This document shows positions 1 through 64,000 of a stretch of 64,000 nt of DNA, one piece after another. The DNA comes from a virus. The number at the start of each line of letters is the position of its first letter. Within the stretch, counting starts at the first letter, position 1. The stretch covers positions 8,790 through 72,789 of IMG/VR virus record IMGVR_UViG_3300025617_001484, one strand, 5' to 3'. The notes beneath the pieces were generated by a model. That model saw only the letters and a program-made list of their open reading frames with translations. It made no database searches and was not told the DNA's origin. The position numbers were made by a program, and so were the translations under genes.

Positions 1-861
1 CATTACTATTTTCTGGTGTATACCAGTACACATTGCAGAATTGACGAATGAAAAAGAACCGGATCCCTCCGTTTTTTCCCAAATTAAAAGTTCGCCTATT
101 TTAGTTTTGTACGAGAGTTGTTTAAAAATAGATGTATCGACTGGAATTTCCTTGCCATCCCAAATAAACTTAATTTTTATTCCCTTGGTGTTTGGCTCCG
201 TTTCAAGTACCCTTTTTTTCAGTAACAACTGAGAAAGTAGAATTTCCTTATTCCATTTACAATTATCAAATATGTCTGGTAGTGGGGTGAAACTTACAGA
301 TGTACCCAGTTTATTTCTTCCTCTCTTTAGGACTTTCGGTTTTGCTGCTTTGAACTTATTCCATTCCTGATAATAATATTCCTTTGAATTGGTGGTTTCA
401 ACAGAAAAGAAGCTAGACATAGCATTAACTAAACTTACACCCATACCGTTTGTACCAATAAGGGTTTCTGCTACATCATCATTATCAAAGTTAGAACCAG
501 CTCTCAACATAGATACTGCGGTTGCGATGTTGCTCATTCCACTTTTCTTGTTGATTGTAGATCCATTTATAAAACCCTCACCAGAGTCGGTAATCTTTAT
601 GTTATTGATTTTCGAGTTAACCTCCACTGTTATAGAATCCATAGACTTTTTCATCCTTTTTGCTTCGTCTATGGAATTGGAAAAAACCTCGTCAAACAAT
701 TTGTACATACCAACCGATATTTGGTGGGAGGTCGATAGTATTTTGTCGCTTTTTACTATTGGAATCTGTTCTTCACTCAATTTAACAGATCCCACGTAAA
801 TGGTTGGTCTTTTTAAGATGTGTTCAAAATCAGAAAGTACCTGGATATCTTTAGTTGCCAT
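1..861 (-). CDS. DNA topoisomerase II large (ATPase, GyrB/gp39-like) subunit, runs off the left edge of the window
   Basis: Not in the ORF track. Manual minus-strand translation from ATG at 861 gives MATKDIQVLSDFEHILKRPTIYVGS...KLFDEVFSNSIDE...IGTNGMGVSLVN, the GHKL motifs of type II topoisomerases. Confidence 0.9.
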   Translation of the reverse strand, partial: MATKDIQVLSDFEHILKRPTIYVGSVKLSEEQIPIVKSDKILSTSHQISVGMYKLFDEVFSNSIDEAKRMKKSMDSITVEVNSKINNIKITDSGEGFINGSTINKKSGMSNIATAVSMLRAGSNFDNDDVAETLIGTNGMGVSLVNAMSSFFSVETTNSKEYYYQEWNKFKAAKPKVLKRGRNKLGTSVSFTPLPDIFDNCKWNKEILLSQLLLKKRVLETEPNTKGIKIKFIWDGKEIPVDTSIFKQLSYKTKIGELLIWEKTEGSGSFSFVNSAMCTGIHQKIVM

Positions 862-910
862 TAAAGTTGTTATTTGGTTTTTATATGATCTTTATTGAAT
901 ATAATTTCAC

Positions 911-934
911 AAAAAAAGCGGGAGGACCCGCTTT
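911..934 (-). terminator. Intrinsic terminator
   Basis: Stem AAAGCGGG/CCCGCTTT with a 4-nt loop, followed by a T-run on the minus strand, just downstream of the 957-1487 gene. Confidence 0.75.
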
Positions 935-956
935 ATATTGTTTTTATGGTTTTATT

Positions 957-1487
957 TTATTCACCAGCAGGATCGAAGTAAATCTCTTCGATCTTAATAG
1001 GTAGAATCTTTGCCTCATACCCTTTATCCTTAAGTGATGCTGGGATACCAATAACGTAATCCTTACCCTCTATGTTTTCTATTCTATCAACTATGAATTC
1101 AGAATCGAAGAAGATAGTTCTTTTGTCTCCAAACCTATTTAGGTCAAAGTCAAAGTCTTTTGGGTCTTCACTACCATCTATTTTTTTCCCGATAGTTGAC
1201 TTATACTGTCTTGCAAGTCTTTCTCTCTCCTTGTTGATTATATCCTGAACGTAGTCAGGAGCACCCTTTCCTTGTGTTGGTACGTCAGCTATGATTGTGA
1301 TACTTTCAATTTGTCCAGACTCCTTCTGTGCAAGCATATCCCTCAAAGCAGGAATTACTTCAGAATATTTAAGTTCCATCTCTGGTCTTATATTAACATT
1401 CTTTCTAAACTTGCTCTCGTCATAAACTAGCGTAGCAGCTTCGTTTAGAGATTTACTAAATTCTTCGTATAATTTTAGGTTATTCAT
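957..1487 (-). CDS. Hypothetical protein with capsid-targeting-like N-terminus
   Basis: 176 aa ORF starting MNNLKLYEEFSKSLNE; GATATATA motif upstream at 1507-1514. Confidence 0.75.
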   Translation of the reverse strand: MNNLKLYEEFSKSLNEAATLVYDESKFRKNVNIRPEMELKYSEVIPALRDMLAQKESGQIESITIIADVPTQGKGAPDYVQDIINKERERLARQYKSTIGKKIDGSEDPKDFDFDLNRFGDKRTIFFDSEFIVDRIENIEGKDYVIGIPASLKDKGYEAKILPIKIEEIYFDPAGE

Positions 1488-1505
1488 TTCTTAAAATTTG
1501 TTTTT

Positions 1506-1787
1506 TTATATATCTCCTGAGCTGATGTGTTTGTATATCCTAACCTTAAGTTCAGTAGTTCCCTTAATTAATCTGTGCCAAGATCTAGATTTTACAAAAA
1601 TCAATCCCTCGCACTTTTTCGGAAATTCGTTGTCAAACTGATAGCTCCAATCGTTTTCATTAAGAAATTCAACGTCTCTATCCTCCCAATCTTGGTGCCA
1701 TTTTAATTCAAGGTCTGATATATCAGGAGAGAATGTTCTTACTATTTCATTCTCGGAGATTAATTCCTCACTATATGGGTTTACCAC
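1506..1787 (-). CDS. Small cupin-like hypothetical protein
   Basis: 93 aa; WHQDxEDR...WHRLIKG pattern resembles cupin His motifs; overlaps the upstream gene. Confidence 0.55.
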   Translation of the reverse strand: MVNPYSEELISENEIVRTFSPDISDLELKWHQDWEDRDVEFLNENDWSYQFDNEFPKKCEGLIFVKSRSWHRLIKGTTELKVRIYKHISSGDI

Positions 1788-2338
1788 GGGTTGCTAGATT
1801 TGAGTCCCAGTAGTTTATGGTACCTATGAACATTACAAGACCAGTATCTAGGTTTCCATTTAGGTCCTGGATCTGAACATCTGTGCCTGGCTCTGAAAGA
1901 TTTAGAAGCCTTCTTGTCATCATTTTTTATCCTTTGTCCAGGTTGACCAAATCTTACCTTGACAACCTTACCGTCTCCATTCTTAGTGTAAACCGCAAAT
2001 TTTCTAGATTCACCGGTAGTTCTAAAAGGTTTATTCAATTTTACCTTTCTCCCTTGATATTCTTCCTCATTAATTTCAAAAGGAACATCCAGAATTACCT
2101 CTTCCTCCTTATAAAGACCTCTAGAACCCGCTTCAGTACTTATGAGAAAAACGTCATCCATATCTAGGTCAATCTCCTCGTTTAACCAAAGAACCCTAGA
2201 TTCGTTAATTAAATCCAACCAGGAGTCAGATTCTATTCTATAAACGCTCTCCATCAAAGAAAGACCCCCATCGATATGATACCTTAGAGATTCACTTATG
2301 TTATCTGATGTGAACGTGGTAAATTTTTTTAATTCCAT
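1781..2338 (-). CDS. Conserved phage protein with basic, Cys/His-containing C-terminal domain
   Basis: 185 aa; C-terminal KVVKVRFG...SFRARHRC...PRYWSC domain of a type common in large myophages; N-terminus MELKKFTTF...ISE. Confidence 0.7.
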   Translation of the reverse strand: MELKKFTTFTSDNISESLRYHIDGGLSLMESVYRIESDSWLDLINESRVLWLNEEIDLDMDDVFLISTEAGSRGLYKEEEVILDVPFEINEEEYQGRKVKLNKPFRTTGESRKFAVYTKNGDGKVVKVRFGQPGQRIKNDDKKASKSFRARHRCSDPGPKWKPRYWSCNVHRYHKLLGLKSSNPW

Positions 2339-2352
2339 AATCTATATATCGC

Positions 2353-4107
2353 CTAGGTATCGAATATAGAGGTATTTTGAGAGGATACCTCGTATACATT
2401 TTCATTGACTATTAATATGTCTACAACGCCATCTATTAAATGTTTAAATGCTTCAACAGAAGTATTTATAATGGGTTCCCCGTGAACATTAAAAGAGGTA
2501 TTCATAAGAACAGGTATTCCGGTTATGTCGTTAAATTCCAGAAGTATCGGGAAAAAAGGTTTGTTATTTTCTTTGACAATCTGAATCCTCGAGGTGTTAT
2601 CAAATTTATTAATAACCCCAGGTATCTTGTGGACCCATTCGTCCTTTACATTATAACATATAGTCATGAATTGAGAAGCATACTTGGATTTATAGCAATG
2701 AAAGGGAATGTTCTCAAATCCATCCATCACAACAGGGGCAAAAGGCATAACCTCATTTCTGTTTAACCTTCTGTTTACATATTCCTGTGCATCATTCCTT
2801 CGCGGATCGAATAATATCGAAGTCCCACCAAGAGCTCTTGGACCCCACTCCCTCCGATTTGAAAAAACACCAACAACCTTGCCCATTTCTAAAGATTTGG
2901 CAATGTATTCTGCTGAAAATTTGGAAATAGATAATTCACCAGGTACTTCAGAAACTTTTGTCTCATTACCCCAAAAAACATTGTCTATACTACAGACATC
3001 GAACTCTCCCAATTCATTTGCCTTAGCTATTGCAGCACCAAGTGCAAGGCCACCGTCGGTCATACCAGGAGAGATAAAGATCTCATCGAATTCTGAAAGC
3101 TCGTTTATTTTTTGGTTAACCTTTACATTAGAAAATAAACCACCAGCAAGAGCTAATTTTTTTATGTGCGGATATTTTTTCTTGATATCCTGTATTGCAT
3201 CCAAGAAGTAATTTTCAGTAAGATATTGAAGCATATAGGAAGCATCCTTCCTAACATTTGAATCCTTTAAATCCAAAGAAGTAAAATAGGAGTAGCATGG
3301 TCCGTGATGTTTCCATTGTAGACTTCCATCATACTTAAAATAATCACCCAAGGAATCATACATTTCTTGGTTGAAAGATCCTTGTGCAGCTAAGCCTACG
3401 ATCTTACCCTCGTCCTTACCACCAAACATCCCGCATAAATGACAAAATGAATTCCAGAAGGCAGCTATCGAATCAAAACCTCTTACCTCCTCCTTCATGG
3501 TAAGATTACCTTCGCTTCCAATATACAGAGAAGCCCTACAACTACTCTGGGTATGCTCTGGTTTATACCACCATGAATCCTCCCATATTTGCAACTGACA
3601 TGGAAGATCTTCGGATTTTTTTGCTACTTTGGCTAATTCTATCCATTCCTCCTCAGGGACATCTGGTTCTCTCCTAGGTAAAGATTGACCTCTTATCTTT
3701 TGAAGTACACTAGCATCCAGCACACTGTCAGAAATACCATTGCCATCTCCACCATCGTAAGTCAAAACAAGAGTATCCTCACTGAATCCCGAAAGGTAAT
3801 AAGCTGTACATGCGTGTGAATAGTGATGTCCGTATAGGAAGATATCCTTTTTTTCCACTATTTTCTCCAGGTAATCCAAACCACATAGAACTGCTTTAGG
3901 CATAACTACTATCACATCATCATCAAACGGGGATATTCCTACATCACCTAATGCTTTCAACGAGTAGTCAGGAAAAGCAAATTGGTTAAATACACCCTTA
4001 ACTCTTTTAAACCTTTCTTCCTCAAAAGCGTATTTAATGTTTCCATCCTCAATATAAGCTACACCACAATCGTGTGTAACTGCTGAAATAGACAGTATCT
4101 TTGCCAT
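2353..4107 (-). CDS. Carbamoyltransferase, NodU/CmcH/TobZ family
   Basis: HD..., EEERFxRxK, HHxSHA, EGKxxGLA, LAGGLFSNV, DGGLALGA, ExGPRALG, MPFAP, NTSFNVHGEPI motifs. Confidence 0.93.
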   Translation of the reverse strand: MAKILSISAVTHDCGVAYIEDGNIKYAFEEERFKRVKGVFNQFAFPDYSLKALGDVGISPFDDDVIVVMPKAVLCGLDYLEKIVEKKDIFLYGHHYSHACTAYYLSGFSEDTLVLTYDGGDGNGISDSVLDASVLQKIRGQSLPRREPDVPEEEWIELAKVAKKSEDLPCQLQIWEDSWWYKPEHTQSSCRASLYIGSEGNLTMKEEVRGFDSIAAFWNSFCHLCGMFGGKDEGKIVGLAAQGSFNQEMYDSLGDYFKYDGSLQWKHHGPCYSYFTSLDLKDSNVRKDASYMLQYLTENYFLDAIQDIKKKYPHIKKLALAGGLFSNVKVNQKINELSEFDEIFISPGMTDGGLALGAAIAKANELGEFDVCSIDNVFWGNETKVSEVPGELSISKFSAEYIAKSLEMGKVVGVFSNRREWGPRALGGTSILFDPRRNDAQEYVNRRLNRNEVMPFAPVVMDGFENIPFHCYKSKYASQFMTICYNVKDEWVHKIPGVINKFDNTSRIQIVKENNKPFFPILLEFNDITGIPVLMNTSFNVHGEPIINTSVEAFKHLIDGVVDILIVNENVYEVSSQNTSIFDT

Positions 4108-4124
4108 AGAATTGCTATTAGACT

Positions 4125-5393
4125 TTACTTGGATTTTTTGCTTTTTAACATCTCTGCCTTCTGAGCAGCTGCTTTCCTGTAATGATCAAGATTTTTAAGT
4201 ATTCTATTTCTTTCATTCTCTGGTAGTGTTGGAAAGAAATCCATCTTTATAATAGCCTCAGTTTTTTCAAAGGCAACCTCAGGATTTCCAGTGTGGAAGG
4301 CAGATAATGCATATTCATCCAAAAGTCTCCATTGCCAAACTTCTGGTTCGACAAATAGAATATCAGATGTGCCTGGATTTTTTGTTGCCATATTACCATA
4401 AGTAAAAGAAAGAACCCATCTTCCCCTCTCCCTAAGTTTTCTCATTACGTGGAAAACTGCTTCGAGCCTTTCTGGTCTATATTCCCAAGCACGAGAGTAA
4501 GCTTGTATAACTTCATCAGGATGTCTACCAAGTTGCTCCTTTATCTTCCCTATCATGTACATTGAATAATAAACCTCTTCTTCCCATCCACCAGCTTCTA
4601 TTCTTCTCTCATAAGCATCTATAGCCTTAAGCTTTTGCCCAGAGTCTCTGTAGCTTTGAGCTAGATAAAACATATATCTAGCATTTTCAGGCTCATCTTT
4701 TAGTGCTTTTTCCAGAATCTCCGCATCGTTTGCATATTTTTCCTCCAGACTATTGGCTCTTTTAAGAGGGCTGATATCTGCATCCACGTGACATCTATCC
4801 GATGGTATTTGATACTGTATTAATTGTTCCTTACCAGGCAAATCCAAATATTCATGAAGTACCCCTTTATAAACCCAATCCTGATCTGACTTTACAATCT
4901 GAGCACGGTGATATTGTAAATTATTTAACCTATAGAGGATTTGAAAACAGTCTACGTCTTTTGGCAAACTATGAAATGGGTTTACTCCATTATTAGGGGA
5001 CTGGAAAGTATCATCCGCATCGATTATCCATCTATAATCACACTTTCCCTTTGACAGTTCCAAACTTTCAGTACGGTTTACTTCAAAATTAACCCAAGGT
5101 CTTTCGTGAACCTCTCCCTCAATACCTAGATCCTCCATAGTTGAATTGATCTCATCAATTGTATTGTCAGAAGAACCGGTGTCGACTATTACGTAGTATG
5201 AAATATATGGAGCAACCTGGGTCAAACACTTTCTTATGGTATCACCCTCGTCCTTTACTATCATCACCAAACATAAACTTATGCTTTGTTGGCTTTGATC
5301 AGAATTATTAAGATTCTGGGAATGTGTTAATTTTTTAGATGATGATTGCTTGGAAATCTTTGTTGATTTTTTCTTTTTGGTTTTAGATGCCAT
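4125..5393 (-). CDS. Family 2 glycosyltransferase with C-terminal TPR repeats
   Basis: LCLVMIVKDE, VDTGSSDNT, IDADD (DxD), GVLHE, then TPR-like FYLAQSYRD helices; Lys/Ser-rich N-terminal extension. Confidence 0.9.
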   Translation of the reverse strand: MASKTKKKKSTKISKQSSSKKLTHSQNLNNSDQSQQSISLCLVMIVKDEGDTIRKCLTQVAPYISYYVIVDTGSSDNTIDEINSTMEDLGIEGEVHERPWVNFEVNRTESLELSKGKCDYRWIIDADDTFQSPNNGVNPFHSLPKDVDCFQILYRLNNLQYHRAQIVKSDQDWVYKGVLHEYLDLPGKEQLIQYQIPSDRCHVDADISPLKRANSLEEKYANDAEILEKALKDEPENARYMFYLAQSYRDSGQKLKAIDAYERRIEAGGWEEEVYYSMYMIGKIKEQLGRHPDEVIQAYSRAWEYRPERLEAVFHVMRKLRERGRWVLSFTYGNMATKNPGTSDILFVEPEVWQWRLLDEYALSAFHTGNPEVAFEKTEAIIKMDFFPTLPENERNRILKNLDHYRKAAAQKAEMLKSKKSK

Positions 5394-5451
5394 AGAAACT
5401 TTAAATAATATCGTTTCTATTTATATCCAAATAATTAGAAAAATTTCATCC

Positions 5452-6153
5452 TTATCCTCTATCTAATGAGGTAATTCTCTCAAGTATCAATTCGTCATTT
5501 AGAGTTAAAGTAAAATCGCCAACAGCTTTTATGTTTTTACCTTTCCTTTTAGAAACCAAATCTATTGTTACATATCCGGTTTCATCATCAGACAATTTTA
5601 TAGCTCTTTCTTTCTCTTTTTCACAGATTGGATCTAACGAAGTTCTGCTCATACCAGTTCCGTTCCAGTAAACAAGGGTTAAGTTATCTATTTTCCCATC
5701 AAGAACTTTAACTACCTGGTTTTCCCTTAGACATTCTATCTTTAAACTAGAACCAGATTTTCTAAACCTGGTGGAAAAAGTTAATAAAAAATATCCACGT
5801 CCATACAGGAGTCCAGGAATTGTGCTGTTTTTAGCGGAAAATAAAGGAAGAGATCCCTGGAATCTATGCCTCTTAAATCTAACCCCAAGCTCCATAAAAG
5901 ATTTCTCTATTATAGACATCAGATCATCAACATCCGTATCTGGGAGATCGAAAATAACATGTGGGTGTTTACCACCTATAACCTTGGGTATCTTTATATG
6001 TACGTCGGAAAAATATTTTAGATAATTTAAAATAACTTCCAGTATGGTATCAAGTTGATCCTTCTCAGAAAGACTTACTTTTTTATTGTGGTCTATCTCA
6101 GACTGAATCTGAGAAAGAAAATCCTCAATTACTTTTTCTTTATGAACGCTCAT
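5452..6153 (-). CDS. Hypothetical protein
   Basis: 233 aa ORF tightly packed with co-oriented neighbours; no motif recognised. Confidence 0.7.
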   Translation of the reverse strand: MSVHKEKVIEDFLSQIQSEIDHNKKVSLSEKDQLDTILEVILNYLKYFSDVHIKIPKVIGGKHPHVIFDLPDTDVDDLMSIIEKSFMELGVRFKRHRFQGSLPLFSAKNSTIPGLLYGRGYFLLTFSTRFRKSGSSLKIECLRENQVVKVLDGKIDNLTLVYWNGTGMSRTSLDPICEKEKERAIKLSDDETGYVTIDLVSKRKGKNIKAVGDFTLTLNDELILERITSLDRG

Positions 6154-6574
6154 CTTTATCTTTTATTCTTTTCCAGGAGTAGTCTGTATCTAGCTTAAAG
6201 TGGCCATAATATGGTATTTTTCTTCCCCACTCCCGTGGTGATATTAAGCTTGAAAAAACTTCACCTTTAGAATTTTCATAGAGATATATCTCAGTTCCTA
6301 TATGTGCTTCAAAGGACATGTTAGAATTCCAAACAAGCTCGTTATCCTCAAACTCCTTAAGTAGAGAAGAGATCTGTTCTTTGATCTCTTCAGCTCTTTT
6401 TCCAAATTTATGATTTGAGTTGGCTGCTGCTCTTTGTTTAAATAGAGAAAGTCCAGATATATCTATTTTCGGAGAGGAAACTGAAGTAGCATATGGCTTA
6501 AGAAAAGCGTCATATTTTCCACTTTCCTCATCATAAATAATACTATCAGGAAGTTTTTTCTTTTTTTCCTTCAT
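6140..6574 (-). CDS. DUF2452-like protein (Bacteroidota-type)
   Basis: PYATSVSSPKI...FEAHIGTEIYLYE...SLISPREW pattern. Confidence 0.65.
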   Translation of the reverse strand: MKEKKKKLPDSIIYDEESGKYDAFLKPYATSVSSPKIDISGLSLFKQRAAANSNHKFGKRAEEIKEQISSLLKEFEDNELVWNSNMSFEAHIGTEIYLYENSKGEVFSSLISPREWGRKIPYYGHFKLDTDYSWKRIKDKDERS

Positions 6575-7214
6575 CCTTTGATTTGTATTGGAGACCTATC
6601 TTATTAAGGAGCTGTTTATAAACGGTTTCTATTTTCTTAGAAGCATCTATTTTTACGAGTTTTCTGCTTTTCTTGTATTTTTTAATAAGAGGGAGAGTCT
6701 TTTCCTTGTATTCATTAAACCTTTTGGATATTACCTCAGTATCTTTATCATCATCACGGTTTTCCTTTTCAGATCTCTTGGAAATCCTTTCCTTGGCTTT
6801 ATCTTCATCCAAGTCCAAGTAAATAACATGATTAAGTCCTACTCCCATTTTCCCAAGCAAAGAATCCAACATCTTGGATTGCTTAACATTTCTCGGAAAT
6901 CCGTCAATAATAATTCCTTTCTCAAGATCAGCTTTACCTAATGCTTTTCTTAACATCCTTACCATGACTCTATCTGGTATGAAGTCGCCTTTTTTTACAA
7001 TCTTCTTAAGCTCCTCGTCTTCTGAATTACGTATAAGGTCCCCAGTAGAAATGTGTGTAAAGTCATTTTTGTCCACTAACCTCTTAGATATAGTTCCCTT
7101 ACCAGAACCAGGAGGTCCCAGAATAACAAGGATTTCTCCCTGCTTATCTGGTATTTCCCTTTCGTTTATATCGTCTTTGTTTACAAAGCTCTCAAAATTT
7201 TTAACTTTATTCAT
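6546..7214 (-). CDS. adk: Adenylate kinase (short LID) with N-terminal extension
   Basis: P-loop GPPGSGKGT, HISTGDLIR, IIDGFPRNVKQ, RxDD. Confidence 0.93.
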   Translation of the reverse strand: MNKVKNFESFVNKDDINEREIPDKQGEILVILGPPGSGKGTISKRLVDKNDFTHISTGDLIRNSEDEELKKIVKKGDFIPDRVMVRMLRKALGKADLEKGIIIDGFPRNVKQSKMLDSLLGKMGVGLNHVIYLDLDEDKAKERISKRSEKENRDDDKDTEVISKRFNEYKEKTLPLIKKYKKSRKLVKIDASKKIETVYKQLLNKIGLQYKSKDEGKKEKTS

Positions 7215-7232
7215 CTTAGTAATTAGATTGTT

Positions 7233-9713
7233 TTATGAACCACAAGCTAGACAATCATCCGGATTGTCAAGACTACAGGATAAATCATTCATAGTCTGAT
7301 CTGCAAGTGCCTTTAGTTCTTCGCTTGCTGATTTAGTCTTCTCCTCAACAACCTCTGGTTTGGGATCTGGTTTTGGTTCCTCTTTCCTTACATCTTTATA
7401 TTTACTTGTGTCTATACCAAGGCCTGAAAGTGCATCTACAGCAGCTTTTGTTCTTAAATAATACATGCCTGTTTTAAGACCAAGTTTCCATGAATGGAAG
7501 TGAGCAGCTGTTAATTTAGCTGCGTTTACACCCTCGATAAACAAGTTTAAAGATTGAGATTGGCAGATAAATTTACCTCTATCGGCTGACATCTCTATTA
7601 GATCTTTTTGCTTGAGTTCCCAAACAGTCTTATAGATTTCTTTGATGTCGTCTGGAATGTTTGGTATATGCTGAACAGATCCCTTGTGTATAATAATCAT
7701 ATTCTTCATATCCTCGTCCCATAGGTCAAGAGCAATTAAATCTCTTACTAGGTGTTTATTAATGATTACATATTCACCACTAAGAGTTCTCCTAGTATAA
7801 ATATTTGATGTAAAAGGCTCAAAAGCCTCGTTGTTACCCATTATTTGAGCAGTCGAAGCAGTCGGCATAGGTGCAAGAAGCAAAGAGTTTCTTACACCAC
7901 TCTTCACGACTTCCTTCCTTAATTTTTTCCAGTCCCAACGCCCAGAAAGATCCTCGTCATTTACTTGCCATAGGTTATATTGGAATTTCCCTTCACTTAA
8001 AGGAGACCCTTCAAAGGTTTCATAAGCACCAAACTTTTTAGCTAAGTCTTTGGATGCTGTCATAGCAGCAAAGTAGATAGTTTCAAATATCTCTGAATTA
8101 ACCCTTCTAGCCTCTTCAGATGTAAACGGTATTCCCATCGTAGCGAAAAGGTCTGCAAGTCCTTGTATTCCAATCCCAATGGGTCTGTGTTTCATATTAG
8201 ACCTTTTTGTCTCTGGTGTAGGATAAAAGTTAACATCTATAACCTTATTTAAGTTAACTGCAGTTTGATAAGAAACATCATAAAGATAATCATGGTCAAC
8301 ATCGCATTTTCCTCTTAGTATCTTATTTGTTCTTGCATCTGTGGATTTCAGAAACTTGTTTACTGGTATAGACGCAAGATTACAAACTGCTTGTTCATCC
8401 TTGTCAGTGTATTCTATAATCTCACAACAGAGGTTCGAAGATTTTATGGTACCAAGATTTTGTTGGTTTGATTTTCTGTTAGCAGAATCCTTATAAAGAA
8501 TATACGGGGTTCCAGTTTCTATTTGAGATTCTATAATTTTAGACCATAATTCCCTTGCTTTTATGGTCTTCTTAGCTTTACCAGCTTCTTCTGCTGCTAG
8601 ATATTTTTCGTTAAATTCTTGTCCATAGACCTCATGCAAATCCGGAACTTCCGAAGGAGAAAACAGCGACCAATTTTCGTTCTTCTCAACTCTTTCCATA
8701 AAAAGGTCAGAAACCCAAAGTGCCAAGAATAAATCTCTAGCTCTTCTTTCTTCCTTACCTGTATTTTTTCTCAAATCCAAGAAATCCTCAACGTCAGCGT
8801 GCCACGGTTCCAAGTAAATAGCAAAAGATCCCTTTCTCTTACCTCCACCCTGATCTACATATCTTGCCGTTTCGTTGAATACCTTAAGCATCGGAACAAT
8901 ACCATTGGACTTACCATTAGTTCCTCTGATGTAAGAACCAGTAGCTCTCACATTGTGTATAGCTAATCCTATTCCACCAGCATTTTGAGAAATCATAGCA
9001 ACATCGGAAAGAGTCTTATAAATTCCAGGAATTGAATCCTCCTGTACTGTCAATAGAAAACAAGAAGAGAGCTGAGGTTTCTTTGTACCTGAATTAAACA
9101 GAGTTGGAGTTGCATGTGTCATCATATGAGTAGAGAGAAGCTCATATGTCTTCAGGACATTCTTAGTATCTTCGCCCCAAATTCCCACTGCAACACGCAT
9201 GTACATATGCTGAGGGGTTTCTGCTGGGATACCATGCATCTTTAATAGATAACTCTTTTCCAAAGTTTTAAACCCAAAGTATTCAAATCCAAAATCCCTG
9301 TCGTGAATGATAGCAGAATCAAACTTGTTCTTATTCTTCATTACTGCCTGATAGGTCTCTTCTCCGATTAAACCCGCTGCCTTTCCAGTTTCAGGGTCTA
9401 TATAGGAATAAAGATCCTCGACAGTTTCTGAGAATTTTTTCTTCGTTGATTTATGAAGCCTTGATATTGCTATTCTTGCTGCTAAAATGGAATAGTCAGG
9501 ATGGCTTGGTATTAATGATGCTGCTGTTTCAGCAGTAAGATTGTCAAGCTCACCTGTTGATATACCGTCATAAATACCGGCAATCACCTTTTGTGAAATT
9601 CCCATCCAGTCAACAAAATCACTGTTTAGACCGTATGTCATCTTTTTTACACGGTTAGAAATCTTATCAAATCTAACAGCCTCTTTGGATCCGTCTCTCT
9701 TAGTTACGTACAT
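7233..9713 (-). CDS. nrdA: Class Ia ribonucleotide reductase alpha subunit
   Basis: N-terminal ATP-cone (MYVTKRDG), ATPTLFN, SSCF, SNLCCEI, APMPTAST, YYLR, C-terminal CLACGS. Confidence 0.98.
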   Translation of the reverse strand: MYVTKRDGSKEAVRFDKISNRVKKMTYGLNSDFVDWMGISQKVIAGIYDGISTGELDNLTAETAASLIPSHPDYSILAARIAISRLHKSTKKKFSETVEDLYSYIDPETGKAAGLIGEETYQAVMKNKNKFDSAIIHDRDFGFEYFGFKTLEKSYLLKMHGIPAETPQHMYMRVAVGIWGEDTKNVLKTYELLSTHMMTHATPTLFNSGTKKPQLSSCFLLTVQEDSIPGIYKTLSDVAMISQNAGGIGLAIHNVRATGSYIRGTNGKSNGIVPMLKVFNETARYVDQGGGKRKGSFAIYLEPWHADVEDFLDLRKNTGKEERRARDLFLALWVSDLFMERVEKNENWSLFSPSEVPDLHEVYGQEFNEKYLAAEEAGKAKKTIKARELWSKIIESQIETGTPYILYKDSANRKSNQQNLGTIKSSNLCCEIIEYTDKDEQAVCNLASIPVNKFLKSTDARTNKILRGKCDVDHDYLYDVSYQTAVNLNKVIDVNFYPTPETKRSNMKHRPIGIGIQGLADLFATMGIPFTSEEARRVNSEIFETIYFAAMTASKDLAKKFGAYETFEGSPLSEGKFQYNLWQVNDEDLSGRWDWKKLRKEVVKSGVRNSLLLAPMPTASTAQIMGNNEAFEPFTSNIYTRRTLSGEYVIINKHLVRDLIALDLWDEDMKNMIIIHKGSVQHIPNIPDDIKEIYKTVWELKQKDLIEMSADRGKFICQSQSLNLFIEGVNAAKLTAAHFHSWKLGLKTGMYYLRTKAAVDALSGLGIDTSKYKDVRKEEPKPDPKPEVVEEKTKSASEELKALADQTMNDLSCSLDNPDDCLACGS

Positions 9714-9728
9714 GTTTTTATTTTATTT

Positions 9729-10712
9729 TTAAAAGTCTACGTCCATATCGAACGTATTTTCAGTAGAGTCCATAACTCCAGCTTTTTGGTATTCACCAAC
9801 TCTCTTCTCGAAGAAGTTAGTTTTGCCCTGTAATGAAATGTTTGCCATGAAGTCAAATGGATTCTCCGAATTGAAGACCTTAGAACATCCAAGATCAACC
9901 AATAATCGGTCAGCGACAAATTCTAAATATTGCTTCATTAGATCTGCATTCATACCAATTAATTTAACTGGCAATGACTCTGTAATAAATTCCTTCTCAA
10001 TTTCAAGAGCACTTAGAATGATTTCCTTAATTCTTTCCTCTGAAACCTTATTAGCAAGATAATTATTGTGGAGCAAAACTGCAAAATCACAGTGCATTCC
10101 CTCGTCACGAGAAATGAGCTCGTTAGAGAAACTTAGACCAGGCATTAATCCGCGCTTTTTAAGCCAGAAGATAGAGCAGAATGAACCAGAAAAGAATATA
10201 CCCTCTACTGCAGCAAAAGCTACAAGTCTTTCCTGGAAATGTTCTGATTCTACCCATTTAAGAGCCCAATCAGCTTTTTTCTTCACAGCAGGAATGGTTT
10301 CAATCGCATTGAATAATTTCTTTTTCTCTTGCTGATCTGTAATATAAGTATCAATAAGGAGTGAATACGTTTCAGAGTGTATATTCTCCATCATAATCTG
10401 GAAGCCATAGAAAAACTTTGCTTCCGAATATTGTACTTCTCTTACAAAATTTTCAGCCAAATTTTCGTTTACTATACCATCGGAAGCAGCAAAGAAAGCT
10501 AGTACATGCTTTACAAAATGTCTTTCGTTATCGTTAAGCTTGTTTCTCCAATCATCAATATCAGCAGAAAGATCAATTTCTTCAGCAGTCCAGATGCAAG
10601 CCTGCTGTTTTTTGTACATGTCCCATATTTCATGTTGTTCTATTGGAAAAATGACAAATCTGTTTGCATTTTCCTCCAATATCGGTTCCGGTAGCGAATA
10701 GTCCTCCTTCAT
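9729..10712 (-). CDS. nrdB: Class Ia ribonucleotide reductase beta subunit
   Basis: [52 protein letters not shown]. Confidence 0.98.
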
Positions 10713-10737
10713 AATTTAATACTTTGTTTTTTTTAGT

Positions 10738-11205
10738 TTAATAATTATTTGCCTGTCTTCGGCGGTTTTCCTCGTTCTTACTCATGTACATATTGTACAT
10801 CTCTTGGGCTGTCATCCCAATCGAGGCTGCATAATTCATAAAGAAATGTAGCATGTCAACTATCTCAAATTTGCATTCTACCTTATCAGATTCTGAAAGT
10901 TCTGAAAACTTCAGATCCGAATAAGTTGAATATGCAGATTTCCATTTTTTCCAAATGGCGTTTCCACCACCATCTTTGATTCCACCAAGAGCATCCGTTG
11001 CCTCGTGTATTTCATCAATGAGAGCGTGATTGTTCATGTGCCAGAATTCCATGAGTTCCCTCAAAGACATTTCTTTGAAGTTGTATCCATAAACATTCTC
11101 CTGAGTTTCTGCTTGTAGATTTAAAATGTCACCTAGAGTATCTTTCGATTCGGGATAAAGATTTTTGATCTGTAGGTCTGAGCATTGGTTATCTGTGTTT
11201 GCCAT
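10738..11205 (-). CDS. Dimeric all-alpha dCTPase/dUTPase, T4 gp56-like
   Basis: EIHE..DALGG...WKKWK...KFEIVDMLHFFMN...Y..KNEEN..RQ...Y matches the gp56/dUTPase_2 pattern. Confidence 0.85.
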   Translation of the reverse strand: MANTDNQCSDLQIKNLYPESKDTLGDILNLQAETQENVYGYNFKEMSLRELMEFWHMNNHALIDEIHEATDALGGIKDGGGNAIWKKWKSAYSTYSDLKFSELSESDKVECKFEIVDMLHFFMNYAASIGMTAQEMYNMYMSKNEENRRRQANNY

Positions 11206-11300
11206 ATTTATTATTTACAATAAGTTTTTTAATCCTTTCCCGTATCTAGGTTTTCTATATATCAAGTGGGTCCCTAGAGTGCGGTAATTTTGGAAAAGTT

Positions 11301-12713
11301 CTACGTTAATTTTTTCAATTGTTTCTCCAATTGGTCAATTTCTATCTGCAATTCCAGCATTCTTTTTTTCGTTTTCTTTCTTTTTGAATATAGATCCTTA
11401 ACTATAGTCTTTAAAATTGGGCTTTCGTCATCACCACCAAAGAGAGCTGTAGATGAAGTTTTTACCCATCCATCTCTAGCTTCAGAAACATCCTTTCCCA
11501 ATTTTCCTTTATAGACCTCCGGAGAAATTCCCCACTGTACAATAGTATTTGGGTATAGGGATGCAAAGTCGTAACAAGCAACCCATTCATGAAGTCCTTT
11601 GATGGGTTCTTTGACGTATCCACCAATAAACTTCACGTGACTTTCTTCTTTTCTTTCATTGACAAAGACCTGACCCCTTTCCAAGAATTTTTTGAGCATC
11701 ATTACCTCTGTAGCCCATACTGGAGAAAGTGCTCTACTAATTTCAACTCTATTCAAATTTGCAATCTTAAAGTATGTCAGTAGTGTTTTAAGCTTCACGT
11801 CGATATAATGAACAAGGGCACAGTCAATGACGTTATAGAGAATGAATTTAGGGAAGTCGGACTGGTAAAGGTCCCTTAAAGATCCTTCGTATACTATCTT
11901 CTTCAATCCTGTAGCCTTTTCCGCTACGTAGTCCAATCTATTACTCTCCTTGATCTTAATTGTTCTGTCCCATTTTTTATAGATATCAAGATAATCGACC
12001 ATTAATAGGTGCATGGGTAGATTGTTCTTTCCTATAAGCCAATTGGCTGGGGAAATTACTTTGGGATCGATGCCAAGTCTCCTAGCACGATTAACCAAAT
12101 AAGGCCAGTCGTATCCAAACCAGTTCCATCCAGTTATTAGTGGCATTTTAGGTGCCAATTTCTTGAAGAAGGTATAGAGCATATCATACTCTGATTCGAA
12201 TTGGTGATATTTGAAAGACCATTCGTCACCCATGGGTTTTAGATACTCGTTGGTCTTGTCATATATTTCAGCCTGCTCTTTCGGACTAAGTGGATCTAGA
12301 CCAAGTATAATCGACTTACACTTATCAGTAGCAATCCCAATCGAAAGTATCTTGTTCTTTGCATTAGCAGTGTCTAGTGAATCCCCCATCTCATCGGTCA
12401 TTTCAACCTCAATGTCGACGAAGTATTTCTTTGGGGTTTGGAAATCCCAAAGAGATTTTGTTAATTCCGGATCTGCCTCTTCAAGAATCTGAACCATCCT
12501 GTATTTGTCATACTTCTGTGTCTTTACCTTCCTAACTGGAACGCCGTCCCATGATTGCCAATCAGATTCCTTTCTTCTGTCTCCTGGGGAGCATTTTTCC
12601 CAGATGAATCTCTCTTTCTCCGGAACTGGAACATCAATAAAAATTAAATCCCCTTCTTCCGAAAAGGATGATACTTTTAAATAAGTCCCTTTGTTTTCTA
12701 TATCTACTATCAT
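11301..12713 (-). CDS. Family B DNA polymerase, N-terminal part only (exonuclease plus motif A; gp43A-like)
   Basis: ExoI VDIEVE, ExoII GWNWFGYDWPY, ExoIII YNVIDC, motif A YDFASLYPN; ends in the fingers without motifs B and C. Likely start is ATG 12713 rather than 12788. Confidence 0.9.
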   Translation of the reverse strand: MIVDIENKGTYLKVSSFSEEGDLIFIDVPVPEKERFIWEKCSPGDRRKESDWQSWDGVPVRKVKTQKYDKYRMVQILEEADPELTKSLWDFQTPKKYFVDIEVEMTDEMGDSLDTANAKNKILSIGIATDKCKSIILGLDPLSPKEQAEIYDKTNEYLKPMGDEWSFKYHQFESEYDMLYTFFKKLAPKMPLITGWNWFGYDWPYLVNRARRLGIDPKVISPANWLIGKNNLPMHLLMVDYLDIYKKWDRTIKIKESNRLDYVAEKATGLKKIVYEGSLRDLYQSDFPKFILYNVIDCALVHYIDVKLKTLLTYFKIANLNRVEISRALSPVWATEVMMLKKFLERGQVFVNERKEESHVKFIGGYVKEPIKGLHEWVACYDFASLYPNTIVQWGISPEVYKGKLGKDVSEARDGWVKTSSTALFGGDDESPILKTIVKDLYSKRKKTKKRMLELQIEIDQLEKQLKKLT

Positions 12714-12719
12714 GAAATA

Positions 12720-12739
12720 AAATTGAGATATCTCAATTT
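12720..12739. promoter_or_regulatory. Perfect 20-bp palindrome between divergent genes
   Basis: AAATTGAGATATCTCAATTT is its own reverse complement and sits directly upstream of the polymerase ATG at 12713. Confidence 0.6.
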
Positions 12740-12771
12740 GGCTTTGACCAAAAAAGATATATACAATACTT

Positions 12772-13092
12772 ATGGAAAGCAGGGTCAAAAGTTTCGAGAA
12801 ATTCCTTAATGAATATTATATTTCGTCCGCACCGGGAAGTGTGGTTGTACCAGGAGAATGGTACAAGGATAACGTGAACTCAAGAAACTATAGACCTGCA
12901 TATACGCAAACCCCACAAGTAGTGGATGCTATGTTCCAGAGCACAGATCTTTACAACTACCTAGACACATTGGCTGAGGAGGAAGAATTTACCAGCATGA
13001 TGAAGGATGGTAAAGAACCCAAAGAGATAATCAAGTACGTAAAGAAAAGAATTCACGAGGAGCTTTCAGCTAATGCTAAAACCTCAGAATAA
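12772..13092 (+). CDS. Hypothetical protein with capsid-targeting-like N-terminus
   Basis: 106 aa, MESRVKSFEKFLNE; GATATATA on the + strand at 12756-12763. Confidence 0.75.
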   Translation: MESRVKSFEKFLNEYYISSAPGSVVVPGEWYKDNVNSRNYRPAYTQTPQVVDAMFQSTDLYNYLDTLAEEEEFTSMMKDGKEPKEIIKYVKKRIHEELSANAKTSE

Positions 13093-13109
13093 AATAAGGA
13101 AGTATAACT

Positions 13110-13805
13110 TTGGATATAGTAGACCATAGTCTTTTCGAGGGTGCTTATTATGATCAACCACACCCAAAAGACTCGTTATTTATACACGACTCCAACGGTC
13201 ATTATAGACCAGATTGGCTAATCGAGTCATGGGGTAGAGATCGCAAGAACTCAACCAATAAGATAAGGTCAGCAAATGCCTTTGTAATAGGGGGTGTAGA
13301 TCCTTCTGGGAAAGGTGATAGAAAATATGATGGCCTAGTATACAGAGCTTTTGACGAGGAGATGTGGTCACACCACCTTTTTATAAAAGCAAAAAACAAC
13401 ACATTTCTAAATCAAAAGAGTATCGGGATAGAGATTTGCAACTATGGTCCTCTTACAAAAACGGAGTCTGGTGATTTCTACACACACACCAGCATAAAGG
13501 TAGCTAAAAGTCAAGTTACTGAATTAGAGAACCCATTTAGAGGAATCCGATATTACCACTCATACACAAATTCTCAGATTAAGTCATTAAAGAACTTAAT
13601 CCAATATCTTAGCGAAAAATATGAAATAGATCTCAAAAGGGGCATAAAGAAAGAGATGAATAACTTCGGAGTATATGGAGGATTTGAATTATCAGACGAT
13701 GCTCTAAAAGGAGGTCAAGGTTTGTGGTCACACACAAACGTTAGAGTTGATAAATTCGGTTGTTTCCCACACCCAGATTTAATTAAGATCATTAGATCTT
13801 TCTAA
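13110..13805 (+). CDS. N-acetylmuramoyl-L-alanine amidase (Amidase_2-like)
   Basis: LFIHDS, LNQKSIGIEICN, YTxxQIKSL, SHxxVRxDKxxCFP; TTG start. Confidence 0.75.
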   Translation: MDIVDHSLFEGAYYDQPHPKDSLFIHDSNGHYRPDWLIESWGRDRKNSTNKIRSANAFVIGGVDPSGKGDRKYDGLVYRAFDEEMWSHHLFIKAKNNTFLNQKSIGIEICNYGPLTKTESGDFYTHTSIKVAKSQVTELENPFRGIRYYHSYTNSQIKSLKNLIQYLSEKYEIDLKRGIKKEMNNFGVYGGFELSDDALKGGQGLWSHTNVRVDKFGCFPHPDLIKIIRSF

Positions 13806-14171
13806 ATAGGATTTTAGCTTTTTATCGGTTGGTACGAAATCACTTTTACCGTTTACAAAAATTTCCCATGATTCCTTACCGTATTTACCTATTCCCGGAA
13901 GATCCTCAACCTTATCAAAGCCAAGAATCCAAGCTTTGCTCATTTCTATGATTCTTCTAGACTTTACGTTACCAAATCCAGTAGATCTTATGATCTGATA
14001 AATTTTATCCGCAGGTACACTTGAACAATGTTCTGGAGATTTAATGAGTAAAAACAAATCATCAAGAACTTTTCTAACTTGATGGTTTGTTGTTTGGTTC
14101 AGTAGTATACAGATCACACTCATTTTCCAAGGGCTTTCTAAATAATCCTCCTGAATGAGTCTTTCTCTCAC
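13779..14171 (-). CDS. HhH-GPD DNA glycosylase, MBD4-like
   Basis: PWKxxVxCILLNQT, HhH LPGIGKYGxxSWxIF, PTDKKL with the catalytic Asp position retained. Confidence 0.85.
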   Translation of the reverse strand: MRERLIQEDYLESPWKMSVICILLNQTTNHQVRKVLDDLFLLIKSPEHCSSVPADKIYQIIRSTGFGNVKSRRIIEMSKAWILGFDKVEDLPGIGKYGKESWEIFVNGKSDFVPTDKKLKSYLERSNDLN

Positions 14172-14398
14172 AGTCTGTTTTTTAAAGTCTTAATATACGA
14201 GTTGACCTTTTGGTCAAATAAGGAAGCCGTGTCCGGATAGTTCTTTCCCATGATTGTAGAAAGCTTATTTATTACTGATATCCTATCCAGGACCATAACA
14301 TATTCTGGGTCATTCTCTTTTGCTATAATCTCAGATGCTACCTCTTTAGCAAATCTGTCAAACATTTCTTTCTCTCTAGACATAATAATAAAGCTCAA
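14168..14398 (-). CDS. Hypothetical protein
   Basis: 76 aa ORF with a 4-nt overlap onto the glycosylase start. Confidence 0.6.
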   Translation of the reverse strand: MSFIIMSREKEMFDRFAKEVASEIIAKENDPEYVMVLDRISVINKLSTIMGKNYPDTASLFDQKVNSYIKTLKNRL

Positions 14399-14449
14399 TA
14401 TTTTAGTTATCGAGCTTTATTAGAAGTTAAATTAAGAAAAATTTCGTAA

Positions 14450-14806
14450 TTAAGAGATCTTAATTTTCTTTGGCATAGATTCTTTCTTCTTAGATATCTT
14501 AATTTTTAAAATACCATCAGATATCTTACCACTTACAGAATCTGGATCAGCACCAATAGGGAGCTTAAACTTTTTAACAAAATCGTCTGTCCAATAAGAT
14601 TCATTATCCTCTCCACTTATAACTAGAAGGTTTCCGTCGATCTCAACCGAAATATCTTCCCGTGTAAATCCAGCAACTGGCAATTCTAGTAAATATTCGC
14701 TATCCTTCTCATCTACAAAATGACCTCTACTCTGGATTACTGGATTTGTGTTGTTTAAGATTTTTTCCATCATTTCCAATGGGTTGTAAATAGTTGATCT
14801 GCTCAT
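14450..14806 (-). CDS. Small heat shock protein (Hsp20/alpha-crystallin)
   Basis: LELPVAGFTREDISVEIDGNLLVISG...FKLP...DGILKIKI. Confidence 0.92.
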   Translation of the reverse strand: MSRSTIYNPLEMMEKILNNTNPVIQSRGHFVDEKDSEYLLELPVAGFTREDISVEIDGNLLVISGEDNESYWTDDFVKKFKLPIGADPDSVSGKISDGILKIKISKKKESMPKKIKIS

Positions 14807-14833
14807 TTTTTTTTATTTTTTTCATATGATAGT

Positions 14834-14848
14834 TCAAAACCTATTCCA
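14834..14848 (-). promoter_or_regulatory. Sigma54-like -24/-12 promoter upstream of hsp20
   Basis: Minus strand TGGAATAGGTTTTGA, that is GG-N10-GA, about 28 nt before the ATG. Confidence 0.4.
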
Positions 14849-14914
14849 TTACTAAAAAACAAAGAAAAAGGTGCCTTTTTGACACCTTTAAGCATTATCT
14901 TATGACTTTTCGTC

Positions 14915-15406
14915 TTATTTTTGCAAAGACTTCATCATTTCCTTAAAATCCTCGAAGCTTTTAACCACACGGTCTTTCTTCTTTTTCTTTTTGTTACCCT
15001 TCCCTGCTGCAGGAGTACCAACTGTTAAAGATGGGAATTTATCTCCAGATCCAACAGATCCACTATAAAAATCAGCATTGGTTCCTCCGGACGAAGGAGC
15101 TTGTACGTTACCCATTCCTTGTGTAGTACCTAGAGTAGCAAATGCTCCTCCCCCACCATCTGCAGGTGCACCACCTTCCATTTCTTGTAGCTCGTACCCC
15201 TCACAACCACAGCTTTTCATTTTTTCATCCATTTGCCATTTCTCAACACAATAGTTATTCTCATCAAGCCAATCCTTGATTTTAGACTCTATCGAATCTG
15301 GTGATTCCTGATCTTCCATAATTGGGGTATCTCCTTCACAGCACATACAAACAATTGTTCTTCCACTAGTAGAGTTTCCTGTTGGATAATACATTGATTC
15401 TATCAT
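14915..15406 (-). CDS. Hypothetical Gly-rich protein
   Basis: 163 aa; C-terminal poly-Lys followed by VVKSFEDF. Confidence 0.7.
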   Translation of the reverse strand: MIESMYYPTGNSTSGRTIVCMCCEGDTPIMEDQESPDSIESKIKDWLDENNYCVEKWQMDEKMKSCGCEGYELQEMEGGAPADGGGGAFATLGTTQGMGNVQAPSSGGTNADFYSGSVGSGDKFPSLTVGTPAAGKGNKKKKKKDRVVKSFEDFKEMMKSLQK

Positions 15407-15636
15407 TATTCTAATATTTTTTGAACATTCTTAGCAAAGATCCTTAGAGAATTTCCATCCTCATTCTTTACAGTATAACCAACAACATCTTTGTAAGAAT
15501 CGTATATAGGAGAGATTACAAGTAGCTTGTTACCACTATTATCTAAAACAAACTTACCTGTAAGATCATCGTATTGTTTTTTAACCTGAGTAGTTGTAGG
15601 CTGAGCTTGATTATTTTTATTGCATCCGCATCCCAT
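15406..15636 (-). CDS. Hypothetical protein (MGCGC start)
   Basis: 76 aa, stop/start overlap with the next gene. Confidence 0.7.
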   Translation of the reverse strand: MGCGCNKNNQAQPTTTQVKKQYDDLTGKFVLDNSGNKLLVISPIYDSYKDVVGYTVKNEDGNSLRIFAKNVQKILE

Positions 15637-15661
15637 ATTGGTGTTCTTTAGTTTATTATAT

Positions 15662-16072
15662 CTATCTATAATCTTTCCTCAATTCCTTCCTTCTTAAGTA
15701 ATTGAAAAGATATCTCAAGGCTTTTTTATATTCCTTTCCATTTCTGAATGGATCTGGGTAGGTTCTTATTGCATTACCTTGTCCCTCTGGGGTTTCTGAT
15801 GATGCTATTGGGTTATATCTTCTTACCACACCAGTTGGATGTACAGTATAAAAGACTTCACCATACCCATCAACCTCTGGCTGTCTCTTCCTTCTGAACT
15901 TAAGTGTGTTATTTAGCTCTTGCTGATCTGAGGTATCGTCAGAAAATCCAAGATCTATAATATCCCTATATGCATCAGATTTTCTTATCTTATTGAGATC
16001 TATGCTTCTCCTCTCATCCTCAAGATATTCAGATTTAGGATCATACTTGTCAAATTCAAAAAGATTTATCAT
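15662..16072 (-). CDS. Hypothetical protein
   Basis: 136 aa, overlaps the upstream gene by 4 nt. Confidence 0.7.
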   Translation of the reverse strand: MINLFEFDKYDPKSEYLEDERRSIDLNKIRKSDAYRDIIDLGFSDDTSDQQELNNTLKFRRKRQPEVDGYGEVFYTVHPTGVVRRYNPIASSETPEGQGNAIRTYPDPFRNGKEYKKALRYLFNYLRRKELRKDYR

Positions 16073-16506
16073 CCCTTCTTTCTTTCCTTTATCCAGTCTC
16101 TATAATCCTTCAGATTCTCGAGGTTTTTCTTACCTGGCTTATCCTTTTTAGCATCCGTATCTAGATAAGGTATAATAGGCTTAATTTCACCACCAAAAGT
16201 GATACTCGGAGTGAATGTTGGAACTCCCTTGGAACTAGCCATTCCAGGGGTGAATTTTTTCTCTTCCACTGGCTTACCGTCTTTCACATTCTCAGGCAAA
16301 TCACTAGACTTCGTTTTTGCAAACTTTTTTAGCTCCTTGTCAGTCATGGGTGCAACGAACTTCCCATCCTCGTCTTTATACCCAAAGGCAATCTTTTCAA
16401 TCTCTTTTCTATATTTAGGATTGATGTCCTTGAGCTTTAGATCGTTTTGTCTTAGAGCCCAAGATTGACCCATAATTGCTTGTTGTGCTTTACTAACTGA
16501 GGGCAT
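16069..16506 (-). CDS. Conserved phage protein (DUF3008-like N-terminus)
   Basis: MPSVSKAQQAIMG...MTDKELKKFAKTK..DLPE pattern. Confidence 0.6.
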   Translation of the reverse strand: MPSVSKAQQAIMGQSWALRQNDLKLKDINPKYRKEIEKIAFGYKDEDGKFVAPMTDKELKKFAKTKSSDLPENVKDGKPVEEKKFTPGMASSKGVPTFTPSITFGGEIKPIIPYLDTDAKKDKPGKKNLENLKDYRDWIKERKKG

Positions 16507-16507
16507 T

Positions 16508-16804
16508 TCAAATCTTATATTTTTCGTAGGGAGTAATGATTTTCATGCTCTCCTCTACTTTCTTATCGGTGTCCTCCTGTAAATAAAGACCTTTCATCTT
16601 TTTCTTTATCTCTGCGGGAGACATTGGCTTTGCGTTTAGTTCCCAGTTGGCTGAAGGGTCAACGATCTTTTTCTTTTTCTTTTTCCAATCTGGATAAGTC
16701 CAAAGCCATCTATTGTAACTCTTCCCAACTATCTCAAATCCCTTGTCTCCTGGTTGGATAGCAATAGGTGATTGTGGGGGAATGTAACTGCCTGTATTTG
16801 CCAT
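16508..16804 (-). CDS. Hypothetical protein
   Basis: 98 aa, translationally coupled to its neighbours. Confidence 0.7.
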   Translation of the reverse strand: MANTGSYIPPQSPIAIQPGDKGFEIVGKSYNRWLWTYPDWKKKKKKIVDPSANWELNAKPMSPAEIKKKMKGLYLQEDTDKKVEESMKIITPYEKYKI

Positions 16805-17010
16805 TATTCTATAACTGCTTCAATTTTGGATTTTGAAATCTGCGTGGTTTCAAAGAATCCAGTGGTTCCCTGCAGGAACTCTGCTACTTTTGTTTCAACC
16901 TCAAGTACAGACTCAGCTGCAACTAGAAATTCAGATCTGTGAATTACTGGATCACCATTTCTTTTGGTTTCAGTTGATTCAAAACTAACTTTTGCTACGT
17001 AATATCCCAT
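16804..17010 (-). CDS. DUF4494-like protein (Bacteroidota-type)
   Basis: YYVAKV...EFLVAAESVLEVE...ISKSKIEAVI pattern. Confidence 0.65.
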   Translation of the reverse strand: MGYYVAKVSFESTETKRNGDPVIHRSEFLVAAESVLEVETKVAEFLQGTTGFFETTQISKSKIEAVIE

Positions 17011-17075
17011 ATCATTTAATTTTACCTATTATATATCAACTTTAGTGTTTTATTCCATTCCTGATAAAAACAGAA

Positions 17076-17097
17076 AAGGCAGTCCGAAGACTGCCTT
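17076..17097 (-). terminator. Intrinsic terminator with cUUCGg tetraloop
   Basis: Minus strand AAGGCAGTC-TTCG-GACTGCCTT followed by a T-rich tract. Confidence 0.85.
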
Positions 17098-17119
17098 ATA
17101 CCTTTTGGTAGTTTAAGTA

Positions 17120-17296
17120 TTAAGAGTTGTTCTTAGCCTCTTGTACATCTAATCTTACCTGCTGAGCTAGTTTTTTAATTTCCTGCATAGCCTGACGAAC
17201 TCTAGTACCAGCAGCTTTGTTTCCTTTCTCAACAAACTTTTCTACGTCAGCTTGTGCAGCTTCCATAACTTCTTTGATCTGATCAAAATTTTTCAT
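17120..17296 (-). CDS. Histone H1-like (Hc1 family) small basic protein
   Basis: Absent from the ORF track (58 aa). Manual translation: MKNFDQIKEVMEAAQADVEKFVEKGNKAAGTRVRQAMQEIKKLAQQVRLDVQEAKNNS, with the GNKAAGTRxR signature. Confidence 0.85.
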   Translation of the reverse strand: MKNFDQIKEVMEAAQADVEKFVEKGNKAAGTRVRQAMQEIKKLAQQVRLDVQEAKNNS

Positions 17297-17352
17297 AATT
17301 GTATAAATTTTCCTTTTTTATATAGGGTTTAGTAATAAATGTTTCGATTTGA

Positions 17353-17892
17353 TTATCTGCTAAAAATAAATGTCCCCTTGTGGGATCCTTCTTGCATAGA
17401 CCATTCAGGACCTAAGAATGACAATAAAACTGATTTAGTCATATCCTCATAATTTTCAATATCCATATTATCTTGCATTTCATCAAATATACGAACAACT
17501 TTAGGATTTTTCTCTAAGTAATTTGTAAGAGCCTTAGATATTTGTTCCAAAAATCTGCTTAGATTATTATCCTTTAAACTAAATTTCTGGTCATTCAGAT
17601 CAGGAACATCAGATTTTTTAATAGCAATATCCTCAATAACCTCTGGGGAAATCTCGTTTATGCTCATAACAGCATATGAGTTTTTTGGGCCTTCCATTGA
17701 TTCATATTTGGAGTATTTACCAACAACCAACATAAATCCCTTTTGTTCTCCATTCTCGAGTTCGAGCTGGAATAGGTAATTATAGATGTCTCCATCCTTC
17801 ATAAGAAGAAATGGAAAAGTTCCAAACCCGTCTCCCTCATTCACTTTGTTAGATTTAAGAAAGTCCGTAAAATTTTGTATTTTTTTATCCAC
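17353..17892 (-). CDS. Hypothetical protein with capsid-targeting-like N-terminus
   Basis: 179 aa, GTG start, MDKKIQNFTDFLKSNKVNE; GATATATA at 17912-17919. Confidence 0.75.
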   Translation of the reverse strand: MDKKIQNFTDFLKSNKVNEGDGFGTFPFLLMKDGDIYNYLFQLELENGEQKGFMLVVGKYSKYESMEGPKNSYAVMSINEISPEVIEDIAIKKSDVPDLNDQKFSLKDNNLSRFLEQISKALTNYLEKNPKVVRIFDEMQDNMDIENYEDMTKSVLLSFLGPEWSMQEGSHKGTFIFSR

Positions 17893-17917
17893 TTTTTAGT
17901 TTATATTTTTTTATATA

Positions 17918-19831
17918 TCAGGATTTGACACTCGTAACTAAATCGTTGTAAAGGTTTGAAACCTCCTTAGTTACCATTTTCTTAAACTTTGAGAAATCTT
18001 CGTCCTCTATAGCATTTCTCACCTCTGTACCACTAGTTACTCTAGGGGTTTCTACTATGTCAAGGGCATCACTAATTTTGTCTTTTATGTCAGACATCTT
18101 AATGTAGTCGATCTGCTTTGTGTAATCGTCTATTCTATCGGGACCAGCTCCGATTAAATGTGGATCATATCCCATATCTATAAGCTTAGCAATTGCAGAG
18201 CCTAAAAGACCTCTATTTACGATCATGTACCCGTCAATTTCCTCGTTACTATCAACAATGGCATCCATGTATCTACGTATAGATTGTTCATCAAACGGGG
18301 ATTTACCAGATTTATTGTGACCTGGGTATACCACAACAGCATATGAATTCATATCATTCTTATCCTTAAGCTCCTTTGCCATCTTTAAGTGACCCAAGTG
18401 GAATGGCTGGAATCTTCCCATTATAACATTAACAGGTTTCAGTTCTTCTTTGCTCTCTTCCTTAATAAGATCTACCTCTTTGGGGATTTCCTCATTATCA
18501 ATTGTTTCCAGCTTGCTAATAAATTCCTGGTATGAGAAGAAAGGGTCCTCGTTGGTATCAGCTTCCTCGTCTTCTTCCTGTAGATAATCTACAGAAGGTG
18601 AATTTTCTCTCCGGAACTCATCAAAGCTAACAAACTTGGACTCATTAACATTCTTAGGTTTCTTTATATAATCCTTAATATCCTGTATCAAAAGATTTAT
18701 TTGATCCTTCATACCGGATGTAACTATACCACCAGCTCTTGTCTTAATCTTTCTAAAAGAATTTAGAATGAGCTTGTATAATGATTCAAAGGATTCATCC
18801 TTCTCCACATATTTTAAAACCCTTCTATCTTTAACTTTATCCCGATTAAGCCTAAACTCATCCCTTTTTAGATATTCAGGTTCTTCAAAATCAGTACCTT
18901 TATATTTTTCTGAATACTCATCCAAAAACTTAACAAAGACATCACTTATAAACGAGATGTATCTTTCATCCTCCGATTCTCCATTAACTTCAAATTCCGC
19001 AAGCCCTTTCTCCAATATAAAGTTCATTACATCCAGCAATGTAATGCCCAAAAAATCGGAAGGCTTTTTACCTTTCTTGTCAGCAAATTTTTTCTTAGCA
19101 ATCTCGGTAAATATCGGATCTACCATCTTGGCAAGAACTGTATCACTATCCCCATCCAGTTCACCAAATCTAAAAACTATTCCCTCAACATCTTTGTCAA
19201 GATCGTCATTAAGAGCTGTTTTAGTTAATTCTGGATTAAGGGTCTTAATTATATAGCGAACGAAAGATTGGGTTTTGAATTTTTCTACAAGCTCCTTGAA
19301 AGGGGTATTTAGAAATTCCATTAAATCAGACTTTTGATCTTCGTTTAATAATCCCTGGAAAATAATAGGAGGTCTTTCAACACCAAGAAGATCAGACCAG
19401 TCATTCAGCTCGTTCTCATCCTGTATGGTTCTCTCTATTTTTCCACCAGTTCCCATTTTATGAATATACGAAAGAATTAAATTGTTCTTCGGTAGTCTAT
19501 CATAAACAATCTCAACAGGTTTTTTGTTAGCAAAATATTCTAATCCAAACCTCCACCCACGTGGTATTTTTTCTAGTATGTTAGGGGGTAGGGATTCTAT
19601 ATACTGAATAGGTTTCTCGTAATACTTCATTAAAGTACGATCTACCAGAGTTATCGGATTTCTTTGATCCCTTCTATAGAATTTAAAATTTCCAGTCTCC
19701 TTGTCCCTTTCAAAGGAAAAAGCAGATCCGTCCATCTTTTCGTTTATAGTTACAAACTGACTAAAGAGCTGACTTACAAAGTCAGATCCTTTCTTGTTAT
19801 AAATATCGTATAAGTGATTAATTCCAGCCAT
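17918..19831 (-). CDS. Fusion: RNA-ligase-like (KxDG) nucleotidyltransferase plus HIGH-family cytidylyl/adenylyltransferase
   Basis: N-terminal EKMDGS, FGLEYF, EGIVFR, LAKMV (ligase motifs I, III, IV, V); C-terminal GRFQPFHLGH, GAGPDR, SGTEVR. Confidence 0.75.
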   Translation of the reverse strand: MAGINHLYDIYNKKGSDFVSQLFSQFVTINEKMDGSAFSFERDKETGNFKFYRRDQRNPITLVDRTLMKYYEKPIQYIESLPPNILEKIPRGWRFGLEYFANKKPVEIVYDRLPKNNLILSYIHKMGTGGKIERTIQDENELNDWSDLLGVERPPIIFQGLLNEDQKSDLMEFLNTPFKELVEKFKTQSFVRYIIKTLNPELTKTALNDDLDKDVEGIVFRFGELDGDSDTVLAKMVDPIFTEIAKKKFADKKGKKPSDFLGITLLDVMNFILEKGLAEFEVNGESEDERYISFISDVFVKFLDEYSEKYKGTDFEEPEYLKRDEFRLNRDKVKDRRVLKYVEKDESFESLYKLILNSFRKIKTRAGGIVTSGMKDQINLLIQDIKDYIKKPKNVNESKFVSFDEFRRENSPSVDYLQEEDEEADTNEDPFFSYQEFISKLETIDNEEIPKEVDLIKEESKEELKPVNVIMGRFQPFHLGHLKMAKELKDKNDMNSYAVVVYPGHNKSGKSPFDEQSIRRYMDAIVDSNEEIDGYMIVNRGLLGSAIAKLIDMGYDPHLIGAGPDRIDDYTKQIDYIKMSDIKDKISDALDIVETPRVTSGTEVRNAIEDEDFSKFKKMVTKEVSNLYNDLVTSVKS

Positions 19832-19833
19832 CC

Positions 19834-20286
19834 TTAATTCAATAGAATTTTTAAATTTCCCATATTACCAATGTTAGTGATCAAAACAGGACCTAGTTGT
19901 ACATCAACACCAACAGAAACCTTTTGATCAACTATAAGTTTTGCTAAACCTCTTATGATAGTTTCAACAAGAATTTTCGATTTTTTCTGTAAATCCATTT
20001 GGTGTATTATAGCTAATTCCTCCAAAAGGGATTCAATTTCTGGTGCATCAATTTGATAATCTATAAGATCATAGACTTCTTTTTCTATCTTGTAATAGTC
20101 TTCACCATCTAATAAAATATTAGCTCCACCTTCTTCATTTTTAATTATGGTACCATTTAAACCAAGAATAGTTGAAAATGAAATTACGCCGTTGTCTTCC
20201 CGAGCAACCAATGAGGGTGAATCCTTTTCAAGAAAAACCTCTAGTGCTCCATAAACAAGGTCATTATGTTTTTTAGTAAATTCCAT
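19834..20286 (-). CDS. Hypothetical protein
   Basis: 150 aa within the operon. Confidence 0.7.
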   Translation of the reverse strand: MEFTKKHNDLVYGALEVFLEKDSPSLVAREDNGVISFSTILGLNGTIIKNEEGGANILLDGEDYYKIEKEVYDLIDYQIDAPEIESLLEELAIIHQMDLQKKSKILVETIIRGLAKLIVDQKVSVGVDVQLGPVLITNIGNMGNLKILLN

Positions 20287-21198
20287 TTATTTTATCTCAG
20301 TTGGAATATCAAAATCCCCATTAATTAAATACCTTTCTAGATTATCTCTAATCTCCTCTTTCTTATCTGCATGTAAATAATCGGGGGAGGAAACTATTTT
20401 CCAGGCATCTTCAAAAGATTTAAGATCCACCTTATTGACACCGCTACCAAACATCATTTCCACAAATTTGTCAGGGTCCCTGGTTATAAGTGAGGTTTCA
20501 CCCTTAATGGTCTTTGGATTTTTTAGTCTTTTGGTTGCACCTCGGAAAGATTTTTTATTCTTGTATATTCCATCGCTTAGTCTAAGAGCATAAGAATAAA
20601 AATCCTCTATTTCTCCATCATCATCCTTAGAGATAACCTCCTTCAGTGCGGAAAGAATAGATTGGAAAAGCCAGTTTCTGTGTGCAGATTTATATTTACT
20701 CTCGTTTTTCCTATAGTCTGGTGAATAGAATATGAATTTAGCCCATTCCATATCAGCTATCGGTATAAGGTCAAGCTGTACTATTCCTTTAGACTCGTCT
20801 CCTTCTATAGGCCAACCAATTGAGAGTACGTTAATCCCCCTCATCAATTTTAGGTCTGGAACAAATCCAAGCTTATTGTGGAGTGTTTCGGAAAGGTTCT
20901 TATACAAAGCACCGAGAACATCATCCTCAGAAACACCCAAGCTTTTCGAGAGAAATTTCTTATCTATCCCGAGATCAATATCACCAGAGGTATCACTTTG
21001 GTTTTTCTTTTTACCTATACTTCCAATAATTAGATACTCTTTGTCAATCTCTCCCCCACCTAGTATAGGAAAGAGTATACTTTTGATAGACTCAAGTGTT
21101 TTTGGAACCTCGCTCTCCCTTATCCTTCTGGAATCCTTGATAGCAGCTCCACCTTCGAAGAGATTTATATAATCTCCAAACTTTACTAAATTTCTCAT
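20287..21198 (-). CDS. Pol-beta-superfamily nucleotidyltransferase with capsid-targeting-like N-terminus
   Basis: IGS...SGDIDL (GS...DxD) plus third Asp in VQLDL; N-terminus MRNLVKFGDYINLFE. Confidence 0.75.
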   Translation of the reverse strand: MRNLVKFGDYINLFEGGAAIKDSRRIRESEVPKTLESIKSILFPILGGGEIDKEYLIIGSIGKKKNQSDTSGDIDLGIDKKFLSKSLGVSEDDVLGALYKNLSETLHNKLGFVPDLKLMRGINVLSIGWPIEGDESKGIVQLDLIPIADMEWAKFIFYSPDYRKNESKYKSAHRNWLFQSILSALKEVISKDDDGEIEDFYSYALRLSDGIYKNKKSFRGATKRLKNPKTIKGETSLITRDPDKFVEMMFGSGVNKVDLKSFEDAWKIVSSPDYLHADKKEEIRDNLERYLINGDFDIPTEIK

Positions 21199-21686
21199 TA
21201 CTTTACATCAAAATAGCTAGAAGCAGAAAAAACATAGTCCTTATAGAGTTTCTGCTCTCTTCCCTCTGGATTGTTTATATCAAATCCCTTTCCAAAGGTG
21301 GATCTACCCTTAAGGATAGCATTTTTATAAAACTCCTCATAGTCTTTGTCCTTGTTTTTCCCAGAAGCTTTGATCGAGTCTCCCCATCTAGAAAGAACCT
21401 GTTCTTTATTTTTCTCAAGACCATCTGCATCCATACTGGCAGCTTTTCCAGAATCAAAAAGATCAGCAATTCCCTTTCCTATTTTTTGAAGTCCTTCTAC
21501 AGCACCTTTTACAAGTCTCTGTAAAGCACCTCCTTCGTCATAGGTCATCTGGTAAAGTTTTTCCTCACCAGTTTCAGCTTCAATTCTCCTTCTGATTTCT
21601 TTAATACGAGCGTTTGCTCCTGGATATTCATCAGCTTCTAGTATGAACTGCCCAAAGTTTTTAAGGTTCTGCATCTTTTTCCTCAT
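21198..21686 (-). CDS. Hypothetical protein with capsid-targeting-like N-terminus
   Basis: MQNLKNFGQFILE; GATATATA at 21693-21700. Confidence 0.75.
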   Translation of the reverse strand: MRKKMQNLKNFGQFILEADEYPGANARIKEIRRRIEAETGEEKLYQMTYDEGGALQRLVKGAVEGLQKIGKGIADLFDSGKAASMDADGLEKNKEQVLSRWGDSIKASGKNKDKDYEEFYKNAILKGRSTFGKGFDINNPEGREQKLYKDYVFSASSYFDVK

Positions 21687-21711
21687 TTATCCTATATATC
21701 GGACAAAAGAG

Positions 21712-23235
21712 TTAAAGCTTAACATTAAAAATCTTATACTTGAACTTTTCGTTCTTATAGATCTCTATCCTAGCTTCACTGTGCTTCATGAGATAGTTCT
21801 TGTATCTAGGAGAAGAAAAGTCATCGACAAAGTCAATAACGTTCACTTTTTCCTTTCCTTCCATCTTTCTCATTCCTCTACCTAAGCTTTGCTTGATGAG
21901 TACTTCACTCTTATAAGATTCAACTAAGAAAATGTTGTGTAAATTATTAATGGAGATACCGGTAGAAAAGGTACCATAGGTTGCAACAAGTATTTTGTTT
22001 TCACCAGCAGACATTCTTGACTTATATTCCTCCCTAAGTGACTCGTCTGTGTCTCCATCAACGTAGAATACTTCTTTGTCATTGGTTATTTCTCTCAGCC
22101 TATTCCATATCTGTTTACCATACTCGTCCTTTACTGATTGAAAGAGCACCAGTGAATTTTTAGAGGTTTTAGCAATGAAATCAACGACATACTTTAACCT
22201 TTTATCACTTTCTATTACAAGCTTTCTCTCAAGGTTGTACAGTTCGTTTCCCTCTAAATTTTGAGAATTTGCTTTCAGATCAGAAAGCTTCTGCTTAATC
22301 TCTTGATCCAGCCAGTCCAGTCTAACAACCTTTATATGAACCGGGGTTGCATGTTTATTTTTGAAAAGAAAATCTGGAGATATTTCAACAACTACAGGTC
22401 CTAAGAATTGCTGTATGGTCAAATGATCTGCTGAACCTCTTTTGGTTAGTGTTCCCGTGAGGCCGAATCTCCATTTACTGTGCATGCACTTAGCAACAAT
22501 CTTTTTGATTGACATCGAGTTTGTGTGATGAGCTTCGTCTACAAATACAGCATCTATTTCTTCAAAGAAATCTTCATCCTTCTTAACCAAAGACTGGAAA
22601 GTTCCTATTATAAGATCACATCCTTCCCTCAGTTTACTACCTCCACCAATTTGCTGTATTCTCACACCAAGATCACTAATGCCATAGTCAATAAAGTCAT
22701 CATTTCCCTGGAACACTAGGTTTGTATTAGGCACGATCATTAAGAACTTTCTAATCATGCCCCTCTGCTTTAAAAAAGCAAAAATCATGAAGGAGATTAA
22801 TGTTTTTCCAGAAGACGTAGCAATCTCAGATACAGAGTACCTAAATTTGACAATCTTCCAAGCAGCTTCTATCTGATAGTCTCTGGGCTTTATCTCCTTA
22901 TCTTCGAAAAATTCGTTAACCCATCCCTGAAATTCCTCCAGCGATAAGTCACCTAATATTAAATTGTCAAGTCCATCTATATTAATCGTAATATCAAACT
23001 CATTTCCGATCTCCATGACCTCTCTCCATAGACCAACGGGTACTTTCCAGAAACCTCCCCTCTTCTCAATAAAGCATATGTTTCCGTCCCAGATTTTCTT
23101 TTTTACCAATGGATGAAAATACCAATTGTGTATTTTCTTAGTCAAAGATATCTCTATCTGTCTTTTTTCGATTTCGTCCTCAGCCTGTGTTAGTATAAGC
23201 CATTGTTGATCCTCAGATACATTAAACCTCAACAT
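21712..23235 (-). CDS. uvsW: UvsW-like SF2 DNA helicase
   Basis: PRDYQ, ATSSGKT, VDEAH, GLTGT, FSTGISI, QSLGRGMR. Confidence 0.92.
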   Translation of the reverse strand: MLRFNVSEDQQWLILTQAEDEIEKRQIEISLTKKIHNWYFHPLVKKKIWDGNICFIEKRGGFWKVPVGLWREVMEIGNEFDITINIDGLDNLILGDLSLEEFQGWVNEFFEDKEIKPRDYQIEAAWKIVKFRYSVSEIATSSGKTLISFMIFAFLKQRGMIRKFLMIVPNTNLVFQGNDDFIDYGISDLGVRIQQIGGGSKLREGCDLIIGTFQSLVKKDEDFFEEIDAVFVDEAHHTNSMSIKKIVAKCMHSKWRFGLTGTLTKRGSADHLTIQQFLGPVVVEISPDFLFKNKHATPVHIKVVRLDWLDQEIKQKLSDLKANSQNLEGNELYNLERKLVIESDKRLKYVVDFIAKTSKNSLVLFQSVKDEYGKQIWNRLREITNDKEVFYVDGDTDESLREEYKSRMSAGENKILVATYGTFSTGISINNLHNIFLVESYKSEVLIKQSLGRGMRKMEGKEKVNVIDFVDDFSSPRYKNYLMKHSEARIEIYKNEKFKYKIFNVKL

Positions 23236-23243
23236 TCTCCTTT

Positions 23244-23690
23244 TTATTTTATAGTACTCGCTCTTAAATAGTCCTCAAGAGCTATTCTGGATTTTATACC
23301 ATACAACATATGATCAACAGTCTGGATAGTTTGGTCTATAAATTTTCTATGTCCCTCCACTAATTGTATTTTTTCAACTATATCAGAAACGTCTCCCTCT
23401 ATGAGAAGCTTAGTTTCGTTGGATCCATATCTTACATCGCTATTGGTTGTATAATCCCTTAGTTTAGAAGCTCTAAGCTTTCTCTCCTTTGTTGCTAGTT
23501 TACTCACAATCTGTGCAAGTTTATAGCTATATTCTAGTAAAATTTGTCTATTTGAAAAAAGGTCAACTTGAGCTTCTGCAACAGTTCTAATGCTTTTCAA
23601 ACTCAAAGCAATAACTTGTATTTTTTCCTTCCACTCACCTCTTTCTATTTCAAAGAGCTTTGCATAGTCTGTTTTCTGTTGTTCTGACAT
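23244..23690 (-). CDS. UvsY-like recombination mediator
   Basis: 148 aa helical protein adjacent to uvsW; C-terminal YGIKSRI resembles UvsY. Call rests largely on synteny. Confidence 0.55.
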   Translation of the reverse strand: MSEQQKTDYAKLFEIERGEWKEKIQVIALSLKSIRTVAEAQVDLFSNRQILLEYSYKLAQIVSKLATKERKLRASKLRDYTTNSDVRYGSNETKLLIEGDVSDIVEKIQLVEGHRKFIDQTIQTVDHMLYGIKSRIALEDYLRASTIK

Positions 23691-23691
23691 A

Positions 23692-23922
23692 TTAAAATAA
23701 TTCGTTGCCTTTTTTCTTATTAGTATTTTTTCCCAATTTTATTTCCTTTACAGAAGATTTTCTTAGCCTCGGATTTCCTATATCTATATTAACCTTCTCT
23801 ATCTCCAAGGATTCGTCACCAATACTTGCAAGAAAAGTAACAGGGAATTTCAGATCACCGTTATTTTCATCTAATCCTTCTTCCCATTCTTGGGTTTGGT
23901 CTATAGTTGGCATATCAAGCAT
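23692..23922 (-). CDS. Hypothetical protein
   Basis: 76 aa, overlaps the primase stop. Confidence 0.6.
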   Translation of the reverse strand: MLDMPTIDQTQEWEEGLDENNGDLKFPVTFLASIGDESLEIEKVNIDIGNPRLRKSSVKEIKLGKNTNKKKGNELF

Positions 23923-24976
23923 ATATGAAATCGGATAAATCGAGAATCTCCTCAGTAAAATAATTATCCAATCTCTTTATTTTGATCCTCTTAGCACGGA
24001 GGTAGTTTACAAGATCGTTTAAATCCCATTTCTTATTTATCGGAAGGTCGTGATCAACTAAAAATTTCTTCCAGTTGAACACTTTTTTTCCATCGGATAA
24101 AAGTTCCGAGTGTTTTTGTCTTCCTGCCCTATCCCAGTCATACCAGTATTGTACATTCTCAACGTCAAACGGGAATTTGTTTTCTATAGAGCACAAAGCC
24201 ACCGAATTTTTCCAAAGCCAAGAATCCATGGGTCCCTCAAAAATTGTTATGGTTCTATCGAAGGATATTCTACCAACATTGAAAACAGAAGACACTGGAT
24301 CAATTTTCTTTGCCTCTTCTATAAGGTTAAGGTCTTTGGTCTTTAGTAATTTTTCCCATATACCACTAAGCTTATACGTATAATACTTAGATCCGTAGTT
24401 TGAATCCATGTTTCTGAACTGGAGCCCTAATATCTCATTATCCTTAGTAAGATTAAATAAATACAGTTTACCAGTCTCTGGGTCCCAAGCAAATTTTTCA
24501 TCCGCCTGCTGATTTCTTCTTATGAGGTATCTTTCAATTTTAGATCCAGCAACTTCTTGCAATTTCATAGATTCCATAAAGAAATCTCTTGGAATAACTA
24601 CGGACTTAAAATCAGTGTCGAAGAAAAATGCTATATCAACATCTCCATAGGTGGTTTGTCTCTTCTCCTTTCCCTTTTTTATAAGATCTATAATATCCCT
24701 TTTTTCGTCTCCTTCTAGCTGTGAAGCTATATGAAAGTCCCTGAATAGTGAATAAGCATCCTTATAAATGCCGCATCCTCCATTATAACATTTGTATGTA
24801 AGAGTATCTATGTAGAAGTTACCTCTTTTTTTCCTAGAAGTAGTACTATCACCACAATAGGGGCAAGAAATATTTAACCTATTTCCCGCTTCATAAATGT
24901 TTTGTTTCCCAGGATTACCAGCAAATTCTTTCCTTAAAATACCACCTAAAAGCTCCTTTATTCTTACAAGATCCAT
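23915..24976 (-). CDS. DNA primase, T4 gp61-like
   Basis: Zn finger CPYCGDS...YKCYNGGC; TOPRIM FEGPMDS, YDWDRAG, DLND. Confidence 0.9.
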   Translation of the reverse strand: MDLVRIKELLGGILRKEFAGNPGKQNIYEAGNRLNISCPYCGDSTTSRKKRGNFYIDTLTYKCYNGGCGIYKDAYSLFRDFHIASQLEGDEKRDIIDLIKKGKEKRQTTYGDVDIAFFFDTDFKSVVIPRDFFMESMKLQEVAGSKIERYLIRRNQQADEKFAWDPETGKLYLFNLTKDNEILGLQFRNMDSNYGSKYYTYKLSGIWEKLLKTKDLNLIEEAKKIDPVSSVFNVGRISFDRTITIFEGPMDSWLWKNSVALCSIENKFPFDVENVQYWYDWDRAGRQKHSELLSDGKKVFNWKKFLVDHDLPINKKWDLNDLVNYLRAKRIKIKRLDNYFTEEILDLSDFIYA

Positions 24977-25009
24977 ATAAACCCATTTAATTTTAGTTAA
25001 AAAAAGAAA

Positions 25010-25038
25010 AGGGGCAGCAATTCACATTGCTAGCCCCT
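25010..25038 (-). terminator. Intrinsic terminator after the gp32-like gene
   Basis: Stem AGGGGC-AGCAAT/ATTGCT-A-GCCCCT with a long T-run on the minus strand. Confidence 0.75.
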
Positions 25039-25050
25039 ATTCAGGTAGAT

Positions 25051-26007
25051 TTAGAGATCTGCGTATAGGTCGTCTAGAGACGATGATGTTTCTGGTGCTG
25101 GTGGTTGACTAATTCCAGATTCTTTCTTAGCCGGCTCTGAGCCTACCTTAGTTGAAGAAGCCTCTTGGTAAAAGTCATTAGAAGAGCTAGTAGAAGATGT
25201 TGTAGGAGAGCTAGTCTGATTAGCTCCTCCGAGTACCTCATTAACTAATCTACCGTCAGGAACTGTGTTTTTAATTACGTTCATAACTCGATCAGCTGTA
25301 TTTTCGTCCCAGTCTTTATATTCGAATTGTGTCAAATTATCAGGACCCGTTTTTAAATACTCCATGATAGTATTCATGTCATCCTGATTTTTTTCCATCC
25401 TCTTGCCATTAATTTCAATAGGTCCTCTATCACCCACAAAAGAACAAAGGTCATAGTTATTCCATTCTCCAACTTTTCTAGTATGTACTGAGAAAAGTTT
25501 TCCTTCAAATAGATCAAAAGGGTTGCACGTGTCTCCATATTCTGGCTTAAGTTGTGCTTCTAACATGTCATTAAGCTTTCTACCAAATTTGAAGATCATT
25601 ATTTTACCTTCAATCTCAGGGTTGTTTTTATCCTGTACAATCTGAATTAAAGAGTAGTAATCTTCTTTTCTAGAAAAGCTTCTTGAAAGTTCCTGATCAG
25701 CAGCTGAATGTGAGTTCTTAAGCTTCCAGAACATGTCCTTAAGAACAGACTTTTTACCAACTGTTGATGGACAGTCTACTGGAAATCCATCGCCTGTGCT
25801 TGGATCATTTAAGTACACGTAGTACTTATGAATTTTTGACTTTGTAGGGTCAACGTGATTAGGAAGAAAACGGATCAAAGATTTATAAACTCCATCCTTC
25901 CCGTTTTCGGGGTATGGTTTGTAAAATTCTGTTCCTTCTGAATTCTCCTTTTTTGTTTTTGTTACGAACGCCTCAGCGTCCAAATTGAAAATGTCTAAAT
26001 TGCTCAT
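25051..26007 (-). CDS. Single-stranded DNA-binding protein, T4 gp32-like
   Basis: IRFLP, GKIMIFKFG, NPFDLFEG, NYD, and a Ser-rich acidic tail ending LDDLYADL. Confidence 0.9.
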   Translation of the reverse strand: MSNLDIFNLDAEAFVTKTKKENSEGTEFYKPYPENGKDGVYKSLIRFLPNHVDPTKSKIHKYYVYLNDPSTGDGFPVDCPSTVGKKSVLKDMFWKLKNSHSAADQELSRSFSRKEDYYSLIQIVQDKNNPEIEGKIMIFKFGRKLNDMLEAQLKPEYGDTCNPFDLFEGKLFSVHTRKVGEWNNYDLCSFVGDRGPIEINGKRMEKNQDDMNTIMEYLKTGPDNLTQFEYKDWDENTADRVMNVIKNTVPDGRLVNEVLGGANQTSSPTTSSTSSSNDFYQEASSTKVGSEPAKKESGISQPPAPETSSSLDDLYADL

Positions 26008-26047
26008 GATTCTCTTAATTGTTTTTTTTAAATCCTTTATTTAATCT

Positions 26048-26830
26048 CTAAGTGCTCCAAAAGTTTCCCTTAGATTCTATATATCCATAACTTTTTTTAA
26101 TAATTTCCTCTCCAACAACCTCAGTTTCCCAAACTTTTTTGCCTCTAAGAGACACTTTTACCAAAGGTCTGGTCAAATTATATTCAGAGGATTTGATATG
26201 ATGTCTTAATAGTGTCTCGGGATGGAAATAGATACCAGATAAAATATACTCTTCCATAAAATCAAACATCATACAGTAATATTCCATAGAGTCCCTATCT
26301 CCCCATGCAAAGATGTCATTGACTCCTCCCTTCCAATCATAACCAGGTGGAATACGGATAGTGTTTAGGTTAGAATCCAGAGGAATATGATTGTGTATTT
26401 TGATATCCATTCTTCCCTTTATTACATAATCATACCTTTCACCCAAGAGGTCTTCATACTCTTTCATCAAAAGGAATGCTTGCTTTATCTTATACCACAT
26501 CAAGAAAACAGACACTGGGTTAATCTCTCCTGTTTGTGGTCCAAATTTTTCATAGCTCCAAGCTTTTTCTATAAGGGAGCTAATACCAGCAGATTCAAAA
26601 TCATCAGTTTTTAATGACTTTGGAGAATAAAGTTTAACAAGGGTATCAATTGACAACGTGTCAGTGAGGTGTTGCGTTTCTGCGTGCAAAGACCCATTGA
26701 TGGAATCTGAAGGGTTCCAGGTGGAAATAAAAACATCAGCATTAAATCTATCCAATATCCTTCCCTTTATGTAGGGATAGGTATCACTAGCTTCCCTAAT
26801 TTGTCCAGGTAGGAGGAGAGCAACTTTCAT
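26048..26830 (-). CDS. Putative glycosyltransferase-like protein
   Basis: MKVALLLPGQIR...DVFISTW...YDYVIKGRMD...NDIFAWG...HPETLL, a pattern seen in polysaccharide-locus proteins. Confidence 0.6.
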   Translation of the reverse strand: MKVALLLPGQIREASDTYPYIKGRILDRFNADVFISTWNPSDSINGSLHAETQHLTDTLSIDTLVKLYSPKSLKTDDFESAGISSLIEKAWSYEKFGPQTGEINPVSVFLMWYKIKQAFLLMKEYEDLLGERYDYVIKGRMDIKIHNHIPLDSNLNTIRIPPGYDWKGGVNDIFAWGDRDSMEYYCMMFDFMEEYILSGIYFHPETLLRHHIKSSEYNLTRPLVKVSLRGKKVWETEVVGEEIIKKSYGYIESKGNFWST

Positions 26831-27267
26831 CGATATAAAGAGATGTAATCAGAGCAAATCCCATAGCATCCTTCTACGGGATCCTCATAAACTTCAGGCA
26901 AAACAGCAATACTGTTTTTAATTGGTTGATTACCTGGATAAGCCCAAACAAATCCCCCCGTGGTTATTGTTACGAGGTCGCTTTGGTGCCAAAAAACATT
27001 AAGTGTGGGATAATCCTTAAGATAAATTAAAGCTGGTATATTTTTGCAATGAACCCAAAGACTTTCACTTCTTTTCAGGAGCCACTCGAGGGTTATTTTA
27101 TTTTCGGGAAAGTCATGTCCAAGATAAATTGACGTACCGTCTATCCATACGTCAATCTCAACATCGTAACCCGAATCCAGTGCTTCCTGTATATAACAAG
27201 TTGTATTTTCCCTGCCTGGATCTGGTCCGTTAATATTTCCTCTATGAGAAATTAATTTCGACATCAA
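26827..27267 (-). CDS. PLC/GDPD-like phosphodiesterase (minimal)
   Basis: LISHRGN...EN...GYDVEIDV...LGHD...WVHCKN...GICSD. Confidence 0.75.
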   Translation of the reverse strand: MMSKLISHRGNINGPDPGRENTTCYIQEALDSGYDVEIDVWIDGTSIYLGHDFPENKITLEWLLKRSESLWVHCKNIPALIYLKDYPTLNVFWHQSDLVTITTGGFVWAYPGNQPIKNSIAVLPEVYEDPVEGCYGICSDYISLYR

Positions 27268-28499
27268 AAAATTCTATAATCTAGATCCGGTGAAAACTTT
27301 CTCTTACCCCACTTCTCTATAGCTGCTAAATACTCCTCACCTTCCAGATCTCCATTTATAGATTGTTTCATAGCTAAAGCTCCCGCTCTAGTTCCCATTG
27401 GATGACCGTGCATTGCTCCACCTACGTTTGCCATCCAATCCACACTACTAAGTGTTTCGTTGATATATTCAACCAGACCCGGGTGCATACCACAGCTTAG
27501 TGCAGAAACTATATTATATTTCCAAAGAACTTCTAAAGCATCCCTTATCTCCTCCTCATCCTGGTTCATATATCCACCGACCATTCCAGCATGTATAGAG
27601 TCTACTCCAGACCAACCTGCAATCTTACATATCACTGGCCAATATATGTGATAAGGTGCCCTCCTGTCAGTAAAGAATTTATCACCACTTTTCTGGAAGT
27701 GTATCCAGAGATTTGGATTCTGTTTACGGATCGCTCTATAAACTCCAAGACCGCTCCACACGTTTATATGAATACCATTACCACCGTTATCAGCAACAAA
27801 TTTTGCCCTCTCAAGTGCATATGGGCTATCGCCATTTATACAAAAGCAGTATATAACGTCGGGTGCATTCTCTTTCAACCAAGATGTTATTAGTGGTACT
27901 CTTTCTTCGAGAGGACAGTGGGATGGATTAGCTAGAAGTTCGTCCTCTTTTATAAAGTTAACACCACCATACACCATCTCCTTCACAGCTTCTAGTAGTA
28001 TCTCAGGAGACATCCCGACCTTAGGCTTTATTATTCCACCAAAGAAGGGTTTTTCATATACCGAGTTGAACTTCCTAAATCCATCTATTCCGTATGCTGG
28101 CTTCAATCTAAAATTTTCTTCCACCATTTCGGGTAAAGTTATGTCCAATACGTTACATTTTTCAATCTCTTCTATATCAACCTGACCGCCAGCTATGTGA
28201 CATAGGATCTGAGAAATACCATCTTCCTCCAAATTAATATTTTCAAGAGGAAATGCAATTTTCACAATGCCCTCTTTTAATTTAGAAAGTTCCTCCTCGT
28301 TGGCCAAGATAAAGCAACTATGATCCATAAACATCTGGTCTGTTTCCCAGACACTCCTATTATTTGGATTTCCTATGCTTTGACCTATGGCTAAGTTCCA
28401 TGAGGCTTCTCTCAAAGATCTTTTTGAGCCCAAAAAATAAGTTACTATAAAATATTTTTCGAGTGATATCTGTTCAGGTTCTACAAAAATACTTATCAT
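27264..28499 (-). CDS. RuBisCO-like protein (form IV type)
   Basis: GIIKPKVG, GGVNFIKEDE, GVDSIHAG, LSCGMHPG, VGGAMHGHPMG; 411 aa. Confidence 0.92.
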   Translation of the reverse strand: MISIFVEPEQISLEKYFIVTYFLGSKRSLREASWNLAIGQSIGNPNNRSVWETDQMFMDHSCFILANEEELSKLKEGIVKIAFPLENINLEEDGISQILCHIAGGQVDIEEIEKCNVLDITLPEMVEENFRLKPAYGIDGFRKFNSVYEKPFFGGIIKPKVGMSPEILLEAVKEMVYGGVNFIKEDELLANPSHCPLEERVPLITSWLKENAPDVIYCFCINGDSPYALERAKFVADNGGNGIHINVWSGLGVYRAIRKQNPNLWIHFQKSGDKFFTDRRAPYHIYWPVICKIAGWSGVDSIHAGMVGGYMNQDEEEIRDALEVLWKYNIVSALSCGMHPGLVEYINETLSSVDWMANVGGAMHGHPMGTRAGALAMKQSINGDLEGEEYLAAIEKWGKRKFSPDLDYRIF

Positions 28500-28819
28500 T
28501 CAACTATAAATTTATCACCAGGTACTGATGGTGTTTTTACTATAAATACTTCGCAATCTTCAAGGAACACCGGATCTGCTATCTCATCTTTCCTTAAAAT
28601 AAAGATATCCCCACCATTCAATTCCTTTCCCTGTATAATCATCTTACCGGACCTAAGGAAATTTATTTCATCCGCCTCTTTATGATAATGTTTTGGCCAG
28701 GATTCTCCTTTAGAGTGATGTTTATAACAGATTTCAAAATCTTCTGTTTGATATGCGACTGGGGAAAAGTTTCCAGCATACCATCCACCTTTCATATCTT
28801 CTATTTTAAAAATTTCCAT
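28496..28819 (-). CDS. Cupin-fold protein
   Basis: GWYAGNF...HYHKEADEIN...GDIFIL...VKTPS. Confidence 0.8.
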   Translation of the reverse strand: MEIFKIEDMKGGWYAGNFSPVAYQTEDFEICYKHHSKGESWPKHYHKEADEINFLRSGKMIIQGKELNGGDIFILRKDEIADPVFLEDCEVFIVKTPSVPGDKFIVE

Positions 28820-29552
28820 CTTTAACGAGTTTTAAATAATATTCTAGATCATCTGGAGTTCCTATTGGAAAGTGAAGATTATAGAAATAAGGGAGGATTT
28901 TCTTTCCCTTTTTAATCATATAATTATAAGTTGGTGCAACATAGAATTCGTTGTTATACCTATCGTTGCATGATACCATCTCTTCAGCAGATTCAACAAA
29001 ACAAGAGCCTCTTTTCCATAAGTGCAATCCATTAGTTGCTATATTGGATATAACTATCTTCTCCTTTACCTCACAAACTTCGCCATTCGGGTCAAGTCTT
29101 ACGTAGCTATTCTTCTTAGAAGATGAGAGAAAACAGCCTAAAAGTCCATCACATCCGGTCGTTTCAACAAATCTAATTATATTATCCAGATTAAAATCCC
29201 CAATGATCTGATCACAATTTATAACTATAAGAGGATCCGAATTATCAATAGCTTCTTTTGCTACCAGGACAGTTGATGCAGGTCCTTCAGTAAGCTTATC
29301 TACAGAAAAAACACTTCCATCCACACAGATTTCAGAAATGTGATCTTCAAAATCAGAAATAGAAACATACTCCTCGTTTACAACAAATATAAAATTAGCA
29401 GAGGGATGCTGTAAATTTTTGATCACCGACTTTATCATCGATTCACCATTTACATCAATAAAAGGCTTTGGCTCTTTATACCCAGCATCTGAAAATCTTT
29501 TACCCGCTCCTCCAAGGGGTATAAGAATATTAATCTTCTTTGATCTTATCAT
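28806..29552 (-). CDS. Sugar-phosphate nucleotidyltransferase (NTP_transferase family)
   Basis: LIPLGGAGKRF...PKPFI, TEGPA, INCDQ, EK, NEFYVAP, GTPDDL. Likely start is ATG 29552. Confidence 0.85.
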   Translation of the reverse strand: MIRSKKINILIPLGGAGKRFSDAGYKEPKPFIDVNGESMIKSVIKNLQHPSANFIFVVNEEYVSISDFEDHISEICVDGSVFSVDKLTEGPASTVLVAKEAIDNSDPLIVINCDQIIGDFNLDNIIRFVETTGCDGLLGCFLSSSKKNSYVRLDPNGEVCEVKEKIVISNIATNGLHLWKRGSCFVESAEEMVSCNDRYNNEFYVAPTYNYMIKKGKKILPYFYNLHFPIGTPDDLEYYLKLVKDGNF

Positions 29553-30201
29553 ACAAGTACAAACAAATCCAGGTTGAGTCAATTATATCATCGAGAGGCT
29601 TATTTACGTTTCCCGATGGTGTTATCCACTCATCCTTATTTTCTTCAAGTACTTTAGTAAAAGATCCTAAATTAGTTTCTGTGAAATTTCTTTCAATAAG
29701 AGAACTGTAGAGCTCGTGTTTTTTTGCATTTCCCTTATATGCAAACTTTTTAATAGATGTTGGAGAAAAAACATGGAAGTTCTCGCTTCCGGTATGATCA
29801 ACTATTTTTTTTCTAAGAAGTGCGGTTGCCATAGAAATATCAATAAGAGCATTTCCGTTAGAGGCAAAACTTAGGCCCTCCATAGCAACTATAATATCAT
29901 CTCCAGAACATATGTTTTCAATCTCAGACCAGAAAGAATCGACTAATTCCTGGAAGTAATCTATTTTAATCCTTTCCCTTTCTGAGTATTCGTCTGGAAG
30001 CTTACTTTTTCCCATAAACATTAGTACAAAATCACCACTCTTATCTTCGGAAAGAACTGAATATGGCTTCTTCGAATTTTTCTTGAGCGATTCCGCTGTC
30101 CTTTCGCTCCGGGTTAAAGATCCCCAGGTAAATTCATTTTCTTTAAGTATACAAAAAGCGGGTGAGTTAAGGGAAAAATCTATTCCAACTAATGTTTTCA
30201 A
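29530..30201 (-). CDS. RuvC-like (RNase H fold) Holliday junction resolvase/nuclease
   Basis: VGIDFSLNSP, AMEGLS, PTSIKKFA..GNAKK, DDIIDS; TTG start. Confidence 0.75.
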   Translation of the reverse strand: MKTLVGIDFSLNSPAFCILKENEFTWGSLTRSERTAESLKKNSKKPYSVLSEDKSGDFVLMFMGKSKLPDEYSERERIKIDYFQELVDSFWSEIENICSGDDIIVAMEGLSFASNGNALIDISMATALLRKKIVDHTGSENFHVFSPTSIKKFAYKGNAKKHELYSSLIERNFTETNLGSFTKVLEENKDEWITPSGNVNKPLDDIIDSTWICLYLYDKIKED

Positions 30202-30241
30202 AATATATTGCTTTAATGTGCACTTTATATATCAACACAGA

Positions 30242-30289
30242 AAAGCCCTCATTTATTGAAGGCTTTGGCCTAAGGAGACTATCCTTAGG
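30242..30289 (-). terminator. Tandem hairpins, likely terminator
   Basis: AAAGCC...GGCTTT (30242-30266) and CCTAAGGA-gacta-TCCTTAGG (30269-30289), lying at the boundary of the structural and replication blocks. Confidence 0.55.
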
Positions 30290-30306
30290 GGGTTCTTGTA
30301 ATTAAA

Positions 30307-30504
30307 TTAAGCGGAAACTGAATAAACCTGTATTAAGATGTATTCTCCAGAAGGGAGTGTATCTAATACAGTTCTCCAATATAATGAACTTTGGTAGTCA
30401 TTTGATAAAAGTTGAGCAGCCGAAGCATCACTGGACCACCCAGAGGTAGTTTTATACTGTCCGTTTGATCTGTCTTGTATGATAAAATTTCCTGTTACAG
30501 TCAT
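30307..30504 (-). CDS. Small hypothetical protein
   Basis: 65 aa, A-rich upstream region. Confidence 0.6.
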   Translation of the reverse strand: MTVTGNFIIQDRSNGQYKTTSGWSSDASAAQLLSNDYQSSLYWRTVLDTLPSGEYILIQVYSVSA

Positions 30505-30508
30505 TTAT

Positions 30509-30754
30509 TTATAAAGATGGTTTTACAACTTCACCCTTTTTTCCAGTGTAGTTATAGTCATTAATAAGCTTATCGTAACATTTTTTCATCTGATCGTCCG
30601 TTAAGCAATCAACAATGTCATTCAATACTCTTTGGTCATTTCCAGAAGCTGCTACAAGCAAATCTTTCATATGTTGCTTAAGATCATCTTCACCGTACAT
30701 CGGCTGACCGTATTTCATTTCATTAATTTTGGTTAAATCTGAGAACTTCTTCAT
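30509..30754 (-). CDS. Small protein with capsid-targeting-like N-terminus
   Basis: MKKFSDLTKINE; GATATATA at 30776-30783. Confidence 0.7.
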   Translation of the reverse strand: MKKFSDLTKINEMKYGQPMYGEDDLKQHMKDLLVAASGNDQRVLNDIVDCLTDDQMKKCYDKLINDYNYTGKKGEVVKPSL

Positions 30755-30783
30755 TTCTTACTATTTTTTGTATTCTATATATC

Positions 30784-31344
30784 TTATCTTTCCTTACCAA
30801 TTTCAAGATCTAATCCAAGATAGTTGCATCTAAAGCCAACGTTAAAAGTATAGACTGAAGGATTATTTTGGGTATAATTCAAATTTAGCTCAGAAAAAGA
30901 AGTTAGTGTCACCTCTTTAAACATCACGGTTGTAATAATGTTCCCCTCGTTATCCAAAGTTCTAAGAGGTAAATTTTGAATATAAACCCCGGGATTCTTA
31001 AAATCTAAGTAATCTAGGAGTGTTTCCAACATTATAAAATAATTTACAAACCCCTCTGCTATTCTAAAAGAAATCTGAAATTCTCTATTGAATAAATCTT
31101 GTACTGGGGTAGCACTCTGATAGGTTATTCTTTTTCCTAAGTTTCTAACTTGCTCTGATGAATCCATACTCATCGAGGGAAAAGTAACGCTTTGTATGGT
31201 ACTATTCATATAAGAGGTCAAAGTATCATAAGGAGTTGGCTGCTTTTTCAAATAGTCAATATATTTCCTATGAACTACATCTGGAAAAAATCCCTTAGGA
31301 AATACGAAATAAAAGCTGTTTGCTCTTGCGTTTAATATAGCCAT
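30784..31344 (-). CDS. Tail tube-like protein (gp19/gp54-like fold)
   Basis: 186 aa, beta-rich; IQSVTFPS...LNLNY...TFNVGF pattern; lies at the end of the structural block. Confidence 0.5.
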   Translation of the reverse strand: MAILNARANSFYFVFPKGFFPDVVHRKYIDYLKKQPTPYDTLTSYMNSTIQSVTFPSMSMDSSEQVRNLGKRITYQSATPVQDLFNREFQISFRIAEGFVNYFIMLETLLDYLDFKNPGVYIQNLPLRTLDNEGNIITTVMFKEVTLTSFSELNLNYTQNNPSVYTFNVGFRCNYLGLDLEIGKER

Positions 31345-31371
31345 TTATAAAATTATTTTAATTTTCTTAAG

Positions 31372-33867
31372 TTACAAGGTGGGAAACTTTGCCCCTTGTG
31401 ATCCCCCAGAGGTACCACTTGTGCCGTTTGCACTTCCACTATCACTTCCACTTTGGCTACTAGTAGATCCACCACTAGCAGCAGATCCACCGTTAGTTTG
31501 TCCAGAATAAGTATTTCCATATCCGTCAAGTTGATAAATCTCCGAATTTGAAAATATTCCGGTTACAGCTTGTTTGAAAAGATCCTTTGAAATACCACCA
31601 TAAAGTTTATATCCGACAGAAGATGGGTCCAAGAAATAAGATAATATATCTGGAGTAGTCCAGTCAAGTGATTTTTTACCCTGAACGTCAGAAGCAATAG
31701 CATTCTTAATTTCAGAAGTAGAAAGTGAAGAGATTGCTGGTTGCTGATTTTGTATAAAACTAGTAGAAGCATTTGTACTAGAAACAAGTCCAATTTCATT
31801 GCTAGGTGTTCCAAATAACTGCCACGAGCTTTGACCAGTAAATAAGCTTTCAGCGCTTTGTCTGCTTTGGGCTATTGTTTGGAATAAAGGACTACGAGAA
31901 GCACGTGAAGTGTTAGACGTAACATTCCTTTTTGGAGGTGTTTCGTCCTCATTAATCCAATTACCCCAATACAGGACAGAGGATGAACTGGATGATATTC
32001 TTGCTCCATCTACATTAAGACTTGTTGTCTGTGCTCTAAGTTCCGTAATTGTATCATTTAAAGAAACAGACCTCTCAGAGAATTTTCTAGCAGCACTTGT
32101 TATCCTAGAAATTTTTTCGTTCGATCTTGACGTTGGGCTAGCAGAAACTCTAGGACTATTGGAAATATAAAACTTTCTATTAGTAAATTGGAGTATCTGA
32201 GAAGAGAGTGTTTCATCTACTTTAAAAGCGAGTTCACCCTTTGCAGGCTTAGCTATATTATTATCAACTATAGAGGGTGCTTTAACCTTATTGTTTTGGT
32301 TGTTAATAAAAACCATAGAAAAATCACCAGAAGAAGAAAGATCTATGTTTTTAATTGTTCCGTCGCTAGCTTTCTGAAAGAAGGTAAACTTATAGTAGTT
32401 GTCAAAAGGTGAAACAGTAATATAAGCCTGCCCAACACCATATGAAACAGCAGCATTGCCAGTAGTTTCATTATCAACATCATCTCTTATCTGTGTTCCA
32501 TCAACTACCAAGTTAGTCAAAGAAGTATTGACCAGATTTCTGTCAATGAAAACATTTGAAAATTTAGTAATCTGTTTTGGTGCAGGAGCATTAACGTTAT
32601 TCTGAGATGCTGAAATGTTAGTTCCCCCGGCTACCTTGTTATAGATCTTCTGTTGTTGTGGAAGAACCTGTAATTGCAGGGGTTGTATTTCAGCTCCATA
32701 TCTACTAACATCAGTTGATGTGTATGTTGCTATTCTAATGAGTCTAGATTGATCTTTATTATTAACCAAGGTCATAGTATACCTAAGAGTAAATGAAGAA
32801 GCTACTGAAGTATATCTAACTATAGGTCTTAATAAATTAGGCACATCATAAGCAGTAGTCTGTATATTACTGAAGTTAGATGTGTTTAAAAGTGCACCTC
32901 CAACCTGTTCCAAAGTTTCTATGGTGTGCTGTAAATAATAGCTATTACCTATAGAATTCTGGAATAAAATAAAATCCTCTGGAAATCCACCATCGTCGGT
33001 AGCAAAATATTCAAAATAATCACCCTGGTCTGATGGGGCTATGTAAGCTCCGATGTTTTTGAAAGGATCTGTAGATTCTAGAGAAAGAGCTGCCAGTAGA
33101 TTAACACCATAAGTTTCATAGCCATTAGTAGAGGTAGTATTTAATATTTCATAGGCTTTAATCCTTATCGGAGCTGCTGTCTGATATCCTCTACCACTTT
33201 TGCTAGTTAATCCTGCAAGAGTAAATTGTTTATTACTTGCTGAAGCCGCTGCATAGCTATTATTCATATCTACGAGACTGGGTATTTTAACCTCATAGTA
33301 TTTGTCATAAATATTAGATCCTATAGTAAGAGGACTTGGATTTAGTGCATAAGTCTGAGCAGAACCCTTAGATAACTTTATTTGTGAAAAGGTAACATAA
33401 GAACTATCAACGTCTAAATATTGGACTTGTAGGACTAGACCATCTATATTATTAAGATTGTATCCAGCAAGTATGTGATATCTAATAGAATCATAAATAA
33501 CATTAATATTGGAGGGAAATGTTATTTGCAGATTAGCTGTATCAGTAAGCTCTGAATTGAAATCATTATATGGAACTATTAAACCTGGATCGAGAGTAAT
33601 AAAAGAATTTGTATTAACCTGCACAACACTGTTATTTCTAGTGTTTTGTGTTACCGACTGGTTAGAATCCAAATTCATTATCTGGATATCATCCGAAGGT
33701 TGCCCATTGCTATCCCCAAGTACACCATTTACAAGCTTATTGAAACCAACAGCAGGAGAACCGGTATTTACAAAATAGGTCTCAGGATTTGGTTGGTCAG
33801 CATATCTATACTCCATTACTAAATAAGGAGCTAGCTGAACATATTTTGATGTAGTTGAAAATGCCAT
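31372..33867 (-). CDS. Virion structural protein
   Basis: 831 aa, Ser/Thr/Asn-rich with a Gly/Ser tail; structural context. Confidence 0.6.
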   Translation of the reverse strand: MAFSTTSKYVQLAPYLVMEYRYADQPNPETYFVNTGSPAVGFNKLVNGVLGDSNGQPSDDIQIMNLDSNQSVTQNTRNNSVVQVNTNSFITLDPGLIVPYNDFNSELTDTANLQITFPSNINVIYDSIRYHILAGYNLNNIDGLVLQVQYLDVDSSYVTFSQIKLSKGSAQTYALNPSPLTIGSNIYDKYYEVKIPSLVDMNNSYAAASASNKQFTLAGLTSKSGRGYQTAAPIRIKAYEILNTTSTNGYETYGVNLLAALSLESTDPFKNIGAYIAPSDQGDYFEYFATDDGGFPEDFILFQNSIGNSYYLQHTIETLEQVGGALLNTSNFSNIQTTAYDVPNLLRPIVRYTSVASSFTLRYTMTLVNNKDQSRLIRIATYTSTDVSRYGAEIQPLQLQVLPQQQKIYNKVAGGTNISASQNNVNAPAPKQITKFSNVFIDRNLVNTSLTNLVVDGTQIRDDVDNETTGNAAVSYGVGQAYITVSPFDNYYKFTFFQKASDGTIKNIDLSSSGDFSMVFINNQNNKVKAPSIVDNNIAKPAKGELAFKVDETLSSQILQFTNRKFYISNSPRVSASPTSRSNEKISRITSAARKFSERSVSLNDTITELRAQTTSLNVDGARISSSSSSVLYWGNWINEDETPPKRNVTSNTSRASRSPLFQTIAQSRQSAESLFTGQSSWQLFGTPSNEIGLVSSTNASTSFIQNQQPAISSLSTSEIKNAIASDVQGKKSLDWTTPDILSYFLDPSSVGYKLYGGISKDLFKQAVTGIFSNSEIYQLDGYGNTYSGQTNGGSAASGGSTSSQSGSDSGSANGTSGTSGGSQGAKFPTL

Positions 33868-33879
33868 TTTTATATTTGT

Positions 33880-34695
33880 TTATTTGCCAAACTGAAGAAT
33901 TTTAGGTGAATATGTAATACCTATTCCGATAATGGGACCTGCTTGATATCCTTCAGTTGTTAAAACCATACCATACCCAACATTTAATCCTATACCAAAA
34001 GGTTTCCTCGCCCCTCTTAAAGCTTTACGTGTTCCTGGATCATCTACCATATCAAGTGCCTGTATATCGTTAAATGAAATACCGGGAAATGATGTAGAAG
34101 CTCTTACAAAAAGTCTATCCGTTTTAGGATCTCTGTAAAGGCCCGTTACTAGATCGATCTTCTGTTCTATAGTCATATTAACACTACCTGGATTGATTAT
34201 TGACATTTCAATGCCATTAAGTGTAGTATCAATCATAGTATAAGGTAGTCTTCCACTTACTAGCAATCTATTAGTTCCTGGTAAAGCCGGATTGTATTTA
34301 AATCCAAGGTAACTAGTGTCCTTACCTATTTCATTCGCGACTGGGACTATTATGGAGGTATCCCTATAAATAACTTGGGTCTCTATTACAACCCCAGGTT
34401 TTTTATTATTAGCAAGCTCTAATTGTCTAATTAGAGATTCTTGCTCCTCTGAGAGTTCGCTGTATTTCAATTGGAAAGCAGATTTTTCTGCCAACACATT
34501 ACCGAGTTTTGACTCAACAGATCTAACGCTATCCTGCTCAGCAAGTAGGTTGTTCATATTTCTCTGAGCCTCTCTTTTAGCATCTTGAGAAATTCCACAC
34601 TGCCTAAAGAGTAGAAATGCAAGAATAACCACAGCAACAATCGGGGTTGCCTTACTATTGATTATACCATTTATTTTAGATAAGATGTTAATCAT
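33880..34695 (-). CDS. Membrane-anchored coiled-coil protein, possible spanin/lysis protein
   Basis: N-terminal hydrophobic helix ending LFRQC, a coiled coil, and C-terminal Gly-rich beta-strands (FGIGLNVGYG...IGIGITY). Confidence 0.5.
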   Translation of the reverse strand: MINILSKINGIINSKATPIVAVVILAFLLFRQCGISQDAKREAQRNMNNLLAEQDSVRSVESKLGNVLAEKSAFQLKYSELSEEQESLIRQLELANNKKPGVVIETQVIYRDTSIIVPVANEIGKDTSYLGFKYNPALPGTNRLLVSGRLPYTMIDTTLNGIEMSIINPGSVNMTIEQKIDLVTGLYRDPKTDRLFVRASTSFPGISFNDIQALDMVDDPGTRKALRGARKPFGIGLNVGYGMVLTTEGYQAGPIIGIGITYSPKILQFGK

Positions 34696-34928
34696 TTCAT
34701 ATAAATTAGTTTAAAAGGATCAAGATTACCCTCTCCATATTTCTCTCTCAAAGAGTCTACGAAATTAGATTCTTGCTCTCTCAGATCCTCAAGATCTTTA
34801 ATCAGAGACCCAGCTTTTGTATTTAGATATTCCATTTGACCCTGCACATATTCTATATCAGACCTAACCTCCGAGAATTTGATCTTTAGCAAATTGGCTG
34901 TATCCTTTTCTTTTTTTGTTAATTCCAT
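34692..34928 (-). CDS. Small coiled-coil protein
   Basis: 78 aa, ends L.EKYGEGNLD; 4-nt overlap with the next gene. Confidence 0.65.
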   Translation of the reverse strand: MELTKKEKDTANLLKIKFSEVRSDIEYVQGQMEYLNTKAGSLIKDLEDLREQESNFVDSLREKYGEGNLDPFKLIYMK

Positions 34929-34950
34929 CTTATTTCTATTTATCTAGTTA

Positions 34951-36519
34951 TTATGCTGGAAGGAATCCACCTCCGGGATCACCAGTTGAAGTGTCTACAG
35001 CAAAACCATAGGTTATCCACCCGCATTTATAATTATCATCAGAGAATGCCCGGTAGTGTAATTTATCATTATTTCTAAAGAAAGTAATTCTAATGTGCTG
35101 GCATCCCGCCTCTCCAGCTGTATTATCATCAATATATGTTACTGAAGTACCCAATCCAAATTCAGGAACTACTCTAATGCCACCAAAGGAATATGTCGAA
35201 GAGTTCATAAAGAAATCAAAGGTTCTACTTTCGATACCAATTAAAAGTCCGGACGCCCACGAAAAATTGGAACCTAGACTTAATAGGACTCTATTAGTCT
35301 TCCCGTTGGTACTAGGACTTCCAGAAGGTGGTGGGGTAATAACACAAATATCATTTGTTGGATTACCACAGAGTACATAAGAATTTGAACCCGCAGCTAA
35401 AAAATTCTGGGATGTTGTAGTAATTCCTTTAACCTTCTTAAGACCAGTAGCACCAACAGATCCAAAGATAAACTTGTTTTCCCTTTCTGAAGTAATAAGA
35501 CTCTGTCCAGTTGTATTTAAGATCTGTAGAAGTTCATCGCTTGTTGTTGATGATGACTCTATTTTAACACCATTACCAGAACCAGAAAGGCTTGCCAGCG
35601 GAACCCCCGGATTAACAGGGGCAGCAACATACCCGGTTCCCCCAGGAACAGAAAGTATAATATTAAGTTCAGATGAACTTAAATTTACTAAAGAAGAACT
35701 TAAGTTTAACAAATCTGAGGTGGAAAAAGAAAAAGCACCGCTAGTTCCAGTAGCACCAATAAATGACATAGTGTTCTGAGAAGAACCCACAACATTCTGG
35801 TTTGTTGTAGAAATGGACATACTTCCTCCAGTTGCGGAATATTCAGAGGAAAGACCACTCTGAAGTCTAATCTCAGAGGGGAATGTCCATGCGTGATCAT
35901 AAGAGCTTCCTGTCTGTTCCCATCTAAAGGAAACTATATTACCTGGAGATTGTGTCAAAAAGGTCTTTGCAAATCCGACTATAGGGAATTCACTTGTTTC
36001 AGAAGTATCTGTAGAGAGCATAACCTTTGAAAAGTTAGGATTCATGGATGAGGTTGCTCCTACAGCATCTGAAAGAATAAAATCGCTATCCCCAGGATTA
36101 TTGTTTATGTAAATTGCATTGTTGGAAGTGGAATTTCCAGGTCCTGAAATACCGGTTATAGTTGCAAAAACGCCAGAGGAAAGAAGTGTTTGCCCTGTGT
36201 AGACCCATGAACCAGAAGTATGTACATAGACTTTTTGTCCACCAGTGGCCCCAACATCTATCCAGATATCACCATCCTCAGAAGAATTACTAAGGGGTTC
36301 CGTAGTTGCAAAAAACCATTCGGCAGCTCTTTCTCCAGTAGCACCTGGAATACCATCACGACCAACCTGACCTCTGAGGCCAGTGACACCTACGTTCCCT
36401 ATCGGTCCTCTTTCACCAACACCATTGGAAAATACCTGATAAAAATTGTGATTTATCTTATTGATAATCGTATCCTTGTCATCACCTGGTAATATGTATT
36501 TTGTATTAAAATCTGCCAT
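34951..36519 (-). CDS. Tail fibre-like protein with short collagen-like segment
   Basis: Gly-X-Y run near the N-terminus; Ser/Thr-rich beta repeats; paralog of the adjacent gene. Confidence 0.7.
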   Translation of the reverse strand: MADFNTKYILPGDDKDTIINKINHNFYQVFSNGVGERGPIGNVGVTGLRGQVGRDGIPGATGERAAEWFFATTEPLSNSSEDGDIWIDVGATGGQKVYVHTSGSWVYTGQTLLSSGVFATITGISGPGNSTSNNAIYINNNPGDSDFILSDAVGATSSMNPNFSKVMLSTDTSETSEFPIVGFAKTFLTQSPGNIVSFRWEQTGSSYDHAWTFPSEIRLQSGLSSEYSATGGSMSISTTNQNVVGSSQNTMSFIGATGTSGAFSFSTSDLLNLSSSLVNLSSSELNIILSVPGGTGYVAAPVNPGVPLASLSGSGNGVKIESSSTTSDELLQILNTTGQSLITSERENKFIFGSVGATGLKKVKGITTTSQNFLAAGSNSYVLCGNPTNDICVITPPPSGSPSTNGKTNRVLLSLGSNFSWASGLLIGIESRTFDFFMNSSTYSFGGIRVVPEFGLGTSVTYIDDNTAGEAGCQHIRITFFRNNDKLHYRAFSDDNYKCGWITYGFAVDTSTGDPGGGFLPA

Positions 36520-36527
36520 CTCCTATA

Positions 36528-38033
36528 TTAGAATAAAACTCCACATTCACCCGAACATGTCGAATAATAACATTTTGGTGTGGATCCAACCATTAATATT
36601 GTGACCTCAACATAGTTTGCTGAGGTTGAAAAAATTGTGTATGAGCCAACACTAGTAGGAGGACCGAAGGATGTTACTGATGTCATGCCGTCAAACTCCT
36701 TCCCACTCTTGGCATAATAGTGAAGTGTTATTGATTCATTATTAGCAAGATAATCCCTCCAAGATGTGGAATTTGTGGCATTTGGTATCCCTATTATTCT
36801 TTGACCCGAGGTTGTCCAATCTGCATATAGAACATTCCCAGGTCCGAAATCAGTAGTTGAAAGGCCCTGTCCGGTATTCCCAGCTGAAGGTCCATAGAAC
36901 CAGCTTGTATAAGTTACACTACTTATGTTAATTGTAAAAGAAGCTGTACTACTTACAGTATTATTCGTTGCATTAACTTGTCTTTGGAATGTTACTTTAC
37001 CATCATTTCTAACACTAAATCTTTCTGTGCTTGCACTTAATAGCCTTAGGAGATAGTAAGAAGAAGACGAAGATGTAGATTGAACCTTTAGTGTGTCCCC
37101 ACTTCCACTGCTTAGTAGGCTCAGCAAAGGAGACTGCGAGGTCACACCACTTATAGTCATAGGAACATTAAGAGCCAGAAGTGATGATGTTAGATTAAAT
37201 TTCTGGGAAGAGAATGTCATAATCGAAGTCCCAGAAGAAAAAGACATAGCTCCAGTTGAGGTAAATGACATCTGCGAGCCGGATGTTATAGAAACACCGG
37301 CACTTCCTGAAATTGAAAGGGTAGAAGAGGTAGACTGTAGAGTCATACTCCCACCAGAGGTTACCCTAAAATCATCCTGTGGTACAGAGAAAAGCAGATC
37401 GTAATTACTACCTGAAGGATCTACCCATCTAAACTGTGGGTGTCTATTATAGTCAGCTGGAGTTCCTATACCACCAACATTGGTTTTTGAGAATTCCATA
37501 ATTGGATAATCATTATTACCATTTGATGAAATTAGAAATTTAGCATAGGTTGGGTTGACAGTAGAGGTAGCCGGGGCAGAATCACTAATTACAAGAGTGT
37601 TTAATTCGGGAAATGGACTACTTATTACTATTGCATTTTTACCTCCAGTTGGTCCAGATATACCTGCTATGGTTTCAAAAACCTCAGAAGCCTTTAGATT
37701 TTGGCCAGTATCAAACCACCCAGAATCAGTATACTCAAAAATAGAGTTGTTAGCTAAAGTCTGAACCCAATAATCACCAACTCTAATTGGATTACCAGCT
37801 CCACCGGTTGGTTCAGCTCCCTGTACAAACCATTTAGTTCCTCTAATACCTTCTTGACCAGGATCCCCTTTAGGACCAGCAGGACCAATTGACCCTTGTT
37901 CTCCTTGGTCACCCTGCTGTCCCTGAGGTCCACCACCAGCAGAAACAATAGAATCGAAATTAGCATTTACTTTTTCCCTAATCGACTCCTGAGTGTCGCC
38001 GGTATTTAAAGCTTGTATATTCAGATTCGGCAT
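36528..38033 (-). CDS. Tail fibre-like protein with short collagen-like segment
   Basis: GPQGQQGDQGEQGSIGPAGPKGDPGQEGIRG; same architecture as 34951-36519. Confidence 0.7.
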   Translation of the reverse strand: MPNLNIQALNTGDTQESIREKVNANFDSIVSAGGGPQGQQGDQGEQGSIGPAGPKGDPGQEGIRGTKWFVQGAEPTGGAGNPIRVGDYWVQTLANNSIFEYTDSGWFDTGQNLKASEVFETIAGISGPTGGKNAIVISSPFPELNTLVISDSAPATSTVNPTYAKFLISSNGNNDYPIMEFSKTNVGGIGTPADYNRHPQFRWVDPSGSNYDLLFSVPQDDFRVTSGGSMTLQSTSSTLSISGSAGVSITSGSQMSFTSTGAMSFSSGTSIMTFSSQKFNLTSSLLALNVPMTISGVTSQSPLLSLLSSGSGDTLKVQSTSSSSSYYLLRLLSASTERFSVRNDGKVTFQRQVNATNNTVSSTASFTINISSVTYTSWFYGPSAGNTGQGLSTTDFGPGNVLYADWTTSGQRIIGIPNATNSTSWRDYLANNESITLHYYAKSGKEFDGMTSVTSFGPPTSVGSYTIFSTSANYVEVTILMVGSTPKCYYSTCSGECGVLF

Positions 38034-38078
38034 TTTATTCTTTTATCTTTGTTTATATATTCCAACTAACTAATCCCA

Positions 38079-41000
38079 TTATATTTTCCTTATTTGGAAA
38101 GAGAATGTCGTAGAATAGTTTTTCCCAGTCTCCAAAGGAAACTCAAATGTGTAGGAAAGGGCATTTCTTTTTGTTAAGTTGTAATCTGGCTCCGAGTAAT
38201 ACGAATATCTGATTCGATCGGGACTTATCAAATCACCCCTAAGCAATATCTCAGTAGAGCTTAATTCGGTTCCAGTTTTCTTTACAAAAAAATCAAAAGT
38301 TATACCTTCATAAATAGGGACTATGTTCTTATCTATATAAGTCTTAATGTCGTCATTGATATTCTCTGGATCACCAACTCCAAATTCACTAATAATGTTA
38401 TCGACGAAAACCTTACTAACACCAGCATTCAAAAGATATCTTCTCAAAATCCTATCTAATCTAATAGAACCATTTAACGTATTAGTTCTTTCGTTTTTCT
38501 GCCAGAATACCTCAACATCCGGAAAAATCCCCTCATCAAACACTGGCAAATCAACATTTGATAAGACAGCACCCAATTGACCTATGCCGGTATTGGAAGT
38601 TTGTGGAGTAATATTCTGTATACTTACCAGAGAACTTTTGGCTTCTTCATTGATCTTTTGTATGTCAGTTTCTCCAGTAGTTCTATTTACCTCCAAAGTT
38701 ATAAAGGTGTAAGAAGTTATGTCGTACGGTGTTTGCATCATTTTAGAACCAAAGAATGACTTTTTCTCTCGCATTGATCTGGTACCAGCTACTGAAGAAT
38801 TTTGAGTAGAAGATGTATATAAGTTAAAATATCCGGGGTCCCAAGTTGAAAGGAAAATAGAAAAGTCTTTTCTATCGATCGGAGTTTCACCTACTAGGGG
38901 ATAAACAGGACCCAAAGGAAGATTTTCCGAACCTTCGAGTATATTCTTACCCAACGAAACCTTGCTATAATTTAGATTCTCAACTTTACCAAAGTCCATT
39001 TTCTCCGGAGCAAAGGTACAGTTTCTATAACTTAGATCTGCACTACTATACCCAGAGATGGTATCTGTCTTATCATTTTTATATTTTATGATCTTCCTGA
39101 ATAAAGGCTCGTATATCCCAGAATATCTCAATATGTCGGAGGCATATTGTGCACCACCAACATTTATCTGATATCCAGTTGGTTGGTTCTGACCTAAAGT
39201 CTGTGGACCAGAAAAATCATTTACCGGATAAGTTCCACTTGGTCTAAAGAGTGCAGTTGGTTGAGTCATATAAATTTCAAAATATCCACTCCTAACATCA
39301 GTTGTCTGGGTATCTTCGTTCCACGAATAAGTTCGGTATTTAATAAAGGGGCTTTGGTCGTTTACACGATCTGATATTTGGGAGAGGGAAATTCTCCTCA
39401 TTATAAAATCAAAGTATTTTTCACCACCCTCTATCTGGAAAACCGGATTATTTTCATAAGCACTTCTAGGTCCAACCGGTACTGTGGCAGGAGAGCTAAA
39501 GGCAAAAGGTATGGAGAAAGTGTAGTTGGTACCAACAGGTCCAAACGATGCTAAATTTTTAGATCGACCTACAGGCCAAGGATATGTTGATGATATTGCG
39601 GGAATATCAAAACTTCCCTTACCTGTTGACGAAAGTGACCCAGTACCACCAACTGGATATATGACATTTATTTCTTCCCTGAGATCAGTATCATATTCTG
39701 GATTTGGTATGGTATAGATAAACCCAGGATTTGTAAATTGTGTTACAGAGCTCTGTGAGGACATAGATAGATCCAGAGCTGCACTAAGTTTAATGTTGTC
39801 AATCTCGTAAAGAATGGTTCCAGTAGCACCTGTAGATCCAGTAGCACCCACACCAGAATCTTTTTTCTTATCGCTTAAGCTATAAAGCAAAAGGTAATCA
39901 ACAAAAGGATTTCCCCCAGTTCCTCCAGTATAACCAAGAGGAAGTGCTCTATAATCTTTTATAACTATGCTACATATGAAAAGGACAGACTTTTGCTGCG
40001 TATTCTCTATAATCTCATAGCTTACTGGGGATTGGATTGATGTGGTATCTTCAGGGACTACCCTGAGAACCGAAGCAAACTTATAGTCTTCAAACCCTCT
40101 AAAGTTTGGTACATATTTATCCAAATCACTCTGCGGGTTAGATACGGCACTTCTTCTTCTCAGAGATATTTTAGCACCTCTGAAAATGGTATCATAAAAT
40201 CCAGTGGAGTTGTTATATCTGAAGGGAGTAAATAACTCTTTGGTAGTATTACTAGGATCGTTATAAGGACTAGTATAATCCGACGGATCAACCGTAAAGA
40301 AGGAAGAGAAGTAAAGGCTATCTGAAGGGTTAGCACTTCTTACCTTACTCAAATCTATTTTACCCGGCAAGTAACTATTCTGTCCCTCTATTTTATCAAC
40401 GGGATATCCATCAGGAACACCCTCCAATAGCATCCACTCATGTGTAAGGTACATAGGATCTGGTATTTCCCTCTCAAAACTTGGTGAAAAGTTAGTTGGA
40501 CTAAAGGCTGGAGATGAATTAAGTCTATATTTATTTCCCCTTGCATCAGTTCCTCCAAAATATCCCCATTTGTTAATATATGGAACTATCTTAGACCTAT
40601 TTGCTCTCGAAGTAGTATAGTTTTCCTCCAGGTATTGATACTCGGTGTCAAGCTTACCGTAATTAAAAATATAGCCCTTCTCATTGGAAGGTGATACGGT
40701 TGCTGTTTCACTAATAGACTGTATACCATAGAATCCATCGAATGAATCTAAATTTTGTTCAGATTTAATCGACTTTGGATTATAGTAGGTAGAGGTATCT
40801 TTCCACTCAATTTGTGTGAATATAGCTGGTAGAACAATTGAATCCACCCCATTTGCAGTAAATCCAGTATCTAAGAAAGAATCAACAGAGCTTCCGATAA
40901 ATGAATTACCCGCATTAATAATCCTTTCATTCACAGTACCCACATCAACTGTGATCTCTCCAGATTGTACTATATACTTTACGCCGGTCTTTATCTGTCC

Positions 41001-43616
41001 TGCCCTTTCGGGAATGAGTTGAAAATATCTGTGATATTCTGGGGTTGGAGTTTCACTATATGCTGAAGACCAAAAATCAAAATCAAAATCCTTGACATCA
41101 AAAAAAGTAAAAACTCCAGTTTCTATTTTAGGCATGTCAAAGAGGTTAAAAGATTGACTTGTTCCTAGACTTATCACAGACTTTTCGTCTCTTAAATTAG
41201 CTATAAGTAACTCGTTATAGCCACCAAATCCTTCAACTTTCCCATTGGTACCAAAAAAAGGATTATCAACAAAATTAGTCACACTTTCAACCATGGAAGA
41301 ATTACCGGTAACTCCGGTACCAGAAGAAACCTCAATGAACGTTCCAGCAACTACTTTGTCTTTCTCTTTAATATCAAAAGCTACCCTAGAAAGTGAGTAA
41401 TCCGTCCCACCTTCAAAATCAACAATTCCATTCAAAGTGGAAACGTCTTTACCCGCTATTTTAATGTACCCACTTTGTGAAAAAGTCGAGTAAGTTTCCC
41501 AGTTAGATGTATCCAGACTAGGATCATTATATGGAGATCCAGGTGTTGCTGGGGAGATATTATTTTTAGCCTTGTAATAGGTGTTAGCATACAAAACAAC
41601 ATTGTTTGTCGAATATCCGCTTGTGTTGTTCCAAACCCCCATATATGAGGACGCAAATCCAGCATAGTCGTCGTAAACTACTACCTTAAACTGAGAGTTC
41701 AGTTTTTTCCCGCTTGCTTTGGTTCTTATTACAGAAGTTGATGAGCTTGGGGCAGAATTCCAAACAACATCGCTGATGGATGATATACAATCGGAAAAGG
41801 AAGAAGCTATTTCTTCTGTAGTACCATCTAGTCCATTAAAGTAATGGTTGTTTCCTGTGTTATAGGAAGACCCAGGACCCCACCCTACGAGAGTACCACC
41901 AAATTCACCTGACTTTACAAGATCGTACTTTCCTGCAGATTCGCTCATGGTTCCATTGGGCCAAAATATCTTAAAAACTACCTCTTCGTCAAGTTCTATA
42001 TTGTTTAGGAATTCTATACCAATATTAGACCTTCCTCTTTCTCCTGTTAATGTTCCTTTTATGGAACCAATTTTATCACCAACCCCAGTAAAATTCTGGA
42101 GATTAACGGATCTATTAGCAATTACTAGAGTCCCTGTATCTAGAGAGGGATTTCCAGTAGTTCCAAAAGAAGTCCCATTATAAGGCCCATATTTAGCATA
42201 TTCCGGAGTATTGTCTTCCCAGCTTTTTGTGGTTGAGTTATAATTTTCAAACCTTTTAAGGGAATAGAAATTATCAGATTTATCGGTAATATAGTAAAGC
42301 TTTTGTGGATCATTTACGTTAGTATCATATGATCCCGGTAGCCATCCACTAGCACCTTCGTAGTATAATCTAACACCTCCAGTACTGCTTTGGAAGTTCG
42401 GTTTATTATCGTTATAATAACCAAGATTATTTCTGGATGGCTTTGGTAAATTTAAATTACCCTCGCCATTTTTAAATTTATAAAAATAATCGCCGTTTAG
42501 GAAAAATTCTCCAAGATCATTCTTAGAAACATAAAATCCATAATATCTGTTTATAGTATAAAGATCCGAATCAGTATCGTTGAAAAAATATTCCATATTC
42601 AACACATTCGGAGAAATTATTCCATTCCTTTGAAACCCATCAGTCACATATTCTTCAAAATCGGACTGTACAGAAGACTGTGGACTAACTAGATAATCAT
42701 ATAGAAGTTCACCTCTTTCTGTAAAGACGCCATCCTTTATACTTGCACCGTTATAATAAGTGTAAGTGTTTTTCTGGAAGGAGAAGTTAATCGGTGCTTG
42801 TTTATAGTTTTTGTTATTTACTATGCTTCTTATATACTTTCCTATTTTAGTCTCGGCTCTTAAATCGTATGTAGCAACAACACTGGAATTTGGGAGTATT
42901 TTTGAATTGAAGAAAGATTCGACATCATCCACTTGCGGTTGATATTTGATCTCGCTCATTTCAGCAACTTTACCGCTTCCGCTTAATACTGAATAGCTTG
43001 TATATAGATTAACACCAGTAAAAATATCACCATCCGCATAAACTATATCATTCCCAGAATTATCCTTCCCATACGAAATAGTAAAAGTGTCGTCCGTGTC
43101 AGAGTCTGGATCTTGTATTAGCTTATATTCCTTTCCAGTCTCAATTGAGGAAACATTAGTCGTATAAGGATAGCTGATTGGATCAGAAACCTTAAATATA
43201 ACGAAAAACTCAGGAAGCTCATCTCTTAACCATAGTGGTTGGAGATAAGTAAAATTTTCTTGATAGTTCTTGTCAATTAGTGTTGAAGCTCCACTACCAT
43301 AAAAAAAATCATACTGAGACTCAAAATCCTCAACAGCTTTTCTACTACCATCAGTAAATTGACCAACTTGAAATATCAGATCATTTCCTATGGTTCCCTT
43401 TTCAAAAAAATTGTAGAGGTCAGTAGCATAAGAATCCTCTCCCGTTACCTGGAATTTCTTAAATCTATTAGAGCTTAAAGTTGGATTAGCATTAAAGGAA
43501 TTTAGCCATACGCCACCAGAGGAATCAACAGAGACTTTTACGTTCCCTGTTAATTTAGGATTTGCTCTTAATAGTCCAAAGGATGAGTTATAATCAAATA
43601 ATTTTGGTGAAGCCAT
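38079..43616 (-). CDS. Large virion structural protein (1845 aa)
   Basis: Long ORF, Tyr/Ser/Thr/Gly-rich; internal WNNTSGYSTNNVVLY..YYKA...W segment resembles a CBM5/12-like module. Confidence 0.65.
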   Translation of the reverse strand: MASPKLFDYNSSFGLLRANPKLTGNVKVSVDSSGGVWLNSFNANPTLSSNRFKKFQVTGEDSYATDLYNFFEKGTIGNDLIFQVGQFTDGSRKAVEDFESQYDFFYGSGASTLIDKNYQENFTYLQPLWLRDELPEFFVIFKVSDPISYPYTTNVSSIETGKEYKLIQDPDSDTDDTFTISYGKDNSGNDIVYADGDIFTGVNLYTSYSVLSGSGKVAEMSEIKYQPQVDDVESFFNSKILPNSSVVATYDLRAETKIGKYIRSIVNNKNYKQAPINFSFQKNTYTYYNGASIKDGVFTERGELLYDYLVSPQSSVQSDFEEYVTDGFQRNGIISPNVLNMEYFFNDTDSDLYTINRYYGFYVSKNDLGEFFLNGDYFYKFKNGEGNLNLPKPSRNNLGYYNDNKPNFQSSTGGVRLYYEGASGWLPGSYDTNVNDPQKLYYITDKSDNFYSLKRFENYNSTTKSWEDNTPEYAKYGPYNGTSFGTTGNPSLDTGTLVIANRSVNLQNFTGVGDKIGSIKGTLTGERGRSNIGIEFLNNIELDEEVVFKIFWPNGTMSESAGKYDLVKSGEFGGTLVGWGPGSSYNTGNNHYFNGLDGTTEEIASSFSDCISSISDVVWNSAPSSSTSVIRTKASGKKLNSQFKVVVYDDYAGFASSYMGVWNNTSGYSTNNVVLYANTYYKAKNNISPATPGSPYNDPSLDTSNWETYSTFSQSGYIKIAGKDVSTLNGIVDFEGGTDYSLSRVAFDIKEKDKVVAGTFIEVSSGTGVTGNSSMVESVTNFVDNPFFGTNGKVEGFGGYNELLIANLRDEKSVISLGTSQSFNLFDMPKIETGVFTFFDVKDFDFDFWSSAYSETPTPEYHRYFQLIPERAGQIKTGVKYIVQSGEITVDVGTVNERIINAGNSFIGSSVDSFLDTGFTANGVDSIVLPAIFTQIEWKDTSTYYNPKSIKSEQNLDSFDGFYGIQSISETATVSPSNEKGYIFNYGKLDTEYQYLEENYTTSRANRSKIVPYINKWGYFGGTDARGNKYRLNSSPAFSPTNFSPSFEREIPDPMYLTHEWMLLEGVPDGYPVDKIEGQNSYLPGKIDLSKVRSANPSDSLYFSSFFTVDPSDYTSPYNDPSNTTKELFTPFRYNNSTGFYDTIFRGAKISLRRRSAVSNPQSDLDKYVPNFRGFEDYKFASVLRVVPEDTTSIQSPVSYEIIENTQQKSVLFICSIVIKDYRALPLGYTGGTGGNPFVDYLLLYSLSDKKKDSGVGATGSTGATGTILYEIDNIKLSAALDLSMSSQSSVTQFTNPGFIYTIPNPEYDTDLREEINVIYPVGGTGSLSSTGKGSFDIPAISSTYPWPVGRSKNLASFGPVGTNYTFSIPFAFSSPATVPVGPRSAYENNPVFQIEGGEKYFDFIMRRISLSQISDRVNDQSPFIKYRTYSWNEDTQTTDVRSGYFEIYMTQPTALFRPSGTYPVNDFSGPQTLGQNQPTGYQINVGGAQYASDILRYSGIYEPLFRKIIKYKNDKTDTISGYSSADLSYRNCTFAPEKMDFGKVENLNYSKVSLGKNILEGSENLPLGPVYPLVGETPIDRKDFSIFLSTWDPGYFNLYTSSTQNSSVAGTRSMREKKSFFGSKMMQTPYDITSYTFITLEVNRTTGETDIQKINEEAKSSLVSIQNITPQTSNTGIGQLGAVLSNVDLPVFDEGIFPDVEVFWQKNERTNTLNGSIRLDRILRRYLLNAGVSKVFVDNIISEFGVGDPENINDDIKTYIDKNIVPIYEGITFDFFVKKTGTELSSTEILLRGDLISPDRIRYSYYSEPDYNLTKRNALSYTFEFPLETGKNYSTTFSFQIRKI

Positions 43617-43660
43617 TTAAAAGGTTTTTTCTTTATTTAAACACTTATGCTAAGTTTATA

Positions 43661-46600
43661 TTAGATGTCCGTGCCAGTTGATGAGAAATTAGGAGAAGAT
43701 AATGTGTCATTTTTATATTTACCAGTTACTCTAACATCAAAAGAGAAAGGACTCTGATTTCTAACCTGTATGTCAATTCCAGCTTTTTTGCTGTATTTGA
43801 TATTAGTTGGGTTTCCGTCTGATCTGAATCCACCAATATATCCCAATTTATCGTTTGCCCTAAATTGGAATATTAAAGGTACGTTAATAGCATTAGCATC
43901 CCCTTTTTTCACAAACTTTGAAGCTAGTTGTGTTGAACCTTCAACTTGTACAGTCGATGCTGTCGGTGGACCGAGGAAAAGATACGATCCACAGGTATAT
44001 CTTCCTATCAAATATTCATCATCAGCTGTAAATCCTAGTTTATTGGGGTACATCGAATCTTCCCTTGCAGCAGTAGCTCCTTGTACAAAGTCAGTAGAAA
44101 CCTGCTGATAACCAAGCTGCTGGAAATTATTAAGAGTAGTAGAATCAAGGTAGAAGTAATCAGAATGTCTGAAATATGGATACACTACTACACCACCAGA
44201 AAAATTAGGTTTAACCAAGTTGGTAAAGCTTAATCCAGTAGATAGCGATGGATGGTCTTTATGTATACAAAATTCACTTAAGGTACCATTACCATTTCCA
44301 GTATAGTTTCCAGTTGATCCTGATATTGTTCCGTTCCAAACACTAGCATCTGTACCAGATGCAGTCGGGACAGAGGAATTAGTTGGGTCGAAAGGTAGAA
44401 GTTGACTACCGTTTCTTGGTAAGGAAGATGAATCTCCGTCATACAAATAAGATCCAGCAAAAGAGGCTGGAGTAATGTATAGGGAAGAATCAAATCCTAC
44501 TGATTTCCATCTTGGGTAGATGAACTGACTGTTAGAATTTCCAGAAGCATATGGAGGTGCTTGTCTAAATTCTTGGAACGATTGGTTGTTTGCACCCCCA
44601 GTAGATCCAACTGGTACGATATCAGAAGTATTCAGAGAGGTTATTGAAATTGGTACATCACCATACCTAAGATTAGTTGCATATCCCTCAGGGAGACTAT
44701 AAGAAGAACTCGTACCTGCCAAAGTGGATAGTCCGCCGGGTAATATAGAAGAGAGCTCTAATAGACCACCGGAGGTATTGATAATTTGTATCTCATAAAC
44801 AGTAGAAGCAATCTTACCAGCATCAGTAGTAGAAGCATTAACATAAATCTGATTATAATACCCAGCGTTAAGATTAATAGTAGAACCGTTGGTAACCAAT
44901 TGGGTATTAGATCCATCTACCAAATAAACCTCCAATGTACCTATAGATCCCTCCAGAGTTGATTTCAGAGAATTCAACTGATCCTGCATTTCATTCAGTT
45001 TTTGAAAAAGATCCACGGGGGATCCAGAAGAATTGTAATATCCACTAAGAATAGAGGTGGATGCAAGATAATAGGTTTTTTCCCCAGCAACGACCTGTTG
45101 ATCTAAAAGACCTCCAATGCCCTTAGCATTTAAATCTTCTTGTATTGCTAAAACAGCCTCGTCTCTTAAATTAGAAGCGACGCTCTCGGTAGTGCTCTGT
45201 GTAGATAGATCCTCCGGGAAAGTTACTACGACAGGTTGTGAGAATTCGGACATTACCGGATTGTCTGGCCAACCTGCTTCAGATACTGATTTGATTCTGA
45301 TTTCAACTCTTTCCCCTTTGGTAATTGGTATGTCCAATTGGTTTATATTGGTAGCATCAGCATTATCAGTATCTTCAGGGGCCCATATATAAGTACCTGT
45401 ATTACTGTCGTATATTTTCTTCCTTATTTCAGATTTTACCTCATTCCAATTACTGAATGCCCCAGATTTTTCTTGTCCGTTATCATCAAGATAGCTAATC
45501 TGCTCTACAGCTGGTGAAGATCCAGAATCTGTAAGATACCTATACTGGATAACAAACTGAATAACACTCTGATCGCCCGTAATTTGGCTATTTTTTGGAA
45601 GTGGTATTGGCCAAAATCCTCTTACCCTATATTTTGGTTCTACCTTTAACTGAGGATTACTCTCAGAGATAGTTGTAATATCACTTACAACAGATGAAAG
45701 TAATTGTTGTTTTTGAACCCTCTGTTCAGTTAATGAATTTAAACTAGCCTGCACAGAACTCCCAGAATTAGAACTGATAGGATTCTGAGATTGAGCTATA
45801 TTATTAGCAGCGACAGCGGAATTGAGACCAACGTTGGAGGAAACGGAAGTTGAAGAAACAGAATTTAGATCAGTTCTGGCTTTAGAAATAGATCCGTCTA
45901 ATTGCTGTATTTCAGACTGCAAGGTAGCTTTAAGGGAAACCTTATCATTTAGAGTTTCTACATCAGTACCACTAGTTAACTGTTTATTAACCTGAACTAC
46001 CTTAAAGTTGTCTGCACTTACTGTTGGCGAGTCTGGAATTACACCATTTATTGCACTAACCTTTTTCTCCTTTGCCATGCCCAGGAATATCTGACCTAGA
46101 TCTGCTACGGAGATAAGGTAAAATTGCTCTAAAGTTTGAACTCCGCTTTGTGTGTTTATATTGAGCTCATTGCTAAATAATACTACCCCATTTGACCACG
46201 TAGATCCTATTACATTAAAATTATCATCAATTTGCTTAAAGAATATACCTTGTCTTTCATCAAAGCCAACATTTACTTCGATGAGTCTTGGACTTAGCTG
46301 ATTAGATAGGAGTGTTAATTGATTTTCTCCTATCTGGACAGGCTGATAACCAGAGGTTCTTTTCATCTGGACTGATGTCTCCTCTATATTAACAGCAGTA
46401 ATTAGGTATCTAGTCCCATCGTTTGTAAGTAACGTATCACCTACTGCAAGTGTACGTCCATCAGTAACATTAGATGTAGTATCGGTGTAATTAACCGTAT
46501 TGAGCTTGTAATTTCTCCTAGTCTCCTGTACTTCATTACCATTAGAATCTGTTATAGTCACAACATCATCATAGAAAGAGAGGACGCCAAAGTTACCTTT

Positions 46601-47230
46601 GTTTCTTATAGTTCTAAGTGGTAAGTCAATATTATCCTCATCCACAAAGTAATCTATTCCGCCGTCTACCAACTGGTCTATGTAATCCTGTTCACCGAGG
46701 TCGTTTCTCCCCTTTAGATTATTATCAAAATATGCCTTCTTCTCGTCAGTGTTTGTGTTTGCAATAATTCTTTTCACTCTAACTCTATCAGCATCATCAG
46801 CAACTTGTCCAGTTACGTCTATAGAGATATAAAGTAAGGGGCTTAAAAAGCTTTCAAAGAACCAATTATCCCTTGTTGAAAAAGTACTAGGTACCTGGAG
46901 GTTTTGTAGAGGTGCCGGATCTTTTAAAGGCTGGGATTTATAAACTTGACTGTATGTACCATCTGGGTTCCTAACAGTGGCAAAGTTATCACCAAGTCCC
47001 GCCAAAGATTGTACGTTAGAATCTAGTCTTTCAATCTCACTCCTTAAATATCCATAAGCAGGTATGCTAGTAAGAGATGGTAATCCGTTTTCGTCAAGTA
47101 ACTCAATCTGTACATTTTCATTGGTAGAAGTTGCTACCTCATTGAGTCCATTTATTATCTCGAGTGAATTTTTTTGTAGCCTTAAAAACTGTGCTACTAA
47201 AGAGCTTATTGAATTTTGTGTTGATGCCAT
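43661..47230 (-). CDS. Large virion structural protein with coiled coils
   Basis: 1189 aa; heptad segments; structural context. Confidence 0.65.
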   Translation of the reverse strand: MASTQNSISSLVAQFLRLQKNSLEIINGLNEVATSTNENVQIELLDENGLPSLTSIPAYGYLRSEIERLDSNVQSLAGLGDNFATVRNPDGTYSQVYKSQPLKDPAPLQNLQVPSTFSTRDNWFFESFLSPLLYISIDVTGQVADDADRVRVKRIIANTNTDEKKAYFDNNLKGRNDLGEQDYIDQLVDGGIDYFVDEDNIDLPLRTIRNKGNFGVLSFYDDVVTITDSNGNEVQETRRNYKLNTVNYTDTTSNVTDGRTLAVGDTLLTNDGTRYLITAVNIEETSVQMKRTSGYQPVQIGENQLTLLSNQLSPRLIEVNVGFDERQGIFFKQIDDNFNVIGSTWSNGVVLFSNELNINTQSGVQTLEQFYLISVADLGQIFLGMAKEKKVSAINGVIPDSPTVSADNFKVVQVNKQLTSGTDVETLNDKVSLKATLQSEIQQLDGSISKARTDLNSVSSTSVSSNVGLNSAVAANNIAQSQNPISSNSGSSVQASLNSLTEQRVQKQQLLSSVVSDITTISESNPQLKVEPKYRVRGFWPIPLPKNSQITGDQSVIQFVIQYRYLTDSGSSPAVEQISYLDDNGQEKSGAFSNWNEVKSEIRKKIYDSNTGTYIWAPEDTDNADATNINQLDIPITKGERVEIRIKSVSEAGWPDNPVMSEFSQPVVVTFPEDLSTQSTTESVASNLRDEAVLAIQEDLNAKGIGGLLDQQVVAGEKTYYLASTSILSGYYNSSGSPVDLFQKLNEMQDQLNSLKSTLEGSIGTLEVYLVDGSNTQLVTNGSTINLNAGYYNQIYVNASTTDAGKIASTVYEIQIINTSGGLLELSSILPGGLSTLAGTSSSYSLPEGYATNLRYGDVPISITSLNTSDIVPVGSTGGANNQSFQEFRQAPPYASGNSNSQFIYPRWKSVGFDSSLYITPASFAGSYLYDGDSSSLPRNGSQLLPFDPTNSSVPTASGTDASVWNGTISGSTGNYTGNGNGTLSEFCIHKDHPSLSTGLSFTNLVKPNFSGGVVVYPYFRHSDYFYLDSTTLNNFQQLGYQQVSTDFVQGATAAREDSMYPNKLGFTADDEYLIGRYTCGSYLFLGPPTASTVQVEGSTQLASKFVKKGDANAINVPLIFQFRANDKLGYIGGFRSDGNPTNIKYSKKAGIDIQVRNQSPFSFDVRVTGKYKNDTLSSPNFSSTGTDI

Positions 47231-47246
47231 TTTATTTTATAAAATT

Positions 47247-49457
47247 TTACCCGTTATTTGTTAAACTTTTTCCGACGATCTCCGCTTGGAATATTAGATT
47301 ATCTGGGTTGATACAAACTATTTCAATTACGGGCATATAGTCGTAGGAAGAAATATCGGAATCAACCAAAGAAATTATCAAACTGGAATAAGCAACACCC
47401 GTTGGGTTATCGAGAGGATACTTACCGATAGAATTAGTTAGGAAATTTACTGTAAAGTCTCCAGGAATTATCTGATCCCCGAAACTAAATCTGAAAGATT
47501 GTCCTTTTTTCCAATTTACCGTTGAATCATCTATTCTTATTGTAAGATCGGAGGATAAAGTTATTGGAGTTCCATTATTTACATGCTTTACGTAATTTCC
47601 AAATGTTCTAAGACCAATTATATTTTGTGAATTATTCTGTAAAGTCACAGTACCGTTATTATCACCTAGATTAAACTCCTGGTTATTATTTTCTATGGTA
47701 ACCTGATTTGGTATGGATCTATTTACAATTACACCCGTTCCTTGCTTTATGGCATCTAGGTTATATGATATTTCAACAGAGGTCTCGTTATTAATGATAG
47801 CCCTTATAAGCTCATAATTCTGTGTAATCAGTCCCATTACTGACTGGGTATTATTAAATAATGCCTGATTAGCAGCATAAGAACTTTCTAGACTATTTAT
47901 TCTTCTATCTAAAGACGAGGAAGTATCTTGAGTTAAAAGGAGGTTCTCAACTGCAGATAGTCTTCTCTCCAGGTCAATATAGCTAGCAGCATTATTATTA
48001 AGAGTACCAGAAGCATCCTGGAGTACATTAACTGCGTCCATAAACATAGTCAGAGAGAATGGAGAATAGTCATTAATTGCTTGCTCCACCCCAGTTTGAT
48101 CTATGTCTACATCAAATTTTATATTTAGTTTAAGACCGTAAGCATTACCATTAAGCTTTGTTACAATGTTAGGCTTATACTTTTGAAATCTAGGAATGCT
48201 ATAAACATTAGATCCAGTGGTCTGAACGTCATCCAAAAATAAAACTCCGTAAAGATTCGTTGACGAGTTGTTTGGTTCTGCAGGATCATAAACATCATAA
48301 TAGATCAATACTGCATTAAACTCAAAGTCTTCAGAAATTGATGTTGAATTGAATTCTTCTATAGTAGAAATCGAAGCATCGTCAACAATTTGTTTATAAG
48401 AATCTGGATCGAAATCAATACCTACAGAATCCAATCTAGTTCTAACATACCTCTGAAATCCAACCCCAGCGGTCGCACCAGAAACAGATTTATCAATTAT
48501 GAGAGATGTTGGGTCTGTGAAAGACGAGTCTGTAAAGTATGTGTTAGCGGTATCTCTAGGAGAATACCAGTTGCCGTCACCTGTAGATCCGTTGGTAGTA
48601 TCAGAAAAAGTTACTGTTGGTGATCCAAGTACATCGTCATCAAAAATTGCAAGATTTGTTAAACCACTTGGATTCAACTCGTCATACGATCTTCCAGTCA
48701 AATATTCCTTGTCAAGAGGATCTGAAGGATTGTTGGTCCACTGGAAATCTGGATAGTAATTTTCATCAACAACATTCTTAAACAATACAGTAGGTGTATT
48801 TCCATCTTTGGTTGGTACATTGACATAAACCTCCGAGTAAGTGTTGTTATTATTCTTAACAGAATTTACTATATCAAGATTACCTACATACTGGACTACT
48901 CTATTATAAGTAGATCCTGAAAGTCCAAAAGAACCTGTTCCCCCGCTTGGATCACCTTCGACATATCTTTTTTGTGTAGACGGTAAATTATTTACTGTAA
49001 CCACAGTATTCTGATCCAGGGTCGACACTACCTGATCTGAAGAAGCAGGCTGATATCTAATAGCTCCCAATTCCTTCAGCCACTTAAAGAATACCCTCTC
49101 AGAAACATTTTGTTTAAGATCCGCGTTATAATTGTCAGTACTTAAAACAGTAGTTTCAAAATTTAAACAGTAGCTTTGGAAACTCTGAGAAAAATCGATG
49201 TTAGCATTCCCGGTTATTATGTTTCCGGCACTATTTGCATAATCTAAAAAAGCACTATCAGGAGCATTAAGTTTAATGCTATTACCCAAAGGATCCCCAG
49301 AGTTAATATCCGGGATATTCAGAAGAGCAAATTTCGAAAACTTGAACTTATTTACAGAGTTGTTAAACGTAAAAGACAGATCTTCAGCAGAGGAAGAAAA
49401 AGCGTAAAACGTTCCACCCTGTACTTGAAGAGGTCTTATAAATGGAGTTTTTGCCAT
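47247..49457 (-). CDS. Virion structural protein
   Basis: 736 aa; TPFIRP..QGGTFYAFSS N-terminus and a central coiled coil; structural context. Confidence 0.65.
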   Translation of the reverse strand: MAKTPFIRPLQVQGGTFYAFSSSAEDLSFTFNNSVNKFKFSKFALLNIPDINSGDPLGNSIKLNAPDSAFLDYANSAGNIITGNANIDFSQSFQSYCLNFETTVLSTDNYNADLKQNVSERVFFKWLKELGAIRYQPASSDQVVSTLDQNTVVTVNNLPSTQKRYVEGDPSGGTGSFGLSGSTYNRVVQYVGNLDIVNSVKNNNNTYSEVYVNVPTKDGNTPTVLFKNVVDENYYPDFQWTNNPSDPLDKEYLTGRSYDELNPSGLTNLAIFDDDVLGSPTVTFSDTTNGSTGDGNWYSPRDTANTYFTDSSFTDPTSLIIDKSVSGATAGVGFQRYVRTRLDSVGIDFDPDSYKQIVDDASISTIEEFNSTSISEDFEFNAVLIYYDVYDPAEPNNSSTNLYGVLFLDDVQTTGSNVYSIPRFQKYKPNIVTKLNGNAYGLKLNIKFDVDIDQTGVEQAINDYSPFSLTMFMDAVNVLQDASGTLNNNAASYIDLERRLSAVENLLLTQDTSSSLDRRINSLESSYAANQALFNNTQSVMGLITQNYELIRAIINNETSVEISYNLDAIKQGTGVIVNRSIPNQVTIENNNQEFNLGDNNGTVTLQNNSQNIIGLRTFGNYVKHVNNGTPITLSSDLTIRIDDSTVNWKKGQSFRFSFGDQIIPGDFTVNFLTNSIGKYPLDNPTGVAYSSLIISLVDSDISSYDYMPVIEIVCINPDNLIFQAEIVGKSLTNNG

Positions 49458-49473
49458 CTATCCTATTTTTTTA

Positions 49474-50361
49474 TTATGACCAAGACATATTTGAAGATCC
49501 TAGTACTACCCAAGATCCTTCTTGGCTTCCCGCACCTTTACCTATTCTTGGTTCCCATTGTAGTTGTATTGAAGACTGGTAAGGTCTATTTGCATCAACA
49601 GTAATACCAGTAGATGGATATTCACCAACACCACTCGCTGTGTTAAATCCTGTATAATTAGACCCTTGTACACCAGTTTTAATTGATCCTGCTGAATTCT
49701 CAGTATTAACTATGGTAATCCTTAGTCCAGCAGGTAAATTTGCTGCAGTAGCTCCGTTTGTACCCACACTCATATAGAAGCCAGAGGAACATTGTGCATA
49801 GATAACGTCCTCGAGAGCAGTTATAACGTAAGGATTTCCTGATGAGGTTCCTCTACCGCCTCCTCCTGCTGCAGAGGAAGGAAAGGCAGTTCCTGCTGTT
49901 GCACCGCTTGCTCCAACTGAATTTTGAGAGGCAAAATTTCCTTGAGGTCCCAAGATCATCCTAGAATTAAGTGTTGTTTGTCCACTTAAAGTAGTTGTTC
50001 CTGAGAATATTGAGGTTCCACTCTGTGTAAGGGTACTCCCAGCCCCGAATGAAATAGTTCCACTACCTGTTAGGTTAGTGGTTGCAACTGACGAAAAAGA
50101 TCCAGCACCAGAGGAATTAATCTGAGCTAGAGCTGTACCCCCACTCGGAACAGTGATTGAATCGAATTTTCCAGTTTTAGCTGATACCCTGCCCGTAGAA
50201 GCACCAGTTAGATTAATGATTCCGTTTACTGTATCTAGACCAAATACTGTGTTGTAATTGTTAACCCAGTTCTCTAAAGTAAGAAAATTAGAGTTAATTG
50301 TTGTCCTCGATGCAGAAATCGAATCAGATCCAAGAATGGAAGTAGTATTTACTGTAGCCAT
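49474..50361 (-). CDS. Gly/Ser/Thr-rich fibre-like structural protein
   Basis: ILGSDSISASRTTINSNF N-terminus resembles those of the two fibre paralogs; GATATATA at 50396-50403. Confidence 0.65.
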   Translation of the reverse strand: MATVNTTSILGSDSISASRTTINSNFLTLENWVNNYNTVFGLDTVNGIINLTGASTGRVSAKTGKFDSITVPSGGTALAQINSSGAGSFSSVATTNLTGSGTISFGAGSTLTQSGTSIFSGTTTLSGQTTLNSRMILGPQGNFASQNSVGASGATAGTAFPSSAAGGGGRGTSSGNPYVITALEDVIYAQCSSGFYMSVGTNGATAANLPAGLRITIVNTENSAGSIKTGVQGSNYTGFNTASGVGEYPSTGITVDANRPYQSSIQLQWEPRIGKGAGSQEGSWVVLGSSNMSWS

Positions 50362-50673
50362 TTGTTGTAATTATTTTGATTTCTTTAGTTTTGAATATAT
50401 ATCAAACCATTTTCAAACACATAAACATGTTCATAGAAGACAAGAATCTTATTCACTTATACACAAGACAACAAGAACCAGAAAGTAATATTTTACCAAT
50501 AATAATGTGTATGCGGGAGAGAGTGTGTAATTTCTCAAGAGTTATAGCCCATCTAGATAGACAAGATTTTAAAAAATTACATCAGAATGTCTGGGATAGA
50601 ACCCAAGAATTAGCGAACCTGATTCGAAAAATACAGTTGAAATACCTTAAATTAAAAAAATAATTAAAAATCC

Positions 50674-51306
50674 GTGGATAAAAACAAATTTTCTATCACA
50701 TTATCAAAGGAGCAAAAAAATGCAAAAGCTCAGATATTAATACATCCATTTAATTTTGTTACTGGGAAAGCAGGAAGTGGTAAAACACTTCTGGCAGTAC
50801 AGATTGCACTAGACCAACTGTTCAAAAAACAATGTGAAAAAATAGTCATAACAAGACCAACAGTATCAAACGAGGATAATGGATTTCTACCGGGATCCCT
50901 GGAAGAAAAAATGGAACCATGGTTAGTTCCGATTAGATCCAACATGAGAAAGGTGTACAACAAGGCAGACCACTTGGAAAGGTTGGAAAAAGATGAAACT
51001 ATAGAATTGGTATCTCTAACACACTTCCGCGGTAGAACATTTGACCGTTCCATTGTAATAGTGGATGAGTTTCAAAACCTAACCAAACAACAACTAGGTA
51101 TGGTTTTGGGTAGGTTGGGTAAACACTCTACAATGATACTTTGTGGGGACGGACAACAAATAGATCTCAAGTTCGGTAATGATTCAGCAATCCATGAAGT
51201 ACCTAAATTAAAGGACTCTAAATACGTTTACACAATTGCTCTGAAGGATAACCACCGACACGAAGCTATTGAAGAAGTACTAAGACTTCTCTACGCATTT
51301 AATTAA
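50674..51306 (+). CDS. phoH: PhoH family ATPase
   Basis: GKAGSGKT, ITRP, GFLPG..EEKM.PW, RGRTF, VDEFQN, GDxxQID, NHRH. Confidence 0.95.
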   Translation: MDKNKFSITLSKEQKNAKAQILIHPFNFVTGKAGSGKTLLAVQIALDQLFKKQCEKIVITRPTVSNEDNGFLPGSLEEKMEPWLVPIRSNMRKVYNKADHLERLEKDETIELVSLTHFRGRTFDRSIVIVDEFQNLTKQQLGMVLGRLGKHSTMILCGDGQQIDLKFGNDSAIHEVPKLKDSKYVYTIALKDNHRHEAIEEVLRLLYAFN

Positions 51307-54300
51307 AACTGATCGTAAGTAGCATCTGGGTTATCTCTAATAATCAGAGAAGATCCGAAAGGTACCACATTCTGTAGCATAATATTCTTCTGGTCCTCCA
51401 GGAGATCTTTTGATAGATCCAGGTACTCTCCACCATTCTGATTGGCTGCTCTTCTAGGATATCCATAATCCGCTGAATTAACAAACTCCGGATTTGGATC
51501 ATCTGGTAGGGGTATGGTTTGATCAACGACTTTTACAAATGCTGGTTTTGATATCTCATAAACATTACCATTACAATCCTCTACTATATTTTGTATCGAA
51601 TAGTATCCAGATTGTGAGAATGTGTATATAAAGAAAGGAACGTCCTTAATATCAAGAATAACATTTCCCGTAAGGGCATTTGTTAGCTTCCACCTATTAG
51701 AATTCTTTCCAAATATTTTGGACCCTTCATTACTTAAAAATACAGTGGAGAGAAGAGGAACAAATAGGTCTGAATTAGAATTATGCACATCAACCCAAGT
51801 CCAGGCACCAGATCCTGCTCTAGAAATTATATTTCCCATATTCTTACCAATCCCCGGCTTATAACTTTCGAGCAAAGAAGCGAATGATCCTGTTGCAGAA
51901 CTATATGGAAGTTGCGACGGTCCGCTAACTCCAGCACTAGAACCAGATACAAACACATCCAGCTGAGGTCTTACGTGCATTCTTAACTGGCTCTGGTCCC
52001 CAGTGTTTCCAGTACCAAATGTTGAGAATGTGTCTATACTTGTTCCCGACACGTTCCTCTTTATTATGTCATGGCCACTACCGGTTACCCCTGGCGTCTT
52101 CTGATAATAAATAGCAGTGTATTGATCTCCACCAGCCAACGCATCACTCTGATCACTTATAGAAACCAACTGAGGACTTCCATAAGTTTCTGGTAATATT
52201 TCTGAATACGAAAGCATATTATAACTTCCACCTGGTTTAATAGAAACAGTCAAAAGATTGACACCACCCGAAGTTCCTATCCCAGTAAGCGAAGTAGATG
52301 CTGGGGAGGTGCTTGGAGAATCTGTATACAATAAATTTAGGTAATATTGGTCATCAGACTTGTATGAGCTAACAGTATCATACCATGTTGTGTAGGATGC
52401 TGCAGTTCCTCCAGAGTTTCTTACAAAAGCACCCGTTATAGGTGAGTGGTTAAAATCATTTAGAACGAAATAAGGGTAGGAATATCCTGGGTTTGGGTGT
52501 GTCATGGACAGTCCTCTTACATTCACATCTCTTGTGGATGTACCAGAAAGTACGTAGGTTAGTGAATTTTCAAGAGAAGTTATTACATCCAAACTGGAGG
52601 TTGATCCACCCGTAAGTCCTACTGTAAATCCGTTCCTCAAGGAAAGATTTGAATTTAAGTCAATAACACTTCCGCTCCTGTCGTACGCTCCACTGGAGGC
52701 CGAAGAAAATATAAATTCCGAAGAATTTGGAAGATCACTCAAACCAAACCAATTATCCTTTAAAGTTGAAATACCACCTAAGTAATTAGAAGTGATTCTA
52801 ACAGAATTTTGTGAGATTGAGAGGTCTAGTTTACTTATGTCAGTAGGTGGAGTAAGGGATGCGTTTATGATACCAGAGGGGTCGAAAGAACCGCTAGCTC
52901 CTGGAAAGTACCTAAAATTCTTCAGGGCAAATTGGTTTTTAGCAATTTCACCGGCAGAAAAATCAATATCTCCGTAACTAACCTTATTTCCAAGATCAAT
53001 CTCAATCTCAGCAACAAACATAGCTTCGGTGTCACCAAGTATAGATGTCTGAGGCAAGAAGATGCCACTGGTAGCTCCCGTTGGTCCATTTAATATCCAT
53101 TGATAATCACTAGATCCAGTTAGACCTGGAGCACCTATATTAGAGAACCCGACAGGACCTCCGGTGGGTCCAGTAATTCCGGTTACGGTCATAGAGCTTG
53201 CTCCTGGATATTTACTAGAATAAACAAATTCCCCCGCCTCTATGTACTTCCTAAATGTTCCGATAACATAAATTGAAGAGTTGTCTAAAGAGGGTACTGC
53301 TTTATGTACTCTAGTAGAAAAACCCCTAAATGGTATAACGGTTTTTATCTGCCCACCATCGCTGTAAAGGGCAACGAAACCTAGATCTGCTGTTCCTCCA
53401 GCAGATTCAGTTGGATTTGGGTTACTTATTGTATAATTAGGGGTTAGATTATTTCTTTCACCGAAGTCTATAGAAGATTGCTCGGAATAACCGGTAACCA
53501 CATTATACTCTTTGTATTTATTTACTGAGGTTACATTGAATGGAGTGGTATCTGTTAACCACTCGGAATCTGGTATAAGTTTATTTAATTCGGATTCCGA
53601 GAATGGTACTACTTCACCGTCGTTCCAATATGGCTGTCGACCTGCAGATCCATCGGCAACATCCTTAAAATTAGTTTCCAGAAATAAATTCCTTGGGTCT
53701 AAACCTGGATGTAAATTTTTCAAGTATTCGTTGTCATATCCTCTCCAGGTTGGGTATTTCCACGTGTACTTGTCTGCTTTCGGTAATCTAGCAGTATCTG
53801 TTGTTCCACCTTCTGTAGTGTGGGTATAATAAACAAAGTTCCATCCAGTAGTTCCAGTATACTTGGAGGTGCCATAAATATGTGGTAAAGAATAGTCGAA
53901 GAGACAAATGTTATTACCAGCAATAATCCAAAGATCATCTTCGTAGATTGTTGTTGTTCCTGCTAAAGACTTTTCTTCAACCTTCATTAACTGAATTACC
54001 CTGTCATCTGGTAAATTGGTATTAGAGGAAGTTAGATGAGTAAACGTATCACCATTAAAGTGATAGAATCCATCAGAGGTTGAAGGTTGATCGAACGGAT
54101 TACCTATCCTAAAGAATACATGTCCATTTTTTCTTGCAACTACTTTTGTTACCCCGTCTGCACCTCCAACGTTCCAGTTATAAAACTTCTTACCATCCCA
54201 ATATGTAATACCATTTTCAGTACCAGCCCAATAGTTTCCATTCTCGTCAAAAGAAACAGAGTAAACCGTGTTACCGCCAATACCAGAGGTCAGAGAATTA

Positions 54301-54959
54301 TACTTGCTCATCTGTTTAATAACAAGATCTCCATTATCTAGGGTAATTGGATCTAAGTTTCCTTGTGGGATAGTTTGTAATCCATCATTGGTACTTAGAT
54401 AATATTCAAAATAGCTACCTCCTTCACCTTTAGCTGTTATTTCATATATGTGAGGCCAGGTATATCCAGGGCTTACTTCGCTCCATTGCTCAGAAGATTT
54501 ATCATACCTCCAAAGATATCCACCTGTCACTCCAGTGTTCCCGGTTCCGCCGGTTCCAGAACCTCCATTCAGAGGCGAAATAAAAGCAAGAACCTCTTCA
54601 GTATAGGGACTTGCATAAATGGTTGGTACCTCCCAATTAGGAGACTGTGAAGCATAACTTCCAAATTGGCTTAAATTCCAGCTTTCTCCAGTTGCTGCTT
54701 GACTACCCTTAGCAGCAAAAACAAGATCTTGCGAAAGAGAAGCTGTTACTGCACACCCAACCCATTTAGTATTTTCGTTATCAATTGATATAGATCTAGT
54801 ATCTAAAAAGTAAGGTGAATTACTAGGAACAACTGAATTTTGGTAGTTATAATATGACCAATTTTCGCCATCGTATTTAGTAAGGTCTCTTCCCACAGCC
54901 CAAACGTCCCCGTAAGAATCTAATGCTGCAGTATTAATATAGAAAAAAGTAGTTGGCAT
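51303..54959 (-). CDS. Structural protein with beta-propeller repeats and C-terminal PKD/Ig-like domain
   Basis: Repeats such as SISIDNENTKWVG and SVSFDENGNYWAGT; C-terminal YTFSQSGYYSI...EDCNGN. Confidence 0.65.
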   Translation of the reverse strand: MPTTFFYINTAALDSYGDVWAVGRDLTKYDGENWSYYNYQNSVVPSNSPYFLDTRSISIDNENTKWVGCAVTASLSQDLVFAAKGSQAATGESWNLSQFGSYASQSPNWEVPTIYASPYTEEVLAFISPLNGGSGTGGTGNTGVTGGYLWRYDKSSEQWSEVSPGYTWPHIYEITAKGEGGSYFEYYLSTNDGLQTIPQGNLDPITLDNGDLVIKQMSKYNSLTSGIGGNTVYSVSFDENGNYWAGTENGITYWDGKKFYNWNVGGADGVTKVVARKNGHVFFRIGNPFDQPSTSDGFYHFNGDTFTHLTSSNTNLPDDRVIQLMKVEEKSLAGTTTIYEDDLWIIAGNNICLFDYSLPHIYGTSKYTGTTGWNFVYYTHTTEGGTTDTARLPKADKYTWKYPTWRGYDNEYLKNLHPGLDPRNLFLETNFKDVADGSAGRQPYWNDGEVVPFSESELNKLIPDSEWLTDTTPFNVTSVNKYKEYNVVTGYSEQSSIDFGERNNLTPNYTISNPNPTESAGGTADLGFVALYSDGGQIKTVIPFRGFSTRVHKAVPSLDNSSIYVIGTFRKYIEAGEFVYSSKYPGASSMTVTGITGPTGGPVGFSNIGAPGLTGSSDYQWILNGPTGATSGIFLPQTSILGDTEAMFVAEIEIDLGNKVSYGDIDFSAGEIAKNQFALKNFRYFPGASGSFDPSGIINASLTPPTDISKLDLSISQNSVRITSNYLGGISTLKDNWFGLSDLPNSSEFIFSSASSGAYDRSGSVIDLNSNLSLRNGFTVGLTGGSTSSLDVITSLENSLTYVLSGTSTRDVNVRGLSMTHPNPGYSYPYFVLNDFNHSPITGAFVRNSGGTAASYTTWYDTVSSYKSDDQYYLNLLYTDSPSTSPASTSLTGIGTSGGVNLLTVSIKPGGSYNMLSYSEILPETYGSPQLVSISDQSDALAGGDQYTAIYYQKTPGVTGSGHDIIKRNVSGTSIDTFSTFGTGNTGDQSQLRMHVRPQLDVFVSGSSAGVSGPSQLPYSSATGSFASLLESYKPGIGKNMGNIISRAGSGAWTWVDVHNSNSDLFVPLLSTVFLSNEGSKIFGKNSNRWKLTNALTGNVILDIKDVPFFIYTFSQSGYYSIQNIVEDCNGNVYEISKPAFVKVVDQTIPLPDDPNPEFVNSADYGYPRRAANQNGGEYLDLSKDLLEDQKNIMLQNVVPFGSSLIIRDNPDATYDQF

Positions 54960-54977
54960 TGGTTTTATTTATCAATT

Positions 54978-56588
54978 TTAAAATATAGATCCACCATATT
55001 GTATATGTTTACCCAGACTTATATAATCCTTAGCCCCTAGATTTAAAATAGGCGGAATCCCAGAGCAGGAAGGAACTGTAGATCCAGTGTAAGAGTATGC
55101 AAAAGGGAATAGGGAAAGCCCATAAGTAGCATTGAGGGTAGAAGAATTATCTTTTATCTGAACTTCCTCTATGGCAATGTCCTTTATCTCCATTTTTAGG
55201 CCGTAATAACTAGAAGATGTCCCATTTTGATTTATATTAAAATCTCGGACAGCAGTGAATTCAATATCAGAAGTACTTATTCCAGAAGTGTTATTAATTG
55301 CGTCATTTAATTGACTCGCAACACCAGCATTTCCCCCAACATCCTGCATGACATAAAATTCGTTGGTACCGCCAGGTTCATTACCCATGCCACTATTAGA
55401 ATTAAATGCACAAGTTACAGTTAAAGAGCCTATCACAACGTATACCTCATAGTCTACTCCTGATATGGATTTGTTTGTAAAATATGTAGTAGAGTAAACG
55501 ACGGGATTAAATCCACTACTTACATTGGTTGTAGGAAATAAAACCCCATAATAATCACTCTGAGTGCTGTTTAGTTGTGGGTATATGTTATCGAGAATGT
55601 CGTCGACAATAGCCTCAGTATAATTAGAGTTATCTATAAGATCTGTAAGATTTCCTGAGGAACCGTCGTCAGCAAAGAATAAGAATCTAGGTTGACCACT
55701 TGCTAGACCCGGATAAATATATTTACCCTGTACTATTTCAGGGTCTCCAGTCCCGTACAAAGCGTCTTCCACGATGATGTAACCTCCTATCGTTGAAACC
55801 CCGGTTGTTAGAAAATCAAGGTTCCCGCTTAATCCAGTAACTGTTAAGAATGCACTTTCCCGTGTAGAATGAAAGTTTTCTATTCTCTGGTTTCCAGACC
55901 CCACAGTATAATCCAATTTATAAATATAAGAGTTAGTAGGATATCCATATAAACCAGATCTAATCGAGGTGTTGCTTATGTCAATCTCTCCTGAATACGG
56001 AAGTCCAGCATTTTCCCTATTTATAATATCAACCTCATCTATACCTATTTTGCTAACATTAAAAGATTTAGTTTCTGTATCAGAAGCATAAGAGCTTGTG
56101 GCCTCTAAACTTATAGCAACAGACACGATATCTCCAGGATTTGCAGATATGTTTGCACCAGGTACTATTTTCCAGTCATAGTAACTAACTGTTATATTTG
56201 TTGTCGTTGCATAATTCGAGCCTCCAATTTGCCATTGATATGAGGTGGGATTTTCCGGTAATCCTATCGATGTATTACTAGCACTCATTACTTGTCCCAT
56301 CAATATGGAAGATGTAGATAAAGAATATTGAGCATCAACAGAAGCACTAAGAACCTCTATCCCATTAGTAGCAGTATTCGAAGCGGTAACATTATTAAAA
56401 TCAGTTACAGTTAAAGTAGCTGTATATGTGCCGGGATTGTCATACCTAACCTGAGCAGTGGGTCCTGTTGCGGAGGAAATATTACCTCCACTGAAATTCC
56501 AATCTCTAGAATAAGGTTCAAGCCCTCCAGAGGTCGTATCAGTATAGATGACTGACTGTGTTTCGTATATTTGTATAATTGAAGCCAT
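54978..56588 (-). CDS. PKD-domain structural protein
   Basis: WNFSGG...YDNPGTYTATLTVTD and a second PTSYQW repeat. Confidence 0.7.
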   Translation of the reverse strand: MASIIQIYETQSVIYTDTTSGGLEPYSRDWNFSGGNISSATGPTAQVRYDNPGTYTATLTVTDFNNVTASNTATNGIEVLSASVDAQYSLSTSSILMGQVMSASNTSIGLPENPTSYQWQIGGSNYATTTNITVSYYDWKIVPGANISANPGDIVSVAISLEATSSYASDTETKSFNVSKIGIDEVDIINRENAGLPYSGEIDISNTSIRSGLYGYPTNSYIYKLDYTVGSGNQRIENFHSTRESAFLTVTGLSGNLDFLTTGVSTIGGYIIVEDALYGTGDPEIVQGKYIYPGLASGQPRFLFFADDGSSGNLTDLIDNSNYTEAIVDDILDNIYPQLNSTQSDYYGVLFPTTNVSSGFNPVVYSTTYFTNKSISGVDYEVYVVIGSLTVTCAFNSNSGMGNEPGGTNEFYVMQDVGGNAGVASQLNDAINNTSGISTSDIEFTAVRDFNINQNGTSSSYYGLKMEIKDIAIEEVQIKDNSSTLNATYGLSLFPFAYSYTGSTVPSCSGIPPILNLGAKDYISLGKHIQYGGSIF

Positions 56589-56601
56589 TTTCTATATTGT
56601 T

Positions 56602-59600
56602 TTAAGGTCCTGTTGCTACAGTAAAAGAAACTACTAATGGAGGAGGTGCTCCAGGAACAGTTGCAGGAGTAGAACCAGTTCCTCCAGTAGCAGCAAACGG
56701 GAATATTGAAACCGATGCTGGACCATTTGTAGTTAATGTAGCAGTAGCATTTTCAGGAATTACCCGATAATAAAAATTAGTAATGTTAGGATCTGTAGAG
56801 GCATTCAATTGGCTCGCTGCAGATCCTAAGGTCAAATAAGCGGACGCTCCGGTTCCACCAAAAGTTACTCCGACTGGGAATGGGAATGTCTCGCTTCCAG
56901 TGCTTATCTTAACGTTGTCACCAACCTTAGCACTGTGGATCTCATAACCTCCAAGCCATCCATTTTCATATTCAAAATCATCCCAAGAATGAGCATAGGC
57001 ATTGTCCCAAGAAGAATCTGTAAATGATTTCCATTTTAGATTTTTGGTTCCAAAATATTTAAGACCTTCAACCGGGTTAGTACCTGAGGAAGCATCCCAA
57101 TCAACATACCTAAATCCCCCAGTAACCCCGCCAGATAACGAAGAATCAGCAGAAACTAAATTTAGGGATCCGCTCAATTGAACAGTTAACTTATCACCGT
57201 TTCCTATGTTTCCACTATCTGCATCAGCAACTATATTTATAGATACCGGAATTTCGGTTGGTGCAAAAGTCTGTGCAAAATAGTCAGGCTGTGTCTGGAC
57301 TGCATTTATCTCTTTAATAATAGAATTAGCACTAGCCTGGAGATTCGATCCAGATGCAGTAGAGCCTATGACCCTATCATTAATAAGAACGCTTATAGAT
57401 CCTCCTCCAGTAACTTTCTGGCTTGGATATGAAGAGTTTAAAACATAATATCCAGTACCTCCCGCAATTGAAGATGGCCCGGAGGTAGCACCAACACCAG
57501 CCTGATTACCAAGAATATATGGAATCTGGAAAGAATACCCAGTGGATCCAGGTGGGATCGATATTTTCCAAGACTTGTTTAAATCATCTATACTCCCAGT
57601 AATGAAAACGTCTGCACCATCGTCAAAATTGTGAGGTTGTGTCGTAAACACGTTAGCAAACCCATATTGACTACCGGAAATTAAAAGCGAGTATATCTTG
57701 GAGATATCCAGAATATCCTGGTTTATTTGGATGTACCCAGAGGCTCCAACGGATTCGACATTCTTACCAACCTTAAAAATTTGTCCATCTATAGAATTAT
57801 TTCCATAGATAGCAAAGTCCAGCAGCTGCTCTGGTATTTCCTTCTTGAGTTCATCCTGTGTTTTTCCCTCAGCAGGATATTGCCAAATCGAGTCATAACT
57901 GTCCCAATCTCTTATTGTTAAATCCCATGTATATTTTTCATTTTCTCTGTACCTTGTCCACCCGTCAATCTGGATCGACTTAGGAGAAACTGTAACAGAT
58001 GATTTTACAATCTTTCTATTCTTAAAGTTAAAAGAATCATATAAATAACAGGTAACATCATATTCTCCGGTATACGGAAGGAAATGTGCCAATTTATAAA
58101 AATCTATAGCATAACCCCTGTGTGAAAAATTATATCCAGATCCAACTTGATTTTGGGACTTGTTGATAACCCACTCAATTTCATTATAGGCTGAAAAGTC
58201 TATGGTTCTCCAAGTTAAAGCACCATTTTGATTCGTGAAAGTAGGGAGAGTTAATGAATCCCAAGACATACTCATTTCATCCCAATCCCAAGTATCCAGC
58301 TGCAATTCCATGACTACCGGCATTCCTACAGGAACGTTGCAATTTTCAGCAGTTAAGTAAGAATTGGTGTTTAAATTTTCACCAAGGTCCTTGATATTTC
58401 CATTCATTTTAAGATCGTAGAAATTACCAATAGATTCTATTATGCTCAGGTTTTCTGCTGCTGTGTACCTTTGCTGATTGTGCAAAGGTTCCACTAAATT
58501 ACCTAAATCCGAAACGGGAGAACTTATAACATTTACAATTCCACTCATCTTCGAAGAATTGACAGTGGAGTAATAATAATAAGGTCCAGTGGCCTGTGGA
58601 TCTACATCAAATACTACAGTACCCCCGGTTGCTCCATTATTGGTAACCCCAACCGGATCTATCTGGGATAGTCCTGGGTCTGTTGTAAAGTATAGATCAT
58701 AATCATAATTTGCAGTATTTAGTTCAAAATTATACTTTTTCCCTCTCTGTATAGAAATTGAAGGGTTTAAGGATGTACTTGTAGAAAATCTAAAAGCATC
58801 CCCGGAAGGGCCGATTGATTCAACACCAACATCAACTACATTATTGTAGTTCATCGGAGCTTGTATAGAGAATTGGTCTGTTCTTATCCCAAATGCTCTA
58901 AGATCCTCCAGGAATCCAAAATCCGGGTTTGAAATAAAGTCTATATTATTACCGGAATCTATCTCATCCCTCTCTAGAGTGTCTGTCCAAGCTTTTGTAT
59001 TATAAATATTGTAATAAACGCCCTCACCGGTTATATCTACAATCCTTGCATTTAGAGGAAGGTAGCTTTCCTTTAGTCTCTGCTTTAGTGCAAAAAGCTT
59101 AACAAGAATATCCTCCTGGGTGAAAGCAAATGCTTCGGGTGTTTCTGGATAACCATAAGGATCAACCTCAGAAGAAGTTGTGTTAATATCATAATAAAGT
59201 CCGAAAAGTGATGTCTTCTTGTATGTACGAGAAGGAACAAGAGTATTCTCGGAAGAGACGTCTAACACATATTCACCAGAAGAATTAGGACCGTATGTTT
59301 GTTCTAGTCTATATTTTCCGGTATTTTCATTATCCAGTACATCCTCTATAAGAACTGTCTGATTTGGAGTTTTTGTGTTATTATACTTGTCGAGGAATAG
59401 TTGATTTTCCTGTAATGGTGTTAGATTAACCCTTTGGTAATTTAAATTCAGCCAATATTCCTTTATTCTTAAGTCCTGATACCCAAAGAACTTCAAAGCC
59501 CCAATTAGACCCTTATAACTTCCTATGTAGGGGAATATTTCTTCTCCCGCTACCATAAGTTCCTTTCTCTTCTCGTTAATTTCTATATAATCTGGGAGTG

Positions 59601-60633
59601 GCTCACTAGGATCATGGTTTCTTAGAATCTGAGAATCTGAATTAACAAAAGCTCTCCCCAAATTCCTAGTTAGAACATCAAGCCTCTCGTCAGATCCAAC
59701 GATTTGAGTATAGAAATCTATCTCAGCAACTTTAGATGGAGTACCAGAGGTAATATCCTCAATAATAAGTTTTCTTTCATAAACCTCAGCACCCTGTTCA
59801 GGAGCATTAACTGCAACATCAATCTGCAAAGCCTTGGAGGGTGTAGAAGCCTCTGGAGTCGAAACATATCCATTCGAATAGGAATCACTAGGGTAGTTTA
59901 TAACAGGGAAAACTATATTTTGATAGTTAGTTATAGTTGGGTCCCCATTTAACTCTGGGTCATTCTCGGTTATCTTATAAGTGAATATTACGTTTGAAAC
60001 ATCAACATCTCCGTAAGAGTCGGTTTCCCATCTAGACCTCCATAGAGGAGATCCGGTAGACCCAGTTGCTCCAGTGTGTGGAAATCCAATAAATGCTTGA
60101 TTGGTAGAGGAATCTCTAAACTCCTGTAAAACGAATATTTGTTCATTCTCGTACAATCCAGCAGAAACAGGTTCAAAGAAAATACTCCCCTTAAAATAGC
60201 CGCCCGGTAGATCCTGAGAAATGGTTTCACAATAGGAAATGTTTCCGTTGGATATTGCTGTAGGTCCAGTATATCCACTAATATTTACTGTTACAATCCC
60301 AGAAGATATAGAAGTTGATGATACAACAGCCTGTATAAGATTAGCTGGCTGTATACTAAGCTTCAGTGTTATCTTTCCTCCTCTTTGAATCTTATTGTTT
60401 ACCTCATTTGCCCACTGACTTATATTAAATCCATTAAGGTCTAATACGTTCAAATAGATGACATTACTAGAGAGAGAAATCAAAGAGATTCTACCAGCAC
60501 CTGGTGTAGTATTAGAAGATAGAGTCTCGTAATTGAAAGTGTATGTAAGAGGCACACCAGCAGTTGCCCCAACATATTCAAAGTTTAGTGGGTTACCCTG
60601 CTTATTATAAAATTTTAAATGCCTATCAGCCAT
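56602..60633 (-). CDS. Baseplate-associated structural protein (possible gp7-like wedge)
   Basis: 1343 aa; IGSYKGLIGALKFFGY..L.IKEYW segment; follows the gp25-like and gp6-like genes. Confidence 0.55.
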   Translation of the reverse strand: MADRHLKFYNKQGNPLNFEYVGATAGVPLTYTFNYETLSSNTTPGAGRISLISLSSNVIYLNVLDLNGFNISQWANEVNNKIQRGGKITLKLSIQPANLIQAVVSSTSISSGIVTVNISGYTGPTAISNGNISYCETISQDLPGGYFKGSIFFEPVSAGLYENEQIFVLQEFRDSSTNQAFIGFPHTGATGSTGSPLWRSRWETDSYGDVDVSNVIFTYKITENDPELNGDPTITNYQNIVFPVINYPSDSYSNGYVSTPEASTPSKALQIDVAVNAPEQGAEVYERKLIIEDITSGTPSKVAEIDFYTQIVGSDERLDVLTRNLGRAFVNSDSQILRNHDPSEPLPDYIEINEKRKELMVAGEEIFPYIGSYKGLIGALKFFGYQDLRIKEYWLNLNYQRVNLTPLQENQLFLDKYNNTKTPNQTVLIEDVLDNENTGKYRLEQTYGPNSSGEYVLDVSSENTLVPSRTYKKTSLFGLYYDINTTSSEVDPYGYPETPEAFAFTQEDILVKLFALKQRLKESYLPLNARIVDITGEGVYYNIYNTKAWTDTLERDEIDSGNNIDFISNPDFGFLEDLRAFGIRTDQFSIQAPMNYNNVVDVGVESIGPSGDAFRFSTSTSLNPSISIQRGKKYNFELNTANYDYDLYFTTDPGLSQIDPVGVTNNGATGGTVVFDVDPQATGPYYYYSTVNSSKMSGIVNVISSPVSDLGNLVEPLHNQQRYTAAENLSIIESIGNFYDLKMNGNIKDLGENLNTNSYLTAENCNVPVGMPVVMELQLDTWDWDEMSMSWDSLTLPTFTNQNGALTWRTIDFSAYNEIEWVINKSQNQVGSGYNFSHRGYAIDFYKLAHFLPYTGEYDVTCYLYDSFNFKNRKIVKSSVTVSPKSIQIDGWTRYRENEKYTWDLTIRDWDSYDSIWQYPAEGKTQDELKKEIPEQLLDFAIYGNNSIDGQIFKVGKNVESVGASGYIQINQDILDISKIYSLLISGSQYGFANVFTTQPHNFDDGADVFITGSIDDLNKSWKISIPPGSTGYSFQIPYILGNQAGVGATSGPSSIAGGTGYYVLNSSYPSQKVTGGGSISVLINDRVIGSTASGSNLQASANSIIKEINAVQTQPDYFAQTFAPTEIPVSINIVADADSGNIGNGDKLTVQLSGSLNLVSADSSLSGGVTGGFRYVDWDASSGTNPVEGLKYFGTKNLKWKSFTDSSWDNAYAHSWDDFEYENGWLGGYEIHSAKVGDNVKISTGSETFPFPVGVTFGGTGASAYLTLGSAASQLNASTDPNITNFYYRVIPENATATLTTNGPASVSIFPFAATGGTGSTPATVPGAPPPLVVSFTVATGP

Positions 60634-60636
60634 TTT

Positions 60637-61167
60637 TTAAAATACCCTTTTGTTATTAAATGGAACCGTATAATTAAAGAAATTTCTGATCTGCTTAACC
60701 GATTCAATTAGGGCAAATACTACCCTTTGCATGTTATTAAGAATTGCTATTTTCTGAGGATCTCTAAACATAACATTTGAAAGAGTTTTTTCAAAAATTT
60801 GGTTTTTATAGTCAAATCCCTCCTTAACATTATCGTTAATAGAATTCCTAATATCATAAATATTATCTGTTGGATCAAACTGATAATATCTCCTCTCCAT
60901 AGACTTCGGTTTAATATCTTTAGTAATCGCTACATATGTATCTAGACTAGAGCAGGGTGCGTAAAGTTGATTACCCAAAGCATCTGTAATTACCTTTCTG
61001 TAGCCAGAACACCCAATATTATAGGATCTTTCTTCTGCATCATTTATATTTTTATAAAGATCGTCAGAGGTTTCAAAATCAGTAGTGAATGTTTTAAACT
61101 TTAATCCCTTTACTGTATAGGTTTGTTCAACAGGTGGTAAAAATGGACTGTAATTTCTCTTCTGCAT
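60637..61167 (-). CDS. Hypothetical baseplate-region protein
   Basis: 176 aa; AEERSYNIGCSGY...PC motif. Confidence 0.6.
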   Translation of the reverse strand: MQKRNYSPFLPPVEQTYTVKGLKFKTFTTDFETSDDLYKNINDAEERSYNIGCSGYRKVITDALGNQLYAPCSSLDTYVAITKDIKPKSMERRYYQFDPTDNIYDIRNSINDNVKEGFDYKNQIFEKTLSNVMFRDPQKIAILNNMQRVVFALIESVKQIRNFFNYTVPFNNKRVF

Positions 61168-61168
61168 G

Positions 61169-62899
61169 TTATCTGTTTTGTTCCATTATTCTTGCCTTAG
61201 CCTGAGCATTAAGTTCACCCAAGAAATTTCTAGGATTGACCCCGGTAACCGAAATGTTCAAAGCAGAAGCCTTCCCAGTAACAATTCCTTCCTCGTAGGT
61301 AATTCCATATCTATCACTCCATCCACCTCGTAGCAATATAAGTTCTCCCCTTCCTATAATGATATCTCCATATTCATCAAATCCTACCTGTCGGTTTAGC
61401 TGTGCTGGAGATGCATTGGATAAATTATTAACGGTTTCGTGATATCTTTCATTTTCTTCCCCTGTAAAATAGAAAGAAACTGAATCAACCCCGTCTATTC
61501 CCTCGATTAACGCAATTATATCAGACTTAGGTATTCTGTCCCTTCTTTTAAGGTTGAGCATATATTCTGAAATTCTTTCTCTGACTTTATCCTTTAAAAC
61601 CTCCGGATCATATCCTTCAAATATGGACATAGAAACATTTCCAATAAATCTCTTAATCTCAGCATCTAGTATTTTAACAACAGTAGTGGCGATCATCCTA
61701 CCAGAATCCTCGATTAGATTAAGTAGAGAAAGTTTCTGTGATAAAGTAAGCAAAAACTGACTTTGTGGGATGTCAAAATAATCCTGGTTAGAAGTCATCG
61801 ATATAGTAACATCCGGGACTAAGAAAAGGTAAACGACATTGTCATCATCTAAATATTCGTCATCGAAAGTAGAGAAAGCCTGTATTTGCGAAAATATATT
61901 TAATTTTTGCAGGTATATCTCGTAATTTTCAGCATTTGCAAAGACAAAGGATCTACTTGTTTTGGGAGCTACTATTCTCGTTAATTCAATAGGCTCTGGA
62001 TCTGCACCAAAGCTAGGATCCAATAATCCAGTTACTACAATATAGTTATTCAAATTTACATCATTACCAAAAAGATCAGTCCCGCTGTCCAAGAATCTAT
62101 AAGTCAGGGTAACATCTGAGTTAGATTGTAAATTCCCACTAAATCCAGATGTCTGCAAATACTCAACGGTGATTATACTACCGGCTTGAGGGATTTTACC
62201 AAAATTGGAATTACCAAAGTATATGTCTATTCCCTCCGAGATCCCACTTTTAACTAAATAACCTTCACCCTCAAATGGTATATCATAAAGAGATTCGTAT
62301 TTTTTCCACGGATTTCCGTTTACAAAAACATTTACATAAAACTGGTCAATATAAGCACCTGCTTTGGATGGTAGATTAAAACTTTGTAGTGCTAATCCTG
62401 TTCCTGTAAATGTGGAAGAAGCAAAAGCACCTTGCACGATCTTGAAATTAAAAGCTCTTCCTCTAGAAAGAGGAACCTTAATCGACGGTGAATTAAGTAT
62501 AAGAGTGTATGGCAACCCATTTTGTATGTTCTGTAACTTTGGATTATTGCTGAGTATAACTGCTCCACCTCCAGCATCGTCTTCTTTTAAATTCCAAGCT
62601 ACTGATACCTCACCCTGAGCAGACATTCCCCTTACCGGATCATATCCCGCTATTCTAGCCAAACTTTTAACAGAGTAATTACGGGTTGCCTCTTGGATAT
62701 TTAATTCAGTAATAGAATCCTCTATAAAGTAAAGTATAAGCTGGGATAAATTTTCAAGTACAAAAAGTATTTGTCCCCAGGCAGAAGCAACTGTAAAAAC
62801 ATTCCTCGATTGGTTATACGTTCTTTGCAAGAATTCAAAAGAATCTCCTAGAAGACCTTTAATAAGGATGTTATTTTTTCTAAAAATGTTATTGGCCAT
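61169..62899 (-). CDS. Baseplate wedge protein, gp6/baseplate-J-like
   Basis: ATRNYSVKSLARIAGY, IYFGNSNFGKIP..GS.I.VEYL, GADPE..E..R..AP. Confidence 0.8.
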   Translation of the reverse strand: MANNIFRKNNILIKGLLGDSFEFLQRTYNQSRNVFTVASAWGQILFVLENLSQLILYFIEDSITELNIQEATRNYSVKSLARIAGYDPVRGMSAQGEVSVAWNLKEDDAGGGAVILSNNPKLQNIQNGLPYTLILNSPSIKVPLSRGRAFNFKIVQGAFASSTFTGTGLALQSFNLPSKAGAYIDQFYVNVFVNGNPWKKYESLYDIPFEGEGYLVKSGISEGIDIYFGNSNFGKIPQAGSIITVEYLQTSGFSGNLQSNSDVTLTYRFLDSGTDLFGNDVNLNNYIVVTGLLDPSFGADPEPIELTRIVAPKTSRSFVFANAENYEIYLQKLNIFSQIQAFSTFDDEYLDDDNVVYLFLVPDVTISMTSNQDYFDIPQSQFLLTLSQKLSLLNLIEDSGRMIATTVVKILDAEIKRFIGNVSMSIFEGYDPEVLKDKVRERISEYMLNLKRRDRIPKSDIIALIEGIDGVDSVSFYFTGEENERYHETVNNLSNASPAQLNRQVGFDEYGDIIIGRGELILLRGGWSDRYGITYEEGIVTGKASALNISVTGVNPRNFLGELNAQAKARIMEQNR

Positions 62900-62903
62900 C
62901 TTG

Positions 62904-63275
62904 TTAACTTACTTTCAATGATATTAAGGGACTCTGATCTCCCGAGCTAGGTATATAAAAATCTAGCAAGCAAATATCTCTCTGAGTTCCCTGATAAAAC
63001 TTTAAATCAAAATATCCACCCAATTGTGCAAAAAGAGGAACGTAATAGGTTAAACCCTTATGAATCTCGTCTCTAAGAGTTTTTTCTGAAAGATCTAAGC
63101 TAAAAACAAGATCTTCCAGATTAAGACCAAATTTTGGATCTCCCAAAACTTCCCCTTTATTGGTCAGCAAAAGCATTTTTAGCTGTCCAATGCAAATCTC
63201 AACAGGCTGAGTTATCTCAACAATGTTTTGTTTGTAATTAGGGTCTGATGGGTCTCTGTTATAAATCTCTACCAT
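62904..63275 (-). CDS. Baseplate gp25-like protein
   Basis: MLLLTNKGEVLGDPKFGLNLEDLVF; GATATATA upstream at 63295-63302. Confidence 0.8.
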   Translation of the reverse strand: MVEIYNRDPSDPNYKQNIVEITQPVEICIGQLKMLLLTNKGEVLGDPKFGLNLEDLVFSLDLSEKTLRDEIHKGLTYYVPLFAQLGGYFDLKFYQGTQRDICLLDFYIPSSGDQSPLISLKVS

Positions 63276-63306
63276 GGGAAATTTTAATTCCCCATATATA
63301 TCAAGA

Positions 63307-64000
63307 TTAGTTCCACTGTAAGAAATAGGAAGGAGTGTTCTCTCCGTTTATCATATCCATGACTTCTTGGAGTTCTTTTTCACCATCAGATCTTAGCTCA
63401 GAAGTGTTAACTCTCACTCCACCAGGGAGATTGTAGTCAAATGCACTTAGCACTCGGGAAAGAGAAATTTTGGCCTTAGCTAAGCAATATCTAACAAAAA
63501 GCTCGTCGTCATAAAGCTCGTAGTCATCGATTGCAATAAAACACCTAACAGCTACATCCATACCATTCTGGTTATAGCCAGTCCCAACTCCACCAGATCC
63601 GGATCTGTTAGGATCCCTACCAAGTATGGTTAGTTTTTTATTGTTCTTATTAAACTTAAAAGCAAAAGTAGAGAGGAGGTATGCTTGTGCAAGGTCAAAA
63701 TAAGAATACATTACTGTCCTATAAACGAGGTTATCTCCAGTAAATGGCGAAAGTAGCAATTCAGACCCCAAAAGCTTGGAGTCTCCAAAATCTCTATCCG
63801 GGGTACCAGCTATACCCATTCCGTTAACTTCTCTTACGTCATATACACTTACGATTTTCTCAGGAAGTTTTATTTGTCTAGTTCTTCTAAACTCCTCGTG
63901 GCCAAAAAGATTATTAGCAAGTATAAAAACCCTCTCCTCAGCTGCATACTGATAGTTATCATACATATAAGCCTTAGCCCTTTTTATAATCCTATGAATT
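63307..64000 (-). CDS. Neck/head-completion protein (gp13-like), start lies beyond the right edge of the window
   Basis: The frame stays open past the listed Met to the window end (..IHRIIKRAKAYMYDNY); C-terminal RYCLAKAK...LPGGVRVN...G.KE motif. Confidence 0.7.
   Translation of the reverse strand, partial: IHRIIKRAKAYMYDNYQYAAEERVFILANNLFGHEEFRRTRQIKLPEKIVSVYDVREVNGMGIAGTPDRDFGDSKLLGSELLLSPFTGDNLVYRTVMYSYFDLAQAYLLSTFAFKFNKNNKKLTILGRDPNRSGSGGVGTGYNQNGMDVAVRCFIAIDDYELYDDELFVRYCLAKAKISLSRVLSAFDYNLPGGVRVNTSELRSDGEKELQEVMDMINGENTPSYFLQWN

Follow-up and report, generated by a model that had tools for sequence, protein, structure and literature searches.

We suggest that a phage fragment carries a five-gene carbohydrate-precursor cassette whose conserved three-enzyme core would generate a glycan precursor, namely an unusual sugar or sugar-like phosphate in nucleotide-activated form; we give this reading a probability of about 0.6. 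On our best reading, the core consists of a RuBisCO-like protein (RLP) and an NTP-transferase, joined in phages by a small cupin. The cassette lies in a window of 64,000 nucleotides, the whole stretch of DNA analysed here, from a 72.8-kb IMG/VR phage fragment whose record is only ~26% complete.

The five genes occupy positions 26048-29552 on the minus strand and are chained by overlaps. In order, they encode an NTP-transferase of the sugar/alcohol-phosphate nucleotidylyltransferase type (A, 28806..29552, 248 aa from ATG), a putative single-domain cupin (B, 28496..28819, 107 aa), the RLP (C, 27264..28499, 411 aa), a minimal protein with a GDPD-like phosphodiesterase fold (D, 26827..27267, 146 aa, or 145 from ATG) and a DUF7796-like protein with the GT-A fold of nucleotide-diphospho-sugar transferases (E, 26048..26830, 260 aa). 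Coordinates, strand, junctions and family or fold matches confirm the arrangement given in a preliminary description of this DNA. As read from the sequence, A and B overlap by 14 nt, the B/C and D/E junctions are ATGA, and C and D meet at TGATG with a 1-nt overlap using ATG. The start of A (ATG at 29552; a TTG ORF extends to 29582) overlaps by 23 nt the 3' end of a RuvC-like gene (29530..30201, minus strand; phrog_159, 8.1e-15), a chained neighbour outside the pathway. Upstream of this gene, a pattern scan detected a terminator-like hairpin (30242..30266, minus strand), a weak candidate for the 5' limit of the transcription unit; the scan found 21 such sites in the region versus 7.6 expected. 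On the other side, a 40-nt gap separates E from gp32 (Pfam, 1e-12), and primase (phrog_47) and helicase (phrog_16) genes also flank the cassette here. The preliminary description placed the block between the RuvC-like gene and gp32-primase-uvsY-uvsW, which holds for the RuvC-like, gp32, primase and helicase genes, while the 148-aa ORF that it called uvsY had no family match. In its replication genes the phage is T4-like. Because the identical gene order recurs with 45-94% protein identity in 16 of 80 related viral loci, those sharing the window's backbone, the five genes are not chance ORFs.

By sequence, gene C belongs to the RuBisCO large-subunit superfamily, with both domains above their Pfam gathering scores (RuBisCO_large, PF00016, 114.2 bits, cut-off 30.1; RuBisCO_large_N, PF02788, 25.2 bits, cut-off 20.7). 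It falls below every NCBIfam cut-off (TIGR03326, 163.7 vs 497.45; NF003252, 146.5 vs 438; NF010002, 96.4 vs 489); the best model is form III, at about one third of its cut-off, and the next closest are MtnW and OiaX. We judged its residues against form II and III rows that pass their family cut-offs, at the carboxylation positions in spinach numbering. The metal/carbamate core is kept (KPK, K-E-D-E and H303, equivalent to Lys175, Lys177, carbamylated Lys201, Asp203, Glu204 and His327), while Lys334 of loop 6 is replaced by Tyr, His294 by Gln, Arg295 by Lys, His298 by Asp, Glu60 by Gln, Thr65 by Asn, Trp66 by Pro (plus an insertion) and Asn123 by Gly or Gln. These replacements are invariant or typical across the clade, in which Q40, Q269 and Y310 are invariant. 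Because KPK and K-E-D-E are kept while the Q-K, Tyr and Gln substitutions are invariant or typical, the pattern argues for one conserved, non-carboxylating catalytic function of the clade. In a tree whose reference clades are labelled by best NCBIfam model only, the RLP clade stands apart from the YkrW-like and OiaX-like groups (support 100); rooting on a form II row places it further out than every form III row. Gene C is therefore classified as a form IV-type protein, i.e. a RuBisCO family member with carboxylation residues replaced that branches outside forms I-III.

Three more specific identities were rejected for gene C. A bona fide RuBisCO of forms I-III was dismissed on the missed cut-offs and the replaced carboxylation residues. 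The MtnW/YkrW 2,3-diketo-5-methylthiopentyl-1-phosphate enolase was dismissed on scores (113.2 vs 409 and 90.4 vs 513.6 bits) and on the separate clade; the preliminary description had named membership in a methionine-salvage clade as evidence that would count against a biosynthetic role, and the protein lies outside that clade. No mtn-type neighbours were among the matches within the window. Finally, OiaX 3-oxo-isoapionate-4-phosphate decarboxylase was dismissed at 120.5 vs 700 bits, the OiaX-like rows forming their own clade with support 100. Relatives of near length number 2060 at E<=0.001, the best 120 all at least 77% identical, and their automatic name in the sources is "ribulose-bisphosphate carboxylase large chain".

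A is a predicted sugar/alcohol-phosphate nucleotidylyltransferase, matching Pfam NTP_transferase (PF00483; 47.9 bits, cut-off 21.2; 1.7e-12), phrog_3980 (2.9e-57) and PDB 4evw (1.4e-15), with the N-terminal G-x-G-x-R loop present as GGAGKRF. B scores 18.1 bits against Cupin_7, under the cut-off of 27, and matches phrog_24762 (4.4e-30); across its family, 29 of 36 members match Cupin_7 and 13 match Cupin_2 at E<=0.1, and its profile matches in the PDB are small cupins. In its HxH...E metal motif, H44 and E51 are invariant and H46 is present in at least 90% of the family; the mannose-6-P isomerase Pfam family gave no match to B. D appears GDPD-like by motifs and modelled fold: it matches phrog_34507 (2.1e-30), its family profile matches a PDB GDPD (8.9e-5), and the top Foldseek matches of its model (pLDDT 97.4) are GDPDs (TMq 0.60-0.62, with a weak E of 3e-3), with no Pfam match at E<=0.01. 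The invariant residues H8, R9 and G10, E37 and D39, and H51 make up an intact GDPD catalytic set (HRG, E-x-D, second His); at 146 aa, D is far below the about 240 aa of the (beta/alpha)8 barrel of a full GDPD and does not qualify as one. For E, a model (pLDDT 90.7) predicts the GT-A fold, with Foldseek matches to GT6/GT8 (E 2e-6, TM 0.43-0.46) and a VIA match to Mnn9 (Z 11.1, rmsd 3.3 over 182 residues). E matches phrog_13607 (3.4e-23) and, in Pfam, only DUF7796, below cut-off; its Atlas neighbours are named DUF7796 or "capsular polysaccharide biosynthesis". R140 and D142 are invariant in its family, which has no clear DxD motif, and the fold also resembles nucleotidyltransferases (VIA Z 9-10).

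The RLP and an A-type NTP-transferase keep close company far beyond the window. They lie within 3 kb of each other in 76 of the 80 viral loci, only 16 of which share the window's backbone, and in 44 of 48 cellular genome loci, although many of these "cellular" loci are MAG or SAG contigs with possible viral contamination and one (L085) is clearly viral. In 40 of the 48, from many phyla, the distance is at most 400 bp. The exceptions are four viral loci (L021, L022, L060, L064) and four genome loci (L088 and the short L104, L126 and L132). Cellular carriers of the pair include SAR11, Legionella, DPANN and Patescibacteria, among others. A cupin is within 3 kb of the RLP in 74 of the 80 viral loci. 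Moreover, the genes are naturally fused, as RLP-NTP (P0122; cluster n=128, 12 of the 15 members listed having 667-671 aa), as RLP-NTP-cupin (P0271, 813 aa; P0272, 817 aa), as GDPD-RLP (P0287, 546 aa, on 4 contigs), as NTP-cupin (12/80 viral loci) and as GDPD-GT (L059); a HAD_2-NTP fusion was also found. The co-occurrence that the preliminary description had asked for is thus widespread. Most viral loci embed the RLP-NTP core in clusters of glycosyltransferase (GT), methyltransferase and aminotransferase genes: three sugar O-methyltransferase-like families lie directly downstream of the RLP in 21, 14 and 12 of the 80, and SDR epimerase/dehydratases, DegT aminotransferases, UDP-GlcNAc 2-epimerases and GT2/GT1 are further neighbours. 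In the cellular loci the neighbours are GT9, GT17, GT61, RmlD, DUF4422, LicD and CTP_transf_3. These glycan-gene neighbours, together with co-occurrence and fusions, support the sugar-nucleotide/glycan interpretation already put forward in the preliminary description. Counting against it, the window's own cassette is surrounded by replication and recombination genes, not by a glycan island. The loci with no A near the RLP, the possible viral origin of many cellular contigs, the missing clear DxD motif and nucleotidyltransferase-like fold of E, and the shortness and weak Foldseek E-values of D likewise weigh against it.

From these identities, folds, conserved catalytic residues, co-occurrences and fusions, we infer each chemical step, the step order and the target of the following model. 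The RLP, using its retained carbamylated-lysine/Mg2+ site, would enolise a keto-sugar phosphate and rearrange it without addition of CO2, by isomerisation, epimerisation or similar. The cupin may carry out a second metal-dependent isomerisation, and the NTP-transferase would couple the resulting phosphate ester to a nucleotide. D could take the step immediately preceding or following that of the RLP, acting on a phosphodiester or a phosphate ester. E would transfer the activated unit, the likeliest acceptor being either a virion protein or a glycan on the surface of the infected cell. A branched sugar or a polyol as product, as the preliminary description suggested, is a guess.

This acceptor could instead be phage DNA, with E glycosylating a hypermodified base. 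T4-like phages modify their DNA with glucose or arabinose, and the T4-like replication genes, the position of the cassette among DNA-metabolism genes (RuvC-like on one side, gp32/primase/helicase on the other) and a weak DUF1599 "nucleotide modification associated" match in 8/80 related loci all speak for this idea. However, the cellular RLP-NTP core accompanies builders of surface glycans (GT9, GT61, LicD, RmlD), the viral core mostly sits in the GT, methyltransferase and aminotransferase clusters, and no base-hydroxymethylase is among the PHROG and Pfam matches of the window, itself part of an incomplete record; we regard DNA as a rather improbable target. The product may also not be a sugar donor, but a nucleotide-activated phospho-acid or phospho-alcohol that is passed on either as a small molecule or as a substituent in phosphodiester linkage, as in CDP-alcohol/LicD or CofC-type systems. 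RuBisCO-family chemistry naturally ends in phospho-acids. In Legionella loci a LicD-family gene and the RLP-NTP pair point away from each other, the phosphodiesterase-fold D is found fused to the RLP, a Woesearchaeota locus has a full-length GDPD and a Pelagibacter locus a 2-hydroxyacid dehydrogenase, and the fold of E matches phospho-acid and alcohol nucleotidyltransferases with Z 9.5-9.7. This product nevertheless seems unlikely to us: classical NDP-sugar tailoring and sugar O-methyltransferase-like genes stand beside the RLP in most loci, the NTP-cupin fusion is the architecture of bifunctional GDP-mannose enzymes, and the best matches of E are glycosyltransferases.

Two further explanations were considered. 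A salvage or catabolic auxiliary gene, for disposal of methylthioribose/5-deoxyribose or for sugar-acid catabolism and only incidentally placed beside the sugar genes, would agree with the characterised RLPs named in the NCBIfam library (MtnW, OiaX), all of which act in salvage or catabolism and whose models rank next after form III. Scores far under both equivalog cut-offs, the separately supported clade, the lack of mtn-type genes among the window's neighbours and the rule of adjacency and fusion to an NTP-transferase make it very unlikely. A working, CO2-fixing RuBisCO borne by the phage is suggested by the automatic name, the form III model and the kept KPK and K201/D203/E204, but a form III score of 163.7 bits where the cut-off is 497, Tyr for the loop-6 Lys and the replacement of H294, R295, H298, E60, T65, W66 and N123 contradict carboxylation by sequence, and we attach almost no likelihood to it.

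The proposed activated-sugar pathway shares parts with several known systems. MtnW/YkrW and OiaX have the fold and carbamate/metal triad of the window's RLP and perform enolate chemistry without CO2 fixation, as we propose here. However, the KPK of the window's clade is KPC in YkrW-like and KPS/N in OiaX-like rows, its loop-6 Tyr is Lys in both, and its gene context is biosynthetic rather than salvage or catabolic. The best-scoring solved relatives are form III RuBisCOs (e.g. PDB 2cwx, 1geh; 118.8 bits for the single sequence, 225.8 for the clade profile), which share KPK, K201, D203, E204 and H327 with the RLP but not its replaced carboxylation and phosphate-site residues. The bifunctional type II phosphomannose isomerase/GDP-mannose pyrophosphorylase likewise combines an NTP-transferase with a cupin; the window has this pair as separate neighbours, 12/80 related loci as one polypeptide. 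Unlike in the type II enzyme, the cupin is a minimal 107-aa domain and an RLP accompanies the pair, in some cases as part of one polypeptide.

Cultured cyanomyophages carry adjacent A-B-E-D homologues in one direction and without an RLP, in carbohydrate ("heptose/LPS-like") clusters (SynMITS9220M01 gp192-195, Bellamy 206-208 and 213, S-SM2 204-211, S-CAM9, B23). A homologues occur in 22 phage records (24-41% identity), 19 of them from Synechococcus phages (27-41%), 2 from Ralstonia phages and one from an uncultured "Bacteriophage sp."; cyanomyophage identities are 42% for B, 33-50% for D and 25-31% for E. The cyanophage A homologues, unlike A of the window, carry a fused HAD phosphatase/mutase-like domain. 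An RLP was absent from all 50,697 GenBank phage records searched. Some of these cassettes have class II aldolase-family and SIS isomerase genes beside D in place of the RLP, consistent with an RLP that supplies a ketose-phosphate rearrangement. They also count against our reading: since A, B, D and E can function there in the absence of an RLP, this protein may be a dispensable side branch. The published description of these clusters is solely as heptose-related LPS genes (PMC7378029).

Phage RLPs have been described before. Jaffe et al. 2019 (Mol Biol Evol 36:435; PMC6389311) reported ~80 divergent sequences resembling form IV, which group with Beckwithbacteria, on phage scaffolds from IMG/VR and groundwater (some of them Myoviridae), and in its main text leaves their function open. 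The window's clade is very probably the same, because it too contains a Beckwithbacteria MAG (L095) alongside myovirus-like contigs from IMG/VR. The words "nucleotidyl" and "glycosyl" are absent from that main text, in which neither the link to an NTP-transferase, cupin, GDPD-like protein and GT nor the fusions nor any members from SAR11, Legionella and DPANN appear. The preliminary description's statement that no phage pathway of this composition has been characterised stands in that we found none in the literature, nor any report tying an RLP to sugar activation; it needs qualifying in that phage RLPs and, as an annotated cyanophage cassette, A, B, D and E were already known.

To our knowledge, few functions have been assigned to RLPs, all in salvage or catabolism. 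Because its partnership with a nucleotidyltransferase is conserved and even fused, this RLP suggests a novel reaction and, probably, a novel activated sugar, and the triple fusion offers a single polypeptide for enzymology. Taken jointly, at slightly less than even odds, the RLP clade would be the first in the RuBisCO superfamily to act in biosynthesis and, with its dedicated nucleotidyltransferase (and cupin), would define an undescribed activated-sugar route for the surfaces of SAR11, Legionellales, DPANN archaea, Patescibacteria and others, a route that large phages of marine and fresh waters would have captured repeatedly to give the infected cell or their own virions a new coat. An abundant family named "ribulose-bisphosphate carboxylase large chain" can inflate estimates of viral or SAR11 carbon fixation; if the biosynthetic reading is true, thousands of metagenomic "RuBisCO large chain" calls would be glycan genes rather than genes for carbon fixation. 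The movement of the module among phage and host genomes is also relevant to the ways in which phages change surface glycans.

Five minus-strand genes at 26048-29552 encode an NTP-transferase (28806-29552), a small cupin (28496-28819), a RuBisCO-like protein (RLP; 27264-28499), a GDPD-like protein of 146 aa (26827-27267) and a GT-A-fold protein of 260 aa (26048-26830). Together with the RuvC-like gene (29530-30201, minus strand), which is the first in the chain, they form a run of six minus-strand genes joined by overlaps. Beyond a gap of 40 nt, gp32 follows, then a primase gene, two small ORFs and the gene for a UvsW-type helicase. No family was matched by the 148-aa ORF named uvsY in the preliminary description. 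By contrast, the names given there to the five products are correct at the level of family or fold, as judged from family, profile, residue and model results. The RLP passes both RuBisCO Pfam models. The NTP-transferase is a PF00483 nucleotidyltransferase (phrog_3980), and the 107-aa cupin belongs to a family in which H44 and E51 are invariant and H46 is near-invariant. The GDPD-like protein matches no Pfam family. However, a profile of its family hits GDPDs of known structure over their N-terminal half (E 9e-5), H8-R9-G10, E37, D39 and H51 are invariant in an alignment of 41 members, and the best Foldseek matches of its model (pLDDT 97) are GDPDs, with TMq 0.60-0.62 and weak E-values. For the last protein, the family profile gave only a chance-level match to PDB sequences, while the model (pLDDT 90.7) has a GT-A-type fold; Foldseek matched it to GT6/GT8 (E 2e-6) and VIA to Mnn9 (Z 11.1); in the VIA comparison, Z was 10-11 for many further glycosyltransferases and 9-10 for nucleotidyltransferases.

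The source record is a linear IMG/VR virus of 72,789 bases, 26% complete according to CheckV, and the window spans its bases 8790-72789. GC content is 35-40% throughout the window with no break at the block, and elsewhere the window encodes ribonucleotide reductase, a piece of DNA polymerase, PhoH, tail tube, baseplate and very large structural proteins. The phage is a large T4-like myovirus, distant from cultured ones: its gp32 has at most 41.6% identity to that of any GenBank phage, the best match being in an uncultured 462-kb phage. No near-identical DNA was found with a 20 kb query among 50,697 GenBank phage records, a tRNA search found zero tRNAs, and a scan for sigma-70-like promoters showed no enrichment (36 found vs 49 expected). 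The polymerase ORF (11301-12788, minus strand, 495 aa) matches only positions 109-495 of the 856 in the phrog_262 profile; it may be one half of a split polymerase whose counterpart lies elsewhere. A minus-strand run of very large genes at 38079-60633 (1845, 1189, 736, 1218, 536 and 1343 aa), most of which match no named family, is broken by the plus-strand PhoH gene (50674-51306). Also on the minus strand, adenylate kinase (PF00406, 3.9e-39), a DUF2452 protein and an Hsp20-like small heat-shock protein are encoded at 6140-7214 and 14450-14806, and a 637-aa protein (17918-19831) combines an RNA-ligase-like N-terminal part (PF09414, 1.5e-4) with a cytidylyltransferase-like C-terminal part (PF01467, 3e-5; phrog_3041, 1.4e-13).

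Against the curated NCBIfam models, the RLP scores one third or less of each cut-off: 163.7 vs 497 for form III, 113 vs 409 and 90 vs 514 for the MtnW models, and 120 vs 700 for OiaX. We built two trees by "quick" LG+G4 searches with SH-aLRT as the only support measure, and reference clades were labelled solely by the best NCBIfam model (105 representatives, the last row without a label). In the first tree (74 rows, with a form II row as root), the RLP lies within a 19-row clade with support 100, and the OiaX-like clade (support 100) and the YkrW-like clade (98) are both separate from it. Thus, the RLP falls outside the methionine-salvage clade, in keeping with the biosynthetic role initially proposed for it. 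The split of this clade from the salvage and OiaX groups is firm, but the identity of its sister group is not; in this tree it is an unlabelled group (support 91), for which form III and Chlorobium-type RLPs are the best relatives of known structure.

For the active site, we aligned the RLP with rows passing the form II/III cut-offs and assigned residue roles by the spinach numbering. It keeps K175-P-K177, K201, D203, E204, H327, S379, G381 and G403. In contrast, E60 is replaced by Q, T65-W66 by N-P-N, N123 by G/Q, H294-R295 by Q-K, H298 by D, the loop-6 K334 by Y, G380 by C and G404 by A. Among 18 clade members (35-83% identical), Q40, K158-P-K160, K184-E-D-E187, Q269 and Y310 are invariant. 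The active site of the clade is conserved and, as predicted from these residues, would be suited to metal/carbamate-assisted enolisation and not to CO2 addition.

Near-length relatives of the RLP number 2060 at E<=0.001, and a library clustered at 50% identity holds 941 representatives at E<=0.001 and 58 at E<=1e-30. The best 120 relatives are 77-96% identical and lie on contigs of up to 288 kb; a protein search found the RLP in none of the 50,697 GenBank phage records. Two distant RLP lineages unrelated to this clade carry a fused TIR domain (P0217, 583 aa) or an APH-type kinase domain (P0240, 1265 aa). Cellular loci come from SAR11 single cells and a complete Ca. Pelagibacter chromosome, three Legionella species, Tatlockia, Francisellaceae, Azospirillum, Turneriella, Elusimicrobia, Verrucomicrobia, Planctomycetes, Bacteroidota, Beckwithbacteria, Saccharibacteria and other Patescibacteria, and Woese-, Pace-, Nano- and Micrarchaeota, although some of the short MAG/SAG contigs among them may be viral. 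One 64-kb contig binned as a Saprospirales MAG (CALAZP010000190.1) carries the whole backbone of the window (gp32 92%, helicase 91%, RLP 81%); we treat it as a phage contig inside a MAG, and Saprospirales as host is set aside as a binning artefact. In the second tree, restricted to the clade with its sister group as root, cellular sequences make up the basal branches, while viral sequences lie in the crown, interleaved with cellular ones (6-7 label changes); the placement of the Azospirillum row, a faulty 745-aa ORF with a branch length of 8.7, was disregarded. This topology suggests that phages captured the RLP and that it was exchanged repeatedly.

The preliminary description proposed a joint pathway, and the genes indeed co-occur elsewhere. 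We compared the best 80 of 120 confirmed IMG/VR places with 48 cellular loci, one genome per species. Within 3 kb of the RLP, an NTP-transferase is present at 76/80 viral and 44/48 genome loci (in 40 of the latter within 400 bp), a cupin at 74/80 and 15/48, a GDPD-like gene at 61/80 and 21/48, and a GT-A-fold gene at 34/80 and 2/48. The backbone of the window is common to only 16 of the 80 viral loci. Moreover, natural fusions tie every part of the cassette together: RLP-NTP (P0122, in a cluster of 128 members; of the 15 members listed, 12 have a length of 667-671 aa and several sources are represented, and four were BLAST-checked), RLP-NTP-cupin (P0271, 813 aa; P0272, 817 aa), GDPD-RLP (P0287, 546 aa, on 4 contigs), NTP-cupin (12/80 viral loci), GDPD-GT (viral locus L059) and HAD_2-NTP (phages and Pelagibacter).

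The genes around the RLP are glycan genes. Directly downstream lie methyltransferases of the CmcI-like (21/80), FkbM (14/80) and TylF-like (12/80) families, some loci having two; SDR epimerase/dehydratases are nearby at 20/80 viral loci, and further viral neighbours are DegT aminotransferases, UDP-GlcNAc 2-epimerases, GT2, GT1 and UDP-glucose dehydrogenase. Cellular neighbours (Pfam) include GT9, GT17, GT61, RmlD, DUF4422 and CTP_transf_3, and a Woesearchaeota locus has a GHMP-kinase-NTP fusion, FkbM and a full-length GDPD. At six viral loci (L026, L028, L029, L030, L032 and L036), genes for DHBP synthase (RibB), an APH-like kinase, a HAD-like ORF and a transaldolase/FSA-like protein sit upstream of NTP-cupin-RLP, and in cyanophage S-SKS1 the NTP-transferase homologue lies under a gene annotated as DHBP synthase; these arrangements hint at a substrate derived from a pentulose phosphate. 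About 20 kb from the block, the window has a second carbohydrate pair (2353-5393, minus strand), a NodU/CmcH-type carbamoyltransferase (Carbam_trans_N and C, 1e-43; 2353-4107) and a GT2 glycosyltransferase with TPR repeats (4125-5393), which may act on the same glycan.

In cultured cyanomyophages, homologues of the NTP-transferase, cupin, GT-A-fold and GDPD-like genes lie side by side but no RLP accompanies them, as in SynMITS9220M01 (gp192-195) and Bellamy (206-208 and 213). The accessible text of the SynMITS9220M01 genome announcement mentions, in general terms only, heptose-related LPS synthesis genes (PMC7378029). In S-SM2 and Bellamy, a class II aldolase-family gene and a SIS isomerase adjoin the GDPD-like homologue. 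By this comparison, the RLP has either been added to a pre-existing, uncharacterised sugar cassette or has replaced part of it. Metal-stabilised enediolates of ketose phosphates are intermediates for class II aldolase-family enzymes as well as for RLPs, and the two substitute for one another in other pathways, which fits an RLP that would rearrange a ketose phosphate before activation.

We suggest a scheme in which the RLP would enolise and then rearrange a keto-sugar phosphate, the cupin would further isomerise the product, the NTP-transferase would activate it, the GDPD-like protein would carry out a phosphodiester or phosphate step adjacent to that of the RLP, and the GT-A-fold protein would transfer the activated unit. 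In its simple form, this scheme is weakened because the cyanophage cassette works without an RLP and because a few loci have an RLP without the NTP-transferase. The GDPD neighbours and a divergent LicD gene at the Legionella maceachernii locus, the sole Legionella locus scanned with Pfam, leave room for a phosphodiester-linked product. Likewise, the placement of the block among replication genes leaves room for a role in DNA modification.

The clade of the window RLP may coincide with the IV-GOS clade of Tabita. The GOS paper, in its accessible text, describes novel groups of RuBisCO homologues and gives no gene context (PMC1821046). Phage RLPs are already in print: the clade described by Jaffe et al., with a Beckwithbacteria link and an IMG/VR myovirus context, is matched by the clade of the window RLP, and the main text of that paper contains neither "nucleotidyl" nor "glycosyl", while its supplementary genome maps may show neighbours (PMC6389311). 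At the level of titles and abstracts, that paper alone among those listed concerns phage RLPs, and none on SAR11 RLPs addresses a sugar-activation context; a literature search found no paper joining RuBisCO-like proteins, nucleotidyltransferase and polysaccharide. Thus, RLPs and NDP-sugar cassettes are each of known kinds, whereas the sugar-activation context of the RLP is absent from the searchable literature text. This context is relevant to the enzymology of the RuBisCO family and to the glycobiology of marine phages and their hosts.
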